A stretch of DNA of 64,000 nucleotides from Leptospiraceae bacterium (lineage in GTDB: Bacteria; Spirochaetota; Leptospiria; Leptospirales; Leptonemataceae), in the NCBI GenBank assembly GCA_040217195.1, contig JAVJNR010000007.1:1-64000 (forward strand), in the 5' to 3' direction. A program made the position numbers and the translations under genes. Numbering within the stretch: the first letter of the stretch is position 1; every line of letters starts with the position of its first letter. This document shows, piece by piece, positions 1 to 64,000 of this stretch. A model generated the notes under the pieces. It saw only the letters and a list, made by a program, of their open reading frames with translations. It did no database searches and had not been told where the DNA came from.

Positions 1-217
1 TACAACGTCAGTGCTACCGTTATGCGTGGATATGTAGAAATACGAGCCCATGATTGTTGCATCCGTGGAGCCGGAGGTCTATATCATGCTACGTAGTTAT
101 TGGATCAAGTTTAAATTATGGAAGATTTATTTGTAACGGAAGGTCAGTTCTGGCAGAACGTTGCATCTCTGCGGCTACTCAAAAAAGAGACAACCGAAGG
201 TTGTCCACCTATCTTTC

Positions 218-369
218 AACATCGAACCTGGCCTTTCAATTGAGCGCCCTGGGGCCCTCCTGAGTTAGCGACAGGAAGTCGCGCCCCCGCCGCTCGATCC
301 ACGGAAGGATCGCGTGGCGGGCAAGGGAGGGTCCCAGGGCGGAAAATGGTAAGCTGTCATGGAGATGTG
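218..369. repeat. Structured repeat, copy 1 of 5 (branched hairpin, attC-like geometry)
   Basis: Ends AACATCGAA...AAGCTGTCATGGAGATGTG; stem 245-260/326-341; hairpins GCGAC-AGGAA-GTCGC (268-282) and 286-321. Confidence 0.9.
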
Positions 370-371
370 CG

Positions 372-400
372 TTGACCATACGGGCCGCTATGGGTATTTT
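372..400 (+). promoter_or_regulatory. Putative sigma70 promoter for a leaderless vapBC transcript
   Basis: TTGACC-N17-TATTTT-N6-ATG(407); no Shine-Dalgarno before the ATG. Confidence 0.55.
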
Positions 401-406
401 TCCCAT

Positions 407-595
407 ATGAAGACTACGGTGGATATTGACGATGATCTGCTGCGGGAGGTGAGCAAAATCTATAAGTTCCGAACTAAACGGGAAACCATTGAAGCAGGCT
501 TGAGAGAACTGATCGCTGCACATAAGCGTAAGGCCCTGGCTGGAATGTTTGGCCAGCAGAAGAACATTCAAGCCGCCCCCCGTAGGCCTGCTTGA
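407..595 (+). CDS. vapB: VapB-family antitoxin
   Basis: MKTTVDIDDDLLRE...TKRETIEAGLRELI pattern; overlaps the downstream PIN gene. Start moved from 359 to ATG 407. Confidence 0.85.
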   Translation: MKTTVDIDDDLLREVSKIYKFRTKRETIEAGLRELIAAHKRKALAGMFGQQKNIQAAPRRPA

Positions 596-939
596 TACTG
601 GCGGACACCAGTATCTTTGTAGAATTCTTTCGGGGCAATCCCGGCGTTCAGAATCTGCAGGACGCCTTAGAGCAGGACGGAATCATCCTACATTCCCTGG
701 TTGAACTGGAGCTGGCACTCGGTGGTATTAAACCAGAAATTGCAGAACTCATGCAGGTGCTTCCCCGTTGCCAATCCATACCTGATTCAACGCTTCTGGA
801 GTTTATTGGGATCCGAAACCTTGCAGGAAAAGGAATCGGCTACGTAGACTGCCAGATTCTTGCAACCTGTCTGGCCCATGGCTATCAACTCTGGACTATG
901 GATAGAAAGCTGGATCGGCTCTGGAAGAGCATGGTATAG
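592..939 (+). CDS. vapC: PIN-domain VapC toxin
   Basis: MILADTSIFV, VELELALG, GIGYVDCQIL and LWTMDRKL PIN motifs; TTG start overlaps the vapB stop. Confidence 0.9.
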   Translation: MILADTSIFVEFFRGNPGVQNLQDALEQDGIILHSLVELELALGGIKPEIAELMQVLPRCQSIPDSTLLEFIGIRNLAGKGIGYVDCQILATCLAHGYQLWTMDRKLDRLWKSMV

Positions 940-986
940 TGAAAGCTTCTCGCTTCAAAAATTCGGAGGCTTCCCACCAACCCCGC

Positions 987-1137
987 CACATCGAAAATGG
1001 CCTTGCGAAAAGTGGCCTGGGGTCCGTCCGAGCAAGCGACAGGAAGTCGCGCTCCCGACGCTCATTCCAGGGACGGATTGCGCGTCGGGCGAAGGCGGAC
1101 CACAGGCCACAAATCGGAAAGCTGTCATGGAGATGTG
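987..1137. repeat. Structured repeat, copy 2
   Basis: CACATCGAA...AAGCTGTCATGGAGATGTG (1119-1137); same branched fold as copy 1. Confidence 0.9.
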
Positions 1138-1150
1138 CTTCTAACCCCGC

Positions 1151-1305
1151 CATATCGAACATGGCCTTACTTGCAGTGGGGCGGCGCCCTTTCCGAGCAC
1201 GGCAACACGAAGTTGCCGTCCGCGCGCTCGGTCCAGGGATGGACCGCGTGCGCGGCGAGGATGGGGTGCCGCCCCGTATCAAAAGTAAGCTGTCATGGAG
1301 ATGTG
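1151..1305. repeat. Structured repeat, copy 3
   Basis: CATATCGAA...AAGCTGTCATGGAGATGTG (1287-1305); 13-nt linker from copy 2. Confidence 0.9.
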
Positions 1306-1318
1306 CTTCCAACCCCGC

Positions 1319-1471
1319 CACATCGAACAGGGAAGCTTTGCAAATCCGGCGGGGGAGGTGCCTGAGCTAGCAACACGAAGTTGCGACTCGGCCACTCGAT
1401 CCAAGGATGGATCGCGTGGCCGACGAAGGCACCGCCCCCGCCGAACATCCCAAGGGTTTTGTGGAGATGTG
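1319..1471. repeat. Structured repeat, copy 4 (divergent outer stem)
   Basis: CACATCGAA...GGAGATGTG; stem 1347-1362/1428-1443; GCAAC-ACGAA-GTTGC hairpin. Confidence 0.85.
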
Positions 1472-1519
1472 GGACTTCTATTGAACCAGAGACAACCGAA
1501 GGTTGTCCACCTACCTTTC

Positions 1520-1722
1520 CACATCGAACCTGGCCTTACTTGTAGTGGCGGGGGCCTGTCCGAGAGCGGGACAGGCTCAACTGAAAGGCGAGAGTATTCC
1601 AAAAGGCAACCTGCAGTTGCCTTCCGATTCACCCGCGCTCCCAACGCTCGACCCAGGGAGGGGTCGCGCGTTGGGCGAGGACTGGCCCCCGCCACACATG
1701 AGTAAGCTGTCATGGAGATGTG
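1520..1722. repeat. Structured repeat, copy 5 (with ~50-nt internal expansion)
   Basis: CACATCGAA...AAGCTGTCATGGAGATGTG (1704-1722); abuts the tRNA 3' end. Confidence 0.9.
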
Positions 1723-1794
1723 GGCCCAGTGGGACTTGAACCCACGACCAATGGATTATGAGTCCACTGCTCTAACCAACTGAGCTACAGGCCC
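1721..1794 (-). tRNA. tRNA with CAT anticodon, most likely tRNA-Ile2 (lysidine type); CCA not encoded
   Basis: Minus strand reads GGGCCTGTAGCTCAGTTGGTTAGAGCAGTGGACTCATAATCCATTGGTCGTGGGTTCAAGTCCCACTGGGCCCA; full cloverleaf; G1-C72 paired, so not the initiator. Confidence 0.93.
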
Positions 1795-1962
1795 GATTTC
1801 TTACATCAGAAACCTGCCGGGCAGGCCTCTGTAACGCAAATGTTCTGTGGCCGGGCTACAAATCCAGTAGAAAACGCTTGAACCGGACCAAAAGGGATGG
1901 TGTCTAAGTATCCAAGAAGGGTTGCCCCTGCACAGACAGGGTCAGCCAGATAGGAGACAGAT

Positions 1963-2502
1963 ATGTCCTTGATTCAAATCATGCGGCGCTGGAAGACCAT
2001 AGATCGAAGCTACAGGGATGAGTGCTACAGACTGGTAGCTGTATCCCTGCTGGTGCTGGCTGTCGTGGCCGGTTGTTCTAGCGCCTCCGAGGTTTCCGGA
2101 GCGGAAGAGTTCGAAGGCTGGCGAGAAGAGGAAGGTTTCGATGTTTTTTACATCCGCCGATCCGGCCATGCATCGGAAAAGGCCATAGAGACCGAGAACA
2201 CAGCTATGCTGCAATCCACTTGTATGGAAGCAGCCAGACTCCAGGCCATGGACCTTATTATCCGTAAGATGGTTGGAGAAACTATAGAGGCCCAATCCGG
2301 AATGATCGATGGGCAGACTACAGGTCTGGCCGTAAACTCCATTCGAAATGGAATCATCAAAGGCGATGTGGTACAGAAGGAATGCGCCGACCGTGGCGAA
2401 GATAAAGACTGGGATACCTGCGAATGTGTTTTCTTCATAAAAGGCAAAGGCCTGCGCAAGAAAGTAGAACTGGAAGTCTCGAAAGTCGTTTCCGGTGGAT
2501 AA
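1963..2502 (+). CDS. LipL21-like lipoprotein
   Basis: Lipobox VAGC; FEGW, AMLQSTCMEAARLQ, KMVGETIE and WDTCEC match Leptospira LipL21 blocks as recalled. Confidence 0.8.
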   Translation: MSLIQIMRRWKTIDRSYRDECYRLVAVSLLVLAVVAGCSSASEVSGAEEFEGWREEEGFDVFYIRRSGHASEKAIETENTAMLQSTCMEAARLQAMDLIIRKMVGETIEAQSGMIDGQTTGLAVNSIRNGIIKGDVVQKECADRGEDKDWDTCECVFFIKGKGLRKKVELEVSKVVSGG

Positions 2503-3400
2503 TCCCCGATCCGTGTCTGAACAACCAAATTTAGAAACAGAACAGAGCCCGCATCCTCCCCCGGATGCGGGTGCCCTGCCCCGCCTGGCAGCGCCGGAAC
2601 TGCGCCCATTTATCAAGCACTATCGCCTTCAGGAAGTAGACATTGACACAAGAGAGCGATGGGCTCCGGCCTGGACCCAGACCTTCATACTTCTGAACTA
2701 CGGGGAGATCTACCATATGCAGGCTCTAAAAGGTCCCTTGATCCAGGGTTACCCGGCCATGCTGGCAGGAATTCGCACGGTACCCGCCATCGGAGCCAAA
2801 CCATTCATTCGAATGCGATCCCTGGCCATAGAACTTCAGCCTTTCGCAGCCTTCAGCTGGATCGGGGCACAGGTTTCACAAATCATTGACGGAAGCCTGG
2901 ATGCTGCCCCACTCATGCCCGGCGCCCAAAGTTTGATTGAGGAGATTTCTAATTTGCCGTTCGAGGCGAAGTGTAGTCGTCTGGACGAGTATTTTAGGCC
3001 GCTAATTAAAAACATTGATCTCTATGAACATAAGGCCCTCAGGAATGCTCTTAAAGTTCTGGAAGAACCCGCGGACCGACAATCCATCGAAGCGCGCATC
3101 GAAAGAGCTGGCCTGAGTAGTCGACATTTTCGCAGGCTATTCAAACAGGTTATGGGCGTTTCGCCCAAGCTATACTCTCGAATCTTGAGAATGGAACGGG
3201 TGCTTCAGGAATTCCACAGTAATCCGGATCTAAACTATCTGGAAAGAGTCCATGGTTTCTATGATCAGTCCCATTTTATTCGGGAATTCAAGCGATTTAC
3301 GAATGTGACTCCGAGGGCACTAATCAAAGCATTCAAAATGCAGGCCGTCCGCCAGGTACATTCGAATCTAGAGTCCGGACCCAATATCGAAGAGTTTTGA
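2495..3400 (+). CDS. AraC-family transcriptional regulator
   Basis: C-terminal GLSSRHFRRLFKQVMGVSPK and GFYDQSHFIREFKRFT HTH motifs. Confidence 0.9.
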   Translation: MDNPRSVSEQPNLETEQSPHPPPDAGALPRLAAPELRPFIKHYRLQEVDIDTRERWAPAWTQTFILLNYGEIYHMQALKGPLIQGYPAMLAGIRTVPAIGAKPFIRMRSLAIELQPFAAFSWIGAQVSQIIDGSLDAAPLMPGAQSLIEEISNLPFEAKCSRLDEYFRPLIKNIDLYEHKALRNALKVLEEPADRQSIEARIERAGLSSRHFRRLFKQVMGVSPKLYSRILRMERVLQEFHSNPDLNYLERVHGFYDQSHFIREFKRFTNVTPRALIKAFKMQAVRQVHSNLESGPNIEEF

Positions 3401-3514
3401 TTTCGCAATTCCGGGTCTCAAAAATTATTTGAAAGCTTCAGCGGTTTTTGAATCGATTCAACTGTTAGTTCTAGCATGCTGCCGGGTGCCCTGATCCGGG
3501 CATCGCCTTTGTTT

Positions 3515-4348
3515 TCAATTTCTTTTAAATAGTTCATCCCCCCTGGATTTCATAAACTGATACACTGCAGGAGCAGATGCTTTTGGAATTCCACCTCCAT
3601 GGGGATTGTCGTTTGAGTCCGGAACGATGTATTCTTCACCATCAATCCAATTGCTGGCCAGTGCGTAGGTAGAATGATCCAGATGCAATGAGCCAACAAC
3701 TTCCAGGTCTGAGTTGTACACTGTTATTCTGGTCTCTCCCGGATCAATCCAGACCGCAGGGACTGTACCCAGGCTAAGGAAGTGGAGCAGGTAGGTTACA
3801 ATAAAGATCATTCTACCACCAAAGGTTGGTCTGCGAAAGGTGGGCTCATGAAGACCAACTGCCAGATAGGGCCTGCCAAAGTCATTTAGGTATAGCTGAT
3901 CAGTATTCGCATCGTAGTGAAAGAGACGTGCAAAGTCCCCATAACCGCCAGATTCAAGATATTTTACAGCCTGATAGATACCACGAGGGCTTTGTAAGTC
4001 CTGTGCAGCAATAGCCTCTTCATTCATAGCTGGTCTCAGACCGTTGTGTAAAATCAGATTGGCCGCTTTTTGCAGATCCACAGGTGTTCTTCCTTCAACA
4101 GACAGATCTCCTACATGATGCCCGCTGTACTCCTCTCTAAATTGAGCATTCCCGGCGCAATACAATCGATACATCAGTCCGGATTTCTCCACACGGTAGT
4201 TATAAAACCCCGCGAAGACTACATCTCTTTGCGAAATGCTTTCCTTTGAGCGAGCATGATCGATTCCCACCGAAGGCTCCACATAATGCGTCCTGCAGAA
4301 GGAACAGAACAGAACGATCAGAACTGAGGGAAAAAGATAGCGAACCAT
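3515..4348 (-). CDS. Putative lipoprotein, family A copy 1
   Basis: Signal peptide ending in Cys; clear paralog of 5599..6435. Confidence 0.75.
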   Translation of the reverse strand: MVRYLFPSVLIVLFCSFCRTHYVEPSVGIDHARSKESISQRDVVFAGFYNYRVEKSGLMYRLYCAGNAQFREEYSGHHVGDLSVEGRTPVDLQKAANLILHNGLRPAMNEEAIAAQDLQSPRGIYQAVKYLESGGYGDFARLFHYDANTDQLYLNDFGRPYLAVGLHEPTFRRPTFGGRMIFIVTYLLHFLSLGTVPAVWIDPGETRITVYNSDLEVVGSLHLDHSTYALASNWIDGEEYIVPDSNDNPHGGGIPKASAPAVYQFMKSRGDELFKRN

Positions 4349-4472
4349 AAAACAATACCTAACCGACTCTATATTTAGGTCAATATTTATCTTTCTGTTT
4401 CTATATTAATATAGACAACCCTGGATGGGCCGCTTCAATATCTGATTCACTGATTCGAGCTTCACTTGACGA

Positions 4473-5489
4473 TTGGCTTGCAGCGGTGCAAATAGCATTG
4501 TGCATAAAATACCAATCCTTCTATTAATTCCTGTTCTACATTGTCTGGTTCTTTATGAAACCCGGACGCCGCCGAGCCAACTAGAGAAAAGAAGCGTATA
4601 CTTGAACGAGATCCAGATTAGGGAGCTTTCCAAAAGGGAGCCCATTTCTCATGATTCTCAGTCCCCAATATGGATGAATGTGGAGATAGTGGACGTTTCC
4701 CGAGCCAGTGGCTTCTCCATTGCAAGTTGCATTATCTCCGGTATGACTTTTACGATCCTGCCCTGCTTTGCGGAAGACAAATTGATAGTGCAATATGAAC
4801 TTCGGGTACCTGGCACAAGTATTCACGAATCCTTCGAAATGGAAGTAGAACAGGATACCTATTTGTGGATGCCATTTATGTTTGCAGACCCTGGAATGGA
4901 GTTGAAACAGGGCAGACCCTGGCAGTCCGCAACTCGGGCCGGAAATGCTGAATTGGTAGCTGCCGTGGATCGGGTAAACAGACAGATTGTAAGAAATCAG
5001 AATCAAATCGATTCAGTGACAGATAATAATGAGAAATATCCGGTACTTGTTCTGGGTGCATCGTATTACAATGTCAGCAAATTTGGATTGAATACTCTCT
5101 TCCTGAGTCTAAAGAATAATTCAGACAAAACGATCAAGAGATTGATTCTGGATATGAGCCCCATATCGGGTCGGGATCCAGAGCCAGCCGTAGAAGATAG
5201 CAGAACCAAATCGATTTCTGCTGGAATGAGCTTCAGTCAGGATATACCGGCGATCCATTATTCGGGGCCGCTTGCACCGGGCGAAAGCACGGAGGTCCTG
5301 GAGTTCAAGAGTCATTACGTTGGCAGTCATTTTCCGAACGCAAGATTGAACAAAATCACGATCCATTATAGCGATGGAGAAAGTCTATCTCTGGAAGGTT
5401 CAGCGGCGGCCCGGCTGGTGTTTGAATCCCCGCTTCCTCCGTCTCTGGTAGTGGAAGACGAAGAGAGCTTTTACCACTTACGATTCTAA
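4473..5489 (+). CDS. Putative lipoprotein, family B copy 1 (start possibly GTG 4500)
   Basis: Signal peptide ending LHC; paralog of 6590..7573 (PISHD, PIWM, VPGT, YP blocks). Confidence 0.75.
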   Translation: MACSGANSIVHKIPILLLIPVLHCLVLYETRTPPSQLEKRSVYLNEIQIRELSKREPISHDSQSPIWMNVEIVDVSRASGFSIASCIISGMTFTILPCFAEDKLIVQYELRVPGTSIHESFEMEVEQDTYLWMPFMFADPGMELKQGRPWQSATRAGNAELVAAVDRVNRQIVRNQNQIDSVTDNNEKYPVLVLGASYYNVSKFGLNTLFLSLKNNSDKTIKRLILDMSPISGRDPEPAVEDSRTKSISAGMSFSQDIPAIHYSGPLAPGESTEVLEFKSHYVGSHFPNARLNKITIHYSDGESLSLEGSAAARLVFESPLPPSLVVEDEESFYHLRF

Positions 5490-5598
5490 AATGCTAAGTT
5501 ATGCACCGGGAACGGATTTCCTAATTGATTTTGAACCTGGGCATTGCAATAACTGGCTTCATCAGTGCAAAGCGCGAAATCCGAATGAGGGTGGACCG

Positions 5599-6435
5599 CT
5601 ATTTTGAGAATAATCCGGAGCCCTCGGAGTTCATAAAATCATACATCCCCTGAGCAGAGCGTTCATGAATACCTCCTGCATGGGGATTGCCACCTCCTGG
5701 TGGCATTACGAAGCCTTCCTCACTATCGACCCACACCGCGCTGAGCGCATACGTGCCGTGCTCATACCGAGTGCTTGCAACCACATCCAGGTTCCTGTCA
5801 TATACGATGATGAAGGTTTCAGCAGGCTCTTTCCATACTGCCGGAACAAGTCCCAGGGTTAGTATGCTAATATAGCCTGTCATCAAACCGGAAAACCCCC
5901 AGCCAAAGGATACTTTCCTGAAAGTAGGCTGATGGCGACCCACCGCAAGAAAAGGTCGACCAAAATCGTTCAGGTACAATTGATCCTCCTGTCCATCGTA
6001 TTCGAATAAGAGGGCGAAATCTTCATAGGAACCGGATTTGAGGGTTTGGATGGCCTGATACACTCCACGAGCCGATTTTAGATCCAATCGAGCAATGGCT
6101 TGCGGACTCATGGCGGGCCTGAGCCCGGAAGCAAGAACTAACCGGGCTACTTTTTCTGTTTCTACAGGAATCCTCCGCTGCACAGGTAGCCTGGAAACAT
6201 GGTCTTCCGGGAATTTGCGAACAAACTGGTCATTTCCGGTGGAGTATAGTCGGAAAAAGCTACCATCTAGATAGATATCATAGTTATAGAATCCAGCATA
6301 TGCAATATCTGATTCTTCTATCGGTTCCTTCAAAAAGAGAGTTTCTTGGTCAACTCCTGGCTCTAAATACGTCGTCGCACAACCCAGCACACAAAAAAGA
6401 AGAACAGCCCACACACCCTTTCCAGAAAAACCCAT
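5599..6435 (-). CDS. Putative lipoprotein, family A copy 2
   Basis: Lipobox VLGC; shares AGFYNY, GLRPAM, DQLYLNDFGRP and NPH.GGI with copy 1. Start set to ATG 6435. Confidence 0.75.
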   Translation of the reverse strand: MGFSGKGVWAVLLFCVLGCATTYLEPGVDQETLFLKEPIEESDIAYAGFYNYDIYLDGSFFRLYSTGNDQFVRKFPEDHVSRLPVQRRIPVETEKVARLVLASGLRPAMSPQAIARLDLKSARGVYQAIQTLKSGSYEDFALLFEYDGQEDQLYLNDFGRPFLAVGRHQPTFRKVSFGWGFSGLMTGYISILTLGLVPAVWKEPAETFIIVYDRNLDVVASTRYEHGTYALSAVWVDSEEGFVMPPGGGNPHAGGIHERSAQGMYDFMNSEGSGLFSK

Positions 6436-6589
6436 GATGCAGTTGAACCGATTCGCAGGATATGTCAATGCTTTCTATTCTCTTTAATAGCCTCGTTATA
6501 TATATTCTCTCTTTTCTTCTATCTATTTTCTATTCATTTGGTCTGGATTATTCCGTTGACTCCTCCTCTACTTCTCCCTGTGATAGAAA

Positions 6590-7573
6590 ATGCGCCTTGC
6601 GATACTTCTGCTACCACTACTAATGAGCTGCTATGTTTCCTATGATATCAAAGAGCCTCCCGAACAACCGAAGCAGCGTATGGTTTATATGAATCAGGTG
6701 GATATACGGCCTCTTTCTGAAGACCAGCCTATATCGCATGATGAGAACGCACCAATATGGATGAAAGTTGGAGTCCGCGTACTTCCTTCGAAAACCAGTG
6801 AGATTGGGATGACCTGCATCTTTTCTGGATTAACCTTTGGAGCTCTGCCCTGTATTTTCTATAATCCGATGCATCTAACATTCAACTTTGAAGTTCCGGG
6901 CACTACTATCCATGAAACAAAAAAATGGACTGTGCAGAGATCGCAATATGTCTGGTTACCGCTTCTACTTGCAGGTCAGGTAGATGACCTGGAGCCCGGC
7001 CATGCATGGCTTCCCGTTGCTCGAAGCAAAAATCCGGAACTGGCGAAGACTATTGATGCGATTAATGATCAGCTGCTTGCAAGACAGGAAGAAGCCAACC
7101 GGGCCATGAATGATCCTGAAACCTATCCGATCATAGTTCTCGGAACTCATTACAAGCGTTCAAAAGTTATTCCAAAGCATCATCTGCTCTTTTCATTGCG
7201 CAACAACACAGACCGTACAATCAGCCAGATCGACATCCAATTCTACCCGGCACGCTGGGACGAGCGCAAGGTCATTAAACCCAGACGTAGTTCGAGGTTA
7301 GACGTCATGGTTGCCACCGGAGTTGGCCATTATGTGTTTCCGGTAGAGTGTAAAGGGCCCATTGAGCCAGGCGTCAGGACTTTGTTCGAAATTCCGGATC
7401 ATTATGCGGGTGCGCCAGGCAAAAGGGCTCATATATGGAAGACTAGAATAGTTTACGCAGATGGCGAAGTGCTCACTTTGAACAAAGAAGAGTCTATGCG
7501 ACTTCTATTCGAGGCGCCAATTCCACCAGCCCGGGTCCTAAATAATGAGCGAGCTTATCGCAATGTTATTTGA
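6590..7573 (+). CDS. Putative lipoprotein, family B copy 2
   Basis: Lipobox LMSC; paralog of 4473..5489. Confidence 0.75.
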   Translation: MRLAILLLPLLMSCYVSYDIKEPPEQPKQRMVYMNQVDIRPLSEDQPISHDENAPIWMKVGVRVLPSKTSEIGMTCIFSGLTFGALPCIFYNPMHLTFNFEVPGTTIHETKKWTVQRSQYVWLPLLLAGQVDDLEPGHAWLPVARSKNPELAKTIDAINDQLLARQEEANRAMNDPETYPIIVLGTHYKRSKVIPKHHLLFSLRNNTDRTISQIDIQFYPARWDERKVIKPRRSSRLDVMVATGVGHYVFPVECKGPIEPGVRTLFEIPDHYAGAPGKRAHIWKTRIVYADGEVLTLNKEESMRLLFEAPIPPARVLNNERAYRNVI

Positions 7574-7810
7574 GAGTCTATCCCGAGATCCGGCCGGACT
7601 GTCAGGTACAGCGACTGCTGCGCCCTGGAATCGCCTAATTGCAGTTCCGCTATCTGATAGTTTTCTCTAGGCCCCGCATGCCAGCGCTCCTGGCTACGAA
7701 AGGATTCCTGCCCGGGTGAACATCGCTGACCCGAGGAATAGACCCAATGCCTGCCGATCAAGGGGCAGAGCATGGTCCTGCAGACTCAGGATGCGAATCG
7801 AATCACATCC

Positions 7811-8050
7811 CTATCGCACGACAATAGATGTGGGATTGGTAAATGACAGTCCAGCTGATCCATTGTACTCAGTCTGATTCGCGCCAGACATATCATCGAA
7901 TCTATAAATTAGATCATTCGTTTCATCAGTAACATAAATTCGATTCATGGAGTCTACCCAGATCCCCCGGGGAAATGCGAATGCAGTACCGGAGCTGCCA
8001 TCGTATGTGACTGTATTGGAACCAGTCATATCGTCAAATCTGTGCACCAA
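7811..8050 (-). pseudogene. NHL-repeat protein C-terminal fragment
   Basis: FPRGIWVDSMNRIYVTD NHL motif and a repeated RFDDM.G.N unit; only ~79 aa with no credible start. Confidence 0.6.
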
Positions 8051-8216
8051 TGCAGCCGACGACGGTGGTTCGAAGCCTCATCAGCTATTGTCAGTAAAAT
8101 TTAGAAACCGAACAAGTCATTTTTTAGAAACTATAAACTTCGGGTAAGCAGCCTGTAGCACATTGCCGGCAGGCTTGCCGGCTCATTCTCAGGTTTCTAG
8201 AGTTGGGTTTTGGTCA

Positions 8217-9542
8217 TCAGGCATCCACTCGCTCAATGCGAGCCCCGAGTTTAATCAACCGTTCATCGATTCGAGCAAATCCACGATCAATCTGGCCAAT
8301 GTTTTGAATTGTGGATTCTCCCTGAGCGCAAAGTGCTGCGATTAGCATAGCCATGCCTGCCCGAATATCAGGGCTGGAAACAACGGCGCCGCTTAATGGC
8401 GATGGTCCCATAATCACTGCACGATGAGGATCGCATAAAACGATTCTAGCCCCCATAGAAATCAGGCGATCCACGAAGAACAATCTCGATTCGAACATCT
8501 TTTCATGGATGAGCACAGTACCGTTGCACTGAGTCGCAGTTACCAGAATTACGGAAGTCATGTCGGCCGGAAATCCAGGCCAGGGGGCGTCATCTATGTG
8601 CGGAACAGCGCCGCCCATATCGTTTATGATTTCCAGGTTCTGATCACCTGGAACTCGCAATGCATCCCCTTCCGGTCTTGTTTCAATGCCCAGGCGAGAG
8701 AATACCTGACGAATCATTCGTAGATTTTCCAGGTCAGCATCTTCAATCAATACTTCGCCACCAGTAACTGCTGCCAGAGAAATAAAGCTCCCTACCTCTA
8801 AATAATCGGAACTAACCCTATGGGTTGCCCCACCGAGTTTGCCAGTGCCTTTAATTCTTAGAATGTTAGAGCCAATGCCATCGATGGAAACTCCCATAGA
8901 AACCAGCAGCCGACACAACCCCTGAACATGTGGTTCGCTGGCTGCATGTCGAATGATGGTTTCTCCTTCTGCCATGACTGCAGCGCAAACGGCATTTTCG
9001 GTTCCCGTAACAGAAGCCTCATCCAGCCAGATATCCGCCCCCACTAGCTTGTCGGCTGTAAGCTCAAAGCCATCGGGAAACATTTGTACTTTGGCCCCCA
9101 GCGCCTGAAGGGCTAGAATATGAGTATCCAGTCTTCTACGACCAATCCTGTCTCCACCCGGCCTGGGCAAGAATACTCGGCCAGTGCGAGCCAGTAGAGG
9201 TCCGGCCAGAGTTACAGAACCGCGTAGCAGGGTAGATAGATCCGATGGGATATCGCTCTTAGGAGTATCCGGAGTATGGATGCGTACATGTCCTGGACTC
9301 CCTTCCACGGCCTGGACTTCCGCGCCCAGATGCTGGATAATGCCCATCATCTGACGCACATCTTCAATATCAGGAACGTTTTCCAGGATTACCGGTTCGG
9401 ACGTGAGCAAAGCGGCAGCTAACAGAGGGAGCGCTTCATTCTTGTTTCCTTCTGGTCTAATAACTCCGTGCAAAGGACGGCCGCCCTTCACTCGAAATAC
9501 CTTCTGGCCATCGGACATGGGTGCAGGTTCGACTGCTTTCAT
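8217..9542 (-). CDS. murA: UDP-N-acetylglucosamine 1-carboxyvinyltransferase (Asp-type active site)
   Basis: [32 protein letters not shown] and PDIRAG motifs. Confidence 0.96.
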
Positions 9543-9626
9543 CTACGGTCCAGCAGTAAATGGAGAAAGGCCCTGGCCGTCTGCAGAATGGCTTGACCCA
9601 GATTCAAGAGTCATCGTCCTTTCTGA

Positions 9627-10439
9627 ATGAGTCTTCCCGTAGTCTTAACCATAGCTGGATCTGATTCTGGAGGAGGAGCTGGAATACAGGCCGATCTGAA
9701 AACCTTTCAGGCCCTGGGCTGCTATGGAACAACGGCCATCACCGCCATAACCTGTCAGAATACTACAGGAGTGAGTGCGGTTCAGGCCATCGACCCGGAC
9801 ATCGTGGCCGGACAGCTCAGAGATGTACTCATAGATTTTCCGGTGGTGGCAGCTAAAACCGGAATGCTATTCTCCAGGGACATCATGGATGCTGTGCGAA
9901 ACACCTGGAAGAAGTATGCTCAAAAGCAAGCGTTGATTGTTGACCCGGTCATGGTGGCCTCCTCCGGCGATCGACTGCTAGAACCTGATGCAGAAGATGC
10001 GTTGATCGAATTCTTAAACGAAGCAACCTTGATTACTCCCAATCTACCAGAGGCTGAAGTTATACTGAATGCAAACATCACTAACCTCGAGGAAATGAAA
10101 GAAGCTGCCCGAAAGTTACATGAACAGACCGGTGCATCTGTATTACTCAAAGGAGGCCATCGACTATCCGAAAGCTCCAAGAACGAAAAGGTTTCCGATG
10201 TACTATTTCATGCTGGTGAATTGGAAGTCCTGGAATTTCCTCTGTATCCTGAAAAAAACACACATGGAACCGGATGCACTCTCAGCGCCGGAATAACTGC
10301 AGCCATGGCACAAAACATGGATTTACCTGCAGCGGTGAAGCTGGCCCGGGAGTTCATTGACGGAGCTATCAAAAATGCGCCCGGGCTTGGTTCCGGTACC
10401 GGACCTTTGAATCATCTCTGGAATCAAAAAATCAAATAG
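9627..10439 (+). CDS. thiD: Hydroxymethylpyrimidine/phosphomethylpyrimidine kinase
   Basis: [32 protein letters not shown] and THGTGCTLS motifs. Confidence 0.96.
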
Positions 10440-10487
10440 GGCCCGCAGCCCGCGAAAATTCGATAGGCCGAGACGGCCTCTCTTAAA

Positions 10488-10536
10488 AGTTCTGAGTTCT
10501 GAGTTTAGCAGTTAGCAGTTAGCAGTTAGCAGTTAG
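10488..10536. repeat. Heptamer tandem repeat (AGTTCTG)2-AGTTTAGC-(AGTTAGC)3-AGTTAG
   Basis: Read directly between convergent genes; followed by hairpin AGACGCGG...CCGCGTCT (10535-10560). Confidence 0.85.
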
Positions 10537-10645
10537 ACGCGGCCAGAAATGACCGCGTCTGAAATACAATGCTGAAAAAAGAGATTCGAAGCTCAAAGAA
10601 ACCTTGACCGACTCCTCGGAAACCATCTGGCATTGTTGCTGCCAA

Positions 10646-11629
10646 TTATTCAGTTTCCAGAGTTACTACGGTTTCCATTTCCATGGGTATCTTCATGGAC
10701 TGAGCCATTTGAGGAGCTGAAAGAATCGTCATTTCGCCTTTCATATCCTGCTTCACTTCCGATCGCACTACAATGCCACGTTTCGTTTCAATCACCTGTT
10801 CTCCGGACTGTTTTCCACTAATATCGTATCCGAATTCCATGGTCATGATTTTAAGAGTCTGGCCTTCAATGCTACTAATCTCACCTTTCGTTTCAAGAGT
10901 AACTTCGCTTGAATCCATATCATCTACGGTATAGGTGTTTTCTACTTTAAGTGGAAATCCCGCTCCACCCAGATCGAATGTTTTTTCCCAGCTATCTCCT
11001 TCGCCCACCTTCTCTTTGGGATAGGGAAGATAACTTCTGGCCAGCATATGCTCCATAGTTTTGGAGCCAAATTGCTCTTTGAGCATTTTACGCACCTGCT
11101 TGCCCTGCGGAGTGTCCGGAATGTCCAGTCCAGAATAGACTCGATCCAGAAACTCCTCAACACCGATCATATCCAGAACTTCTGCCTGGGGCGAAAGCTT
11201 CACTGAAAAGCCATTTCCGATCATCACAGAATATGCGATAGCTTCGGGATCCGAAGGATTCTTATCCTTTTCTGAATCATACACGGTCTTTCTACCGGGA
11301 GAATTGGAATCTGAGCCTTCCGAAACTGTGGACTGTTCCTTCTCAACCTTGATTCGGTCATACGTTAGCTTGATAGTAATACCATCCGGGTCCACGCCAG
11401 TGCATTCGACGGTATAGGTAATTGCTGTGGTGCTCTTTTGAATCTGTCTGGTAGATGCAGACCCGGGAGCCATGGAAGGAAGCTCCTGAACTATCTTTTG
11501 CTTTGTAGTTACGGTCTGAACGTATTTATCGCCTTGCTTCAGACGAACTCGCAACTCCACAGGCTCTGATGGCTGGCATTGAACCAGAACAAAGAGCAAG
11601 GAAAGGGTGATTAGATGAAACCTGAACAT
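10646..11629 (-). CDS. Lipoprotein of unknown function (DUF6263-like)
   Basis: GGAGG RBS before ATG 11629; lipobox LVQC; VGEGDSWEK motif. Family call is from recall. Confidence 0.65.
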   Translation of the reverse strand: MFRFHLITLSLLFVLVQCQPSEPVELRVRLKQGDKYVQTVTTKQKIVQELPSMAPGSASTRQIQKSTTAITYTVECTGVDPDGITIKLTYDRIKVEKEQSTVSEGSDSNSPGRKTVYDSEKDKNPSDPEAIAYSVMIGNGFSVKLSPQAEVLDMIGVEEFLDRVYSGLDIPDTPQGKQVRKMLKEQFGSKTMEHMLARSYLPYPKEKVGEGDSWEKTFDLGGAGFPLKVENTYTVDDMDSSEVTLETKGEISSIEGQTLKIMTMEFGYDISGKQSGEQVIETKRGIVVRSEVKQDMKGEMTILSAPQMAQSMKIPMEMETVVTLETE

Positions 11630-11842
11630 GAAACCTCCGACAGAAGACGTAAGAATTTCTCCAGAACCCGCTCTCCTGTTGCAAAGTAAATATATTTTCT
11701 TTCCATTCACCCTACATAAAATACCCCATCCCGGTATATGAATCGCTTTTCCGACAGAACCATGGACGGAGATATTCTCCGATTCTATTATTTTTTCATT
11801 GCACGGACATTTCCAATGAGTCTAAATACATAGCATTATCCG

Positions 11843-14413
11843 ATGGTCTGGTTTATCAAAGCAATCCTACTTCTGCTGCCACTGCTTATTTTGAACTGCC
11901 AGAAGCAGGAATCGGCATTTGCAGCTCCAGGTATCATAGACCTGCGAAATACCTCAGATAGCCAGGTGGTGACCATTCATGGTCCGGTTCGCTTCTATCC
12001 CAACCAGTTGCTGAGCGAAACTGAATTTCAGGGAAATGCATCCAGCCTTGTTCAAATCCCTGGATCCTGGAACCTATATCCCACCGAGGAAGGGCCGTTC
12101 GGCAATTCTGGCTACGGAACCTTTGAATTTACTGTATTGCTATCACAGAAAAGCCGCCTGGGAATCAAAATGTCAGACATTGGGACGGCCTATCGACTCT
12201 ATGTTGATCGGGAGCTCCTTGGACATAGAGGAAAGGTAGGTCGCACGGCCAATCAGCATGAGCCGGACGTTGGAGAGGAGCTATTCCAGTTCAAACCCAG
12301 AAGCAACACAGTGATGGTGCACGTGGAAGTGTCCAATTTTAGCTACAGGAAAGGAGGAGTGTGGAATCCAATTACGATTGGCGATTCTTATGCAGTGGGC
12401 CGAATGAATTGGAGAGATAGCTCGGTACAGACTTTAATGGTAGGAATATTACTGATTATGGGTCTGTATCATTGCGGATTCTTTTTAATTCGAAAACAGG
12501 AAACCGCTCTGTTCTTTTTTGGTCTGAGCTGCTTTCTGGTGGCGCTACGTGAATTGACGCTGGGTCCCCGCCTGCTTCCGCTGCTACTGCCGGAAGTCTC
12601 CTGGGTGGGTTATCTGCGGATGGAGTACTTCTGCTTTTTTCTGGCCCTTCCAGTATTCGCTTACTACGGAAAGGCACTTTTCCCTCGGTACTTCTATAAT
12701 CCAGTATCGCTGCTCTATCTTGCAATATCAGTTTTTGCCTGCGGGCTAACCCTCTTTACCGAACCACTCTTCTTTTCGCATATCATCCCCTATTTCCAGT
12801 ATGTCATGCTGACATTCATCATATATGGACTGGTGGGATTGATTCGGGCCGCAACCAGAACAGAATCCGGTGCAAGAACCCTGTTAGTTTCCAGCATAAT
12901 TATGGCTGCCACTGTAGTGCATGATACCTTGCTTGTCAGACATTATTATGATGGTCCTCGCATTGTCGCTCTCGGACAGATTCAATTTGTGGTAGCCCAG
13001 GCATTTATGCTTGCTCTTCGCTTTTCCAGAAGTATGCGAAGGGTAGAGACTTATAATCAGACAATGCAGCAGAGAAATGACAACCTTCTGCAATTAAAGT
13101 CCAGTCTGGAGCTCAGGTCACTGTATGATGATCTTACTGGCGTAGGCAACCGAAGCCTCCTGATGGATACAATTGAAAAGTTGATTCGAGAGAACCCGGA
13201 CGAACAATTCTCGCTAATGCTACTGGATATTGACGATTTTCGCAAAGTAAATGACTCCGCCGGTCACATTGTGGGCGATACAATGCTGATCGAAATTGCA
13301 CGGCGACTGAAATACAAAATGCCCGCCAGGGATCAGCTTTTTCGCCTGGAAGGGGACGAGTTTGCAGTGATTCATTATCATTCAGGATCTTCTGAAGAGA
13401 CCCGTCGTTTTGGCAGTAGGTTGCGAGACATTTTTTCTCAACCAGTGGAAATCGGTGAGTCATCCTTTCAAACCACTGTAAGCGTGGGAATCGCTCATTT
13501 CCCGGAACACGGTCAAACTCCTTTGATGCTATTTCGAAGTGCCGATTCCGCTGTGATCCATGCCAAGAGAGAAGGCAAGGACCGGGAAGAGGAGTTCGAT
13601 TCTGAAAGCGACATGGAGCATCGGATTCGACTGGATCTATCCGAAAGACTGGAGCAAGCAATTCGCAACCAGGAATTGTCCGTTTATTTTCAACCAATCG
13701 TAGATCTAAAAACATCCAGTATCATTGGTGGTGAGGCTTTACTTCGCTGGCAGGAGCCTGAACTGGGTTTTGTGGCTCCGGACGTTTTTATTCCCATCGC
13801 AGAGGAAACCGGACAAATTCGACAACTGGGCGGTCTGGTCCTGGAGGAATCCATGGCAGCACTGGCACGATGGAATAACATCCGCAATGATTTCTCTATC
13901 AACGTTAACATTTCTCCCGGTCAGCTAAACCGCGGAGACCTTCGCAGCAGACTGCGAAGTCTGATCGAGGAGCATTCGGTTAATCCTGCCAACATTAAAC
14001 TGGAGATCACGGAAAATCTACTTCTTCAGGACAAAAACATAGATCTACTTCAAAACGTTCGAGAACTAGGCATTCGCCTGGTAATGGATGACTTTGGCAC
14101 CGGCTATTCCTCATTCGCCTATTTACAGAAAAACCTATTCGAAGTACTGAAAATAGACAAGAGTTTTATGCTTCGACTCCTGGATGATGAAAAGGCCGCT
14201 CCGCTGGTACGCGCCATGGTACAAATGGCCCATAGTCTGGGCCTGGAAGTTGTGGCTGAAGGTATTGAAACCCAGGAAATCGCTGATTATATGGCAGAGC
14301 TCAATTGTGAAATGGGACAAGGATATTTATACAGCAAGGCCATACCTATTCCAGATTTCGAAAAACTGTATATAGACCCGGCTCGTCCGTCTCTCAGCTC
14401 AGCAAATTCCTGA
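11843..14413 (+). CDS. 7TM-DISM sensor GGDEF-EAL protein (likely c-di-GMP phosphodiesterase)
   Basis: Extracytoplasmic domain plus 7 TM segments; YDDLTG and EGDEF; EALLRW, DDFGTGYSS and VAEGIE. Confidence 0.92.
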   Translation: MVWFIKAILLLLPLLILNCQKQESAFAAPGIIDLRNTSDSQVVTIHGPVRFYPNQLLSETEFQGNASSLVQIPGSWNLYPTEEGPFGNSGYGTFEFTVLLSQKSRLGIKMSDIGTAYRLYVDRELLGHRGKVGRTANQHEPDVGEELFQFKPRSNTVMVHVEVSNFSYRKGGVWNPITIGDSYAVGRMNWRDSSVQTLMVGILLIMGLYHCGFFLIRKQETALFFFGLSCFLVALRELTLGPRLLPLLLPEVSWVGYLRMEYFCFFLALPVFAYYGKALFPRYFYNPVSLLYLAISVFACGLTLFTEPLFFSHIIPYFQYVMLTFIIYGLVGLIRAATRTESGARTLLVSSIIMAATVVHDTLLVRHYYDGPRIVALGQIQFVVAQAFMLALRFSRSMRRVETYNQTMQQRNDNLLQLKSSLELRSLYDDLTGVGNRSLLMDTIEKLIRENPDEQFSLMLLDIDDFRKVNDSAGHIVGDTMLIEIARRLKYKMPARDQLFRLEGDEFAVIHYHSGSSEETRRFGSRLRDIFSQPVEIGESSFQTTVSVGIAHFPEHGQTPLMLFRSADSAVIHAKREGKDREEEFDSESDMEHRIRLDLSERLEQAIRNQELSVYFQPIVDLKTSSIIGGEALLRWQEPELGFVAPDVFIPIAEETGQIRQLGGLVLEESMAALARWNNIRNDFSINVNISPGQLNRGDLRSRLRSLIEEHSVNPANIKLEITENLLLQDKNIDLLQNVRELGIRLVMDDFGTGYSSFAYLQKNLFEVLKIDKSFMLRLLDDEKAAPLVRAMVQMAHSLGLEVVAEGIETQEIADYMAELNCEMGQGYLYSKAIPIPDFEKLYIDPARPSLSSANS

Positions 14414-15038
14414 GCAACTGGCCGTCAAATCGGCCTATTTTTTCAAACCCTGGAACTTCTGGACCATCCAGGAGAATTCTCTCCAGGGCTTTGCGTGCGC
14501 GAAAGACCTTAACCTTTACCGCTCCCGGAGTAGAATCAACTGTACTGGCTATTTCTGCAAATGTCAATCCATCCAGGTCGTGCATGATCAGCGGATATCT
14601 CTGTCCCTCGGGGAGCTTCTGCAGAGCACCGTGGATCAGATGCTTTCTGTATTTTTCTTCGCACATACGATCCGGATCATCTTCAGGCCTGGAGATTTCC
14701 GGAAACTCCTGCCCGGTGTGACGGTTTCTGTGATTGGATCGTTTCTTTCGGAAATTCAATATCACATAGACTGTTACCTGATAGGCCCAGGTGTAAAGGC
14801 TGGACTGGTTGCGAAATCCGGGCAGTGAACGATCAATCTGTACATAAGCTTCTTGCAAAGCATCTATGGCATCATCGTAGTTGCCCAGCATACGAAAGCA
14901 AAGGTTATACAAGCGACTCTGGTATTCCTGAATAAATAATCTCCAGGCCCGGTCCTTTTTTCCGGCATTTAAATCCGCCAGTATCTGCTCTTGAGCCGGT
15001 GTCCTTTCCTGGCCTATCGTTGCTTCTGTGCTTTTCAT
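14394..15038 (-). CDS. ECF RNA polymerase sigma factor
   Basis: DAIDALQEAY and FRNQSSLYTWAYQV (region 2); LTFAEIA...GAVKVKVFRARKAL (region 4). Confidence 0.92.
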   Translation of the reverse strand: MKSTEATIGQERTPAQEQILADLNAGKKDRAWRLFIQEYQSRLYNLCFRMLGNYDDAIDALQEAYVQIDRSLPGFRNQSSLYTWAYQVTVYVILNFRKKRSNHRNRHTGQEFPEISRPEDDPDRMCEEKYRKHLIHGALQKLPEGQRYPLIMHDLDGLTFAEIASTVDSTPGAVKVKVFRARKALERILLDGPEVPGFEKIGRFDGQLLRNLLS

Positions 15039-15065
15039 ATTTTTACCTACCGATTACCCACCGCC

Positions 15066-15662
15066 CTAATTTTCGGAATTCTGTAGAGCCCGGTTTCGAA
15101 TATCTTCCAGATCGTTGTCGGTCTGAATTTTTTGAAAGGGGCCGCCAACATACCCGGCTGCTAAAAAGAAATACGAAGAGTGCTCATTGGCCAGTCTTTC
15201 CATTGCACCGGAATCCCTGCGTGCTTTAAGTATTTTTGAGAGTACCGCTCCGGCCGAAGGTCCATTACCGGAGGGTTCGGACTCCAGGATGATTAGTTCA
15301 GAAGGAATTTTTCGCAATATGGCAAACTCGGCCAGAACTCGCCCGCTTCGCAAACAGCACAGTGCAGAGGCTCCGCAACTAAAGGACAGAGTATGCAGGT
15401 GCTCGGCTTCGCCCCGGGTTACTGCCGTCTTATCCTCTTCTGGAAAGAGTAGCAGGCCATGGGCAAATTCAAGGAACTCTTCTTTTAAAAGCTGTGATGT
15501 GGACTGAAAAAAATCCAATGGAGAGGCGGGATTCTCCGGGGACCGTTCGCCTTCGATCAAGAAAGTCAGAAGCCCCTGAGCTGAGCTATTTGCTCTGGTA
15601 GCCAGATCTGCAAGAATGTCCTCCCTGCATGATTGTGGCAGAATTCTTGCCTGGCGTAGCAT
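15066..15662 (-). CDS. Hypothetical protein
   Basis: 198-aa ORF filling the gap between gyrA and the sigma gene on the same strand. Confidence 0.5.
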   Translation of the reverse strand: MLRQARILPQSCREDILADLATRANSSAQGLLTFLIEGERSPENPASPLDFFQSTSQLLKEEFLEFAHGLLLFPEEDKTAVTRGEAEHLHTLSFSCGASALCCLRSGRVLAEFAILRKIPSELIILESEPSGNGPSAGAVLSKILKARRDSGAMERLANEHSSYFFLAAGYVGGPFQKIQTDNDLEDIRNRALQNSEN

Positions 15663-15747
15663 CTTTCTCTTAGTCTGCCAGCTGATTCAAAGGTTACGCT
15701 TTTTTTGAGGTTTTCCGTACGAATCTTCAAGGCTAACAGAGTGAAAT

Positions 15748-15774
15748 GGGTCCGGGCAGATTTTCCCCGGACCC
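15748..15774 (-). terminator. Hairpin downstream of gyrA
   Basis: GGGTCCGGG-N9-CCCGGACCC with a weak U tract. Confidence 0.45.
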
Positions 15775-15786
15775 TGAGCAGCCCGA

Positions 15787-18429
15787 CTAAAGATCCGTGG
15801 CCAGAATAGCCACATCTCGAACGGTATCCCCTTCAGACAGGTTTACTACTCGAACACCTACCGTGTTTCTTCCTATAGCCGAAATGTCCTTTGCCGGCAG
15901 GCGGATGGCATATCCACTTTCTGCGATAACCAGAATATCGTCCTTGTCTCCAAGAGTACAGAGAGATACTGCTTTTCCATTCTTGTCAGCAACCTTCATA
16001 TAGGTTATCCCTTTTCCGCCGCGACCTTTGGCCGGAAAGTTAGAGAATGCCATCCTTTTTCCGAATCCCTTCTGAGAGATTACGAACAATGAAGAGTTCT
16101 TCTTAACTACATCCATTCCTACAATGGCATCCTCTTTATCCAGCCGCATTCCGATGATGCCTGCGGCGCTTCGGCCCTGGCTGCGCATTCTGGCCAGATT
16201 TGTGCGAAGGGCCAGGCCTTCCCGGCTTCCTATGATTACATCGTCATCCGGATTAACCAGGCAAACATTGATCAGTTCATCCTCTTTGCGAAGGTTGATG
16301 GCAATAATTCCGCCTTTTCTAGCATTCTCGAAGATGTCCAGGCTACATTTCTTGAGTATACCTTCGCGGCTGATCATAACGATTGCCTGGGACTCGGTGA
16401 ACTCCTTCACTGCAGTCATGGCTGTAATCTTTTCTTCCTGAGCCAGATTCAACAGAGCCTTCACGGACTTACCCCGGGCTTCCCGGCTGGCTTCTGGAAG
16501 CTCAAGGACTTTGATTCCAAACACCTTTCCTTTATTGGAAAATAGGAGCAGTGTATCATGAGTGGAACCAAGACGCATCAAGCGAATGATGTCTTCTCGC
16601 TTGGAACCTCCCCGCACTCCGCGACCGCCACGTTTCTGACGACGGAAGGAATCCACTCCCATACGCTTGATGAACCCATCTTCTGTCAATGTGATGACCA
16701 CATCTTCATCAGGAATCAGATCCGTTACGTCAAAGCTCAATGTATCTACACTGCTGGTGTCTACTTCCGTGGCACGCTTGGAACCGTACGCGGACTTCAT
16801 ATCGCCCAATTCGTCTGAAACGATGGTATACTGTCGCTTTTCGCTCTTTAGAATATCTTTGTAATCCTTGATTTTAGTCCTGAGTTCGTTCAGTTCCTCA
16901 ATTATCTTTTCCGATTCCAGGCTTGTAAGTTTCTGGAGACGCATATCCAGAATGGCATTTGCCTGAATTTCGGTAAGCTTGAATCGCTTGATTAGCTTCT
17001 GACGAGCTTCGTCTACAGTCTTGGATCCGCGAATGATTTTGATTACTTCATCGATGAAATCGAGGGCAATCTTCAATCCTTCCAGAATATGAGCTCTCTT
17101 CTCTGCCTGATCCAGTTCATACTGAGTTCGGCGAACCACCACCTCTCTGCGATGTTTAACAAAATGAGCTAGAATCTCTTTAAGGTTTAGAATTCTGGGC
17201 TGACCATCCACCAGAGCAAGGAAGATGATACCATAACTAACCTGGAGCTGAGTTTGCTTGAATAGCTGATTGAGTACAATTTGAGTCATGGCATCTTTTT
17301 TGAGTTCAATCTCAACTCGAATACCATGACGGTCCGAAAGGTCTTTGATGTCTGCGATGCCTTCAATGACTTTGTTGCTTACTAAATCACCGATTTTCTC
17401 AAGCAGATTCTTCTTGTTTACCTGGTATGGAATCTCTGTAATTACAATTACATCCCTTCCCTTCTTTCCTTCTTCCACATCCACCTTGGCGCGAATGCGA
17501 AAGGATCCGCGACCACTGGTATAGGCAGATTTCAGACCTTCGCCACCAATGATAATTCCAGCTGTAGGGAAATCCGGGGCCGGAATGTATTTCATCAAAT
17601 CTGCAGGAGTTAAGTCCGGGTTCTGAATCAATGCATGGCATGCATCTATAACTTCGGTGGGATTATGGGGAGGAATGTTGGTGGCCATACCCACCGCGAT
17701 TCCACTGGAACCGTTAATAAGCAGATTGGGTAGAGCAGCCGGCAGTACCTTGGGCTCCTGCTTCGTATCGTCAAAGTTTGGTAGGAAATCTACTGTATTT
17801 TTATCTATGTCCTTCAGTAGCTCTTCGGCGGCTCGAGTAAGCCGAGCTTCTGTATATCGATAGGCAGCCGGATTATCACCATCGATGGATCCAAAGTTAC
17901 CCTGGCCCTGAACCAGAGGAACGCGCATAACAAAGTCCTGTGCCATACGGACCATGGTGTCATAGGCTGCGGAGTCTCCGTGAGGGTGATAGTTACCAAT
18001 AACTTCACCTACCACCTTGGCAGACTTCACGAAAGGACGATCATGCCTCCAGGCTCTCTCATGCATCGCATATAGAATTCGACGATGCACAGGCTTCAGA
18101 CCATCCCGCACATCTGGCAGAGCTCGGCCTACAATTACGCTCATGGCATAATCCAGATAGGCCTCTTTCATCTGGTTATCGATGGATACGTTAACTGTGC
18201 GAAGACCTTTCTGGAGCGCGGCTGCAATGTCTATACGTTCAATAACCGGTGTCTCTGTGGCCGTCAGTGCACCACTACCTGAACGGGGCTTTTTGCCAGA
18301 GGTGGGCTCAGGGCCTGCCGGTGCGGATTTCTTTGATTCTTTGGCGGAAGCGGACTTCTTTGCTGCGGACTTTTTCGCTGCCTTTGGAGCCGACTTCTTG
18401 GATGATTTAGAGGACTTCTTTTTTGCCAT
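15787..18429 (-). CDS. gyrA: DNA gyrase subunit A with a Lys/Ala/Ser-rich N-terminal extension
   Basis: RALPDVRDGLKPVHRR, YHPHGDS, AAYRYTE, GyrA box QKRGGRG and a beta-pinwheel CTD. Confidence 0.97.
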   Translation of the reverse strand: MAKKKSSKSSKKSAPKAAKKSAAKKSASAKESKKSAPAGPEPTSGKKPRSGSGALTATETPVIERIDIAAALQKGLRTVNVSIDNQMKEAYLDYAMSVIVGRALPDVRDGLKPVHRRILYAMHERAWRHDRPFVKSAKVVGEVIGNYHPHGDSAAYDTMVRMAQDFVMRVPLVQGQGNFGSIDGDNPAAYRYTEARLTRAAEELLKDIDKNTVDFLPNFDDTKQEPKVLPAALPNLLINGSSGIAVGMATNIPPHNPTEVIDACHALIQNPDLTPADLMKYIPAPDFPTAGIIIGGEGLKSAYTSGRGSFRIRAKVDVEEGKKGRDVIVITEIPYQVNKKNLLEKIGDLVSNKVIEGIADIKDLSDRHGIRVEIELKKDAMTQIVLNQLFKQTQLQVSYGIIFLALVDGQPRILNLKEILAHFVKHRREVVVRRTQYELDQAEKRAHILEGLKIALDFIDEVIKIIRGSKTVDEARQKLIKRFKLTEIQANAILDMRLQKLTSLESEKIIEELNELRTKIKDYKDILKSEKRQYTIVSDELGDMKSAYGSKRATEVDTSSVDTLSFDVTDLIPDEDVVITLTEDGFIKRMGVDSFRRQKRGGRGVRGGSKREDIIRLMRLGSTHDTLLLFSNKGKVFGIKVLELPEASREARGKSVKALLNLAQEEKITAMTAVKEFTESQAIVMISREGILKKCSLDIFENARKGGIIAINLRKEDELINVCLVNPDDDVIIGSREGLALRTNLARMRSQGRSAAGIIGMRLDKEDAIVGMDVVKKNSSLFVISQKGFGKRMAFSNFPAKGRGGKGITYMKVADKNGKAVSLCTLGDKDDILVIAESGYAIRLPAKDISAIGRNTVGVRVVNLSEGDTVRDVAILATDL

Positions 18430-18712
18430 AAGCAGGTTCAGAATTCGCTTCGTGGCCCCTCAAGTAAACAAGATTCCCCCTTTTCATAGCCCCGGAATGG
18501 GACTAAAAACAGCCATTTAAAGGCGGATTCCGGGTTCATTCGGCCAATTCGCAGCTTCGGGGGTTCCTATGACCCGGCCCAATTTCGGTACTTTCAACCA
18601 GGCGATTTTGCCTACAGTAAAGCGTCCGGCTTGAGCCTGCCTGGACCATGGCAGCAATACGTGCAGATACACGTTTCTTGACCCGCCAACCCTCTGCTCT
18701 TTTCTGACCTAT

Positions 18713-19309
18713 ATGCAAAAGATCGACACTCCTCCCGGAGCTCCTCAGGGCGTACCCAGTATGACTGGCAGGGACTGGCATCATTCCAATTGTTATGGCT
18801 GCGGTCCCGAAAATCCCAGAGGCCTGCAGGCAGACTTCCGATTTGATCTAGAACATGGAGAGGTTCGATTCGACTATGAAGGCACTGCGGCCTTCGAAGG
18901 AGCGCCAGGTTACTTTCATGGAGGAGTTCTGGCCACAATCCTGGATGAGGCTCAGGGGGTGCTCTGCTTTCACGTTGGCCATTCGGTAATGACTGAAAAG
19001 CTACATATGAATTATCACAAGGCCACGCCATTAAACTCCACTATCAAGGTTCGAGCCTGGCTAACGGCCGTAAGAAAGCGGCGACTCTACACCAGAGCTG
19101 TAATTTACAATGAGCAAGAAGAAATATATGTGAGCTCCAGCGCCTCCTGGTATGTGCTTCCGGATCGACTGATGCGAAAGATGTTTCAGAATCGATTCTC
19201 CAACGATGAAAGCGAGCGGGTCAGAAGCATCCTGGAAGCAAATCGAAAAAGGGCCAAAGAAATTCGGCGACGAATTCGAAAGACTGCGGATGGCGAGATC
19301 CGAAAATAA
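18713..19309 (+). CDS. PaaI-family thioesterase
   Basis: CYGCGPENPRGL and GAPGYFHGGVLATILDE hot-dog motifs. Confidence 0.88.
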   Translation: MQKIDTPPGAPQGVPSMTGRDWHHSNCYGCGPENPRGLQADFRFDLEHGEVRFDYEGTAAFEGAPGYFHGGVLATILDEAQGVLCFHVGHSVMTEKLHMNYHKATPLNSTIKVRAWLTAVRKRRLYTRAVIYNEQEEIYVSSSASWYVLPDRLMRKMFQNRFSNDESERVRSILEANRKRAKEIRRRIRKTADGEIRK

Positions 19310-19444
19310 AAACAACTGCCAGTGCAGGAGCGAAAATTCTGCATCGAAAATTTCAGTAGAGCCTGGCAGTGGGTCCCGGCCAGGCGCAGGATAACTGGAA
19401 AAGAAACTGTGGAGAACCCTGCGATTAACTTTGGGCCGGAAGGT

Positions 19445-20650
19445 TCATTCGGAGAATAAACATCCTGGCGCGGTACTGCTCAATTTTAGAGCAGAATTGC
19501 CTGCATCTCTGTAGGAGACATAGAGACCGGGGCCGGCTACACTGATCCCGGTGAATTGACCGACATTGGGACCCGCATCCAGAGTCTTTACTTCCCATGT
19601 AGATCCAGCATCCCGGGACCGGGCCACTCTCAATGCCGTATTTGTTGCATCGTAATAGGAAATATAGATATTACTACCATTGGTGGTCATATCTGACTGA
19701 GTTCCTACATTTGCCGATTCATCTATTGTGCCTACAGTCCAGGTATTGCCCAGATCTGATGAACGGGCGAACCGAAGTCTTGTATTTGTAGCATCGTAAT
19801 AAGCAGCCACAAGAGTTTCATTGATAAGAACGAGAGAAGAATATTGACCCACGGTTCCGGTAGACTCAATCAATGTGCTGCTCCAGTTTGCACCTCCATC
19901 CAGGGATCTGCTAAAATAAATGTCACTGTTTGCGGATTCCAAATCCAGAGAAAAGAACCGATTCCCAGAAACAACCAGAGACGGGCTATACCCACGACTC
20001 GGACCTGGAACAGCAACGGATTCCGTCCACGTTAGGCCCTTGTCGTTGGAATAGTAGATAGTCAGATTATTGTTCACTTGAGCTGAAATCCAGATTTCCG
20101 GAGAGCGAACGACCATGTCTGCCGCCGAGCCTGGATCATCCACGATTGAGTTTACTTGAATTTTCCGCCATGTGAGTCCCTGATTTCCAGAATAGGCAAA
20201 CCAAAGATTAGCATTGCTTGCATCGTGATAAGAAATAAACACCTCGTTCTTGTCCGAGAATGTTCGGCTCTGGTATCCCGTATCGGAGCCATCGTCCACT
20301 ATAGTTGTATACCAGGTTAGTCCACCATCGTTTGAACGGGCAAAACGAAGATCCCCGTTTGCATTATCTCCATGGGCAATATTGATTCGCTGGCAGTCAG
20401 CAAATACGGAGGAATCAAATGCAACTGAACCGCCTGGTGCCTCCACCGTCTGGCTTTCGCAGGTTGGACGATAATTACAGCTGGACACCCAGAGAATGGC
20501 CGGCAAGCCACGCTCCGTGCAGCTTAGATCTTCTATGCGACATTTGGAATCAGGGCTACAGGAAAGTTGCAGCAGCAGGGTACACAATGCCAGCCCTGAT
20601 GCGGGCTTCAAAAAAGCCTTACTTCTGTATTTTTTGTTGTTCGTAGTCAT
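19445..20650 (-). CDS. BNR/Asp-box repeat (sialidase-like beta-propeller) lipoprotein
   Basis: Six S.D.G.TW-type boxes (SNDGGLTW, SNDKGLTW, SLDGGANW, SSDLGNTW and others); lipobox QLSC. Confidence 0.85.
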   Translation of the reverse strand: MTTNNKKYRSKAFLKPASGLALCTLLLQLSCSPDSKCRIEDLSCTERGLPAILWVSSCNYRPTCESQTVEAPGGSVAFDSSVFADCQRINIAHGDNANGDLRFARSNDGGLTWYTTIVDDGSDTGYQSRTFSDKNEVFISYHDASNANLWFAYSGNQGLTWRKIQVNSIVDDPGSAADMVVRSPEIWISAQVNNNLTIYYSNDKGLTWTESVAVPGPSRGYSPSLVVSGNRFFSLDLESANSDIYFSRSLDGGANWSSTLIESTGTVGQYSSLVLINETLVAAYYDATNTRLRFARSSDLGNTWTVGTIDESANVGTQSDMTTNGSNIYISYYDATNTALRVARSRDAGSTWEVKTLDAGPNVGQFTGISVAGPGLYVSYRDAGNSALKLSSTAPGCLFSE

Positions 20651-20761
20651 CCGAGACAGGGTCTCCTAATTATTTCGGAACTCCGCTGGATTCGCAAAGT
20701 AAAAAGAAATTGCGCTTTTGAATGTTAGTTGCACTTTATTGGTCAGGAGTTCGGTCATAGA

Positions 20762-21949
20762 ATGATTTTATTCAGAAAGTTTTTCTTTATATGTCTTTGC
20801 CTTGGGGTTATGCCCTTTTCCCTCGTCGCCCAGTCAGTAGATCTGGGATTAATGCAGGCCCAGTACTCCAGACCGGATGTGGTTTTCTTTCCGGACGGCA
20901 AATCCTTTGCTGTAGCCAGCGATAAGATTGTCAGGGTTTACTCACTGCAGGGAAAGGAAATCAGGCAGTACAAGAGCTATCTAAACGTTAAAGGACTGGC
21001 CCTGTCTCCGGACGGTAGTCAGCTGGCCACCGCTGAATCGGATGATGGTGGAAATGTCAATGGCCTGGTCAAAGTAGTGGATGTTAAGACTGGTCGATTG
21101 ATTCGACAGTTTCGCCATCGAGCTGGATACGCGGAATGGCTATCCTTTTCGCCGGATGGACGATACCTGGCCAGTGTTGGAGATGAGCAGGTGGTCTATG
21201 TCTGGGATCTAAAAACAGGAAAACAAAGAGCGCGGCTGGAAGATCATAACTGGGGCAATCTATCCTCAGTGCATTTTAGTCGCGATGGCCAATTCTTATT
21301 CTCCGGCGGACAATACAGAGATCACGAAGCGCTAATCCAGGCAAAGAAGGCAGAAGACAGATACTACAACAAGACTCATACTGTGGATGTGGCCAGGCGT
21401 CTGCAGGAAGAAATCGAAAAATGGTACGATAAATTTAACAAGAGCTGGCGAGTGGGTGAACTATTTGTTTACTCAACAACAAATTGGAAGTTGGTCCGAC
21501 GAATCACGACTCCGGGTGCAGTTCATTCCATTCAAAGCAACCGCAATTCGACAGAGATTACCATCGTAACAAACATGGATCGGCAGGTGGTTCGTGAAGA
21601 AGATGGGTACCTACTACAGGTAAATCCCTCCGACGGTACTTTCAAAGAAATAGATCGATTGCCCTATATGCCAGATGACTTCGCAGGCATGGACTCGGAC
21701 CATCGCTTCTACTACCGCCAGAATTTTCTAGGCTATTCGGTTGCGCCCCGGCGTTATGTGATGAGCACACTGGACGGAGTTTACGTGCTCGATGAGGACC
21801 TGGATGAAGACCATCATTTCAAGATAGACTCAGAAACAATTCAATCACCCGTTCCGGCCGCATTGTCTCCGGATGGCAATACACTTGTCTTGCTCAAATA
21901 CAATCGACAAACTGGAATGGGCCAGGCTGAGATCATACAATTGGACTAA
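20762..21949 (+). CDS. Secreted WD40-repeat protein
   Basis: Signal peptide; FSPDGRYLAS...VYVWD repeats. Confidence 0.85.
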   Translation: MILFRKFFFICLCLGVMPFSLVAQSVDLGLMQAQYSRPDVVFFPDGKSFAVASDKIVRVYSLQGKEIRQYKSYLNVKGLALSPDGSQLATAESDDGGNVNGLVKVVDVKTGRLIRQFRHRAGYAEWLSFSPDGRYLASVGDEQVVYVWDLKTGKQRARLEDHNWGNLSSVHFSRDGQFLFSGGQYRDHEALIQAKKAEDRYYNKTHTVDVARRLQEEIEKWYDKFNKSWRVGELFVYSTTNWKLVRRITTPGAVHSIQSNRNSTEITIVTNMDRQVVREEDGYLLQVNPSDGTFKEIDRLPYMPDDFAGMDSDHRFYYRQNFLGYSVAPRRYVMSTLDGVYVLDEDLDEDHHFKIDSETIQSPVPAALSPDGNTLVLLKYNRQTGMGQAEIIQLD

Positions 21950-22240
21950 TTATTTCAGCGAAACAATCGGAGGGAGACTCCGGTTCAGGCGGTCACTGCG
22001 AATACCAGCGAAACCGAGCACAGAATAAGTACGATCAAAACCCATTCAGCTACAGATCGAAATTGGGCCATACTCTGATTCAAGTCGACCCTGGTTGATC
22101 CCGTGGATCCAGCCGGGGTTGCAGGTTTTTGCAATACTTCGCCAGATTGGAGCCCTCTATCCAGAACAAAGGATTCCGGGAAAGGCCAGGGTAATGAAAA
22201 AAGGGGCTTGCGGTTCCAACAGCAGCCATATAATCCCCCT

Positions 22241-22867
22241 ATGGCTCTTAGAAGATCTGTATTCATCAGCGCATCCGAGGATAGACTGGAACGGTTAATT
22301 GACCAGAGGGTCCAGCCGGGGGCGGATAAAGAACAGATCGACCAGAGAATCTGGGACCTTTTTGGAGAGGAATGGGCTGTTATGTTCACCGATCTTTCCG
22401 GTTTTTCCCGCGGAGTAGAAAAATTCGGCATCATCCACTTTTTGCAAACCATCCATGAATCGGAACGTGTGCTTCTACCAATCGTAGAGGAGAACGATGG
22501 CATTCTATTAAAAGTGGAAGGCGATAGCTTCATGGCCATCTTTCGCAAACCATCCAAAGGTCTTTCTGCAGCAGTGGCTATGCAGCGGGCTCTAGCACAG
22601 TATAACGTTGGTCGCATTCCGGAAGAACAGGTGCTGCTCTGTGTTGGCCTGGGATACGGTCATATGCTTCGCATAGGCGATGCAGATGTATACGGGGCCC
22701 AGGTGAATGCAGCCAGCAAACTGGGCGAAGATATTGCAGAAGCGAAAGAGATTCTGGTTACAAGGGCCGTAAAGGATGCGGCTCAAGACTTCCCGGACAT
22801 TAGCTATGAGCCCATCGATGAAGTTCCTCCAGGAGCCGATCAGGCATTCAGGGTCCTATACGGATGA
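22241..22867 (+). CDS. Class III adenylate/guanylate cyclase domain protein
   Basis: FTDLSGFS, KVEGDS and DVYGAQVNAASKL. Start set at ATG 22241, 6 nt after TATAAT. Confidence 0.88.
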   Translation: MALRRSVFISASEDRLERLIDQRVQPGADKEQIDQRIWDLFGEEWAVMFTDLSGFSRGVEKFGIIHFLQTIHESERVLLPIVEENDGILLKVEGDSFMAIFRKPSKGLSAAVAMQRALAQYNVGRIPEEQVLLCVGLGYGHMLRIGDADVYGAQVNAASKLGEDIAEAKEILVTRAVKDAAQDFPDISYEPIDEVPPGADQAFRVLYG

Positions 22868-22974
22868 TCATCCACTGAAGAAGCGGATTCGCGGATCTAA
22901 ATTCATACGCCAAAATCAGCGCTGCAATTGCGAATCCGATTGACAATGCCAGGGAGCCATACCGCTTTCTTTCC

Positions 22975-23928
22975 ATGATTGCTAAACAGATCGCATTTCT
23001 TTTACTAATAGTTTCATTTCTGGTCCAGCCCGGCTGTGCCGTTACGTCCATTGACTCCACCAGTGAAACTGCAGGAGTTTCTATTTCTATGGATTCAATG
23101 ATGGAGACTCTCAACTCCAATCGCCGCGGGCCAATTAAGTTCACCAGAGTCATCGCAGCAGACTGGCAGGTAGATCGCGGAGGATTGATCAACCTGGATC
23201 ATCCAAAAGCCGAGGAAGCTAACCTGGAGTCCGGGCTGGAACCAATACAGATTTACTTTTATGTTATCGATCATCCGCAGAAGGGACGATTCTTCATCGA
23301 TACAGGTATGGGCTCGGTATTCAAGGGCTCCGCTGAAGATTGGCCAGTATCCGGCATGGTTCAATCAGTCATGAACATGGATTTGCTCAAGATTCATACG
23401 ATTACATCAGACTGGATGCAGGCAAATGGAGGTGCTCCGGACGGTGTATTTCTGACTCACATGCATCTGGATCATATTCTGGGTTCCGGCGACATCGACT
23501 CTGCAACTCCCTTTTATATTGGTCCTCGGGAATCTACAGCCGGTCTATTTTTGAATATGTTCGTTCAGGGTAGTACGGATGATATTCTAGGAGAAAAAAG
23601 GAATCTACGCGAGCTTGATTTTGGCGACTCTGAAGACTCTGCTTCTGAAGATCTGAAGATCCTGGACTTTTTTGGAGACGGTAGCCTGTACGTTCTGCAT
23701 GTGCCAGGACATACTGCTGGTAGCCTGGCTTTCTTAGTTCGCACAACGGATGGTCTGCAAATGGTTGTTGGAGATACATCGCACACCGCCTGGGGCTGGA
23801 AAAACAATGTTCCCCCGGGATCCTTTACCAGCGATCAAGAAATGAATGTCCGAAGTCTAAATGTACTTATTCAAATCGCAAATACTTTGAATGGAATAAA
23901 GGTCCACCTGGGCCACCAGAGCCTTTAA
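22975..23928 (+). CDS. Metallo-beta-lactamase-fold hydrolase (AHL-lactonase-like), probable lipoprotein
   Basis: THMHLDH, PGHTAG, GD and C-terminal GH; signal peptide ending QPGC. Confidence 0.85.
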   Translation: MIAKQIAFLLLIVSFLVQPGCAVTSIDSTSETAGVSISMDSMMETLNSNRRGPIKFTRVIAADWQVDRGGLINLDHPKAEEANLESGLEPIQIYFYVIDHPQKGRFFIDTGMGSVFKGSAEDWPVSGMVQSVMNMDLLKIHTITSDWMQANGGAPDGVFLTHMHLDHILGSGDIDSATPFYIGPRESTAGLFLNMFVQGSTDDILGEKRNLRELDFGDSEDSASEDLKILDFFGDGSLYVLHVPGHTAGSLAFLVRTTDGLQMVVGDTSHTAWGWKNNVPPGSFTSDQEMNVRSLNVLIQIANTLNGIKVHLGHQSL

Positions 23929-24045
23929 GCTACCATGGTCAGGTCAGATCCGGCCTGACCAGAATTCCCCCTTCGCAACAAAGTTGCGCCAGCGCAATGC
24001 CCCCTGGCCAGGGGCGGCTTTCTGGAAATGGAGCTCGAGCTGGAA

Positions 24046-24351
24046 TCAGGCAGGTGGCTGTTCATCCCCGGTTTTTGCGGCAATCCAGTTGTAGAGCAAT
24101 CCCACAACACCGGAAAGAAAAGCTATATCAACGGCTGTATAAACCACATCAAAGATTACTCCAAAGATCTGCTCATGCCAGAGCAAAGCCGGGTCCAGAG
24201 TCGTAAATGGATGGGGATGGATTGAATTGTAGGCCTGCATGAAATAGGAACCAAAGGATACAGACAGGCGCGACCATATGCTCAGCGCCAGCATCACAAG
24301 GCTGGCGGGCAAAGTCGTGGAAATCACCAGTGCTTTAATATTGAATCGCAT
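24046..24351 (-). CDS. Small membrane protein
   Basis: GAGG RBS; two hydrophobic helices around an HPHP motif. Confidence 0.6.
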   Translation of the reverse strand: MRFNIKALVISTTLPASLVMLALSIWSRLSVSFGSYFMQAYNSIHPHPFTTLDPALLWHEQIFGVIFDVVYTAVDIAFLSGVVGLLYNWIAAKTGDEQPPA

Positions 24352-24469
24352 ATTTACCTCTCTTCTTAGTTTCCCTGCAATGATCGCCAGGCGAATGAAC
24401 CGCTTCGGTGGATTATTGACAAAGACCGGCAATGCAGATCTCATCTAATCCAGATGAACAGAAATTCAA

Positions 24470-27343
24470 TCAACGAATCCTACGAAACGCAATCATTGCA
24501 ATATCATCTGCCAGTTCCGTAGGTCCATCTTTCATTACTTTACTGCCAGTGAATGCTTCCAGGTTCGATACCATACTACTCATGATTGTCTCTGGTTTTT
24601 TCTTTCCTGTGGCCTGCAGAATCCGTTCGATTCTACGCGTTCCGAATTGACTTCCATCGTTACTCGCTGCTTCATTTATTCCATCCGTATATTGGAAGAA
24701 CAAATCTCCTTTCTGAATCGAAGTGTTATGCTCATCCAGAATGGATGCGAATACATCATCTTCTTCCAGTCCAAGAGGTAACCCTCCTGCAGGTAAAGTC
24801 TCAACAATGTCCGTTTCATATCTGTAGATCAGCCCTTTGTTGTGCCCGGCAGATGCAAAATGGATCTCATGGCTCTCTTTGTTATAAACACCCAGAAGCA
24901 TTGTAATGAATACATGGGATGGAGTTTCAGCGTACACCCTTTTGTTCAAATCCCTTAGAATCCGTCCGGGGTGCGAAACACCCATCTGAATCATCGAATG
25001 CAGGTGCGATCTCATCATGGCCATAATCATAGCAGGACCGGGGCCATGACCGGTAACATCAGCAATGCAGAATACCAGCGATGAATCGGATGCTTCAATG
25101 AAATCAAAATAGTCCCCGCCAACTCCGGACGAAGCGCGATACAGGTACCCAAAGCTCAGTGTGTCCGTGAATTTTTCAGGCAAACCGGATGGCATTAACT
25201 GGGATTGGATCTGTTCTGCGGCCGAAAGCTCCTGAATCATAGACTCGCGATGCCTTAGATCGGCGGTCATACGATTCAATGTAGTGGCCAGAGTGCCCAG
25301 TTCATCTCTACCTGGATAATGGAATCTGGTTGCCAGGTTTCCGGCCCCCACCAATTCCACGTTTTGAATAATGGATTTAATCCGCCGGACGAAGAATAAA
25401 GAGATAAGCAGAGCCACCAGCATCAATCGTATACCGATGGATAGAGTCATATCTAGTAGTCTGTGTTCTTCCTGCTTCAGAGCTGTATCAATTACAGAAC
25501 GATCCGAGAATATGCGAGTAAAGGCAGCGGTGTTTTCAAACAAAGCCAGTTGGGCCAGCTCCACAGAACCGGTCGTATCGTATTTCCACATCAGATCTTC
25601 CAGAGATCTTCGGGGTCTGACCCATTGTCCGTCGCCTGCCAGGTAAGGTAGATATACATTACCACAGGATGACACCTCGGAACAGGAAGTGCGAATCCAT
25701 AGCCTCATGGCATTCCACTTGTTCTGGCTATTTTCCCGATTTATGCGCGAACCTTCGTAACTGAAGTAAGCCGTGGGATCGTACACGAAGTGCAATACTG
25801 CCTTGTCCAGGAGCATCGAATCCCTTAAATGCAAGAAGGCATCGCCTATTCGATGGGACCGAGGAAAGAATTCCTTGATTGATTCCTCTATGGCGGGTAT
25901 CCGTTTTTGAAGAACCTGTACGGTATTGGTCTCATCCTGGATCTGTTGCTTTACATCGATGATCTTCTGTTCTTTTGATTCAGAAGCACCGTCCTCTGGT
26001 GAATCCTCGCTGGCCGAAGTTTTAGAATTATTAATCGTCTCTAGCTCTGCCTGAAGTTCCTGAATTCTTGCCCGGGAGTCCTCAATGGCATCCAGAATAT
26101 CCTGCTTTCGATTATCAAGATCGACCAGAGATTCCTTATTCAACGACCTGGCAGATTCCTGGGCTTCCCTCAGCGCTTCAGATTTCTCCTGTCGAACCTT
26201 TTCATATTCTGCGTAAAGTGCCCTGTAGTCCTTGTTTCTCATTAAAGCATAGGGCCTGGAGCCTTCCTTATCTCGAATGACTCGTAACTGTGATATTACA
26301 GATTGAAGCTTTGAATTAATTCTGGCTTCCTTTGCGAGATATCTTTTCCAGATTTGCGAATCGACGGAATCCTCTGTGGAAATTATAAGGCGGGCCCGCT
26401 CCGAAATTTCGGGCTTCATGTACAGTGTGCGAGTGGAAATTAGATAGGAGTTCTCATCCGTTGAATAGGTTGCATGGTGCGTATCCGCTGTAGGCTTCTT
26501 TTCATAGTAGGCCTGTCGCACATCGTTCAGAGTGGCCCGAATCTCATCATTGGTTCCAGGCTGAAGTAAATTAATTTCCGGATTACCCAGGCGATTAAGC
26601 CGATTCCTGCGCTGCAAAAGCCCACGGAGGCTTTCGTACAGTGCTCCCCTTCGTTCAGGATCCAGCTCAGGGTCATTTAGTTGCGTTTGAATCCTCTGAA
26701 TATCAAAGTCAATGTCGCGGGCTGGCGAAAGCAACGACGTATCAAAATAGGCCTGAAAGAAAAGGCCAACCGTTTGAATTCTATATCTGGATTCGAGCCC
26801 CTCGAAGGCAGAACGCAAGGTCTGACGATAATCCGTTTGGCCCAGAATTTTCCAATCAAGTGCTCGGCCTACCTGGGTATAGCCCTTGAGCAATTGCTCG
26901 ACCTGCTCTGCATCGCTCTCTGCCATTTTCTTACGCGCCGCAAATGTATAGGCGGCATATTGATGGAGCTGACTGAAACCTGATTCCCCCAGATCTGTAC
27001 CCCTGGAGGAAAGAGCAGTTCTTAACCTAGACTGCAATCGTTCGTATTGCTCCAGATCAAAATGATTCCATTTTCTATCTGTATCATCGCTGCTCGATTT
27101 ATCTATATAGAAGGATCGGATTTCATGGAGTTCTTCCAGGGCAGCGCCATAATATCGAATCTCTTCTGTTTTTCGCTCCACCGGATCAAGTTTACCCTGG
27201 ATCTCCTGCAGCGAGAATTCCATTATCAGATTCTGCTGTTGCTGCAGTGCAAGGAGAAGAACCGTTCCGCCAAGAGTGAGCAGCAGAATGGAAGTAATCA
27301 ATCCAATCTTAAACGTTAGCCCCGGCCTGAAACCGAACTTCAT
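24470..27343 (-). CDS. Membrane HAMP + SpoIIE/PP2C phosphatase (RsbU-like)
   Basis: RDELGTLA (HAMP); VGGDYFD, IADVTGHG, YTDGINEA and DDIAMI; ATGA overlap with the upstream gene. Confidence 0.92.
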   Translation of the reverse strand: MKFGFRPGLTFKIGLITSILLLTLGGTVLLLALQQQQNLIMEFSLQEIQGKLDPVERKTEEIRYYGAALEELHEIRSFYIDKSSSDDTDRKWNHFDLEQYERLQSRLRTALSSRGTDLGESGFSQLHQYAAYTFAARKKMAESDAEQVEQLLKGYTQVGRALDWKILGQTDYRQTLRSAFEGLESRYRIQTVGLFFQAYFDTSLLSPARDIDFDIQRIQTQLNDPELDPERRGALYESLRGLLQRRNRLNRLGNPEINLLQPGTNDEIRATLNDVRQAYYEKKPTADTHHATYSTDENSYLISTRTLYMKPEISERARLIISTEDSVDSQIWKRYLAKEARINSKLQSVISQLRVIRDKEGSRPYALMRNKDYRALYAEYEKVRQEKSEALREAQESARSLNKESLVDLDNRKQDILDAIEDSRARIQELQAELETINNSKTSASEDSPEDGASESKEQKIIDVKQQIQDETNTVQVLQKRIPAIEESIKEFFPRSHRIGDAFLHLRDSMLLDKAVLHFVYDPTAYFSYEGSRINRENSQNKWNAMRLWIRTSCSEVSSCGNVYLPYLAGDGQWVRPRRSLEDLMWKYDTTGSVELAQLALFENTAAFTRIFSDRSVIDTALKQEEHRLLDMTLSIGIRLMLVALLISLFFVRRIKSIIQNVELVGAGNLATRFHYPGRDELGTLATTLNRMTADLRHRESMIQELSAAEQIQSQLMPSGLPEKFTDTLSFGYLYRASSGVGGDYFDFIEASDSSLVFCIADVTGHGPGPAMIMAMMRSHLHSMIQMGVSHPGRILRDLNKRVYAETPSHVFITMLLGVYNKESHEIHFASAGHNKGLIYRYETDIVETLPAGGLPLGLEEDDVFASILDEHNTSIQKGDLFFQYTDGINEAASNDGSQFGTRRIERILQATGKKKPETIMSSMVSNLEAFTGSKVMKDGPTELADDIAMIAFRRIR

Positions 27344-27774
27344 TTTTGTCCCTCCATGGATGGGCACCGCTTCTCCAGGATAAGAAGATTTCCACCGGAG
27401 GGATTGGTTTGGTGCTCTACCTGCATGATGCTTCGCATTAGAAATAATCCGTATCCACCATCGCCTCCAGACTCAGCCAGAGCCTCCGGATCAGGCATTG
27501 GAATTGTGGTTGGATCGAACAATGCTCCATCATCTTTGAGCTCTAGACGGATTCGATCCGGAAGATGAATCATCGTGATTTCCACAAGACCATCGATTTG
27601 AGCATAGGTATGTTCAAATACGTTTACTAGAGCTTCTTCCAGAGCAAGGAAGATTCTGTTCTTATCGATTGCGCGAAATCGATTGCCTAGAAATGCATCC
27701 AGATCTTTGCGCACCTGTTCAAGAGAATGCTCGCTTTTCCGCAAGCGCAGTAACGTATTATCGGAGGAAGTCAA
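27340..27774 (-). CDS. Anti-sigma factor Ser kinase (RsbW-like)
   Basis: LALEEALVNVFEH, DDGALFDP and GGYGLFLM HATPase boxes. Confidence 0.9.
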   Translation of the reverse strand: MTSSDNTLLRLRKSEHSLEQVRKDLDAFLGNRFRAIDKNRIFLALEEALVNVFEHTYAQIDGLVEITMIHLPDRIRLELKDDGALFDPTTIPMPDPEALAESGGDGGYGLFLMRSIMQVEHQTNPSGGNLLILEKRCPSMEGQK

Positions 27775-27778
27775 TATA

Positions 27779-28123
27779 TCAAAAATCCTTTAAGGCTTCA
27801 TCCAGGTTCGGGGAAATAGAAAAAATTCGAGTAAATGACAGAAGCTCAAACACGTCCAGAACCTCCGGAGTAGGACTGGCCAACCGTAGATCGCCATCCG
27901 CTCCTTTAAGTTTCTTCCTGGCTGCTGACAGTGTTCCCAGTCCTGCTGAAGAAATGAACTTTAAATCCTTTAGATCGCAAACTACCTTCTTTTCGCCATC
28001 CGATACTAGCTTGCTCATTGCCTTCTCTAGTCGGGGTGCAGTGTCCGCGTCCAGGGATCCCTGCAGGGAAACCACTACAACGCTACCTTTACGACTAGCT
28101 TTTATTTCCAACGTTTCTGACAT
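27779..28123 (-). CDS. STAS anti-anti-sigma factor (RsbV-like)
   Basis: GSLDADTAP and FISSAGLG phospho-Ser motif. Confidence 0.92.
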   Translation of the reverse strand: MSETLEIKASRKGSVVVVSLQGSLDADTAPRLEKAMSKLVSDGEKKVVCDLKDLKFISSAGLGTLSAARKKLKGADGDLRLASPTPEVLDVFELLSFTRIFSISPNLDEALKDF

Positions 28124-28145
28124 GTTTACTTCCTGATTTTTATGG

Positions 28146-29063
28146 TCACTGACGGGAACGAATTAGCTGCTTCATCATTCCCTTTTCTCGGATCATACTA
28201 TAGAGCTTTCGTTCCAGTCGGTCAATGTCTTTGTGATATAGAGCTTCAGAATCCCCTTCAAAAATAAAGGCATACTTTCGGATTCCCTGAATGGTCTTTT
28301 TTAGATCAGAGGAGGCGATCCCCTTACTGATCCTGTAAAAAAGATCGATTGCCATGAAGTCATGAAGCTCTTTTCGAAAGGTAGGAGACCTTTGCTCCAG
28401 AGCATCAATAAGTTGCTCCACTTGATCCCGGTTGTTTTCTTCTTCATCAGCAAATCGAATCAGGTAGGTTGCTATTAGCTTCCTGCATTGAGCCATATTC
28501 TCTCGCTGGTTCGCTTGCTTAATCTTCTCGAACAGGATTCGCGCATCCTGATTCAGGCGAACTGTATCCGATTTACGTCCCAGGTCTACAGGGCTGAAGG
28601 CCTCTTCGATTTCTTCCGGCGTCATATCTGCCAGTTTGTGCTCAAAATCTTCGGATGCTTTCCTGGAAAGTATGGCCTCAAATTTTCGAAGAGAGGATTC
28701 TATGATTCCAATAAACTCCAGAGTCTCCGGGGCAACGGAAACTGCATGATGCCGGATGCTCATCTCCAGAAAGAAGATGCAGGCATTCCCCACGGCGGAG
28801 GTGCTTTCGGTAAGTGCTTCACCCACGAGACGCTTGCATAGGGGTGCAACGGTATGTACGTGATCCTCTGCCTGCTTATCTATCCTCTCCATCATCTTGT
28901 GGCTGGTTTCTGCGCTGTAATCTCTTTGCCAGGAAGCATAGTGCAGCGGAGAGACCAGGTACTGTTTGAAGTTACTTTTGCCTGACTGAGCCAGAAGCCG
29001 GATCAGTTTTACCAGGGTCTCAGCAGTACTAAGGGCAACCTTTGGTTTGGATGTCTGTTGCAT
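28146..29063 (-). CDS. Hypothetical helical protein
   Basis: Long ORF upstream of the STAS gene on the same strand; start moved to ATG 29063 to avoid overlapping tetR. Confidence 0.65.
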   Translation of the reverse strand: MQQTSKPKVALSTAETLVKLIRLLAQSGKSNFKQYLVSPLHYASWQRDYSAETSHKMMERIDKQAEDHVHTVAPLCKRLVGEALTESTSAVGNACIFFLEMSIRHHAVSVAPETLEFIGIIESSLRKFEAILSRKASEDFEHKLADMTPEEIEEAFSPVDLGRKSDTVRLNQDARILFEKIKQANQRENMAQCRKLIATYLIRFADEEENNRDQVEQLIDALEQRSPTFRKELHDFMAIDLFYRISKGIASSDLKKTIQGIRKYAFIFEGDSEALYHKDIDRLERKLYSMIREKGMMKQLIRSRQ

Positions 29064-29181
29064 GGCTATAGCACTGTATATGACGAGCAGAATAGGAGAA
29101 AAACCATTATATCGCAAGGAATCGGAACTTTGGTAAAGAAAAGTGTATACTCTTCCTATTTTGTCTTGACTAATCGGGCAT

Positions 29182-29201
29182 CGGAATGAATATTCATTCC
29201 G
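29182..29201. promoter_or_regulatory. Putative TetR operator 1
   Basis: Perfect 20-bp palindrome CGGAATGAATATTCATTCCG 1 nt before the tetR ATG, downstream of TTGACT. Confidence 0.8.
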
Positions 29202-29202
29202 T

Positions 29203-29778
29203 ATGGTGCATCGCGACCCGGACATTACCCGAAAATGCATTCTTGATGCTGCACTTAAGCTTTTTTCCCAGAAGGGCTATCATGGCACAAACGTACCCGA
29301 TGTGGCCGCAGCGGCATCCGTCGGAGCTGGCAGCATCTATCGGCATTTTCAGGATAAGCGGGGTCTGGTGAACACGCTTTACCGGGAATGGAAAACCAGG
29401 TTCCGGAAATCCATTCTAGAACCGCTGCCGGAGCCCCATAGCTCCTTCGAAAATCAGTTTAGGGAGTTCTGGGGACGCTTGTGGCGATTCTACCGCAGTC
29501 ATCCGGAGGCCCTTATTTTCCTGGATATCCACGCTCACGGGGGCTATTTGGAGGAAGAGTCAAGGAAGGTGGCTATTGAGTTTGAAAAGGAACTGGTTGA
29601 ATGGGTGGAAAACGGCCAGCGCAACAAAGCCATCAGGAAAGGATCCCCGGAAGTTCTGATTGCTATGATATATGGCTCTTTCCTGGGACTCATAAAGCTG
29701 GAGCAATCCGCAGATCCACTTCCCGCCGATGTCATGGAATCATCTGGAAGCAATGCCTGGGCCATTCTGGCGCCATGA
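29203..29778 (+). CDS. TetR/AcrR-family regulator
   Basis: ILDAALKLFSQKGYHGTNVPDVAAAASVGAGSIYRHF HTH. Confidence 0.95.
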   Translation: MVHRDPDITRKCILDAALKLFSQKGYHGTNVPDVAAAASVGAGSIYRHFQDKRGLVNTLYREWKTRFRKSILEPLPEPHSSFENQFREFWGRLWRFYRSHPEALIFLDIHAHGGYLEEESRKVAIEFEKELVEWVENGQRNKAIRKGSPEVLIAMIYGSFLGLIKLEQSADPLPADVMESSGSNAWAILAP

Positions 29779-29800
29779 TCGTATTTTTAGGGGCTCTTTT

Positions 29801-29820
29801 CGGAATGAACATTCCTTCCG
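29801..29820. promoter_or_regulatory. Putative TetR operator 2
   Basis: CGGAATGAACATTCCTTCCG, 18/20 identical to operator 1, upstream of the SDR gene. Confidence 0.75.
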
Positions 29821-29860
29821 GAAGGTAGATAAATCAGAATGAAAAATCAAGGAGACCAAT

Positions 29861-30643
29861 ATGAAGAATTTTAAATATGAAGGAACTGCCCTTGTCACCG
29901 GGGCCTCATCCGGCCTTGGAGAGGAATTTTCGAGGCAACTGGCCGCAAAGGGAATGGATCTAGTACTTGTGGCCAGATCCGCACCAAAGCTTCAGGAGCT
30001 GGCCAAGGAGCTAGAGCAAGAGCATTCAATCCACGTGCACACCATTTCGGCAGACCTTTCCAGGGAGAACGCTGCGAAGGAAGTCAAACGGCAAACGGAT
30101 AGCGCCGGACTGCAAATCTCATTGCTGGTGAACAATGCCGGCGTAGGCACCTACGGAAGGATGGGTGAGCTGGACGCAGAGAAAGAACACAATATGATAA
30201 TGTTGAATTGTGTAGCACCAGTAGATCTTACGCACGAATACCTGTCGTCAATGATGAAAAAGGGTTCCGGCGGATTGATCTTTCTGGGCAGCGTGGCCGC
30301 ATACCAGCCCACACCTTACTTTGCCAGTTACGGAGCAAGCAAGGCGTTTAACCTGCTACTGGGGGAAGCCCTGTGGGCCGAGTTGAAAGGCCAGGGAATT
30401 TCAGTGTTATCGCTCTCTCCGGGATATACAAGAACCAAATTCCAGGAAACTGCAGATGTGCATTTGAATCCCCCTGGAGGATTTATGAATGCGGATGAAG
30501 TGGTTGCTCTGGCCCTGCGAAAACTGGGAAAAAAGCCTTCCGTTATTCCGGGATGGCGAAACCGGTTCATGGCCTTTTCAATTCGGTTCACACCCAGGGC
30601 AATGGCTGCTCGCCTGGCAGGACGCATCTCCAAACCCGGTTGA
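29861..30643 (+). CDS. SDR-family oxidoreductase
   Basis: TGASSGLG, NNAG and YGASK motifs. Confidence 0.95.
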   Translation: MKNFKYEGTALVTGASSGLGEEFSRQLAAKGMDLVLVARSAPKLQELAKELEQEHSIHVHTISADLSRENAAKEVKRQTDSAGLQISLLVNNAGVGTYGRMGELDAEKEHNMIMLNCVAPVDLTHEYLSSMMKKGSGGLIFLGSVAAYQPTPYFASYGASKAFNLLLGEALWAELKGQGISVLSLSPGYTRTKFQETADVHLNPPGGFMNADEVVALALRKLGKKPSVIPGWRNRFMAFSIRFTPRAMAARLAGRISKPG

Positions 30644-30670
30644 AACCAGAACCAGGTGGAACGGGGGGCA

Positions 30671-32350
30671 TCAGTGCCCCTCTACGATCCAATCCTTCTG
30701 TAGCGGCTCGGATGTTTTCTTAGTTACGGATCCATCCATTACTCGCACCGGTCGAAAACGAAACGGTAGACTAACCCAGTTTTCATCGTACATACAGACA
30801 TGAAGGTGGGGCTCAGTGGACATACCGCTATTGCCGGCTTCGCCCAGAATTGTGTCCGTGGACACCGATTGGCCTTCTTTTACACGAATACTTCCCTGTT
30901 TGAAATGTGTGTAAAAGGCAAAGCTTCCCTGTTCTGTCTTTACAACTACCGAGTTGCCCTGCCTGCCGTAGCTTCCATTGCTATTATCTGGCTGATCGTT
31001 GACTATGCTGGTTACGGTGCCTTTCGTCATTGAATACACCGGTTCCCCAAACATCCAATAATCGCCGGCTCTCAGTCTTTTTCCGCCCGGACGTAGAGGG
31101 TTTCCTCTTTCATCTACGCGAGAGAAATCATAGCAATATTTGGCGAAACCGGTATGGGTCATATAGTCTCCATCAAACTCGGCCCATACGACAAACCGAT
31201 TCTTAAGTGGAAGAGACAGATCCGATATCGTAGGTCTAGGGGAATTCTTCGCTTCATAACGGCTCATGGCCTTTCGTCTATAACGTAGAGATTCTTCCTT
31301 TACTTCTGCAGATACCGGTCCCTTTATTCTGGCCAAAATGTAGATCTGTCTTCCGTAAAAATCCCAGAGAGGTATTGGATCCTCAATATTTTTTTCAAGA
31401 ACCTCCAATGCACTTCGCAGACCCTCGATATTGCCAGTATGAGTGTACGCTTCGCCGATCGTAGTCACAAGATACTGAGCTTCCTCAAAACTGTTAAAGT
31501 TCGAGGACTCTTCCAGGGCCTTCCTGGCAAGACTTTCGATCTCTTTATTTGACGCTTTATCGATTGTACTGCGGAGACGCAATAGATGCGTATAGCCCAC
31601 GGCCCTCTTAAAGTGATCCGCATCTTTGAATCGGCTCATTCCGCTTTTAAAAGTTTCAATGGCCTTTTCGAATTTACCTGCGGAGCGAAGGGAACGGCCC
31701 AGGCCAAATAAGATGTATTCCTGGCCTGAATCCAGTTTCCAGGCTTTCTCGAATCTTATTACCGCCGAATCATAGTCCCCGGATTCCTCCGCCTCTTTGG
31801 CCCAGGCAGCATACGTTATAGCCAGATTGGGCTTTAACCAGGGATTTGTTGGGTGTTTTTCCAGGCCTTTTTCTTGAATCTCAACGGCTTCCTTAAGTCG
31901 TGCCAGCTTGCGTAATGCATTGCCGGCCCAAACGTACCCGCTTTCGGATTCATTTAGCTGTATGGCTTCTGTCGCCAGGGGAAGACTTTCTTTATAATTT
32001 CCTTCCTGGTATAGGCCAGCGGCCGCTGCGGTTAATGCCCGGGCCAGGGTACTGGCACTTCTATCCGATGCTGGCCATTTATCTCGCATTGCTCTAGCCT
32101 GACGAAGAGCTTCATCGTATCTTTTTTGTTCCCGCAATGCATAATTCAAATTTGCATGCATCCATTCTCTGTCCGGGTATTCTCCAATCCCCTGGCGCAT
32201 AAGCGATTCCAGAGAACTCCATTGTCTGGCCTGGATGAGAGCGTTTGTCTCGGTTGAATACTCCTCCAGGGATTTCGCAGAAAGCCCAGCCCAGGAAGAA
32301 AGCAGAAGAATCGAAATCAATGTACATGCGGCCCGCACTTTTGTACTCAT
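30671..32350 (-). CDS. TPR-repeat + M23 peptidase protein
   Basis: Signal peptide and TPR helices; GNSVVV, YTHFKQGSIRVKEGQ and GNSGMSTEPHLH. Confidence 0.85.
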   Translation of the reverse strand: MSTKVRAACTLISILLLSSWAGLSAKSLEEYSTETNALIQARQWSSLESLMRQGIGEYPDREWMHANLNYALREQKRYDEALRQARAMRDKWPASDRSASTLARALTAAAAGLYQEGNYKESLPLATEAIQLNESESGYVWAGNALRKLARLKEAVEIQEKGLEKHPTNPWLKPNLAITYAAWAKEAEESGDYDSAVIRFEKAWKLDSGQEYILFGLGRSLRSAGKFEKAIETFKSGMSRFKDADHFKRAVGYTHLLRLRSTIDKASNKEIESLARKALEESSNFNSFEEAQYLVTTIGEAYTHTGNIEGLRSALEVLEKNIEDPIPLWDFYGRQIYILARIKGPVSAEVKEESLRYRRKAMSRYEAKNSPRPTISDLSLPLKNRFVVWAEFDGDYMTHTGFAKYCYDFSRVDERGNPLRPGGKRLRAGDYWMFGEPVYSMTKGTVTSIVNDQPDNSNGSYGRQGNSVVVKTEQGSFAFYTHFKQGSIRVKEGQSVSTDTILGEAGNSGMSTEPHLHVCMYDENWVSLPFRFRPVRVMDGSVTKKTSEPLQKDWIVEGH

Positions 32351-32537
32351 GGAGATATTGGACGAAAATCGGTGAAGGTCTAACCACTTTTCCACGGAAT
32401 GCTGCAGATAACCCTGTGGTTTGGTACAGCAAAAACCAGGCGGCCTATCAATTGTTCCAGTTCGAGGAGAACTGTTTTTCTTGCTTTCGGATTCCGTTGA
32501 TGGAATATCAGGTCTATTCTTCTGATTGGGTCGCAGG

Positions 32538-35438
32538 ATGTTAGACAAAAAAACTGAGCCAGATGGTACCGGTGGCTCCTCCTTGCCGGACAGTTCCATA
32601 GCAGCCGTTGCCCGACAGTTCTCGGGTGGTATTTTGATCACAGATCCCGAAGGAAGGATACAGTGGGCCAATCAGGGATTCCTGAATCTTACCGGATATT
32701 CCCTTCCTGAACTTATGGGTCAGAAGCCAGGCCCGCTGCTGCAGGGCGAAGGCACAGATCCCCAAGCAGTTCAACAGATCAGTGAGCATCTAAAACGAAA
32801 GGAATCTTTTGAAACAGAAATCTTAAATTATACGCGTGAAGGTAAACCGTACACAGTCTATTTGAAAGTGGATCCTGTATTCAGCGAAAATGGCTCTGTT
32901 GAGTGCTTCATTGGTTTTCAGACGGACGTAACTCAGAAAAGAAGACAGGCTCAGCTAATGCAGTCCATTCTGAAGAGCGCCCATCAGGGAATTGTAACCC
33001 TGGATCTGGAGGGTCACATCCTTACATTCAATGAAGAAGCCAGCCGGCTTCTGGGTTATACTGAAAGTGAAGCCCTGGGTAGCTTGAATCCACTTACTTT
33101 TTTTGATCCAGAAGAATTAACGTTTCGAGCGAACGTCGTAGGACAGGGCCTACAAAGAACCATTCATGCCAATCTGGATTTGCTATATGTTATCGCCACA
33201 GAGAACTTGAACTCCCAATTCCAGGAATGGACGTTCATTCGAAAAGATGGAAAGAAAATCTATGGAGAGTTAGCCCTGACTCCCCTGGCGGATCAAGTAG
33301 AGACGATTACAGGATTCCTTGCCATCATTAAGGACAGAACCGAAATTCATCGCGCAGAAGATAAGTTAAAGATAGCAGCAGGGCGTCTGGATAAATTATC
33401 CAGTCTATTACCCGGCGTCATCTATCAGTACGAATTGTTGCCGGATGGACGTTCCAGGTTCCCCTATGCTTCCGAGGCCATGGTTTCAATTTATGGAGTA
33501 CGCCCGGAGGAGGTACGCGAAGATGCCAGGGCTGTATTTAGAACTCTTCATCCGGAGGATAGAGAATCTGTAAAGGCCGCCATAGAAGAGTCGGCCAGAA
33601 CGATGCAACCCTGGACCCAGGAGTATCGCACCATCAGTCCAGACGGCGAAGTCCGCTGGCTTCACGGCTACGCCAATCCGGAGAAATTGGAGAATGGTGG
33701 CACTTTGTGGCATGGATTCATCACGGACATTTCGCAGCAGAAAAAGGATGAACGCCGCCTCAGACAATCCGAAGAAAGGCTTTCTATGGCTCTAGAAGCC
33801 ACCCGGGACGGAGTCTGGGACTGGAATCTGGAGACAGACGAGGTATTCTGGAGTCCCCGATGTTTCGAAATGCTGGGTTATGATCCCTTTAGCTTCGATG
33901 TGACCTTTGAAAAATGGAAATCCCTGCTTCATCCTGATGAAGCAGTAGATGCAATCAGTCAAGTTCAGGCAAACCTGGCCGGCGAAGGGGCCCCGTTTAG
34001 CATCACCTTTCGCATGAAACACAGGGACGGATCTTTTCGCTGGATTTCCGGAAAAGGGAAGATAACCGAAAGGAAAGCGGATGGGGCTCCTCTACGGATG
34101 GTGGGAACGCACCTGGATGTATCCGATCGCATGCAAAAGGACGATGAATTAAGATTGGCCAATAAAAGATTGGAAGACACAAATCGCCAACTGGAGCTTT
34201 CTATCTGGCATGCCAATGAACTGGCACGTCAGGCTGAGGCCGCCAATGAAGCCAAGAGTTCGTTCATAGCAAATATGAGCCATGAGATTCGCACTCCCAT
34301 GACATCTATTCTTGGCTACGCAGACCTTCTTTCTGAGCGCAACCTACCGGAAGAAGAATTTGAAGACCATCTCCGAAGCTTGCACGATGCAGGAGAACAC
34401 CTGATGATGATCGTTAACGATATTCTGGACATATCGCGAATCGAATCAGGGAAGATTGACATAGAAATTCTTCCCGTTTCTCCCCGGGGCACCATCGACG
34501 AAGTGATCACCATGCTCAAAGCCAAGGCCAGGGCCAAAGACCTGGAGATTCGCCAGGAGATAACCGGAAGGCTCCCCGATTTCATCCCATCCGATCCAGG
34601 CAGACTTCGACAGATTTTGCTCAACCTGCTTGGCAATGCGATCAAGTTTACGTCCCGGGGATGCATTACTATTCGAGCAAACATAGAAAGCAAAAAGCTT
34701 CATATTGAAGTCATCGATACCGGCATAGGCATTGATAAGGAGGTCCTTAGAAATCTTTTCCAGCCATTCATGCAGGCCGATAGTTCCACCACCCGAAAGT
34801 ACGGTGGAAGCGGACTGGGCCTTGCGATCTCTCAACGTCTGGCAGAAATCCTGGGAGGGGAGATTACGGTGGAAAGCGAACCGGGACAGGGAAGCAGATT
34901 CACTCTTCGCATCCCGGTTTTGAATGAACAGGCGATAACAAATCAAAGTACAGACCGCGGATCGCCCGTTCCAGGACAATCCCCTGGCCAGGATCCGAAC
35001 CTGGAGACGAACCCGCAGCTAGATCGATTCACATCACCGGACATAAATGTGCCCTCTCTGGAAGGCATGAAGGTACTTGTAGTGGAAGACGATCCAGATA
35101 TTCGCAAGATAGTGCAGCTCTATCTGTCTAGAAGCAAAGTTGATGCAGAAGCTCTGGAGAACGGCAAACAGGCTCTGGACAGGTTACTGGAGATAGATCA
35201 GAGTTATGACTGCGTGCTGATGGACATTCAGATGCCCGAAATGGATGGAAAGGAGGTTATTCTAAAATTGCGCGAAAATGGCTACTCTGATCCTGTGATC
35301 GCAATGACGGCACACGCGTTGAGGTCCGAAGTAGCCGATATACTTGCCGCTGGATTCGATGAATATCTTGCCAAACCAATAGATCGCAAGACTCTACATG
35401 AAGCACTTCAAAAGTACAATCCCGGACGAAAGGTATAG
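32538..35438 (+). CDS. Multi-PAS hybrid histidine kinase/receiver
   Basis: Four PAS/PAC units; ANMSHEIRTPM, NLLGNAIKFT, GSGLGLAI and receiver MDIQMPEMDG. Confidence 0.95.
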   Translation: MLDKKTEPDGTGGSSLPDSSIAAVARQFSGGILITDPEGRIQWANQGFLNLTGYSLPELMGQKPGPLLQGEGTDPQAVQQISEHLKRKESFETEILNYTREGKPYTVYLKVDPVFSENGSVECFIGFQTDVTQKRRQAQLMQSILKSAHQGIVTLDLEGHILTFNEEASRLLGYTESEALGSLNPLTFFDPEELTFRANVVGQGLQRTIHANLDLLYVIATENLNSQFQEWTFIRKDGKKIYGELALTPLADQVETITGFLAIIKDRTEIHRAEDKLKIAAGRLDKLSSLLPGVIYQYELLPDGRSRFPYASEAMVSIYGVRPEEVREDARAVFRTLHPEDRESVKAAIEESARTMQPWTQEYRTISPDGEVRWLHGYANPEKLENGGTLWHGFITDISQQKKDERRLRQSEERLSMALEATRDGVWDWNLETDEVFWSPRCFEMLGYDPFSFDVTFEKWKSLLHPDEAVDAISQVQANLAGEGAPFSITFRMKHRDGSFRWISGKGKITERKADGAPLRMVGTHLDVSDRMQKDDELRLANKRLEDTNRQLELSIWHANELARQAEAANEAKSSFIANMSHEIRTPMTSILGYADLLSERNLPEEEFEDHLRSLHDAGEHLMMIVNDILDISRIESGKIDIEILPVSPRGTIDEVITMLKAKARAKDLEIRQEITGRLPDFIPSDPGRLRQILLNLLGNAIKFTSRGCITIRANIESKKLHIEVIDTGIGIDKEVLRNLFQPFMQADSSTTRKYGGSGLGLAISQRLAEILGGEITVESEPGQGSRFTLRIPVLNEQAITNQSTDRGSPVPGQSPGQDPNLETNPQLDRFTSPDINVPSLEGMKVLVVEDDPDIRKIVQLYLSRSKVDAEALENGKQALDRLLEIDQSYDCVLMDIQMPEMDGKEVILKLRENGYSDPVIAMTAHALRSEVADILAAGFDEYLAKPIDRKTLHEALQKYNPGRKV

Positions 35439-35442
35439 AATC

Positions 35443-36705
35443 TCAAGGACATCCAACGGTGGTGCTGGCCCCGCAGGCACAGGCAATAGAGATATCCGTA
35501 TTAATGGGCATGGAAAATCGAATCTCTGATAAGACTTTCTCCGGGTATCCATCGTGCACTTCATCGTATCTGCACTGAAGGACATACTCACCGGGCAGCA
35601 GTTCCGTCATTACGTTATCGCCGCCATTTCTGACCGGAGTGGCAGCAAGAGGCAATAAATCCAGGTCCTTATTGCATACAATGCTACCGGTTTGGTCGAC
35701 GCATTCATTTACGTAGTACACTGCATAATAATGGCGAGTACTCTCTGTGCCACCGGTGACCTGAATATTTCCTGTATAATCAGGATAAAAGAGGCGAGCT
35801 CTGGTTAGGGCATTTCCGCCCATGTCGAATTGTCCGGTATGTTCCACCCTCCAATCACTTATGCCCACGACAGTGAAGTACTCTCCGGCAGCATCCGGGA
35901 AGCTATGAAGCATCAGGTTCTCTTTAATATTTGTGCGAATTTCCAGCACCAGTGATGCATAGCCATTGTAGACCTGCATGGAATCCTGTTGACCGGGATA
36001 CGTAACATGATGCAACGGAAACCACTGTGGCGGCAACGCAGCCTTTACCGCAGCGTCAACGCCTGCATCGTAATTCAACAGAGGCAATACATCGGTTCCG
36101 GAAACATCGTTATTATCGAATCGGCCAAGAGGAATGACTCCTTCTCGCTTCGCGAAACCAGTAAAAAAGCTTCGCATAAAAACGCCGGCATGGGTATAAC
36201 CGCCGGGCCCGATGTCTCTGGATGGATACAGAGCACCTACTCCATTAAAAAATTCCAGATAGTTAATGATACCACCAGTATCCAGGCAGGAATCGTTGGC
36301 AGCCACGGTGGCATAGAACTGGCTACAGTACACCTGACGCGTGGTGGATGCCACATCCCAGAATTCCTTGGCATCTCGGTCCGTGTCTATTTCATAAAGA
36401 TTGCTCAGATAGCCTTTGGTACTCAGTCGAATCTCACCTATATCCAGATAGATAGGTAGCTCACTGTAAGCCGGTACTCCTGCAGTGTCCAGGACCTCTG
36501 TACTCGGGGCATCATTATCAAGGAATAGAGTATTTCCGTTTATCTGTGCGAAATCCAGCGGACGATCAGTGGCATAAGTACCTTTCAGAATTAGAACCAT
36601 GCGACTGTTGATCAAAGCAGAAAGCAGAGCATCATCGCCTGAAGAGCAATTGCTACCTATGAATAGGATTCCAGCGAGGATCAAGGTGTTTGCCTTTTTT
36701 AACAT
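35443..36705 (-). CDS. Cys-rich putative lipoprotein
   Basis: Spirochaetal lipobox GSNC; 420-aa ORF. Confidence 0.7.
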   Translation of the reverse strand: MLKKANTLILAGILFIGSNCSSGDDALLSALINSRMVLILKGTYATDRPLDFAQINGNTLFLDNDAPSTEVLDTAGVPAYSELPIYLDIGEIRLSTKGYLSNLYEIDTDRDAKEFWDVASTTRQVYCSQFYATVAANDSCLDTGGIINYLEFFNGVGALYPSRDIGPGGYTHAGVFMRSFFTGFAKREGVIPLGRFDNNDVSGTDVLPLLNYDAGVDAAVKAALPPQWFPLHHVTYPGQQDSMQVYNGYASLVLEIRTNIKENLMLHSFPDAAGEYFTVVGISDWRVEHTGQFDMGGNALTRARLFYPDYTGNIQVTGGTESTRHYYAVYYVNECVDQTGSIVCNKDLDLLPLAATPVRNGGDNVMTELLPGEYVLQCRYDEVHDGYPEKVLSEIRFSMPINTDISIACACGASTTVGCP

Positions 36706-36736
36706 AGACTTTTCTTAACTCCCACGGACAGGCGCA

Positions 36737-37360
36737 TCAAAAAATAAAACTTACCATCAGTCCAAAATGATAGAACCCACCATCTCGCAATTCATAGGTA
36801 CGGTTTTCCTGGTATCGTGCATTGGTAGTTCCTGGAAATAGGTACCCCAGCTGCGCTTCAAGAGGTGGCTGACGGTGACTATCCATAATGTAATTCGCAT
36901 CCAGGCGAAGACCAACTCGAAACTTTCTACTGGCCAGAAGAGACATTTCCAGCCCACCGTAGAGCATAGGATCCCAGCCATGCAGGTTCTGTGGCCTCAC
37001 TTCCAGATAGGCGGCCCCGCCTCCCAGCTTTGCCATTACCTGCAGCCTGAATGGCAACGGTAGCGGATAAACCAGAGCCCCATAAACCGGAGCGGAAACC
37101 AGAAGCTGAGTTGTAGGAGAAAAATAAGTAGTGTAGGAAAACCCGAACTCTGAATAGAACACCCATGGCCAGTTCACTCTATAGAACATTCCACCACCTA
37201 CGTTAGAATCCAGAACTTCATCATACGGAGTGGATGGAAATGGAAAGGAACCGCCGAGCCAGACGCCCAGCTCATGCTTCAGATGATCCGATTCACGAGC
37301 CTGTAGGCCGACCGGAAAGGCCAGAGACATAAAAAGTATGGTGCATAGAGTTCGGCGCAC
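36737..37360 (-). CDS. Putative small outer-membrane beta-barrel protein
   Basis: Signal peptide, amphipathic strands and a C-terminal Phe. Confidence 0.65.
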   Translation of the reverse strand: MRRTLCTILFMSLAFPVGLQARESDHLKHELGVWLGGSFPFPSTPYDEVLDSNVGGGMFYRVNWPWVFYSEFGFSYTTYFSPTTQLLVSAPVYGALVYPLPLPFRLQVMAKLGGGAAYLEVRPQNLHGWDPMLYGGLEMSLLASRKFRVGLRLDANYIMDSHRQPPLEAQLGYLFPGTTNARYQENRTYELRDGGFYHFGLMVSFIF

Positions 37361-37408
37361 GGTGAATAGAACAGGTCAAAGAAGCCGGATTTGCGGTCCA
37401 TCGGAATT

Positions 37409-38233
37409 TCATGGTATGCTTCGGAATCGTGGATAGTCGGACAGTGTCTGCAGTCCTGCCTCACGGTGCTCAGCATCCTCCGGATAATAGGCCTTACGAA
37501 AGTAGAGCCCCTGAGGGGGAGCCGTTCTGCCCGCCAATTTTCGGTCTCTGGAATCCAGGATTTCCCTCAATCGGGAGACTCGATGGGAAGCAGGGCAATC
37601 CTCGGCCAACATCATCAAAGTTCCAATCATGATGCGTATCATGTTATGTAGAAAAGCATTTCCCCGAACCCTGAAGCTCAGCAAGGATTCTCCGCTTAAA
37701 AGGTCCACACGCTCATCCAGCTCCACAAGATCCAGATACCTCCGGGTTCCCTCATCCAGATACTGAGGACGTGTGAGTGCGCCAAAATCTTGCTCTCCTT
37801 TCAGAACCGGTAGCATGTCCTGAAAATCTGACGCTGGCGGTGCGGAAATCCGATGCCAGACTCGACCGCGAAGAAAGGGATTCCAGCCAGGACTGCGCGA
37901 AATTAAATATTCATACTGCCGGGCCACGCAGCTAAATCGAGGATGAAAGCCCGCAGGTGCGGGCTGGATATTGAGAACTGTCATCTCTTCAGGAGTGAGA
38001 GCATTCAAAGAGGGCAATAGACGGGCTCGAATCTCCGGAACTTCAAAGGAAATCACCTGGCCTGTGGCATGAACACCGGCATCGGTTCGGCCCGCGCAGT
38101 GAATGACGATTCTCTCTTTATAGAGGATTTTCAGTGCATCTTCCAGACAGGATTGCACTGTCCTTACATCTTTCTGGAGCTGAAATCCGGAAAAAGAACT
38201 GCCATCGTAGGCCACTGTGGCTGCGAGAATCAT
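37409..38233 (-). CDS. truA: tRNA pseudouridine(38-40) synthase
   Basis: YDGSSFSGFQ, AGRTDAGVHA, FLHNMIR and TAPPQGLYF. Confidence 0.96.
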   Translation of the reverse strand: MILAATVAYDGSSFSGFQLQKDVRTVQSCLEDALKILYKERIVIHCAGRTDAGVHATGQVISFEVPEIRARLLPSLNALTPEEMTVLNIQPAPAGFHPRFSCVARQYEYLISRSPGWNPFLRGRVWHRISAPPASDFQDMLPVLKGEQDFGALTRPQYLDEGTRRYLDLVELDERVDLLSGESLLSFRVRGNAFLHNMIRIMIGTLMMLAEDCPASHRVSRLREILDSRDRKLAGRTAPPQGLYFRKAYYPEDAEHREAGLQTLSDYPRFRSIP

Positions 38234-38302
38234 GAATGATTGGGATCAAAGAAGGAATCCGATAGAAGAATACCTTCGATTTCTGGAACTATCCAGATTC
38301 GA

Positions 38303-39202
38303 TCAGGCACCGGCTTCGGACTCGACAGGATCTCCGGTCAGTGCTTCCAGACGCCCGGAAATCTCTTCATACAAATCTTTGGCCATATCCATCAACACAG
38401 AAGGTTTGCTTTTGGATGCCTTTCCCATGCCGTACAGTTTGCCCAGGTGGCGCTTACACAAATCAAGAAGTTTGACCTGCTCCTGGGGATCCTTCGTAAC
38501 AAAATCCAGATACTTGTTGGTGAGATACCCGTTTAGATAAACGACTCCATCGAAACCCCAGTTATTGTCTGTGTCCGGACCCAGAAGATTGATAAACTGC
38601 TCATGGGGCTCACTACCGGTGGACATGATTTCTAAAGTGGGCTGATAGTATCGCACTGCTTTTGTGTACATGAAATCCCGAATCTTATCGAAGCCCATTT
38701 TCGGGAACTCCTCATCCATATCATGGAAAAGCCACGCGGCGCGCAAAGAGCAGATCCCTTTCTTGGGAGTGGGAGCTGCATGCATTCCTCTATGCTGATA
38801 GCAATCCACGGCCAGCAAATAGGAAGCTGCTCCAAGGACCAGATTTCGATTCTCATTAAAATCCACCGGTCCCACTATTTTTTCTATACCGGTGCGACGC
38901 TGCAAAGTGGCCTTTTTCAGACTTTCAATTTCATCTGCTTGAAGCTGGTTAAAATCCTTGGGAAACGATGAGTACAGACATTGCGGACAGGTAACAATTT
39001 GATAGGCCTGGGGATAGATTCGCCCATATTTCTTGGATACATCGTACAGTCGACGTAGCTCAGCGGTAAGCTTTCCTGCAATCAATCGCCCTCCTCCGGA
39101 GTGCAACTGCTCTATCTGGTACTCATGATGACAGAGAGGACATTTGGTAATATCCTTCGATTTATAGGAAATGGATTTAACTCTTTGATCCTTGCCGCGC
39201 AT
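38303..39202 (-). CDS. DUF2225-like Zn-finger protein
   Basis: CPLC...CPQC pairs and an LRAAWL motif. Confidence 0.75.
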   Translation of the reverse strand: MRGKDQRVKSISYKSKDITKCPLCHHEYQIEQLHSGGGRLIAGKLTAELRRLYDVSKKYGRIYPQAYQIVTCPQCLYSSFPKDFNQLQADEIESLKKATLQRRTGIEKIVGPVDFNENRNLVLGAASYLLAVDCYQHRGMHAAPTPKKGICSLRAAWLFHDMDEEFPKMGFDKIRDFMYTKAVRYYQPTLEIMSTGSEPHEQFINLLGPDTDNNWGFDGVVYLNGYLTNKYLDFVTKDPQEQVKLLDLCKRHLGKLYGMGKASKSKPSVLMDMAKDLYEEISGRLEALTGDPVESEAGA

Positions 39203-39536
39203 ACACTTATAGTCCTATATTCGGCTCCACGGAAGGCTACAAAAAAATTTGGGCTAAAAAAGGAATCCTCTGCACCCAAAAAGCGGGCCTCTCCAGGATA
39301 GACACAGAGCCAGTCCGGAATTTCTGCTATGGAATGTACTCTGGCCCGGACCGGCTGAAATCCGGCCATCAACTCAAGCAAGGTGGATTCTCCGGTTTCT
39401 GCCAGGGAAGGCGACATAAGGAATGCTCTTTTTCTTTTCCATTTCTTGATTGCATGGATTTTTTCGGGATGGGTACTGTCAGGTTCGCCTATTGAATCAC
39501 CGATACATGTAGAGACTATTCAGGGGAATGCATACT

Positions 39537-40637
39537 ATGAACCGCAAAGGAATTGCAATTGGATTGGCGCTAATCCTGCTGAGCACAGGATATTCGGGAG
39601 CCGAATCAGTAGGTGAAAAAGCCTACAAAAAGAGAAATGAGCTTATTGTATATTTGCGAAAGCTCCGACCCATGGCCTATAATTTTCCATGCGAGCCTCT
39701 TCCAGAATGCTTGCCTCAGGACATTAACGAGCAGAGAAGGAATCCCGGGCCAAATGTAACGGCGTACCGGGATATTAAGAGAATCTATCAGGAAGGCCTG
39801 ATCTATCTTTTCGAACGAAACTTTGTAAACTCTTACAGCCGATTCCTGGAAGCTCAGTCCAGATTGGATCATTTGCTGGAAGATATGTCGCAGCAATACA
39901 TTGATCGCACCGAGGTCATGATTCGAGAATCTATTGAGCGCCAGAATCCCAACGATCCCAGGGATACCTCTGTGGTAGACATCTCCATAGATTACGGCCC
40001 CAATTCCAAGCTTCGCAGAGATTTTGATCAGGATCGTGAAATTCCGGTAGATGTAAGAAGATACGATCCGCGAAACTATCATTATGCGATGAATAAGTAC
40101 CGGATTGAAGCCAATATGAAAAAAGGCTACGAGATGCTTGGAATGGCTAAGGAAGCCCGTCTACGAGCGGTGCAGATTGGCCAGGACCTACCGGAGGGCA
40201 GACCACTGTCTCCAGCTCAATTGCAGAAAAGACTCGAGGGGTATATGGCTTCTATTGAGCTGACTCGCCAGGCCAAGATCAATGCTGAATTCATTTTTGC
40301 TCTAAAGTATCCGTACAAAAACTACTATATGCTGAATCCTACCGGTAAGACGGAGAAGATCGATGCGGAAAATGGAGAGATTCCAACCATTCATGGTATT
40401 AAGATGAACTGGTCCAAGAATCCGTATGCATTCCCCAAAGAGCTGCATCCACTATTTGATCTTAGAGTTCCCCAGAAATGGCACAGGGATCTAGTAGATG
40501 CAAGAGAGAAGCGCTTTGACGATGAGATTGATGTGCATCTTCGATTTCGCTACCACAAGGATGGGGAAGAACCTGTGGAGATAATGGAAGATCCGCAAGG
40601 TCAGAATCTGCAGGATGGTAGAAGCCCGGATCTATGA
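39537..40637 (+). CDS. Exported hypothetical protein
   Basis: Signal peptide; long ORF followed by a terminator. Confidence 0.7.
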   Translation: MNRKGIAIGLALILLSTGYSGAESVGEKAYKKRNELIVYLRKLRPMAYNFPCEPLPECLPQDINEQRRNPGPNVTAYRDIKRIYQEGLIYLFERNFVNSYSRFLEAQSRLDHLLEDMSQQYIDRTEVMIRESIERQNPNDPRDTSVVDISIDYGPNSKLRRDFDQDREIPVDVRRYDPRNYHYAMNKYRIEANMKKGYEMLGMAKEARLRAVQIGQDLPEGRPLSPAQLQKRLEGYMASIELTRQAKINAEFIFALKYPYKNYYMLNPTGKTEKIDAENGEIPTIHGIKMNWSKNPYAFPKELHPLFDLRVPQKWHRDLVDAREKRFDDEIDVHLRFRYHKDGEEPVEIMEDPQGQNLQDGRSPDL

Positions 40638-40657
40638 TGGTAGAAGCCCGGATCTAT
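40614..40657. repeat. Perfect 22-bp tandem duplication spanning the stop codon
   Basis: GATGGTAGAAGCCCGGATCTAT x2. Confidence 0.9.
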
Positions 40658-40706
40658 AATTCCAGGTCTACTTCACTAATGCAGGAAGTGTAACCTGCAC
40701 CTCCTG

Positions 40707-40738
40707 AAAAAAGCCGGCTGTCTGAGTCGGCTTTTTTT
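40707..40738. terminator. Intrinsic terminator, probably bidirectional
   Basis: AAAAAAGCCGGCT-GTCTG-AGTCGGCTTTTTTT. Confidence 0.85.
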
Positions 40739-41123
40739 ATGCCTGCGTCACATGACAGTAACGCTGTGGATCCTCGAGCAATAGGACCCACCGGGAATAT
40801 AAGATCAGAAAGCCTGGCTAGCATCTTAAATCTGGATATCTGCTGCGGCCTCCAGAAGCCCCGGAGCATGCCGCATCCAATACCTTTCCTGCAGTCTTTC
40901 ATACAGCTCAATGGCCTGGAAGGCAAATAGGATTGCTATATCAACTTAGAACAAACGGCCGGGAAACGGTGAACGGGAAAGGTACCTGCAGACATTCTGA
41001 TATTTAATTTAGTACCACTGAGAATCATCGATCCAATGGCCGCAGACTAAAAATAAAAAGGGGCCGATTTCTCGACCCCTTGAGCGATGCCAGACCATTC
41101 CGGCATCCTGGTTTTTTTATCCC

Positions 41124-42191
41124 TTATGCAGCCTTGGACTTTCTGCTTTTTGCCATAAACAGAATACCCACAATGACCAGCACAAAGAATATTAGAACAA
41201 GCCACCAGTATTCAATGAGCAGGAATGTAATTCCCATAGCCACAAATGCAAATGCAAAGAATACGAAGCGAATCAGACCGGCTCCAAAATCCCCGATAAT
41301 AGGAATGAACTCGATTAGAGTTAGCAATGGGCCAACCAGAAGGCTAAGACCGCCACCCAGGCAGAGCACGGAAGCAGCAAATAGAATCCAGGTCATCGTA
41401 GTGTCCTCGGATGCTTTGTTCCCCATCACTGTTTCGTAATCGCCAGCGCCTACCAGGAGGAATTCCTTGAACGGTTCAAATGAACTGCCTTCCGCCATAC
41501 CTACAACTGTGTGTTCCGCGGCCGGATCATACCCTGTTCCAGAATAGGAAAAACGCTCGCAGCCTACGGTTGGGCTACTGGCACATGCATCGTTTTCATA
41601 GAATTTCCCATCACTGAATGGAAATCCACCGATCATGTCTTCTTCTGTTATGGAAGCAGATGGCATACCAACATAATCGCGATCCTTCTGGCTAATGGTA
41701 TAGGTCTTACCACTAACTTCTAGAGTCGGATCCACGGATGCGCTGTACTCAGGTATTGCAAATGCCGGGTTTACGCGGCCTTCTTTGGCACATTGATTGC
41801 CATCCGCAGAGGTACCGGGGTTGCTCAACCAATCCATTTCGCATACGTAATACTTTTCAGTCTTTTCGCCAACTTTACGCGACTTTTCAACGTTCTTGTA
41901 CCCGTACATCTGTCTGCTCTTGCTCAAACTCAGGTAATTTCCAGGTTTGATGACCCCAGGCTCGCCCAGAGCCGGTGCTTTTAGAGTCCCAGTTGAATAA
42001 ACCGCTTTGTTTTCTTCTTTTGCTTTGGCGATCTCTTCAATTTTGAATGCACCTGCAAGCTCCTCGGAAGCTTGATCACGTTGGGATGCATACCAGACTA
42101 CACCAAAGCTTGCCGGAATCAGGACCAGTCCCAGTAGCACTCCCATTACGGAATTCTTTAATTTATCTAACGCGCCTTCCTCTTCGGCCAT
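41124..42191 (-). CDS. TMEM43/DUF1625-like membrane protein
   Basis: One N-terminal TM, a soluble domain and C-terminal TMs with FIPIIGD. Family call is from recall. Confidence 0.7.
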   Translation of the reverse strand: MAEEEGALDKLKNSVMGVLLGLVLIPASFGVVWYASQRDQASEELAGAFKIEEIAKAKEENKAVYSTGTLKAPALGEPGVIKPGNYLSLSKSRQMYGYKNVEKSRKVGEKTEKYYVCEMDWLSNPGTSADGNQCAKEGRVNPAFAIPEYSASVDPTLEVSGKTYTISQKDRDYVGMPSASITEEDMIGGFPFSDGKFYENDACASSPTVGCERFSYSGTGYDPAAEHTVVGMAEGSSFEPFKEFLLVGAGDYETVMGNKASEDTTMTWILFAASVLCLGGGLSLLVGPLLTLIEFIPIIGDFGAGLIRFVFFAFAFVAMGITFLLIEYWWLVLIFFVLVIVGILFMAKSRKSKAA

Positions 42192-42563
42192 AAACCTTTC
42201 TCCTTCTTACTCTAAGTGAGCTTGCGCTCTTTGCGCTTTGAGTAATATATAACTTAGTTTCCATCCATGATTATGGACCTGGCTCATTATAGACAGGGAT
42301 TCTGAATTGCAACCTAAAACCCATTCCCGGTACCGCTTAAGTCGCAGTAATGTGGCCAATGTCCGAAAAATCCATAAATGCAGGCCTTTCAGAAGACTGA
42401 CCGGATATTTACGGTCTGAACGGTCGATACAGAAGGAAAAAGAAGCCAGCGATGGGCCAGCTGAAGAAGGTTTAACAGTACATGGCTGCGTTTTTGCGCC
42501 GCTCCGTAGAATGGCCGCAGGCAATACTCAGTTTAATGGCAGCGAGGTGCTGCAAATGAGGGG

Positions 42564-42588
42564 GGCCCACCGGATTCACCGGTGGGCC
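42564..42588 (-). terminator. Hairpin immediately after lon
   Basis: GGCCCACCGG-ATTCA-CCGGTGGGCC; weak U tract. Confidence 0.55.
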
Positions 42589-42595
42589 GAAAAGT

Positions 42596-44989
42596 TTACC
42601 AGCCCTCACGGTCCGGAAACTCGGGCGAAGGCTCCTGAAGCGCATTCTGCACAAGCTCCATCATTGAAGAATAGAATTGCACTTCCAGTCCCTCTTTTAC
42701 ATGATCCGGAAGCTCTTCGTAGTCCGGCCGATTCTTCTCGGGAAGGAAGACATTGCTGATTCCAGCCGTCCTGGCTGCCAGAACCTTCTCTTTAATGCCT
42801 CCCACCGGAAGCACCCTACCACGCAATGAAATCTCTCCAGTCATGGCCAGATCATCCTTTAAAGGTCGATTCGTAAACAGGCTGGTCAGAGCAGTCAGCA
42901 AAGTTACTCCGGCGGAAGGACCATCTTTTGGAGTGGCCCCACTGGGGATATGTACGTGCAGATCCTTGTGCTTTAGCTCCTGGGGATTGATTCCCAGCTC
43001 TCTGGCATGCGCTTTAAGAAATGAAAGTGCTGCAAGAGCAGATTCTTTCATAACATCTCCCAGCTGACCTGACAGTCGAAGCTCCCCTTTACCTTCGTAA
43101 GCAGTAGCTTCGATATATAAGATGTCGCCGCCCACCGGAGTCCATGCAAGACCGATGGCCACACCCGGCGCTCGAGTGTCTTCTTTTGTGTCTCGAATAA
43201 ATCTATCTCGACCCAGGTGTTCCTGAACTTCATCTCGGCCAAAGATTTGCCCGGATTCTTCCTCTTCGTTATCATGAATCCTGAGCACAGCTTTTCGAGC
43301 CAGAGATTCCAGTTTTCGCTTCAGAGTACGTACGCCGGCTTCCCGAGTATGATTTTCGATCACTCTACGAATTGCATCGTCTTCGATTCTAACTTTGTCT
43401 TCTGGTAGCTTAAGATCGCTTAGAATTTTCGGAAGCAGGTGCTTTCTTGCAATGGCTTCTTTCTCTGCCAGTGTATAGCCGGAAAGAAATACTAATTCCA
43501 TCCTGTCCAACAGAGGTGCCGGAATTGTTTCCAGACTGTTCGCAGTGCAGATAAAGAGTGCCCGGGAAAGATCATAGGAAAGACCCAGGTAGTGATCCTC
43601 AAAATGGCTGTTCTGCTCCGGATCCAGAACTTCAAGCAAAGCTGCAGAAGGATCTCCATGAAATGAAGCGCCGGTTTTGTCGATTTCATCCAGGAGAAAA
43701 ACTGGATCCCGCTGACGTGCCTTTTTCATCGCTGCCAGAATCTTTCCAGGTAGAGCCCCCACATAGGTTCTGCGATGACCGCGAATTTCCGCTTCATCTC
43801 GAACGCCTCCCAGAGCTGCACGCACCAATGGCCGTTCCATGGATCTCGCTACAGATCGAGCCAGGGATGTTTTTCCCACTCCTGGAGGACCTACCAGACA
43901 GAGAATTGGGGCCCGGAAACCTCCGGTCTGCTTTTCCACAGCCAGGTGTTCCAGAATTCTCTTCTTAACCTCTTCCAGGCCTTCATGATCTTCATCCAGA
44001 GCAGAGCTGGCTTTCTTTAGATCAATGGTCCTTGGCTCCGGATCCTCCCAGGGTAAATCGTTCACAAGCTCCAGCCAGTTGCGAATCTGACCTGCTTCCA
44101 TTGTGCCCTGGGGACCATCCTGTAGACGGCGGTATCTGCTCAGCTCTTTGTTTACCTGTTTTCGCACCTCTTCAGGTAGCGATTTCTCCCGAAGCTGATT
44201 TTCCAGCTCATCGTCATCGCCGCCATCTTCTTCACCCAGTTCTTTGCGAATAGTTTCCAGTTGCTTTCGCAAATAGAACTCTCGCTGCATTTTGGAGGTG
44301 TCCTGTTCCACCTTCTTGCGAACCTCGTTTTCCATTTTCAGGCGCTGAGTTTCTTCCACCAGATAGCTCTGTACTGTTTCCAGCTTCTCTTTAATGGAGC
44401 TAATTCTAAGAGCCTGGATCTTTTCTTCAGCGGGCTTCTGAGAGAAAAACAAAACCTGATTTGCAAGCGCACTTGGATTACTTAGCTTTCGAACAAATGT
44501 AGATATTTCATCGGGAATCCCGGGATGACTTTCTACGTAACCCAGAACATGGGCTTTGAATTCCTGGAACTGCTCATCTGTATAATCTTCAATCTCGCCT
44601 AGCGGGGAGATTCGACCGGTTAAATAGGGCTGCTTGCTGGTAATTCGGTTCAGCTCAATTTTCTGAACACCCTGCAACAGAACTTGATACCCTCCTTCGC
44701 TCATGGGCATCACTTTATGGATCTCAGCGAGCACTCCGGTACTGTATAGATCCTTCTGATCGATTTGCTCTACATCCGCAGACTTCTGGGTAAATAGAGC
44801 GACCAGAGCTCCAGGCTTACCCAGTTGCTCCACCAGTTCCAGAGTACCGGATCGGCCCACGAAGATTGGTAGCACAACTCCAGGAAATACCAGGGCATTT
44901 CTGAGAGGAATAATAGGCGCCTCAAAAGGCACATCCTCCGTCTGAATTTGAGTTATATTTTGATCTGCATAACGAATCACTGATTCCAT
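42596..44989 (-). CDS. lon: Lon protease
   Basis: GPPGVGKTS, LLDEIDK, PKDGPSAG (catalytic Ser) and GGIKEK. Confidence 0.97.
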   Translation of the reverse strand: MESVIRYADQNITQIQTEDVPFEAPIIPLRNALVFPGVVLPIFVGRSGTLELVEQLGKPGALVALFTQKSADVEQIDQKDLYSTGVLAEIHKVMPMSEGGYQVLLQGVQKIELNRITSKQPYLTGRISPLGEIEDYTDEQFQEFKAHVLGYVESHPGIPDEISTFVRKLSNPSALANQVLFFSQKPAEEKIQALRISSIKEKLETVQSYLVEETQRLKMENEVRKKVEQDTSKMQREFYLRKQLETIRKELGEEDGGDDDELENQLREKSLPEEVRKQVNKELSRYRRLQDGPQGTMEAGQIRNWLELVNDLPWEDPEPRTIDLKKASSALDEDHEGLEEVKKRILEHLAVEKQTGGFRAPILCLVGPPGVGKTSLARSVARSMERPLVRAALGGVRDEAEIRGHRRTYVGALPGKILAAMKKARQRDPVFLLDEIDKTGASFHGDPSAALLEVLDPEQNSHFEDHYLGLSYDLSRALFICTANSLETIPAPLLDRMELVFLSGYTLAEKEAIARKHLLPKILSDLKLPEDKVRIEDDAIRRVIENHTREAGVRTLKRKLESLARKAVLRIHDNEEEESGQIFGRDEVQEHLGRDRFIRDTKEDTRAPGVAIGLAWTPVGGDILYIEATAYEGKGELRLSGQLGDVMKESALAALSFLKAHARELGINPQELKHKDLHVHIPSGATPKDGPSAGVTLLTALTSLFTNRPLKDDLAMTGEISLRGRVLPVGGIKEKVLAARTAGISNVFLPEKNRPDYEELPDHVKEGLEVQFYSSMMELVQNALQEPSPEFPDREGW

Positions 44990-45289
44990 CCTTTGTTACT
45001 CCTGACTGTGCTGATTCCGGAAGAATAAGAAAGTCCGCCGGGAAAGGCTAACCTGCAGGAATAGTACCAACCACCGAGCACTTCAGAGGCAGAATAATGC
45101 CTGAGTAGCCTTCTGTCGGCTTCATTTTGTCAGTCGATCCTGTCAGTGTGACAGGATTCACCGACGTTTTCATGGATCTAAAGGCATCAAAATCCTGCCA
45201 CCTCTTGCGCTCGGCATCGTCTAAACCGATACTGAATTAGGCCCGTATTTTCTCCGGGTCCGTTCTGGCCCGTCCCGAGGATCTCTATC

Positions 45290-46363
45290 ATGATTAGAAG
45301 TAACTGGAATTTGACCATCAGGCTATTTTGCTTCGCTCTAGCTGGCACTCTATTCCTTGGCGTTGCACCGATTCAGGCAAGAAACGGATTTTCGCCCATG
45401 AACGACCCCGCGCTGCGGGAGTCCTATAAGAGTGCCCGTGCTCTTCAACGTATCTTCCGGGCCGTGTACGACTATGCCAGGCCGGGAGTGGTACAGATAA
45501 CCACAGAATCTCTGGAAGATCGACCTGCTCCCAACGGCAGCGGACCAGCAACGCCTCAATCCCAGGGCAGTGGATTTATTATCGATTCCAATGGATGGAT
45601 TGTAACTAACCGACATGTAATTGGTGACTCAAAGGAAGTAACCGTCAAGCTACACGATGGAAGAACCTTCACGGCCACGGTTCGCGGTTCGGACCCTCTT
45701 ACCGACATTGCATTGATTCGGGTTCAGGGAGCTGGTTCCCTGGATGCATTGAAAATGGGCGATTCAGATAATGTGAAGGTCGGAGACTGGGCCATCGCAC
45801 TGGGAAATCCCTTTGGTCTGGATGGATCCTTTACAGTAGGAGTCATTTCCGCTGTGGGCCGGGTTGGCCTGGATGCCAGCGGACTGAACTTCATTCAAAC
45901 CGACGCTTCCATCAATCAAGGAAACTCCGGTGGCCCACTGCTCAATCTGGACGGGGAAGTCATAGGAATCAATCGTATGATCCTTTCTCCCAGCGGAGGC
46001 TCCATTGGCATTGGTTTTGCTATTCCGACCAATGAAGTGCGCTATGTTATAGAAGAGATTCGCAGAAATGGCCGGGTGGATCGAGGTTTACTGGGTGTGG
46101 CCGTGGATGTGCTGCCGGCCCGTTTACGTAAATTTACAAACGGTCGAGGCGTTCTTGTAACCGGCGTGAAACCCGGAACAGGTGCCGATCTTGCCGGAAT
46201 AAAGAAAGGAGATGTAATCCTGAAAGTGGATGGAAAGACGGTAATCTATCCCGGTGAACTGGTAGGACTGATTTCCCGTAGAAAGCCCGGAGATAAGGTA
46301 GAAGTGGAGATCATTCGAAATCTCGAAACACAGAAGGTTACCGTTACCCTGGGACGAAGATAA
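45290..46363 (+). CDS. HtrA/DegP-family serine protease with one PDZ domain
   Basis: GSGFII, TNRHV, DIAL and INQGNSGGPL; C-terminal PDZ. Confidence 0.95.
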   Translation: MIRSNWNLTIRLFCFALAGTLFLGVAPIQARNGFSPMNDPALRESYKSARALQRIFRAVYDYARPGVVQITTESLEDRPAPNGSGPATPQSQGSGFIIDSNGWIVTNRHVIGDSKEVTVKLHDGRTFTATVRGSDPLTDIALIRVQGAGSLDALKMGDSDNVKVGDWAIALGNPFGLDGSFTVGVISAVGRVGLDASGLNFIQTDASINQGNSGGPLLNLDGEVIGINRMILSPSGGSIGIGFAIPTNEVRYVIEEIRRNGRVDRGLLGVAVDVLPARLRKFTNGRGVLVTGVKPGTGADLAGIKKGDVILKVDGKTVIYPGELVGLISRRKPGDKVEVEIIRNLETQKVTVTLGRR

Positions 46364-46450
46364 CAAACTTTTTTAACGAATTCCAGGTTTCCGCCGTCCA
46401 ATTAATCAGCGAATGCCGGGTCAAGCAGGCCCTCTATTCGCAGGTACCCT

Positions 46451-46894
46451 GTGATGAAACCCTACGGTCTTGTGCTGCTTCTTGGAGTATCAGCGGTAAC
46501 TTCTGCCGGATGGAAGGACCTGCGCTCTGAGCCCCCTCAGGCAGGCCAGCCAGGACTGAATATAGTTTCTGAAAGCTACCTTCAAGAGGTTTCACACAGA
46601 AATGGGCCCAGCCTTGCCGGACGATTCACGGTTCATTCTAATCAGGATGGACTGGACTCAGGGTTAGATCTGGAAGCCCTCCAGTCTGGATTCTCCAATC
46701 GAACCAGGCCCACATTACCTCAAAAAAGAAAAGCAGATGAGCCATTCCCGGGTGGCCAGTTCTTAACAGAGCAGCCCTATTTAGCTTATTGGGAAATTCT
46801 CTTCAAAAATGGCTCCTTTCTCTGGTCTTTACTGTCGCTGGGCCTGGCCGTAGTCTTTGCAGGCTACCTGCTCAGAAACCCGGGCAATACCTGA
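46451..46894 (+). CDS. Small exported protein with a C-terminal anchor shared with the LruC paralogs
   Basis: Signal peptide; tail LAYWEILFKNGSFLWSLLSLGL...LLRN. Confidence 0.65.
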   Translation: MMKPYGLVLLLGVSAVTSAGWKDLRSEPPQAGQPGLNIVSESYLQEVSHRNGPSLAGRFTVHSNQDGLDSGLDLEALQSGFSNRTRPTLPQKRKADEPFPGGQFLTEQPYLAYWEILFKNGSFLWSLLSLGLAVVFAGYLLRNPGNT

Positions 46895-47136
46895 ATTATT
46901 AGCGTAATCAACCCGCCACGTCCTTAGGTTCCGGAGGAATCCAGAGGCGACATATTGGGCCATTCCAGGGGCACTAACTGTCAGTTGTACGAGTATGTAC
47001 TGGCTACCAGACTCATCTTTATTGCCCCGCTACTATTCAGGTCCCACTCGCAAAAACCGTCACATCTAAGTATGAGAGCTCGATACCTTCTCCAGCAAGA
47101 GATGGTGATGATACGAATCGAGCGGGAGGATCTCGT

Positions 47137-48543
47137 ATGAGAACATATAGTCAATTTCTGGCCCTGGCCTTGCTGGTAGCTGGATCTTTTATTCTGACAG
47201 ATTGCAAAAAAGATAAGGATGCACTGCCATTCTTCTTGCTGGGCAGCAATGCAGAATCCGCGCCTGGAAGTACTGTTACTGAAGAAACATCTGAAGGAAC
47301 GACGGTAACTACAACCAACGGTGATGTTACCGGCGAAGAGGAATTCGAGTTTCAAACATCTGAGACCATTGACATCAATGTAAATGTCACCGATGATGAT
47401 GGACCGGTGCCGGGTGCCACAGTCATCGTGAATGAAACTGAAACCGATGAAACTCTGTATCAGGGTGTAACCGATGAAGAAGGTAATGTCACAGGAACCA
47501 TTGAAGTAACACCAGAGAATGAAACCGTAACGGTCATCATTCAGGTAGGCGATGAATCCATTGAACAGGAAGTTTCGACTGATAACCTTCAGGAAATTAA
47601 CCGTGAAGTGGTTATCGACGGTTCCACCGGTGATTCCGCGATTGCAGATGCCGACGGAGATGGAATATCAGATTCGGCGGATCATTATCCAGATGATTCC
47701 ACCAGAGCTACGCGAGTTGTGGTGCCCAGCGCTGACGGACAGGTAGTTGCCTACGAAGACCTTTATCCCAGCCCCGGTGATGCAGACTTCAATGACTATG
47801 TCATAAAACTGAATCAAGAACTGGACCTGGATTCAAGCGGAAAGGTAATTAGAATTCGCGGTACCTATCGCCACATTGCTCGCGGCGCTGGTTACAAGCA
47901 TACTTTGCATTTGACTCTTCCCGGTTCTGGAACCGTAACAAGAAAGATCTATTCTTCCACAGGATCTCTTGAAAGCGAAGATAACCAGTCTGGAAATCTA
48001 ACCGGGATTGAGATTCTACCACGTAGCGATGGTACCATTAGCCAGAGTAACACTGTAAATGGACAGACCTTTCAGAGTGGAAAGTACGCTGAAATCGAAA
48101 TCGTGCTCAATGAAGCTGTATCTAGAAGCGAATTAGGACGTGCTCCCTTTGATCTATTCATCAAAGTGATCAATACCGGAAAAGAAGTGCACTTTCCTGG
48201 AAAATACATAGAAGAAGATGGATCCGATACCTATATGGATTCTAACGGATTTCCCTGGGCCCTGTCTGTTCCCAAAGAATGGAACTGGCCTTACGAAAGT
48301 CGTAACATTGCCGATGGGTATCCGGATTTTGAGACCTGGTATTTGTCCATGGGTCAGGAAAAGTCAGATTGGTACAAGAGAGCTCAGGATAGCTACGTAT
48401 TTCCCTATGTAACCAATGGTGCTCTGGCAGCCTATATCCGTGCCGGAATTGGTAATGGATCCCTGCTCTGGTCGATGCTGGCCCTGGGCCTTGCAGGTCT
48501 GCTGGGGTTGTTTCTTTACAGGGAAAAAACCCATCAGAGATAA
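47137..48543 (+). CDS. LruC-domain (DUF4842-like) lipoprotein, copy 1
   Basis: Lipobox LTDC; AYEDLYPSPGDADFND, APFDLFI, GFPWAL and YPDFETW; C-terminal TM. Confidence 0.88.
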   Translation: MRTYSQFLALALLVAGSFILTDCKKDKDALPFFLLGSNAESAPGSTVTEETSEGTTVTTTNGDVTGEEEFEFQTSETIDINVNVTDDDGPVPGATVIVNETETDETLYQGVTDEEGNVTGTIEVTPENETVTVIIQVGDESIEQEVSTDNLQEINREVVIDGSTGDSAIADADGDGISDSADHYPDDSTRATRVVVPSADGQVVAYEDLYPSPGDADFNDYVIKLNQELDLDSSGKVIRIRGTYRHIARGAGYKHTLHLTLPGSGTVTRKIYSSTGSLESEDNQSGNLTGIEILPRSDGTISQSNTVNGQTFQSGKYAEIEIVLNEAVSRSELGRAPFDLFIKVINTGKEVHFPGKYIEEDGSDTYMDSNGFPWALSVPKEWNWPYESRNIADGYPDFETWYLSMGQEKSDWYKRAQDSYVFPYVTNGALAAYIRAGIGNGSLLWSMLALGLAGLLGLFLYREKTHQR

Positions 48544-48562
48544 TTATTATAGATGATCCTAT

Positions 48563-48587
48563 GGGCCCCATTCCGGGGCCCTTTCTT
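48563..48587 (+). terminator. Intrinsic terminator
   Basis: GGGCCCC-ATTCC-GGGGCCC-TTTCTT. Confidence 0.75.
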
Positions 48588-48790
48588 CGGTAACGTTAAG
48601 CGACATAATCACTTCCAGGCCTGTCACTCTTTGCAGTAGTACCCGGGTGAATTGAGGTGGTTTTGACGTGGATTTTTGCATTAATCCTAAGAATTTTTGG
48701 TTTTCCTTCGTCTTTTTATCGTATGAGAGCTCGATGCCCTATCGATTCGGATCGGGCAAGAAACAAACAGACTGAGCGGGAGGATCTCAA

Positions 48791-50209
48791 ATGAGAATAA
48801 ACAGTCAAGTTCTGGCCCTTGCCATTGTAGCAGCCGGATCTTTAATACTGACGGATTGCAAGAAGGACAAGGATGCTTTGCCTTTCTTTTTGCTGGGGGC
48901 TGATGCACAATCCACTCCAGGCACTACAACCACTGGCGAAACCTCTGAGGGAACGACAGTAACCACTACAAACGGTGATGTAACTGGCGAAGAGGATTTT
49001 GAATTTCAGAATTCCGAAACTATCGATGTAAATATTACCGTTGTAGACGATGACGGTGAAGTGGACGGAGCAGTAGTAACCATCAAAGATGGAGACACTG
49101 GAGAAGTGCTCTACCAGGGCGTTACCGGCGAAGACGGTGTAGCCAGCGGTACAATTGAAGTCACTCCGGACAACGAAACATTGAATCTAGTGATCGAAGT
49201 TGGTGATGAAGTCATCGAAGATACCATCGCTACAGAAGATGTTCAGGAAGTTAACCGTGAAGTAACCATCGACGGCTCTGCAAATACAGATACCGGCGTG
49301 GCCGATGCCGATAACGATGGTATCTCAGACGAAAACGATGCTTATCCGAATGATCCGGACCGAGCCACCATAGTGAAGCTACCTTCTGCAGATGGACTGG
49401 TAGTTGCCTACGAAGACCTGTACCCAAGCCCGGGCGATGCAGACTTCAACGACTACGTGGTAAAAGTCTACCATGAAATTGATCTTAACTCAGCGGGTAA
49501 GGTTGTTCGCCTCCGTGGCGTTTACCAGCACCTGGCCAGAGGAGCGGGCTACAAGCATACTCTTCATTTGAATCTTCCTGGAAGCGGCGATGTAAATCAC
49601 AAGCTGTATGATTACCAGGGGAGAGTCGAAGAGGAAATCGACGAATACCGTGCCAGCCTGAACGATATTGAAGTTATGCCTGAGAGCAATAAAACTCTGG
49701 GTCATAAGAACACAGCCAATGGACAATCTTACAAAGAAGGTAAATACTCCGAATTGGAGATTACTTTCAGCGAGCCAATGACCAGAAGCGAACTGGGACG
49801 AGCTCCATTCGATTTGTTCATCAAAGTGATCAATACAGGACATGAAGTACACTTCGCAGGAAAATACTTCGAAGATGACGGATCCGATCGATATCTGGAT
49901 TCCAACGGCTTTCCATGGGCACTTTCCGTTCCAAAACAATGGAACTGGCCTTACGAAAAATCCAGCATCTCAGAAGCATACCCTGACTTCGACACCTGGT
50001 ATCTGTCTCTGGGACAGGAAAAAGCCGATTGGTACAAACGAGCCAACGAGGCACATACTTTCCCCTATGTGACTGAAGGTGCTCTGGCTGCCTATATTCG
50101 GGCCGGTTTTCAGAATGGCTCCATTCTGTGGACATTGCTGGCACTGGGAATCGCAGGCCTTGCAGCACTGTTTTTCTATAGAGAAAAAAGCCACCGAGCC
50201 AACAACTGA
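48791..50209 (+). CDS. LruC-domain lipoprotein, copy 2
   Basis: Full-length paralog of copy 1 with the same motifs. Confidence 0.88.
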   Translation: MRINSQVLALAIVAAGSLILTDCKKDKDALPFFLLGADAQSTPGTTTTGETSEGTTVTTTNGDVTGEEDFEFQNSETIDVNITVVDDDGEVDGAVVTIKDGDTGEVLYQGVTGEDGVASGTIEVTPDNETLNLVIEVGDEVIEDTIATEDVQEVNREVTIDGSANTDTGVADADNDGISDENDAYPNDPDRATIVKLPSADGLVVAYEDLYPSPGDADFNDYVVKVYHEIDLNSAGKVVRLRGVYQHLARGAGYKHTLHLNLPGSGDVNHKLYDYQGRVEEEIDEYRASLNDIEVMPESNKTLGHKNTANGQSYKEGKYSELEITFSEPMTRSELGRAPFDLFIKVINTGHEVHFAGKYFEDDGSDRYLDSNGFPWALSVPKQWNWPYEKSSISEAYPDFDTWYLSLGQEKADWYKRANEAHTFPYVTEGALAAYIRAGFQNGSILWTLLALGIAGLAALFFYREKSHRANN

Positions 50210-50230
50210 TAGGCAAACGGCCTTTCAGGG

Positions 50231-50260
50231 AAGCCCCGCAGCAATGCGGGGCTTTTTTAT
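50231..50260 (+). terminator. Intrinsic terminator
   Basis: AAGCCCCGCA-GCAA-TGCGGGGCTT-TTTT. Confidence 0.88.
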
Positions 50261-50302
50261 TTCTTTATTCCAGAAATGGTTTCTCGAGGATTGTCGCAAC
50301 TT

Positions 50303-52012
50303 ATGAGCGGCACATTGAAATCCACTATAGATACAAATTCGGAAGATTTCCAGGCGAATGCAAAGGCCCTTCGCGATAAGACAGAAGAGATTCGCCAGGT
50401 CTGGCAGCGGATAGCCGGAGGCGGCGGAGAGAAGAACCGCAAGCTTCATGAGGACAGAGGCAAACTCTTTGTCCGGGATCGAATCAAACTCCTTCTGGAT
50501 TCAGGGTCTCCCTTTCTGGAAGTGGGAGCTTTTGCTGCCACGAATGTCTACGATTTTGAGGCGCCTTCGGCCGGAATCGTTTGTGGCATTGGCCTGGTCC
50601 AGAACTGTCCGGTGATGATCGTGGCGAACGATGCAACGGTTAAAGGAGGAACCTATGTTCCGCTGACAGTCAAAAAGCATCTTCGAGCTCAGGAGATCGC
50701 GCTGGAAAATCGACTACCCTGCATTTACCTGGTCGACTCTGGAGGTGCCTTTCTGCCCATGCAAGATGAGGTTTTCCCGGATAGAGATCATTTTGGCAGG
50801 ATTTTCTACAATCAGGCCCGGTTGTCTGCAGCCGGTATCCCGCAAGTAGCATGCGTTATGGGATCCTGCACAGCGGGTGGCGCCTACATTCCAGCCATGT
50901 CTGAAGAAACCGTCATAGTCCGTGGCCATGGAACAATCTTTCTGGGAGGACCTCCACTGGTAAAAGCAGCCACAGGCGAAGAGGTAACTCCGGAAGAGCT
51001 GGGCGGCGCAGATGTACACACACGAGAAAGTGGAGTAGCAGATTATGCTGCAGTAAACGATGAGGATGCTCTAAACATTGTAAGACGAATTGTGGCCAAC
51101 CTGGGCCCGGAGTATACTGTAAGCGATGATTCCGGTGCCAATTTTAATCTCACAGCCAGCACCCACAGAACCGGTACCTCTGGCGGCAAAAAAGCTGCGC
51201 CATCCTCGTCTGCTGGCGCAACGCTTCCCGGCGATAAAATAGCAGACCCATTGTACAGCTCCAGGGAGCTTTACGGTATCATACCTGAATCCAGCAGCAA
51301 GACATTTGATATTCGCGAAATTATTGCAAGGATAGTAGATGGTTCCGAGTTCCATGAATTTAAACCGGATTATGGAACAACCATCATTACTGGATTCGCT
51401 CGCATATTCGGAATGCAGGCCGGAATCATCGCAAACAATGGAGTGTTGTTCAGCGAATCTGCATTGAAGACCACTCATTTTATTGAGCTGTGCACCCAAC
51501 GTCAGATTCCGCTTTTGTTTCTGCAGAATATCACTGGCTTCATGGTAGGAAAGAAATACGAAAGCACGGGTATTGCTCGCGACGGAGCGAAAATGGTACA
51601 TGCTGTATCCAATGCGAATGTACCCAAGATAAGTCTTGTCATTGGCGGCTCTTACGGGGCCGGGAACTATGGTATGTGCGGAAGAGCCTTTGGTCCCAGA
51701 TTTCTCTGGATGTGGCCCAACGCTCGAATTTCAGTTATGGGCCCGGAACAGGCTGCCAACGTTCTTGCAACTGTCAAAAGGGATCAACTGGCCCGGGATG
51801 GAAAAGATTGGCCGGTTGATGAAGAACAGAAGTTCAAAGAGCCCATTTTGCGAGACTATAACCATAAGTCATCCAGCGTCTACTCCAGTGCTCGACTCTG
51901 GGACGATGGTATCATCGATCCTGCGGACACCCGAAGAGTTCTGGGCCTAACTCTGGCAATCTGCAATCGTACGGGAAACCAGGAAACGAACTACGGAGTA
52001 TTCCGAATGTAA
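50303..52012 (+). CDS. Methylcrotonyl-CoA carboxylase beta-type carboxyltransferase
   Basis: [46 protein letters not shown] and terminal GVFRM. Confidence 0.92.
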
Positions 52013-52172
52013 TTGAGCCTGCGGTTCGATTGAGCCTGCACCGCTCAAGAGTTCGTTCTTATGGGCAAAGTCCGGGACTCCATAAATCGGAGACCTGGTT
52101 TGGGCCCACACTTCTCTCTGGTTCGGATAGCAAAAACCCTTGATTGCAGATCTATGCCTCTAAGATGGTACC

Positions 52173-52928
52173 ATGCATTCAAGATTCTGCTGTCTTACTC
52201 TATTATTCCTACTCGGCCAATGCCAGACTTCCGGGCCAGCTACAACAGGCCCTGCAGTAGCCACGGAACCGGTAGAAATGAGAGATTCCGTTCGCCTGGA
52301 TGTTCCGGCCATAACTCAGCACCGTGAATCACTTTCCGGAGCTGCATCGGTGGAGATGGTATTTCGTTACTGGGGCGAATCGAGATATTCTCAACTGGAA
52401 ATAGCCAGTGCGCTGGTCTGGAAGTTTAGAGAGAACAAAAGATTTTACAAAAGCCATACTCTATTTCAGATTCGCTCCGGCAAGACCGCAGACGAAATGG
52501 ACTGGAGTAGCTATCCTGGCAGCGGAACAGGCTACATTCGCGAATTCCTGGAGCCAATTGCGCCCACGGAAAATCATAGAATCCAGCACCTACCACGAAA
52601 CACCAGAGCCATTCAGGAACTGGAAGAGAAACGATTGGCGCAGCTAAAGGAAAGCGTCAATCGAGGCATTCCCGTTATTGTTCATCAATGGGTGGATTCC
52701 AGTCGCGAGAGCCAGAGATTTCGCGTGGTCACAGGATTCGATTCCAGAAATGGCATGATTTACTTGAATGATCCGGCATCTGGACCTATTAAGATGAAAG
52801 ACTCTGAATTTCTATACCTGTGGCAGGTGGATGAGGTCTGGCTACCCTATAACTCCATAGTTTTCAACAAATCAGATGCCAGACAGATTAAGCAGGGCGA
52901 ATTGAAAGTAGAGCTTGAATTACCCTGA
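52173..52928 (+). CDS. C39-like peptidase-fold lipoprotein, catalytic residues lost
   Basis: LDVPAITQ...LSGAAS (Cys to Ser), SQRFRVVTG (His to Arg) and LNDP. Confidence 0.8.
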   Translation: MHSRFCCLTLLFLLGQCQTSGPATTGPAVATEPVEMRDSVRLDVPAITQHRESLSGAASVEMVFRYWGESRYSQLEIASALVWKFRENKRFYKSHTLFQIRSGKTADEMDWSSYPGSGTGYIREFLEPIAPTENHRIQHLPRNTRAIQELEEKRLAQLKESVNRGIPVIVHQWVDSSRESQRFRVVTGFDSRNGMIYLNDPASGPIKMKDSEFLYLWQVDEVWLPYNSIVFNKSDARQIKQGELKVELELP

Positions 52929-53123
52929 GGGCATTTCGCATTGAATCCTACTGAGGCTTTCCTTTCGGCGCCTTTCCTTCAGTCTGGTTTGGTTCACAAA
53001 TTAGATACATGTGCGCGAAATTCCGGGGAATGCTACTGAGACCTTCGCCTGGCTTCACCGCAGTCCACCGTCGTTCGATCCGAGTTTGACTGTAGATATG
53101 TGTGCTTCGCATCAGCACTGCTG

Positions 53124-54137
53124 CTAATCGCTGGAAACGGAGCCAAATCTGGAATATACAAGCATGGCCACCGATAGTAACAATATACATCCATTGGCAG
53201 CCACCACCGGCGCAAGGACTGCCAGGCGAAAATTCAACGCTAGTAGACTGACAGTGCAACCAAGACAAAGCCAGAAAGCTACAGCGGAGGATCTAAAATT
53301 TACAATTCCGGCACGATGCAATTCCAGAATAGAATCGCCATGAGAATCATCTAGAAGTCCTGCCAGCATTCCGAAATTATGAGCTGAGTAGATGGCCGAT
53401 ACGCCAAGCAAAAAGAAATTCCAGGAGATACCGGGAACGGATTCGCCCGCCATAAATCGATCCAGAGAATCCAGAGATAAATCCAGCTGATAAATGGTGA
53501 GAATGAGCAGTGCAATCCCGTTCCATAGACTCAAGACCAGAGGTCGCAAAGACGCTCTGGATACTGTTTCTCTGGATGCAGTTTTTATAATTCCGGACCG
53601 GGGAATGTGCCCCATGATAAGCCATGCTACCGCGACGGTCGCCACGCAAAAACCTGCCAACTGCGGCGGGCTCAGATAATAATCCACTCTTAGATGTTCC
53701 AGAATCAAATACAGAAGAGCCAGGGAGGCCGCGAGACAACTAAGTTCATTGCGATGTTGATTTACAGTTCGAATATGCACGAGCACTGAGAGGAACAGAA
53801 AGCAGGCAATAAACCAATAGGGCCAGCGATGGATAGAATCCGGCTCCAGAGGCCACAAGAATGCCCCGGCACTCAATAATAACGAAACAAGCCCAATCAG
53901 CAAAAGCAGTAGTCCATTGGTCCTTAAATGGAAGTGTTCCAATAGAATTCCCAAAAACAGGGGCATTAGAATACGGAGTGCTGCCAAACCTTCCTGTGGC
54001 CCGGCGAAATAGAGCAATGCGCCCACTATTCCAAGATCCAGCAGGCTAACCATGAGCAATATCTGCCTGAATCCCGCTTTAGTGCGGAACTGACTTATGC
54101 GAAATACAATCTGATCCTGAGAGGGCAGCATGGGCAT
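53124..54137 (-). CDS. Polytopic membrane protein
   Basis: About ten hydrophobic segments. Confidence 0.6.
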   Translation of the reverse strand: MPMLPSQDQIVFRISQFRTKAGFRQILLMVSLLDLGIVGALLYFAGPQEGLAALRILMPLFLGILLEHFHLRTNGLLLLLIGLVSLLLSAGAFLWPLEPDSIHRWPYWFIACFLFLSVLVHIRTVNQHRNELSCLAASLALLYLILEHLRVDYYLSPPQLAGFCVATVAVAWLIMGHIPRSGIIKTASRETVSRASLRPLVLSLWNGIALLILTIYQLDLSLDSLDRFMAGESVPGISWNFFLLGVSAIYSAHNFGMLAGLLDDSHGDSILELHRAGIVNFRSSAVAFWLCLGCTVSLLALNFRLAVLAPVVAANGCILLLSVAMLVYSRFGSVSSD

Positions 54138-54350
54138 TCAAAGGCAAAGTAAGGATGCACCGAACCCGGGCACAACGCAATTAGGTGCAAGGCTAGTGCA
54201 TTTTCCCGACCGGCCATCCCCGCCGGAAGACTGCGAAGAGAGGCTGGGAACTACACTGCGTTTAAGTCGCTAATCGGCCAGGGACGAGTTAGAAGAATGC
54301 TTCTGAGTAGCAGTGTTCCTAGAAAAATCTAGAAGATTTCCCTCGCTTTG

Positions 54351-54566
54351 TCACTCCAGAGAAAGGGCCCGGGACGGACATTTCATTACTTGCTCTCGAA
54401 TCGCCTGTTCTTCGGCCCCTTCCGTATTGATCCAGGGCCGGGCTTTTGGATTAAATACCCGGGGCAATCCTTTGACGCAAACGGCCGAATGTTGACAAAG
54501 ATGGGGCTGCCAGACTACAGTGGTATCGCCCTTTTTGTAACGGAGAGTCTTTTCCTTATCACTCAT
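54351..54566 (-). CDS. Divergent 4Fe-4S mono-cluster protein (YjdI/Fer4_19-like)
   Basis: CQHSAVCVKGLPRVFNP..RPWI...CPS.AL. Confidence 0.85.
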   Translation of the reverse strand: MSDKEKTLRYKKGDTTVVWQPHLCQHSAVCVKGLPRVFNPKARPWINTEGAEEQAIREQVMKCPSRALSLE

Positions 54567-54831
54567 AATTCCGCAATGTAGCAACTCCCCAGATGCTTGC
54601 AATCCTTTGCAGGTAATTTTGGAAGCCCGCCCAAGGTCCTTAACCTTCGTAGATAGCAGATTATCAGTCACCCTGATCTGGTATTTTCAGAATTCCTCCG
54701 GTTAAAACATCGGAGGTTCAGAATATTGAATTGCGAATCTGTTCCAGGCTGACCAAAGTGTGAAATCCTGACGCAATCTCCGCCTCGGAATATATAGCTG
54801 CGAAAATTCAGAATCGAATTCGGTTAATGCA

Positions 54832-55950
54832 ATGCCAGACAAAAACGCAAGCCATCAGAAGCCGGGATTGTCCCACTGTGCGTTGCGCAATTTTATCTGG
54901 GCGCTGATTGCCATCCTGTCGCAAAGCTGCGGAGAAACAAAATCCCTTCATTTGCAGCCTTCCCAGGAAGCGCAAAAAAGAGCCCTGGAATCATCATCGT
55001 CCATTCAGGAAGAGCATCAGGGAGAATTGCATCTATTCATTCTTGCAGGACAGTCCAATATGTCCGGTCGGGGTAACCTGGAGAATCTTCAGCACCGGGA
55101 GTCAGATCCTGCCATTTATGTATTCGGAAACGATTATCGCTGGAAAGTGGCACAGGAACCAGTGGATGACCCTCAAGATCAGTTGGACCTGGTCTCCAGG
55201 GATTCCGGAGCAGGTGTGGGGCCTTCCCTGGCTTTCGCATCGGAACTCAGAAAAAACAGATCCGACGCCATAGGGCTAATTCCATGTGCCATGGGAGCCA
55301 CCACAATGTTTGAATGGGAACGCCGACTGAGTCCTGAATCGTTGTACGGTTCCTGTCTTCAGCGTTCCAGGGAAGCATCTAAGATGGGCCGAATTAAGGC
55401 CGTCCTGTTTTTTCAAGGAGAATGGGATGCCCTGGACATTGGTTACGATCGACTGCTGGCCGAGAATCACAGAAAACCGGAAAAACGATCGGAAAACCGA
55501 ATCCATTATTCCGACTCCAAAAAGGCACTGCCTGCTGGAATGAGCGAATACCAACTGGGCCAGAGAAAGATGGTGATCTGGCCCGGTCCGAATGAGAAGT
55601 ATGGCAACCCGCCGTTCGTATTGCGTCTGGATGGCCGCAAGGGTTACAACAGATCAGAACCGGCGCTCTGGGCCTACTTCTTTGCCGATTTTGTAGACAA
55701 TATACGTCATGATTTGAAACAACCAGAGCTTCCGGTAGTGTTCGCACAAATCGGAACGCAAAAAAGGCCGGAAGTCTACAGGCACTGGACAACCGTAAAA
55801 AAGGCTCAAGATGCCCTCCGCATGGATCGAGTGACCATGATCCGAACCGATGATCTTTCCCTGAAGGACTCGGTGCACTTTTCTGCAGAATCTTACATCG
55901 AAATCGGCAAGCGATTTGCCAGGGCCTATCTGGACAATGAGATGTTCTAG
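54832..55950 (+). CDS. Sialate O-acetylesterase (SASA/CE6-like) lipoprotein
   Basis: LAGQSNM, FFQGE.D and DSVHF. Confidence 0.85.
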   Translation: MPDKNASHQKPGLSHCALRNFIWALIAILSQSCGETKSLHLQPSQEAQKRALESSSSIQEEHQGELHLFILAGQSNMSGRGNLENLQHRESDPAIYVFGNDYRWKVAQEPVDDPQDQLDLVSRDSGAGVGPSLAFASELRKNRSDAIGLIPCAMGATTMFEWERRLSPESLYGSCLQRSREASKMGRIKAVLFFQGEWDALDIGYDRLLAENHRKPEKRSENRIHYSDSKKALPAGMSEYQLGQRKMVIWPGPNEKYGNPPFVLRLDGRKGYNRSEPALWAYFFADFVDNIRHDLKQPELPVVFAQIGTQKRPEVYRHWTTVKKAQDALRMDRVTMIRTDDLSLKDSVHFSAESYIEIGKRFARAYLDNEMF

Positions 55951-56001
55951 GCCACCAGCTTTTTCTCCTTGCAGCATTGGGGCTGGAGCTATAATCGACG
56001 G

Positions 56002-56850
56002 ATGAATTTAGCAAGGAATACTAACTCTAACAATTCCGTCATTGGCCTGACAATACGCTGCTCATCACTGACGTTAATTTCCATTCCACTGCTGTTCAGT
56101 CTCTTTGCCGGATGCGTTGCCGGTGTATCGGCCCGGCCAGCCTCTGAAACGGATTACTCTGATATTACCACCGGTACCGATTCTGTATCCAGACGAGTCG
56201 TTCGATTAAATGTGCCTCTGGTCCGGCAGCCCCGGGCCAAACTTTGCGGTCCCGCAGTTATAGAAATGGTATTTCGCTTCTGGGGTGAAACTGATTACGA
56301 TCAGTACGAAATTGCCCGGGCCATGGTCCTGTTGTTTCGCAATGAAAGCGGCAGGTTCCAGGACTCTGAGATACTGGTCCAATTACAACGCAATGCCCGG
56401 AATGGGGATGTGGACTGGAGAAAATATCCGGGAACTGGCACCTATCAAATGCGGGAATTCTTGAGCCGTTTTGCTCCAACAGTAAATCCAAGAATCAAAA
56501 ATCTGCCAGAGTCAAGAATTGAATCTGCGAAGATCCGGGATCGATTTTTTCAGGAACTCCAGGGTCATCTGGACTCCGGCTCCCCTGTCATCGTGCACCA
56601 GTGGTATAATGAAAGTAAGAACAGTCAGCACTATCGCCTGGTCACCGGTTATGACGATGTGCGTCGCATTGTGTTTCTCAATGATCCTGCAGACGGCCTT
56701 ATTGAAATGTCCTACGATCGCTTTCTGGGACTATGGAATGTGGAAGAAAACTGGCTGCCCTATAATAACATTGTATTCAATCGATATGCCCCTGGAAGGG
56801 TGGAAAAAGGCAGGCTCGACGTGAATCTAATTCTTTCGGTCGACAATTGA
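56002..56850 (+). CDS. C39-like cysteine peptidase lipoprotein
   Basis: LNVPLVRQ...LCGPA, SQHYRLVTGYD and LNDP (Cys-His-Asp intact). Confidence 0.85.
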   Translation: MNLARNTNSNNSVIGLTIRCSSLTLISIPLLFSLFAGCVAGVSARPASETDYSDITTGTDSVSRRVVRLNVPLVRQPRAKLCGPAVIEMVFRFWGETDYDQYEIARAMVLLFRNESGRFQDSEILVQLQRNARNGDVDWRKYPGTGTYQMREFLSRFAPTVNPRIKNLPESRIESAKIRDRFFQELQGHLDSGSPVIVHQWYNESKNSQHYRLVTGYDDVRRIVFLNDPADGLIEMSYDRFLGLWNVEENWLPYNNIVFNRYAPGRVEKGRLDVNLILSVDN

Positions 56851-57180
56851 AGTGCCACACAGTAATACTCACGTCCAGGATGTGTAAATAACGACATCTA
56901 CCGGTATGATGACCAAGGCTATCGGGTCTGTTGCTAATTGAGGTAATCAAGAATAGACTCGACTGTGCCACCATCCCATCACATACTATGCGAATACATT
57001 CGCCTCTGCTCCAGAAAGGAAAGTTTGGCCAGGTTCTACTGATAACCGGCCACCGCTAGTACATCATGTCCTGTATATTCCAGGACCCTGCCCCACCAGG
57101 CTCTGTCAGTTGACGGCGAAAGAGGCTGCCGTTCCTTGAGTCTGGATGCAACGGGAATTGGGGCAGGGTCAGTTCGATTT

Positions 57181-57840
57181 CTATTCTACGGATTCCAGCG
57201 TACCAAAAAGTCTCCAGTCCGCACGGTCCAGCTTGAGCTTGATTTTATAACTATTCTTCTCCTCCAGGCCGGCAACAGTTTCGCTCATGGAGTCGTCGTA
57301 TGATACAGTTACAGATTTATTGTAAGGATCGCTGGCACGAAACATGAGTTCCTTTTTTTCTTCATCTTTTTTGGTCAATTCCCCTTCAACGGTGAATGAC
57401 TGCCCCTGAGCGCCGGGGCCTTTTAGAATGATCTGCGCGGGCAATCCAGCAGCTTCCCCATCAGAGACAGGTTTTCCATCTTCCGTGGCTACTTCAATCA
57501 GGTCGCCTCGCATGGTGCCGACGGTATTTCCCTGGGGAACTTTAAACTGGTAGATATATTTCTTTCTGGGTTCCAGGTTACCCGCTTTGCCTGCCAGCTC
57601 TTCCGGCACATACACAAAGATCGTTTTGTTGGATGCCCCGAAAAGTCTCAAATAAGCTCCATCCCCATCCCTTTCAACATTGATCTGCTCCAGAGTAAGA
57701 GTGTGGGTTTTTCCAGAGCCTTTCTCTACAACCTCCAGGGTATCTCCTTCGGAAGTAAGATTGGCCCCGCAGAAGGAAAGGGTGGCAACAGCCGGCAGCA
57801 GAGCCAGCCACATTATTTTTCTTGTAATTCTGTTTCGCAT
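57181..57840 (-). CDS. Putative lipoprotein with two similar beta-rich halves
   Basis: AGGAG RBS; lipobox LSFC; repeated L.F.A....K...V......AG.LE....Y....K pattern. Confidence 0.7.
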   Translation of the reverse strand: MRNRITRKIMWLALLPAVATLSFCGANLTSEGDTLEVVEKGSGKTHTLTLEQINVERDGDGAYLRLFGASNKTIFVYVPEELAGKAGNLEPRKKYIYQFKVPQGNTVGTMRGDLIEVATEDGKPVSDGEAAGLPAQIILKGPGAQGQSFTVEGELTKKDEEKKELMFRASDPYNKSVTVSYDDSMSETVAGLEEKNSYKIKLKLDRADWRLFGTLESVE

Positions 57841-58601
57841 AGTTATCTCCTGATTCATGTCGCGATCGACATCCTTTTTTAGTTGGATCCGGTCGGTGTT
57901 AGCGAATGGTTCCAGCAAGGTCTGGTAGTCTACAGTCGGCCAGGAAAGAGTCAACCGGTAAAGGCGCGATTCATCAGAGTTCTCATACATTTATTTCCGG
58001 CCCCTGGCTTGCGCTTGCCAGTGGAAGTAACGTCCGTTATAGGTTACCGGGCGAGATTTAACAGGGTTACCATGATCCTGCAGGCCCCACAGTCATCTCC
58101 TCTCAGGCCTGGTCCAGAATCCCGATATCCGAAAACTACCGGACCAATGGCTCGAAGGCTCGCATTGCGGATTTCTCTGGAGGTGCTGCGATCTTACTAT
58201 CGACTGAGACCGCCAGAGCTTATTAGCAACCAGGATATCCGGGAGCACTGATGATTTCGCCAGGGCCCTATGGGCCTGCATTCCCATCCATCCCCCTCTG
58301 CAATCGGCACAACCCGGACTCCATTTTCCTTTTGATCCAATCCGGGCAAAAGGGTTACCGCTTCGCATTCCAGGGCTCAATCTATAATTCGCTACACCAC
58401 CTGGCAGTCCATTTCCTGAAATTGGCTCGACCGCCTGCACATTTCAAATCAATTCCTTCTTCGGCAGATTCACGGCCCTGGCATGTGCGAATGGGCCCGT
58501 TCGAACTCTGCCTGTGCGCTGAAGAAGGTAATTGAATTGCTCCGGGTAGTCCCGGACCCACCAGTTGCCAGTCAGAATTAAAGGAAGCGGGAGGCGAATG
58601 A

Positions 58602-59489
58602 ATGGAATCCGTAAAATTTGCGGGATTAAACGGTGCAGAGGAAAGTGTATTCAATTCGCAAGACATCGAACATTATTACGAGCAATCCAAAACGGATTAC
58701 AGACTACTGTGGAACTACGATCGATCCCATGCTTTGCACTTTGGATTCTGGACTGAAGATACCAGAACTTTGAGTCAGGCTCTGGAAAATGAAAATAGAA
58801 TGCTGGCCTGCCTTGCAGAAGTTAATAGCGGGGACCACATCCTGGATGCAGGATGCGGTGTAGGCGGTAGTGCAGTCTATCTGGCAAGAAACTATGGATG
58901 CAAGGTTCACGGAGTTTCTCTATGCGAACATCAGCTTGAACGAGCCAGCCAACTTTCCCGCAAATACAACCTCCAGGCGCAACTGAGCTTTGCAAAAGAG
59001 GATTATCACAACCTGCAATGGCCTTCAGAGTCTTTTTCCATTGTCTGGTGTATTGAAAGTTTCTGTCACTCCTGGAACAAGCCCCGATTTCTCCGAGAAG
59101 CCCATCGACTTTTGCGTCCTGGAGGTCAGCTAATCATAGCCGATGGATTTCGTTCCGGTGGAACTCCAGATGAAGAACAGAAATATATGATGCGCTCCTG
59201 GCTGGATGGATGGGCAGTTCCCGACCTTCCAGGAGAATCAGAAATGGAGGTCATGTTAGGTGATGCTGGCTTTGGTCCGGTTCAAATAAAGGATTTCACT
59301 GATTTAGTAATTCGCTCCTCTCGCAGGCTTTACGATTATTCCAGGATTTTTTATCCCGCAGCACGATTCGCATCTATCATGGGGATGCGAAAGGAAATAC
59401 AAAATGCAAACCTGAGGGCGGCCAGAGATCAATATCTGGCCCTGAAAGCCAACCTCTGGAAGTACAGTGTTGTGAGGGCATGGAAATGA
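58602..59489 (+). CDS. Class I SAM methyltransferase (tocopherol/sterol-MT-like)
   Basis: LHFGFW, ILDAGCGVGG, IESFCH and LRPGG. Confidence 0.9.
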   Translation: MESVKFAGLNGAEESVFNSQDIEHYYEQSKTDYRLLWNYDRSHALHFGFWTEDTRTLSQALENENRMLACLAEVNSGDHILDAGCGVGGSAVYLARNYGCKVHGVSLCEHQLERASQLSRKYNLQAQLSFAKEDYHNLQWPSESFSIVWCIESFCHSWNKPRFLREAHRLLRPGGQLIIADGFRSGGTPDEEQKYMMRSWLDGWAVPDLPGESEMEVMLGDAGFGPVQIKDFTDLVIRSSRRLYDYSRIFYPAARFASIMGMRKEIQNANLRAARDQYLALKANLWKYSVVRAWK

Positions 59490-61006
59490 ACAATCCAGCA
59501 ATGGCCGCCGATCTGGCTTCGCAAACAGTACCGGAAAGATGGAGCGACGAACATTTCTCTCCCTATCAGAGCCAGGGAGATCGAATCGCCGATGGAGTCA
59601 TTCAAGAGCTTCTGGCCAGCGGTCAAATCGACGGAATTCATTCCGTTCTGGATTCTATTCAAAGAAACGATGATCCTGTTTCCGAATGTCCTGCAGTATT
59701 ACGAAAGTACTTTGAGGAAACGGCTGTCCTTCCCTCCTTCGCAAACCCTGATGCTCTTCGCGCTGCCCAGGATGTTTTTGCCAGATATGGCCTTCCGATG
59801 ACGCTTAGTTTGTTCTGCCTGGTCCTTCCCGAAGGTTATGCAGCACCTAGACCGGCCCTTGCTCTTTCTTTCACAAGAACCATGTATGACCACACCCGAA
59901 GACGCATTGCAGAAACGGCTCAGTTTCTACTGGACATCGTATCCCCGGATGCCTTTGGACCAGAAGGACGGGCCATTCGGAGTATTCAGAAAGTCAGACT
60001 GATGCATGCAGCGGCCAGATTCTTTGTTAAGCGAAGACCGGAATGGCCGGAAGAATATGGAGATCCCATTTCCCAGGAGGACCTGGCCGCAGTGGCTGGG
60101 GGATTCGGATCCGAAACGATTCGAGGACTGGAGAAGCTGGGTATTAATCTGAATGAATCAGACCGAGAAGCCTATACTCATTGCTGGGCCGTCATGAGCT
60201 CCATGATTGGTCTGGATACCGAACTTGTGGCTCGAGATTTTCAGGATATGGATGAATGTGTTCAATCCTATAAGAGAAGGCAATGGGGACCAAGCAAGGA
60301 AGGAAAGGAACTCACGGCCAGTCTGATGAACATGGTGAACCGTCAGCTGCCACCATTGCTTCGTGGCCTGCCGCAAGCTTATCTGTATTATTTGATGGGA
60401 CCGGAAGGTGCAGAAATACTGGGAGTTCGCAAGAACTTGCAGAGCCGGCTTCTACGACCATTCATCGGTCTGAATTCCTTTATTAATCTGTCCCAGCATA
60501 AATCCAGGCGCCTGGCCCGAATGATTCGTTCTGTGACCCTCGGTATTCTCCAGGGAGTGATGGTCCGTGAAATTGGAGATAGGCCGGTAAAGTTCTATAT
60601 GCAGCCTGCTATTCGCAAAGGCTGGCAAATGGAACCAGTGTATCGTCGGGTTTCCCGCAAGAGCAATCTGGCCTTTCTTCAGGTAAACTTGCAGCCCAAC
60701 AGCAATGAATCTGTTTCAGAATCAGTTCTGTCCCAGGCTTCTACTTCCTATGACCAGGATTGTACTCTAATTGATCTCAGTCGTACAGGTGCCTGTATTC
60801 GTCTGTCCGGGGAATTTCCTATATCTGGCCCCGGTAGCTCAGTATGGTTACAGATTCGCAGCAATGACACAATTCTGAAAATTAGAGCCATAAGCTGTCA
60901 TGTGCATCAAAATCAGGCAGATGGATCTAAGAACATTGGATTTGAATTCGAATCACCGGATCGACGCACTGTTCGAACAATACAAGATTGGCTTGATAAG
61001 CAGTAG
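59480..61006 (+). CDS. MpaB/Lcp-like (DUF2236) oxygenase fused to a C-terminal PilZ domain
   Basis: GD.IAD, RRIAET, KVRLMHAAAR and PISQED; PilZ motifs RRVSR and DLSRTG. Confidence 0.85.
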   Translation: MEMNNPAMAADLASQTVPERWSDEHFSPYQSQGDRIADGVIQELLASGQIDGIHSVLDSIQRNDDPVSECPAVLRKYFEETAVLPSFANPDALRAAQDVFARYGLPMTLSLFCLVLPEGYAAPRPALALSFTRTMYDHTRRRIAETAQFLLDIVSPDAFGPEGRAIRSIQKVRLMHAAARFFVKRRPEWPEEYGDPISQEDLAAVAGGFGSETIRGLEKLGINLNESDREAYTHCWAVMSSMIGLDTELVARDFQDMDECVQSYKRRQWGPSKEGKELTASLMNMVNRQLPPLLRGLPQAYLYYLMGPEGAEILGVRKNLQSRLLRPFIGLNSFINLSQHKSRRLARMIRSVTLGILQGVMVREIGDRPVKFYMQPAIRKGWQMEPVYRRVSRKSNLAFLQVNLQPNSNESVSESVLSQASTSYDQDCTLIDLSRTGACIRLSGEFPISGPGSSVWLQIRSNDTILKIRAISCHVHQNQADGSKNIGFEFESPDRRTVRTIQDWLDKQ

Positions 61007-61126
61007 AATGAAATTAAGAGCCCAGGAATCGATAGCCGATTCTAATGCTACATAATCAGTGGATTTTGGAAGTGACGTAGAAGCGGTCGCCGGGGCGACC
61101 GTTCAGAAAGGAAAATGAGAATCTAA

Positions 61127-61453
61127 TCAATGACGCATGCGGCCAGTCAGGTTGGCCGTAGGCTCTAGCTTGATGTAAGGCGCTTCGATGTCTCCATCAA
61201 TTGTGCCTTTTTCGCCGATGTAGATTTCTTTGCTGGCTTTGACATTGCCTTTGAGCTGACCCAAAACGATTGCGGTTTCGCAAGTAACATCGCCCTCTAC
61301 TACAGCATCGAGTCCTACTGTGAAGGAATGTCCGGGCAGGTTAATACCCTTGGTGGTTACTTTCCCTTCGATGATCAGTTTCTCATCTGCGTTAATTTCT
61401 CCGACGATATTCAGTGTCGGTCCTATTACAGTCATTTGCATGTTTACGGGCAT
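61127..61453 (-). CDS. Bactofilin (polymer-forming cytoskeletal protein)
   Basis: TVIGPTLNIVGEI...LIIEGKV...GDIEA beta-helix repeats. Confidence 0.9.
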   Translation of the reverse strand: MPVNMQMTVIGPTLNIVGEINADEKLIIEGKVTTKGINLPGHSFTVGLDAVVEGDVTCETAIVLGQLKGNVKASKEIYIGEKGTIDGDIEAPYIKLEPTANLTGRMRH

Positions 61454-61677
61454 TGTTTAAGGCCTCCGAAGATATTTGTACTAAACCCTTACAGTTATGC
61501 TGGCAATCAAAATTTTGCATGCACCGAAAACCAGGCTGTTTTTGTACCTCTTTCCATCAGTTATTCGGAACCGGGGCACAATCAGCACTGCTCTTCAGTA
61601 TTCTGGCAATTCACTGAGCCATTTCATCCAGGTTATGATTCACCCGGAACGAAAGAAAGCACTTCGTTTTATTATCG

Positions 61678-62457
61678 TTACCTGGAACCAAAACGGTAAG
61701 TGACTCGGAAATGAATTTGAAAATCTTCTTCCCTTTCCTGCCGGATGGCATAGGGTGCGGCAAGCGACATAGAAAAGCGTTCTGTCACATTCCAGCGCAC
61801 TGAAGGGCCCAGAAGCCAGTGAACTCTCTTCCTTTCTTCGGGATCATACCGGTGGTCATATCTGTTTTCCAGAGCAAGATCCAGAGATCCGATGCGAAAT
61901 CCCATGGCAAGATCATAGATTACTGAACGGTCGAACTGCTGATCCACATCTTCAATAAATCTGGGATTGGTCTGGGTGGACCACATGATGGAGCCTTGCA
62001 GATAAAACCAATCTAGATTCAGAAGCAGTCCTGCATAGGGCTGAAGATAACCCACATCCTTTTTTACATCCCCCTGGCTTGTGCCCCTGGAAAAGCGAAT
62101 TGTGGTCCCGAATGTAGTGGTCAACGGTCCAAATTCTGGAGCAAGTCGAAAACCTGCTTCCATATGATTCAGATACCGGCGCCTGTCCGCATCCGTCACC
62201 GTCCGCTCCACGTAGGGCACCTTTCCATAGATCGAAAAATACGATGTGGCGGCCCATTCGCCGGAAAGATAAATGGATCTTTCCCTTTCATAGTACTTAT
62301 GACGGTCCAGTTCGCTAAAATGGAACCCCAGGTGGACCCGGCTGGCAACATCCAGCCCCTGAGTCGTCATGGGCTCCACCGTTCCTGGAGATCGGGCAGG
62401 AAGAACCACCGGACAAAGAAATAGCATTAGGACTATGCCCCGAAGCCCATTACTCAC
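61678..62457 (-). CDS. Putative outer-membrane beta-barrel/transporter
   Basis: Signal peptide, alternating strands and C-terminal VTYRF. Confidence 0.6.
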   Translation of the reverse strand: MSNGLRGIVLMLFLCPVVLPARSPGTVEPMTTQGLDVASRVHLGFHFSELDRHKYYERERSIYLSGEWAATSYFSIYGKVPYVERTVTDADRRRYLNHMEAGFRLAPEFGPLTTTFGTTIRFSRGTSQGDVKKDVGYLQPYAGLLLNLDWFYLQGSIMWSTQTNPRFIEDVDQQFDRSVIYDLAMGFRIGSLDLALENRYDHRYDPEERKRVHWLLGPSVRWNVTERFSMSLAAPYAIRQEREEDFQIHFRVTYRFGSR

Positions 62458-63301
62458 GAAGGCCTCCTGTGTATTGGTCCACGGTCAGTGCGAATCGATT
62501 GGTTACAAACTGAAAGCCTATGTCATTCGGATGAATACAATCAAACATATAATCCGAACGAGAAACCGGAGGACCACCCAGGGTAGCTCTGAGATCTATG
62601 TAATGCAACTCTACTATCTCCGAATCCATCCGGGCCAGAAATGCATTGTGCCGATTGGTAATGTTTCGAATTAGATCCTGGGCTTCTGATTCAGTTGCTC
62701 CTTCCGTGAGAGCGTCCAGTACACATGCAGAGTTCAAGTTTGGGTTAGGATAATCATAGCCATGTATAAAAAAGGTCAGAGGAGCTCCACCGTACTTCTG
62801 CTGTTTGTAGAAGTTAGCCTCCTGCACCAGCCGTTTCAAGCGGATCTCCATGGATGCCTGCCGTGCCAGTAACACATTCTCAAAGCCATTGGCTTCGTAT
62901 TCGCCTATGGATCCAAGCATGTCGTTACCACCCAGGCTAACGAACATATACTTGATTTCCGGACCGGCATTATCGATTACCTGGATGAATCCTCGCTTGC
63001 TTTCCACTTCTTGACGCAATGTATGTCCTGCAACCACCGATGCGGTGATTCGAAATCCATCCAGGCGCAACCAGTCCAGCATATCTCTTTGCAGCTCCAG
63101 GCCGAAAGCGAAATCTGTCCAGCTATCGCCTATCATGCCAAATCGGGACGGCGATGGGCAGGTAGTAATAATTTCGCATTGCAGGTTGGCCAGTACTTCA
63201 TCGGACGGATCCGAAGATCGATCACAGCCAACAAATGGAAAAAGCAAAGATAGAGTGACAAGCCAGTGCAACAGCCTGGTCCTGGAAGAATTTGAATTCA
63301 T
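62450..63301 (-). CDS. SGNH/GDSL hydrolase lipoprotein
   Basis: IGDSW, SLGGND and DCIHP; lipobox FVGC. Confidence 0.88.
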   Translation of the reverse strand: MNSNSSRTRLLHWLVTLSLLFPFVGCDRSSDPSDEVLANLQCEIITTCPSPSRFGMIGDSWTDFAFGLELQRDMLDWLRLDGFRITASVVAGHTLRQEVESKRGFIQVIDNAGPEIKYMFVSLGGNDMLGSIGEYEANGFENVLLARQASMEIRLKRLVQEANFYKQQKYGGAPLTFFIHGYDYPNPNLNSACVLDALTEGATESEAQDLIRNITNRHNAFLARMDSEIVELHYIDLRATLGGPPVSRSDYMFDCIHPNDIGFQFVTNRFALTVDQYTGGLRE

Positions 63302-63388
63302 GTCAATGTCCTGATTAATTCGCAACATCTGAAAGATAAGGTAAGGCGGGCAAACAGGAAACCCTTATCTACATATCTTTTCCATGAT

Positions 63389-64000
63389 TTACCAGCTTCC
63401 TGAGGCGCCGCCGCCGCCGAAGCTGCCGCCCCCACCGCTGAAACCGCCGCTAAAGCCACCGCCTCCGGAGGAAAATCCGCCACCCGAAGAGGCGAATCCA
63501 CCACTACCAACACCACCGCCCCGTCCAAAGGCACCAATGAATGCAGCAAAGAGAGCTGAAAAGATCATAGTGACTGAAAAGCCAATGAGCAACCAGCCCA
63601 GAAGGATTCCCACCGGAGCCATGATACTCACAGCCAAAAAACCGTTATATATAACACGAAGAATTAAAGCTCCAACCAGAACTGCGATAAAGAAGAACTG
63701 ACCGAATCCACTGGTATCAAAGGATTCGATCCCCTCTCCCTCCTGATTCTGTAACGGAACATCTTCCAGAGATGGAAGTTCTTCGCCATCGATCAATGCG
63801 ATGATCGCATCTGTGGCCTTATCCAGACCTTCATAGTAATTTCCTGCTCTAAAATTTGGCGTCATTATCTGGTCTATGATTCGATTGGCCTTCGCATCCG
63901 GGATAACACCCTCCAGACCATAGCCCACTTCGATTCGCATTTTTCTTTCATTCTGGGCAACAAGAATCAGAACACCATCATCTACCCCTTCTCTGCCCAG
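63389..64000 (-). CDS. TPM-domain (YgcG-like) protein, 5' part outside the window
   Basis: LGREGVDDGVLILVA...RIEVGYGLEG and a Gly-rich tail ending GGGGASGSW. Confidence 0.92.
   Translation of the reverse strand: MGREGVDDGVLILVAQNERKMRIEVGYGLEGVIPDAKANRIIDQIMTPNFRAGNYYEGLDKATDAIIALIDGEELPSLEDVPLQNQEGEGIESFDTSGFGQFFFIAVLVGALILRVIYNGFLAVSIMAPVGILLGWLLIGFSVTMIFSALFAAFIGAFGRGGGVGSGGFASSGGGFSSGGGGFSGGFSGGGGSFGGGGASGSW

What the first reader, a model, noticed from the sequence alone, without database searches (positions are those of the whole stretch)
218..1722. Array of five structure-conserved, sequence-diverged branched hairpin elements
Seen: copies lie at 218-369, 987-1137, 1151-1305, 1319-1471 and 1520-1722, and all fold the same way. 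(i) Terminal stem CACATC/GATGTG followed by GAA; AAGCTGTCATGGAGATGTG is exact in 4 of 5 copies. (ii) A ~16-bp GC stem with a different sequence in each copy (e.g. CGCCCTGGGGCCCTCC/GGAGGGTCCCAGGGCG versus CGGCGGGGGAGGTGCC/GGCACCGCCCCCGCCG). (iii) A three-way junction entered by YGAG and left by CRAR. (iv) Arm GCRAC-A(G/C)GAA-GTYGC in copies 1-4. (v) An arm made of an 8-bp stem, an invariant T.C mismatch, a 6-bp stem and an ANGGAN loop. The 8-bp stems covary: CCCGCCGC/GTGGCGGG, CCCGACGC/GCGTCGGG, CCGCGCGC/GTGCGCGG, TCGGCCAC/GTGGCCGA, CCCAACGC/GCGTTGGG. The wobble pairs are G.T on the + strand, so + is the favoured folding strand. Inference: selection acts on a folded single-stranded DNA or RNA shape. 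I do not recognise a named family.
Basis: partly seen in the sequence, partly recalled or inferred. Interest (0 to 1): 0.92.

Follow-up and report, generated by a model that had tools for sequence, protein, structure and literature searches.

The report
Y-shaped repeat modules behind tRNA genes
Five copies of an uncatalogued, strongly folded 150-base DNA repeat lie between a toxin-antitoxin cassette and a tRNA gene; the family keeps its Y shape while its sequence drifts, and probably marks where small pieces of accessory DNA are slotted in.

Summary
The five copies (217-370, 986-1138, 1150-1306, 1318-1472, 1519-1723, + strand) fold alike and covary far beyond shuffles. The + strand is the one that folds.

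They belong to a family absent from Rfam 15. Its core is a 95-nt three-way junction; hairpin 2 is 8 bp, a T.C mismatch, 6 bp and a C-ANGGAN-G hexaloop. The core occurs in 25 of 42 genomes of one Leptospirales family and in 1 of 150 other genomes of the phylum.

In this genus extra stems wrap the core. It abuts, antisense, the 3' ends of tRNA-Met(CAT), tRNA-Val, tRNA-Ser and tmRNA. Copies stack and form chimeras. Repeats of tRNA/tmRNA ends bracket them, and they separate cassettes (vapBC here) that differ between species.

- **Best reading (0.4):** a mobile junction module whose folded strand is a protein-recognition signal, working like integron attC or CTX attP(+) hairpins. The enzyme is unknown. 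It is not an attC.
- **Main rival (0.3):** an RNA decoy for CsrA. Both hairpins carry CsrA's ANGGAN motif, as do this genome's flaB leaders.

No RNA data were available. The scan earlier noted analogous, non-homologous modules behind tRNA genes in other phyla.

The parts
189..205 (+). Small hairpin GACAACC-GAA-GGTTGTC, followed by the linker CACCTATCTTT (206-216), that precedes copy 1. On the - strand it reads as a terminator-like hairpin with a T-run (206-188).
   Evidence: Sequence; terminator-like site on -. The same hairpin+linker, with covarying stems, precedes most full-length copies in the genus.
217..370 (+). Copy 1 of the element (core 246-340).
   Evidence: 160.6 bits; core 95.8 bits.
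372..400 (+). Promoter-like site TTGACC-17-TATTTT of the vapBC cassette, starting 2 nt after copy 1.
   Evidence: a consensus match only. The junction element-GTTGACC...vapB recurs in G002, G004 and G005.
407..595 (+). vapB antitoxin gene (cassette cargo).
   Evidence: PF09957, 57.1 bits.
592..939 (+). vapC PIN-domain toxin gene (cassette cargo).
   Evidence: PF01850, 44 bits.
966..984 (-). Terminator-like hairpin with a T-run on the - strand, just beyond copy 2.
986..1138 (+). Copy 2 (core 1014-1108).
   Evidence: (155 bits).
1150..1306 (+). Copy 3 (core 1179-1274).
   Evidence: (152.7 bits).
1318..1472 (+). Copy 4 (core 1348-1442). Its 3' flank, 1473-1487, resembles part of the tRNA T-arm in reverse complement.
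   Evidence: (146.2 bits); flank read (the resemblance is my reading and was not scored).
1491..1507 (+). Second copy of the small hairpin GACAACC-GAA-GGTTGTC, followed by the linker (1508-1518).
1519..1723 (+). Copy 5, with a ~52-nt insertion in place of the simple hairpin 1. Hairpin 2 lies at 1634-1678.
   Evidence: (130.7 bits).
1720..1794 (-). tRNA gene with anticodon CAT. Its 3' end is overlapped by the end of copy 5.
   Evidence: ARAGORN; Rfam tRNA 73 bits. The same junction occurs in G002, G004, G005 and G006.

Best explanation
The five copies belong to a repeat family found almost only in one family of uncultured Leptospirales.

Anatomy. The constant part is a 95-nt Y-shaped core with four pieces:
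- a closing stem of free sequence;
- a junction entered by YGAG and left by CRAR;
- hairpin 1, with an AGGAN, ANGGAN or ACGAN loop;
- hairpin 2: 8 bp, a T.C mismatch, 6 bp and a C-ANGGAN-G hexaloop.
In this genus the core is wrapped in two more stems (CCACATC/GATGTGG and CATGGCC/GTCATG, with unpaired GAA/GA between them). A small triloop hairpin precedes it.

Shown. It is a repeated DNA module that moves or recombines.
- It lies with its 3' end against the 3' end of an opposite-strand gene. Here that gene is the tRNA with anticodon CAT; elsewhere it is tRNA-Val, tRNA-Ser, tmRNA, a lipoprotein gene or a flagellar gene.
- At tRNA-Ser and tmRNA, direct repeats of the last 16-17 nt of those genes bracket it.
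- It stacks in tandem and forms chimeras.
- It separates accessory cassettes that differ between species (vapBC here).

Inferred. The conserved shape is the recognition signal of the protein that inserts or recombines the module. That protein would read the folded + strand, much as integron attC sites and the CTX-phage attP(+) hairpin are read as folded single strands. The mismatch and the loops would give strand and shape specificity. Successive insertions at the same tRNA end would build the array. The enzyme acts in trans and is not identified.
For: Structure under selection, on the + strand.

A family rather than a local duplication:
- 7 full copies at 3 loci plus core-only copies at 2 more loci in this genome.
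- All 6 other genomes of the genus have it.
- The core occurs in 25 of 42 genomes and 13 of 21 genera of the family, against 1 of 150 other genomes of the phylum.
- It occurs in only 2 of 80 metagenome loci. Those 2 score the same as copies in relative G002; the other 78 were chance matches of the 17-mer and gave 0.

Junctions with tRNA-type genes:
- The element's end overlaps the tRNA 3' end by 3 nt at tRNA-Met (G000, G002, G004, G006) and at tRNA-Val (G000, G002).
- The core starts 1-2 nt from tRNA-Ser.
- The tmRNA loci of G000, G002, G004 and G005 carry cores.

Footprints of site-specific insertion:
- Four direct copies of the tmRNA's last 17 nt, with cores between them.
- Two [core + last 16 nt of tRNA-Ser] units 290 nt apart in G002.

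Cassette behaviour:
- The content between copies at the tRNA-Met locus differs among G000, G004 and G005.
- A second hot spot, between aroC and flagellar genes, holds 2 copies in G002, 6 copies and 10 kb in G005, and none in G000.
- In another genus (G031) cores head a row of orphan toxin/immunity cassettes.

Recombinant copies: the G006 tRNA-Met copy has the 5' half of one type and the 3' half of another. Deletion derivatives occur at tRNA-Val.

Architecture: two short duplex boxes separated by unpaired bases, a stem of free sequence, and conserved mismatches. This is what folded-strand recombination sites look like (established knowledge on attC and CTX attP(+), recalled).
Against: - No recombinase or transposase lies next to any copy. 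0 of 57 flanking ORFs in other genera carry such a domain, and none lies in the genus loci read.
- This genome has no Y1 (IS200/REP-type) transposase hit (genome 93.7% complete).
- Its integron-like recombinase sits elsewhere, beside a different kind of site.
- The tRNA-Met array in the window shows no repeat of the tRNA end.
- Outside this genus the copies are not near tRNA genes. They lie mostly between housekeeping genes, as harmless REP-like repeats do.
- By GC skew and tRNA orientation, the three loci with full-length copies have the folding strand as leading-strand template. That is not where single-stranded DNA is most exposed.
- The invariant loop letters match the recognition motif of an RNA-binding protein (CsrA) rather than any known recombinase.
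Confidence: 0.4

Rival explanations
1. The folded + strand works as RNA: a decoy or docking platform for the global regulator CsrA. Each Y-shaped core would present two CsrA-type hairpin loops at a fixed distance, one for each face of a CsrA dimer. A row of units, transcribed from a neighbouring gene such as vapBC, would then act like a small CsrB/RsmZ-type sponge, or would recruit CsrA to that transcript. On this reading the mobility of the module is secondary.
For: - Hairpin 2 has an exact A-N-G-G-A-N hexaloop in 51 of 58 distinct two-hairpin cores and GGA in 55 of 58. Hairpin 1 has GGA in 45 of 58.
- In the strict whole-genome scan (10 hits), the first loop base was left free and is always A.
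- The fixed letters (A, G, G, A) and the free second and sixth letters match the ANGGAN hairpin-loop motif of RsmA/CsrA proteins (PMC3791407, passages read).
- Leptospira CsrA binds GGA hexaloops upstream of flaB genes. That paper says Leptospira genomes lack csrB/csrC homologues (PMC8668096, passages read).
- In this genome three of four flaB leaders carry a C-A(A/C)GGAG-G hexaloop over the ribosome-binding site.
- csrA is present.
- The strand that folds is the coding strand of vapBC and of the G031 cassettes.
Against: - No promoter or terminator of its own is seen, and no RNA data could be had.
- The unit's 3' end abuts the 3' end of opposite-strand genes. The terminator-like hairpins lie on the opposite strand, so the reverse complement is the strand surely transcribed.
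- Known CsrA binding explains neither the long GC-rich closing stems, nor the T.C mismatch, nor the constant 95-nt size.
- 13 of 58 hairpin-1 loops lack GGA.
- CsrA is in 39 of 42 genomes whether or not they hold the element, so co-occurrence says nothing.
Confidence: 0.3
2. A REP/ERIC-like intergenic repeat. Its only selected role would be as an RNA 3'-end structure: an exonuclease barrier, or an insulator that stops transcription running from one convergent gene (or an inserted cassette) into the next gene or tRNA.
For: - In other genera the copies lie almost always between convergent genes (upstream neighbour on the same strand in 22 of 23, downstream neighbour on the opposite strand in 16 of 24).
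- They often lie within 40 nt of a stop codon.
- In the window four units stand between the vapBC promoter and the tRNA it points at.
Against: A barrier needs only a stable stem. It does not explain invariant loop letters, the junction letters, the mismatch or the constant core length. No T-run follows the element on the + strand.
Confidence: 0.12
3. The copies are attC sites of the integron that this genome carries, that is, a detached cassette array (CALIN).
For: - The genome has an integron-like recombinase with cassettes.
- Across 42 genomes of the family, that recombinase and the core go together: 18 have both, 7 the core only, 4 the recombinase only, 13 neither.
- The architecture is cassette-like.
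Against: - The element has no paired AAC/GTT boxes at its base.
- The recombinase's own neighbours are a different ~250-nt site with GCATAAC...GTTATGC ends.
- In G005 the recombinase lies 2 Mb from the nearest copy.
- Three near-complete genomes of one genus have the core without the recombinase.
- Kin are not independent, and both features may simply track genome size.
Confidence: 0.04
4. A free-standing structured RNA gene of another kind (ribozyme, riboswitch-like sensor or retron-type template) that happens to be duplicated.
For: Strong covariation and conserved junction letters. There is no Rfam match, so an undescribed class is possible.
Against: - No conserved gene partner: 0 of 57 neighbours are shared, and I saw no reverse transcriptase gene next to the copies I read.
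- No promoter or terminator of its own.
- Copy number runs from 1 to 22 per genome, with no fixed locus outside the genus.
Confidence: 0.05

Closest known systems
Integron attC sites and cassette arrays without an integrase (CALINs; Cury et al. 2016, PMC4889954, listing and abstract seen)
   Same: Structure is conserved while sequence is free. One strand folds better than the other. Two short boxes at the base are separated by unpaired bases, with conserved non-paired bases. All sites in an array have one orientation and separate small cassettes, including toxin-antitoxin pairs.
   Different: There are no RYYYAAC/GTTRRRY boxes and no adjacent integron integrase. The most conserved part is the distal three-way junction, which in attC is the variable part. 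The arrays are anchored at tRNA/tmRNA 3' ends. The genome's own integron uses other sites.
CTX-phage attP(+) forked hairpin and other Xer-dependent integrating elements (recalled, not read here)
   Same: A folded single strand forms the recombination site. Integration at one chromosomal site builds tandem arrays. One end of each integrated unit keeps an inverted-repeat hairpin next to the junction.
   Different: The target here is a tRNA/tmRNA end, not dif. There is no phage genome. Xer involvement was not tested.
Tandem accretion of integrative elements and gene-less derivatives (CIMEs) at tRNA/tmRNA genes
   Same: Direct repeats of the tRNA-Ser and tmRNA 3' ends bracket small units stacked behind the gene.
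   Different: The units are only 0.15-0.4 kb and carry no integrase. Each carries a conserved folded core right at the junction. The tRNA-Met array shows no repeat of the tRNA end.
REP/BIME and REPIN repeats with their RAYT transposases; ERIC and Correia-type MITEs (PMC2817692 and PMC12306157 seen in a listing only)
   Same: These are intergenic, mostly between convergent genes, hairpin-forming, multi-copy, and recognised as folded DNA by a protein.
   Different: The element is 95-150 nt and branched, not a 20-40-nt hairpin. Copy number is low (1-22). Copies diverge strongly and keep pairing through compensating changes. This genome has no Y1/RAYT gene.
CsrB/CsrC/RsmX/Y/Z sponge RNAs of CsrA/RsmA
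   Same: Repeated hairpins present ANGGAN loops. Unit number varies and units lie in tandem.
   Different: There is no own promoter or terminator. The units are embedded in long GC-rich stems and a three-way junction. They spread to many loci and abut gene 3' ends in antisense. Binding was not tested.

Membership tests
Any Rfam 15 family | Score at or above the family's gathering threshold | tested here: not met
   Only tRNA passes in 64 kb. At E<=10 over bases 1-2000 the best non-tRNA match on the element is skipping-rope, 17.8 bits against a gathering score of 36.7.
Integron attC site | Paired R''/R' boxes RYYYAAC...GTTRRRY at the base of the hairpin | tested here: not met
   The base is CCACATC...GATGTGG. 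GAAC on the 5' side is unpaired, and there is no GTT on the 3' side. The consensus is recalled.
Integron attC site | Integron integrase (TIGR02249 above cut-off) in the genome, next to the array | tested here: not met
   The best protein scores 182.7 bits against a cut-off of 265 (98.3 bits piecewise). It lies on another contig beside other sites.
Integron attC site | One strand folds better than the other; structure conserved, sequence free; sites separate cassettes in one orientation | tested here: met
REP/REPIN with RAYT | Y1 (HUH) transposase gene in the genome | tested here: not met
   PF01797: 0 matches in G000, which is 93.7% complete.
REP/REPIN with RAYT | Short (20-40 nt) imperfect palindromes in high copy number | tested here: not met
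   The core is a 95-nt branched structure with 1-22 copies per genome.
Integrative elements at tRNA/tmRNA genes (tandem accretion, CIMEs) | Direct repeats of the 3' end of the target gene flank each unit | tested here: inconclusive
   Met at tmRNA (4 copies of 17 nt) and at tRNA-Ser of G002 (2 copies of 16 nt). Not met at the window's tRNA-Met array.
Integrative elements at tRNA/tmRNA genes (tandem accretion, CIMEs) | A tyrosine or serine integrase in at least some units | tested here: not met
   None in the arrays read. The 4 tyrosine recombinase genes of G000 lie elsewhere. Serine recombinases were not searched.
CsrA/RsmA sponge RNA | Several ANGGA(N) motifs in hairpin loops | tested here: met
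   51 of 58 exact hexaloops in hairpin 2; GGA in 45 of 58 hairpin-1 loops. Motif taken from PMC3791407.
CsrA/RsmA sponge RNA | Transcribed as a discrete RNA with its own promoter and terminator | tested here: inconclusive
   No promoter-like or + strand terminator-like site at the units (a simple consensus scan). No RNA run listed.
CsrA/RsmA sponge RNA | Binds CsrA and relieves its targets | not testable with these tools
   Needs EMSA/ITC or CLIP.
Intrinsic terminator | GC-rich hairpin followed by a T-run on the transcribed strand | tested here: not met
   No T-run follows the element on +. The T-runs follow the separate small hairpins on the - strand.

The most novel reading that the evidence does not exclude
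The module is a mobile CsrA decoy. It would be a self-spreading 95-nt RNA clamp that presents two flaB-leader-like ANGGAN hexaloops to one CsrA dimer. Accessory cassettes (toxin-antitoxin, toxin-immunity) would carry it, and it would park behind tRNA genes. Incoming DNA would then tune, or escape, the host's global translational regulator. This would be the first RNA antagonist of CsrA in the FliW-using spirochaetes, and the first one shown to travel as a repeat.
Probability: 0.25. Interest if true: 0.85.

Novelty: new variant of a known kind. Interest (0 to 1): 0.62.

Why it matters
The case is unusually clean. A non-coding element is held by shape rather than sequence: the core keeps 95 nt, one mismatch and four loop letters, while 21 of 36 base pairs swap on both sides across one genus.

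If the shape is a recombination signal, it points to an unknown enzyme that reads folded DNA and builds integron-like cassette rows at tRNA and tmRNA genes. The genome that holds these rows also has a true integron with different sites.

If the shape is an RNA, it would give the CsrA system of spirochaetes its missing RNA partner.

Either way, the covariance models made here give a direct handle for finding the partner protein and for annotating accessory-gene hot spots in this uncultured clade. Earlier notes of this scan describe analogous but non-homologous folded modules behind tRNA genes in Patescibacteria and Clostridia, so this may be one instance of a wider, undescribed habit.

Tried and rejected
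- **Rfam 15**, at gathering scores and at E<=10: nothing but tRNA.
- **Expression:** no RNA holder was listed for window 1-3400.
- **Viral contigs:** the 19-mer gave 0 matches.
- **Metagenome contigs:** my 17-mer was too short. It gave 119+ loci, nearly all chance. Only 2 of the 80 loci fetched hold a real core, with the same scores as copies in G002. The single scan was thus largely wasted. It serves only as a specificity control (0 hits in the other 78 loci).
- **Y1 transposase:** none.
- **Integron integrase:** below cut-off, and located elsewhere.
- **CsrA co-occurrence:** uninformative, since 39 of 42 genomes have it.
- **T-runs after the outermost stem on either strand:** the fold of the flanks was too noisy, and only 16 of 61 copies were usable. 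No signal.
- **Neighbour orientation:** 'upstream gene on the same strand' in 22 of 23 first looked like evidence for + strand transcription. It only restates that the copies lie between convergent genes, so I do not use it that way.
- **Replication strand:** full-length copies lie on the presumed leading-strand template at 3 of 3 loci. The tRNA-Ser core and one tmRNA core do not. There are too few loci to count.
- **Outer stem copied from the tRNA** (a lead from earlier notes): seen only for the tmRNA-side core, whose 3' strand resembles the tmRNA T-arm. Not seen at tRNA-Met, Val or Ser.
- **Group II intron domain V, hammerhead core, retron layout:** compared by eye with recalled consensus features. 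No fit. Not scored.
- **Literature:** four searches found no description of this element. Their terms were Leptospirales/repeat/tRNA/hairpin; CALIN/attC/integron/Spirochaetes; Leptospira/repetitive extragenic/stem-loop/intergenic; and tmRNA/tandem/integrative element/direct repeat/tRNA gene/miniature. Subscription journals are not covered.
- **Earlier findings, look-up by sequence:** none.
Full report
**The observation**

The window begins a contig of a 4.61-Mb, 10-contig genome. The five copies are at the stated places and fold as described. A covariance model built from them (R1) delimits them as 217-370, 986-1138, 1150-1306, 1318-1472 and 1519-1723.

Copy 5 folds at -110.9 kcal/mol against -75.8 +/- 4.7 for shuffles (z -7.4). 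The 19-mer at the 3' end is exact in 4 of 5 copies. Rfam 15 recognises only the tRNA at 1720-1794 on the minus strand.

**Is the structure selected, and on which strand?**

I aligned 18 full-length copies from five genomes of the genus with MAFFT, so the alignment is not fitted to the fold.
- 94.4% of 646 cells pair, against 80.8% in column shuffles.
- 21 of 36 pairs change on both sides.
- No shuffle of 500 reaches any of the five measures.
- Sliding the partners by 1-3 columns gives at most 47% pairing.

The mismatch inside hairpin 2 is T.C in 17 of 18 copies and T.T in one.

Three results favour the + strand.
- Wobble pairs that work only on + outnumber those that work only on the reverse complement by 56 to 11.
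- The + strand has the lower energy in 53 of 61 distinct cores, 22 of 27 outside the genus.
- The genome holds 20 perfect hairpins of the form 8 bp-mismatch-6 bp-hexaloop. Ten carry GGA on the + strand of the element. Six of the others have a G.A mismatch and mostly CC-containing loops, which I take to be reverse complements of the same copies; I did not check their positions.

Copies are kin, so these counts overstate independence. The direction is the same in every genus.

**The family**

R1 finds two more full copies in this genome, at C2:499852-500004 and C1:1048024-1048177. It also finds core-only copies at C10:532917-533012 and on C3. All six other genomes of the genus have copies.

The part shared with other genera is a core of 93-99 nt in nearly all copies. 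A model of the core (R2) gives these counts:
- 25 of 42 genomes and 13 of 21 genera of the family, at 1-22 copies each;
- 1 of 150 other genomes sampled from the phylum. That weak hit (41.5 bits) has the same layout;
- none of 78 unrelated metagenome loci.

Across 58 distinct two-hairpin cores, hairpin 2 ends in an exact ANGGAN hexaloop in 51. Hairpin 1 carries GGA in 45.

**Where it sits**

In the genus, the 3' end of the element overlaps the 3' end of an opposite-strand tRNA by 3 nt. This holds at the CAT-anticodon tRNA in G000, G002, G004 and G006, and at tRNA-Val(GAC) in G000 and G002. Core-only copies start 1-2 nt from tRNA-Ser(GGA) and lie behind tmRNA in four genomes.

The same end also abuts the stop codon of a lipoprotein gene and of a flagellar gene. 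Over all distinct cores, the neighbour beyond the 3' end is on the opposite strand in 46 of 55.

Outside the genus there is no link to tRNA genes (1 of 27). There the copies lie between housekeeping genes, mostly convergent ones.

**Signs of movement and recombination**

- Behind tmRNA there are four direct copies of its last 17 nt, with cores between them. One 313-nt unit carries an inverted core at each end.
- In G002, two units of [core + last 16 nt of tRNA-Ser] lie 290 nt apart.
- The tRNA-Met locus differs between species. G000 has vapBC and five copies, probably continuing onto contig C1. G004 has vapBC, a coiled-coil gene and three copies. G005 has a lipoprotein gene and two to three copies.
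- A second hot spot, between aroC and flagellar genes, is empty of copies in G000. It holds vapBC flanked by two copies in G002, and six copies with 10 kb of small lipoprotein genes in G005.
- Element types, defined by the variable stem, are shared between species but sit beside different neighbours. One copy is a 5'/3' chimera of two types. Deletion derivatives occur.
- In G031, another genus, cores head each of a dozen orphan toxin/immunity cassettes carrying DUF637 and colicin-immunity domains.

**What does not fit a simple story**

- No recombinase or transposase is next to any copy.
- This genome has no Y1 transposase.
- Its four tyrosine recombinases lie elsewhere. One of them is integron-like: 182.7 bits to TIGR02249 against a cut-off of 265. 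It sits beside its own array of ~250-nt GCATAAC...GTTATGC sites.
- That recombinase co-occurs with the core across the family (both 18, core only 7, recombinase only 4, neither 13). It is never near a core, though, and kin are not independent.
- The strand that folds is not the strand that is surely transcribed. The tRNAs and the abutting genes are on the other strand, and so are the small terminator-like hairpins at 206-188 and 984-966.

**The CsrA lead**

ANGGAN in a hairpin loop is the recognition motif of the CsrA/RsmA family (PMC3791407, passages). Leptospira CsrA binds GGA hexaloops in flaB leaders, and that paper states Leptospira lacks csrB/csrC homologues (PMC8668096, passages).

Three of four flaB leaders of this genome carry C-A(A/C)GGAG-G hexaloops. 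That is the same motif as hairpin 2. csrA is present, but it is nearly universal in the family.

This makes an RNA decoy a serious rival. No transcription evidence could be had.

**Verdict**

That this is a selected, strand-specific fold of a new repeat family is shown. That the family is mobile or recombinogenic and marks cassette junctions is shown by comparative anatomy.

What the fold is for is inferred. I give 0.4 to a folded-strand recombination or insertion signal (works like attC or CTX attP(+), but is not a member of either). I give 0.3 to a CsrA-binding RNA, and 0.12 to a plain RNA 3'-end barrier. The rest goes to minor readings.

I did not test it.

Noticed in passing
G000 contig C6:1-4023 (locus L221), not in the window: An integron-like locus. 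A tyrosine recombinase at 2980-4023(-) scores just under the XerA/integron-integrase and TIGR02249 cut-offs. Next to it are three ~250-nt branched inverted-repeat sites (GCATAAC...GTTATGC ends) that separate small ORFs. The contig starts inside one such site. G005 has the same layout (L220).
   Followed up: partly
G000 C3:203199-203297, C1:74051-74149, C4:139851-139949 (flaB leaders): Three of four flaB genes have a C-A(A/C)GGAG-G hexaloop hairpin over the ribosome-binding site. This is the CsrA-type motif that also caps hairpin 2 of the element.
   Followed up: partly
L073 (G031:C69:438500-458499) and L074 (G031:C69:516000-528000): Two oppositely oriented rows of orphan toxin/immunity cassettes (DUF637, colicin-immunity, weak Imm32). 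Each is headed by a small hairpin plus a core. Open frames run through the cores.
   Followed up: partly
window 1720-1794 (-): The tRNA with anticodon CAT has a G1-C72 pair and no run of three G-C pairs in the anticodon stem. From memory it resembles tRNA-Ile2 (lysidine) rather than an initiator. This matters because VapC toxins of Leptospira are reported to cut initiator tRNA (recalled). Not tested.
   Followed up: no
window 1545-1606; also C2 near 500060-500130, L038:15933-16080, L025:1256-1425: A conserved ~52-nt insertion (CAGGCTCAACTG.AAGGCGAGAG...GGCAACC....GGTTGCC) replaces the simple hairpin 1 in a subset of copies in four genomes of the genus.
   Followed up: no
window 3515-4348 (-) and 5599-6468 (-): Two paralogous predicted lipoprotein genes (277 and 289 aa) with similar sequence throughout; no family assigned.
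   Followed up: no
G000 C4:598480-598880: Two more divergent cores, one with an insertion, lie among another short repeat (AAACCGCGAAGCGGTTTCTTCCATA...), far from any tRNA. The first was found only by the structural motif scan, not by R1.
   Followed up: partly
L048/L076 (G028:C108) and L051 (G009:C15): In another genus the copies stack just behind groEL: four in G028 and two in G009, the first on the strand opposite to groEL.
   Followed up: partly

Follow-up and report, generated by a model that had tools for sequence, protein, structure and literature searches.

Are the direct repeats at the start of this contig the attC sites of an integron-like cassette array, or do they belong to something else? 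The stretch of DNA that we analyzed, here called the window, is 64,000 nucleotides long and forms the start of contig C7 (JAVJNR010000007.1) of a Leptospiraceae genome (G000; assembly GCA_040217195.1); G001, G002 and so on denote the comparison genomes. A first-pass annotation had read five folded repeats of 150-200 bases as attC-like sites with a non-canonical ATC/GAT core, served by a recombinase encoded elsewhere, and had offered a MITE-like unit as an alternative. We conclude that by the tests applied here the repeats are not attC sites, and that the element, found in uncultured marine spirochaetes just past tRNA ends, probably moves toxin genes from one such site to another in the manner of a cassette system.

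Five repeats form an array that ends at a tRNA gene

Read on the plus strand, each unit consists of a short leader, a hairpin with a 3-nt loop (hairpin F), a C/A-rich linker, an outer box and an inner box, followed by a variable internal loop, a long covarying stem and a three-way junction carrying two hairpins, with loops A(G/C)GAN and ANGGAN (Table 1). GAG/CGAG flank the junction and the 3′ end of the unit is GATGTG. All five copies show the attC-like layout described by the first-pass annotation: the outer boxes are inverted, the spacers measure 6 and 5 nt, and two bases of the inner box are unpaired. Also confirmed were the linkers of 13, 13 and 48 nt (measured from the 6-nt boxes) and the toxin-antitoxin cargo, a VapB and a PIN gene between E1 and E2. 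The centre, however, had been called variable and is not: it is a three-way junction of constant length, invariant in its loop and junction bases and common to subtypes with different outer boxes.

Table 1. Features of the repeat array at the start of the window, and the integron used as a control
Feature	Position	Strand	Remarks
Start of RHS-core/lipoprotein cargo block and upstream segment	1..186	-	88% match to G005 L018; continues over the contig gap into the end of C1
Leader hairpin F, then C/A-rich linker	187..205	+	7-bp stem, 3-nt loop; part of the unit
Element E1	217..369	+	Long basal stem, three-way junction, 3′ end GATGTG
Sigma-70-like promoter of vapBC	372..400	+	2 nt past the end of E1; 1 found vs. 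1.1 expected by chance; position and spacing kept in 4 other genomes
VapB antitoxin gene (cargo)	407..595	+	PF09957, E 1.6e-15
PIN/VapC toxin gene (cargo)	592..939	+	PF01850, E 4e-11; NF047959 below cut-off
Element E2	986..1137	+	
Element E3	1150..1305	+	
Element E4	1318..1471	+	
Leader of E5	1472..1518	+	Hairpin F (1489-1507) and linker
Element E5	1519..1722	+	Long form, first hairpin expanded; 3′ TGTG overlaps the tRNA 3′ end
tRNA, CAT anticodon	1720..1794	-	Array anchor
IntI-like integrase and attC array	G000 C6, L133:1-4023; G005 L130		Chromosomal integron, integrase co-oriented with the array

Over 17 copies, the outer boxes and spacers have a column conservation of 0.89-0.99 and the 3′ junction strand one of 0.92; the two hairpins follow with 0.76-0.77, then the long stem (0.68-0.69) and the internal loops (0.51-0.56). 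Hairpin F and the linker also precede other subtypes. Since these sister subtypes keep hairpin F, the linker and the junction and have other outer boxes (some nest inside the window subtype), the ends mark the subtype and the centre marks the family, which is the opposite of attC. A decayed element in G002 (C31, L085:6272-6434) has outer boxes CGGATC/GATGCG, a two-sided change of the otherwise invariant terminal pair.

Two points were absent from the first-pass annotation: E5 adjoins the 3′ end of the tRNA-CAT gene, and the array runs past the contig start into C1. A G002 locus (L085) aligns with window positions 237-1 and then, about 60 nt further on, with the end of C1, and proteins of both C1 and L018 contain the RHS-associated core. 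Because the window start and the C1 end are one RHS/lipoprotein block, the array likely has at least seven units. The tRNA is likely Ile2, since two other CAT tRNAs lie on C4.

Hairpin F was considered as a UUCG terminator and rejected: its register gives a 3-nt loop, and terminator-like matches numbered 2 vs. 2.2 expected by chance. Searches against Rfam returned, at E ≤ 1, the tRNA and an overlapping Plastid-ycf2 match below cut-off and nothing else; at E ≤ 10, positions 180-1715 gave only chance-level miRNA, lncRNA and IRES matches.

The repeats covary and the plus strand folds better

The repeats are real, structured and covarying. E1 folds better than its shuffles on either strand (z = -4.70 on plus, -4.68 on minus). 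Among six aligned copies, two-sided changes occur in 23 of 49 pairs, a number that none of 500 shuffles reached, and the paired fraction is 95%, compared to 37-45% in slid controls. The plus strand is the folding strand, as the first-pass annotation had proposed, because it carries 18 G.T wobbles vs. 2 A.C. DNA fold energy is lower on this strand in 5/5 window copies; RNA fold energy is lower on it in three, tied in one and higher in one.

Arrays occupy tRNA and flbB 3′ ends in one orientation

A profile built from the five window copies gave nine matches in G000: these five, one near the end of C1 and three on C2. The C2 copies adjoin tRNA-Val(GAC) in the same manner as E5 adjoins tRNA-CAT. 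Arrays occupy tRNA-CAT, tRNA-Val and the 3′ end of flbB, each in one orientation. The last, upstream of aroC, is filled in G002, G005 and G006 and has no elements in G000, G003 and G004. Strong full-length matches are found in five of the seven genomes of the genus; with weaker partial matches counted too, the element reaches 15/42 genomes of the family and 10/111 of the order. The exact core pattern occurs at 24 loci in a species-level genome collection, all of them in spirochaete MAGs, and at none in viral contigs. A metagenome scan for the core gave four loci, and the three that were compared are near-identical to G002 and hence not independent.

Five distinct right flanks start with TGTG-GG (two tRNAs, the flbB end, the vapB promoter and a lipoprotein stop). 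Something else must pick the tRNA ends, because TGTGGG is present 1513 times in G000. Four different element types adjoin tRNA-CAT in G000, G004, G005 and G006.

At two of the filled flbB sites (L018:6137-6781 in G005; L023 in G002), the C-terminus of FlbB is truncated by the element, which supplies the stop codon. The left flank of tRNA-CAT is 99.8% identical over 5.5 kb between G005 (L021) and G002 (L094/L022), though aroC is only ~85% identical, which suggests that this region may have been transferred recently between the two species.

The crossover lies in TGT(G) at the foot of the stem

Empty and filled alleles of the tRNA-Val site allow the insertion point to be read. On the folding strand, the empty alleles of G001 and G003 read ATTT-TGTG-GGAGC. 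In filled alleles the left junction is ATTT-TGT-cacc (G000) or ATT-TGTG-agcc (G004), and the right junction is GAGA-TGTG-GGAGC in G000, G002 and G004. G005 has on the right a decayed copy ending ATGA-TGTG, and the left junctions of G002 and G005 have drifted (TCTG). The element was inserted at this TGTG(G) target without loss of the target, and the crossover is in TGT(G), at the 3′ foot of the folded-strand stem, the clean case coming from this one locus. What the junctions have in common is TGT(G) and not the proposed ATC/GAT core. A leader of 16 nt (G000) or ~45 nt (G004) separates the left TGT(G) from the left box, and the right TGTG is part of the box.

The empty state is likely ancestral, because in the aroC tree G003 branches off outside the filled clade (support 86/91; G001 is absent from this tree and G044 was dropped, having no alignment), and because G001 and G003 have the longest branches in a second tree, itself unresolved. 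At flbB, some tens of native target bases are missing from the filled alleles, a loss that clean insertion does not explain unless a deletion came later. There is no empty allele for the tRNA-CAT locus of the window, since tRNA-CAT contigs were not found in G001 or G003. Close-strain contigs laid on the tRNA-Val array gave an internal variant and no empty allele.

Cargo differs between loci and strains

In G000 and G004 the vapBC genes belong to the tRNA-CAT array, in G002, G005 and G006 to that at flbB; in all five genomes their promoter is 2 nt past an element end. An inverted repeat CCATA...TATGG (374-397 in the window) lies between the -35 and -10 boxes of vapB; it is kept in 5/5 genomes with a varying centre and is likely the toxin-antitoxin operator. 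The RHS block and its downstream element are found at tRNA-CAT in G000, at flbB in G005 and at a fourth locus in G002, there with no element on the other side. E1 is 93% identical to a G005 copy that has the same left cargo at another locus (flbB), and their right flanks differ.

Closely related strains, represented by contigs of low depth, show further rearrangements. In run X1 the end of E4 is joined to the vapB promoter (1472 to 371), in run X6 a new leader directly follows position 1722, and in run X3 an internally deleted copy replaces E2-E4. The new joints fall exactly after TGTG. E1 and E4 share only their last 10 nt, a stretch too short to explain the X1 joint by an assembly repeat or by ordinary homologous recombination. 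A test asking which of the two flanks accompanies an element gave mixed results: pairs alike on the left only scored 0.93, 0.86, 0.76, 0.70, 0.70, 0.68 and 0.68, and those alike on the right only 0.62-0.84, against a background of 0.72. The 23/24 TGTG ends in this test are a biased count, the end filter having demanded TGTG/TGTA or one named variant.

The cassette array of the first-pass annotation survives, then, as a structure-conserved element that folds as a single strand, forms direct-repeat arrays and has cargo differing between loci and strains; its attC sites do not.

A possible single-strand mobile unit moved in trans

The reading we prefer, to which we give an even chance, is that the repeats are a non-autonomous single-strand mobile unit that is moved in trans and builds polar arrays; it has a TwoAYGGAY-like core and one fixed end, the TGTG at the 3′ end of the folded (+) strand. 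An enzyme that nicks and transfers strands, probably of the HUH type, would recognize the fold (leader hairpin, linker, long stem and three-way junction) and cut at the 3′ foot of the stem. Older units would be displaced outward as new ones insert at a tRNA-adjoining TGTG or at the end of any element already there. DNA 5′ of the element would travel with it, as a stretch bounded by two element ends or through one-ended movement of the IS91 kind. The mosaic and truncated forms would later arise by deletion and by gene conversion between copies. A point against this reading is that the loops match an RNA-binding motif, not a known DNA-binding motif.

A fixed tetranucleotide at one end and subterminal hairpins, as expected of an HUH-type element, are both found here (TGTG and hairpin F). 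IS91-type elements (PMC13181058) have one end that is fixed, next to a target tetranucleotide, and another that varies; they possess subterminal hairpins and capture and co-mobilize adjacent DNA, all of which resembles the window elements. They differ in that no transposase gene was found here, the tetranucleotide is TGTG vs. CTTG/GTTC, and IS91 makes no duplication whereas TGTG stands on both sides at tRNA-Val (PMC13181058). Like the REP/REPIN/BIME-RAYT and TIR/TIRYT systems, the window elements are clustered intergenic palindromic repeats; REP and TIR repeats are considered to be mobilized in trans by an HUH enzyme that reads subterminal hairpins (PMC6006769, PMC3733652). Compared to these repeats, the window elements are much larger and branched, have no GTAG foot, carry gene cargo between copies and number ~10 copies of the window subtype per genome; no RAYT was found. 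The MITE-like alternative, with the conserved flank as part of the unit, is closer to the data than attC. The terminal inverted repeats of a classical DDE MITE would nonetheless lie directly inside the target duplication, and here the leader intervenes on the left.

The search for a moving enzyme covered Y1, RAYT, IS91, IS110, TnpB and reverse transcriptase (RT) in genomes that are 58-94% complete, and gave no match in G000. Y1_Tnp matched in 0/1 and 0/5 genomes, the RAYT model and TnpB in 0/7 each, and the IS91 families in 0/5 and 0/7 (IS91 controls were also silent). Of the recombinase and HUH enzymes that the first-pass annotation had suggested looking for, an IntI-like protein turned up on C6 with unrelated sites of its own, and no HUH enzyme of the Y1, RAYT or IS91 type was found. 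G000 has four tyrosine recombinase matches: one XerC-like, one that we take to be XerD-like, one IntI-like, and one short and degenerate.

A broader version of the proposal, which we put forward only tentatively, is that TwoAYGGAY-like folds may be the recombination sites of a second, non-integron cassette system, in which a single-strand recombinase would cut at TGTG by the foot of the stem, target tRNA/tmRNA 3′ ends, and both stack and reshuffle modules of the toxin-antitoxin and polymorphic-toxin kinds. If this is true, the TwoAYGGAY-class "RNAs" across bacteria would be mobile-element ends and not regulatory RNAs. Such repeats are widespread and multi-copy, and the present locus provides a TwoAYGGAY-like fold with a mapped insertion core (TGTG), an empty allele, a tRNA 3′ end preference and moving cargo. 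Because core, empty allele, target preference and cargo are known here, mobility can be tested directly with a defined substrate. Should the enzyme be found, the same genome would hold a cassette-stacking system independent of integrons. Searches of open-access texts gave no description of the window element or of a TGTG insertion core.

Likeness to TwoAYGGAY and the case for an RNA

The TwoAYGGAY motif (RF01731) is described as a basal stem bearing two hairpins, with tandem G.A and loops resembling those bound by CsrA (PMC4333381; PMC2864571); in Pseudomonas it is described as multi-copy, strain-variable and REP-associated (bioRxiv 10.64898/2026.09.22.753630). The window core matches in having two successive hairpins on a shared basal stem, GGA in the loops, tandem G.A by the junction, a long extended stem with extra hairpins, and several copies per genome in strain-variable number. 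The differences from the same descriptions lie in the loops, A(G/C)GAN and ANGGAN vs. AYGGAY, and in the arrangement, direct-repeat arrays at tRNA or gene 3′ ends vs. mostly divergent doublets. AYGGAY is not present in both loops of the window copies, which read AGGAA or ACGAA, and ACGGAA, AGGGAC, AGGGAT, AAGGAT or AGGGAG. No insertion core or cargo shuffling is reported in the available portions of the three sources (PMC2864571; PMC4333381; bioRxiv 10.64898/2026.09.22.753630). RF01731 scored above its gathering cut-off in 0/7 genomes, had no match in G000, and was absent at E ≤ 10 from window positions 180-1715. The window core bears a likeness to TwoAYGGAY and is not a member, because the Rfam model does not score the window copies.

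This likeness raises the alternative that the element is mainly an RNA, with two CsrA-type hairpins on a three-way junction, that insertion is rare, and that homologous recombination, slippage and gene conversion between copies account for most of the arrays and cargo moves. The loops ACAGGANGT or ACACGANGT and CCANGGANGG are close to the CsrA consensus RUACARGGAUGU, with GGA in the loop (PMC8668096), csrA is present in 5/5 genomes, and TwoAYGGAY has itself been proposed as a CsrA binder (PMC4333381). The motif match and the presence of csrA make the element a candidate CsrA-binding RNA of the CsrB/RsmZ sponge type. Hybrid and internally deleted copies are common, as recombination among repeats would have it, and no mobilizing enzyme was found in the families searched. 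Against this, the folded strand is antisense to the adjoining tRNAs, a given locus holds different element types in different genomes, which is not how a conserved RNA gene behaves, and the joints fall within the last 10 nt of elements. The loop of hairpin A, moreover, is CGA and not GGA in two of the four standard window copies. We consider a mainly RNA role unlikely.

Other recombinases at the TGTG core

A different site-specific recombinase might also act at the TGTG core, be it an unrecognized tyrosine recombinase, an enzyme of the IS110/IS1111 type visiting with a mobile element, or an RT route primed at CCA ends. A short shared core without target loss fits conservative recombination, and both occupied tRNA genes end in CCA at positions 71-73, which is complementary to the terminal TGG of the element. 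G043, in which the core lies in toxin arrays, has 16 RT matches. For the RT route, however, RT is missing from G000, G002 and G004, with a single match in G005, and for the IS110 type, matches were present in 0/5 and 0/7 genomes, so that none was found in the genus. The targets also have no symmetric binding arms. The internal loops were considered as target guides similar to a bridge RNA and rejected, since copies at the same target have different loops. Taken together, we regard this group of routes as improbable.

The host integron has attC sites of its own

The integron on C6 provided a control for what attC sites look like in this organism. Its IntI-like protein has domains PF13495 and PF00589 and scores 183-192 bits with TIGR02249 (cut-off 265); it is found in G000, G004 and G005, with close relatives in G001 and G002, and by our reading of its sequence would appear to be without the I2 insertion. 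The sites of this integrase are 232-233 nt long, with AAC/GTT cores and perfectly paired L boxes; there are three in G000 and ten were counted at L130 in G005, where R'' matches the R' opening the same cassette in 8/10. A profile of these host attC sites matched none of the window elements. This organism thus has genuine attC sites on C6, and the window elements are something else, unrelated to them.

The likeness to integron attC/CALIN arrays is nonetheless extensive. Both (for attC, see PMC5027507) form direct-repeat arrays of imperfect hairpins with two boxes, asymmetric spacers and a strand skew, and both carry cargo such as a toxin-antitoxin pair with its own promoter in opposite orientation. 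The arrangement of R box, spacer and L box with extrahelical bases is also found in the window, as two unpaired bases on the 3′ arm that are not kept in sister subtypes. The core boxes differ, attC having RYYYAAC/GTTRRRY and the window CCACATC/GATGTGG. Perfect R''/R' complementarity over 7 nt is seen in one of four window units, whose boxes vary little, vs. 8/10 in the control integron. The window elements differ from attC in their conserved centre and spacers, their obligatory leader hairpin and the nesting and truncation of copies; the terminal structure, variable in attC, is here a three-way junction common to subtypes and genera.

IntI cleaves the AAC of the 5′ (R') box in the folded strand, between its A and its C (PMC5027507), whereas here the crossover is in the other arm, at the foot of the stem, and it is the 3′ box that adjoins the chromosomal flank. 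With a G^AT crossover, the right junction should carry T and the left one A; tRNA-Val shows the donor A on the right and the target T on the left, so that both junction bases contradict that register. The IntI register and a left-box crossover were rejected on these empty and filled alleles. That the elements are non-canonical attC sites recombined by the host integrase is therefore very unlikely, even though this is the only resident hairpin recombinase found, the boxes, spacers, unpaired inner-box bases and purine/G.T skew on one strand are attC-like, and the AAC triplet is said not to matter per se (PMC5027507): the crossover is in TGT(G) of the 3′ box, the centre is conserved and the integrase has its own AAC/GTT array. 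Attributing such repeats to an integron from box geometry alone can mislead.

Related repeats at other tRNA, tmRNA and toxin loci

A simple scan of G000 gave 23 clusters of paired CAGGANG/CANGGANG hairpins belonging to several subtypes, two of the clusters being the elements studied here. Examples are found on C10 (532921-533200) by a tRNA-Ser and on C1 (3000-7200) by a Hint-like domain. The 3′ flank of the tmRNA (C3, 88846-89700) holds GGA-hairpin elements of another subtype, ending in TGTGG, along with ~20-nt repeats of the tmRNA 3′ end.

In family f2, the 3′ flank of tRNA-CAT (L013, L014, L017) has tandem palindromic repeats with loops CAGGATG and CCATGGATGG, in the sense orientation of the tRNA, accompanied by inverted fragments of the tRNA 3′ end. 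Related cores lie directly past tRNA-His 3′ ends, antisense to the tRNA, at L060 (G024) and L136 (G039), the latter with duplicated tRNA-end fragments.

In G043 (L075-L078), the three-way-junction core precedes at least 10 polymorphic-toxin/immunity modules, all in one orientation. There the core can be read as an open in-frame leader that begins like a signal peptide and is fused at L-A-H-A codons; one of the leader-fused ORFs has a Colicin D domain.
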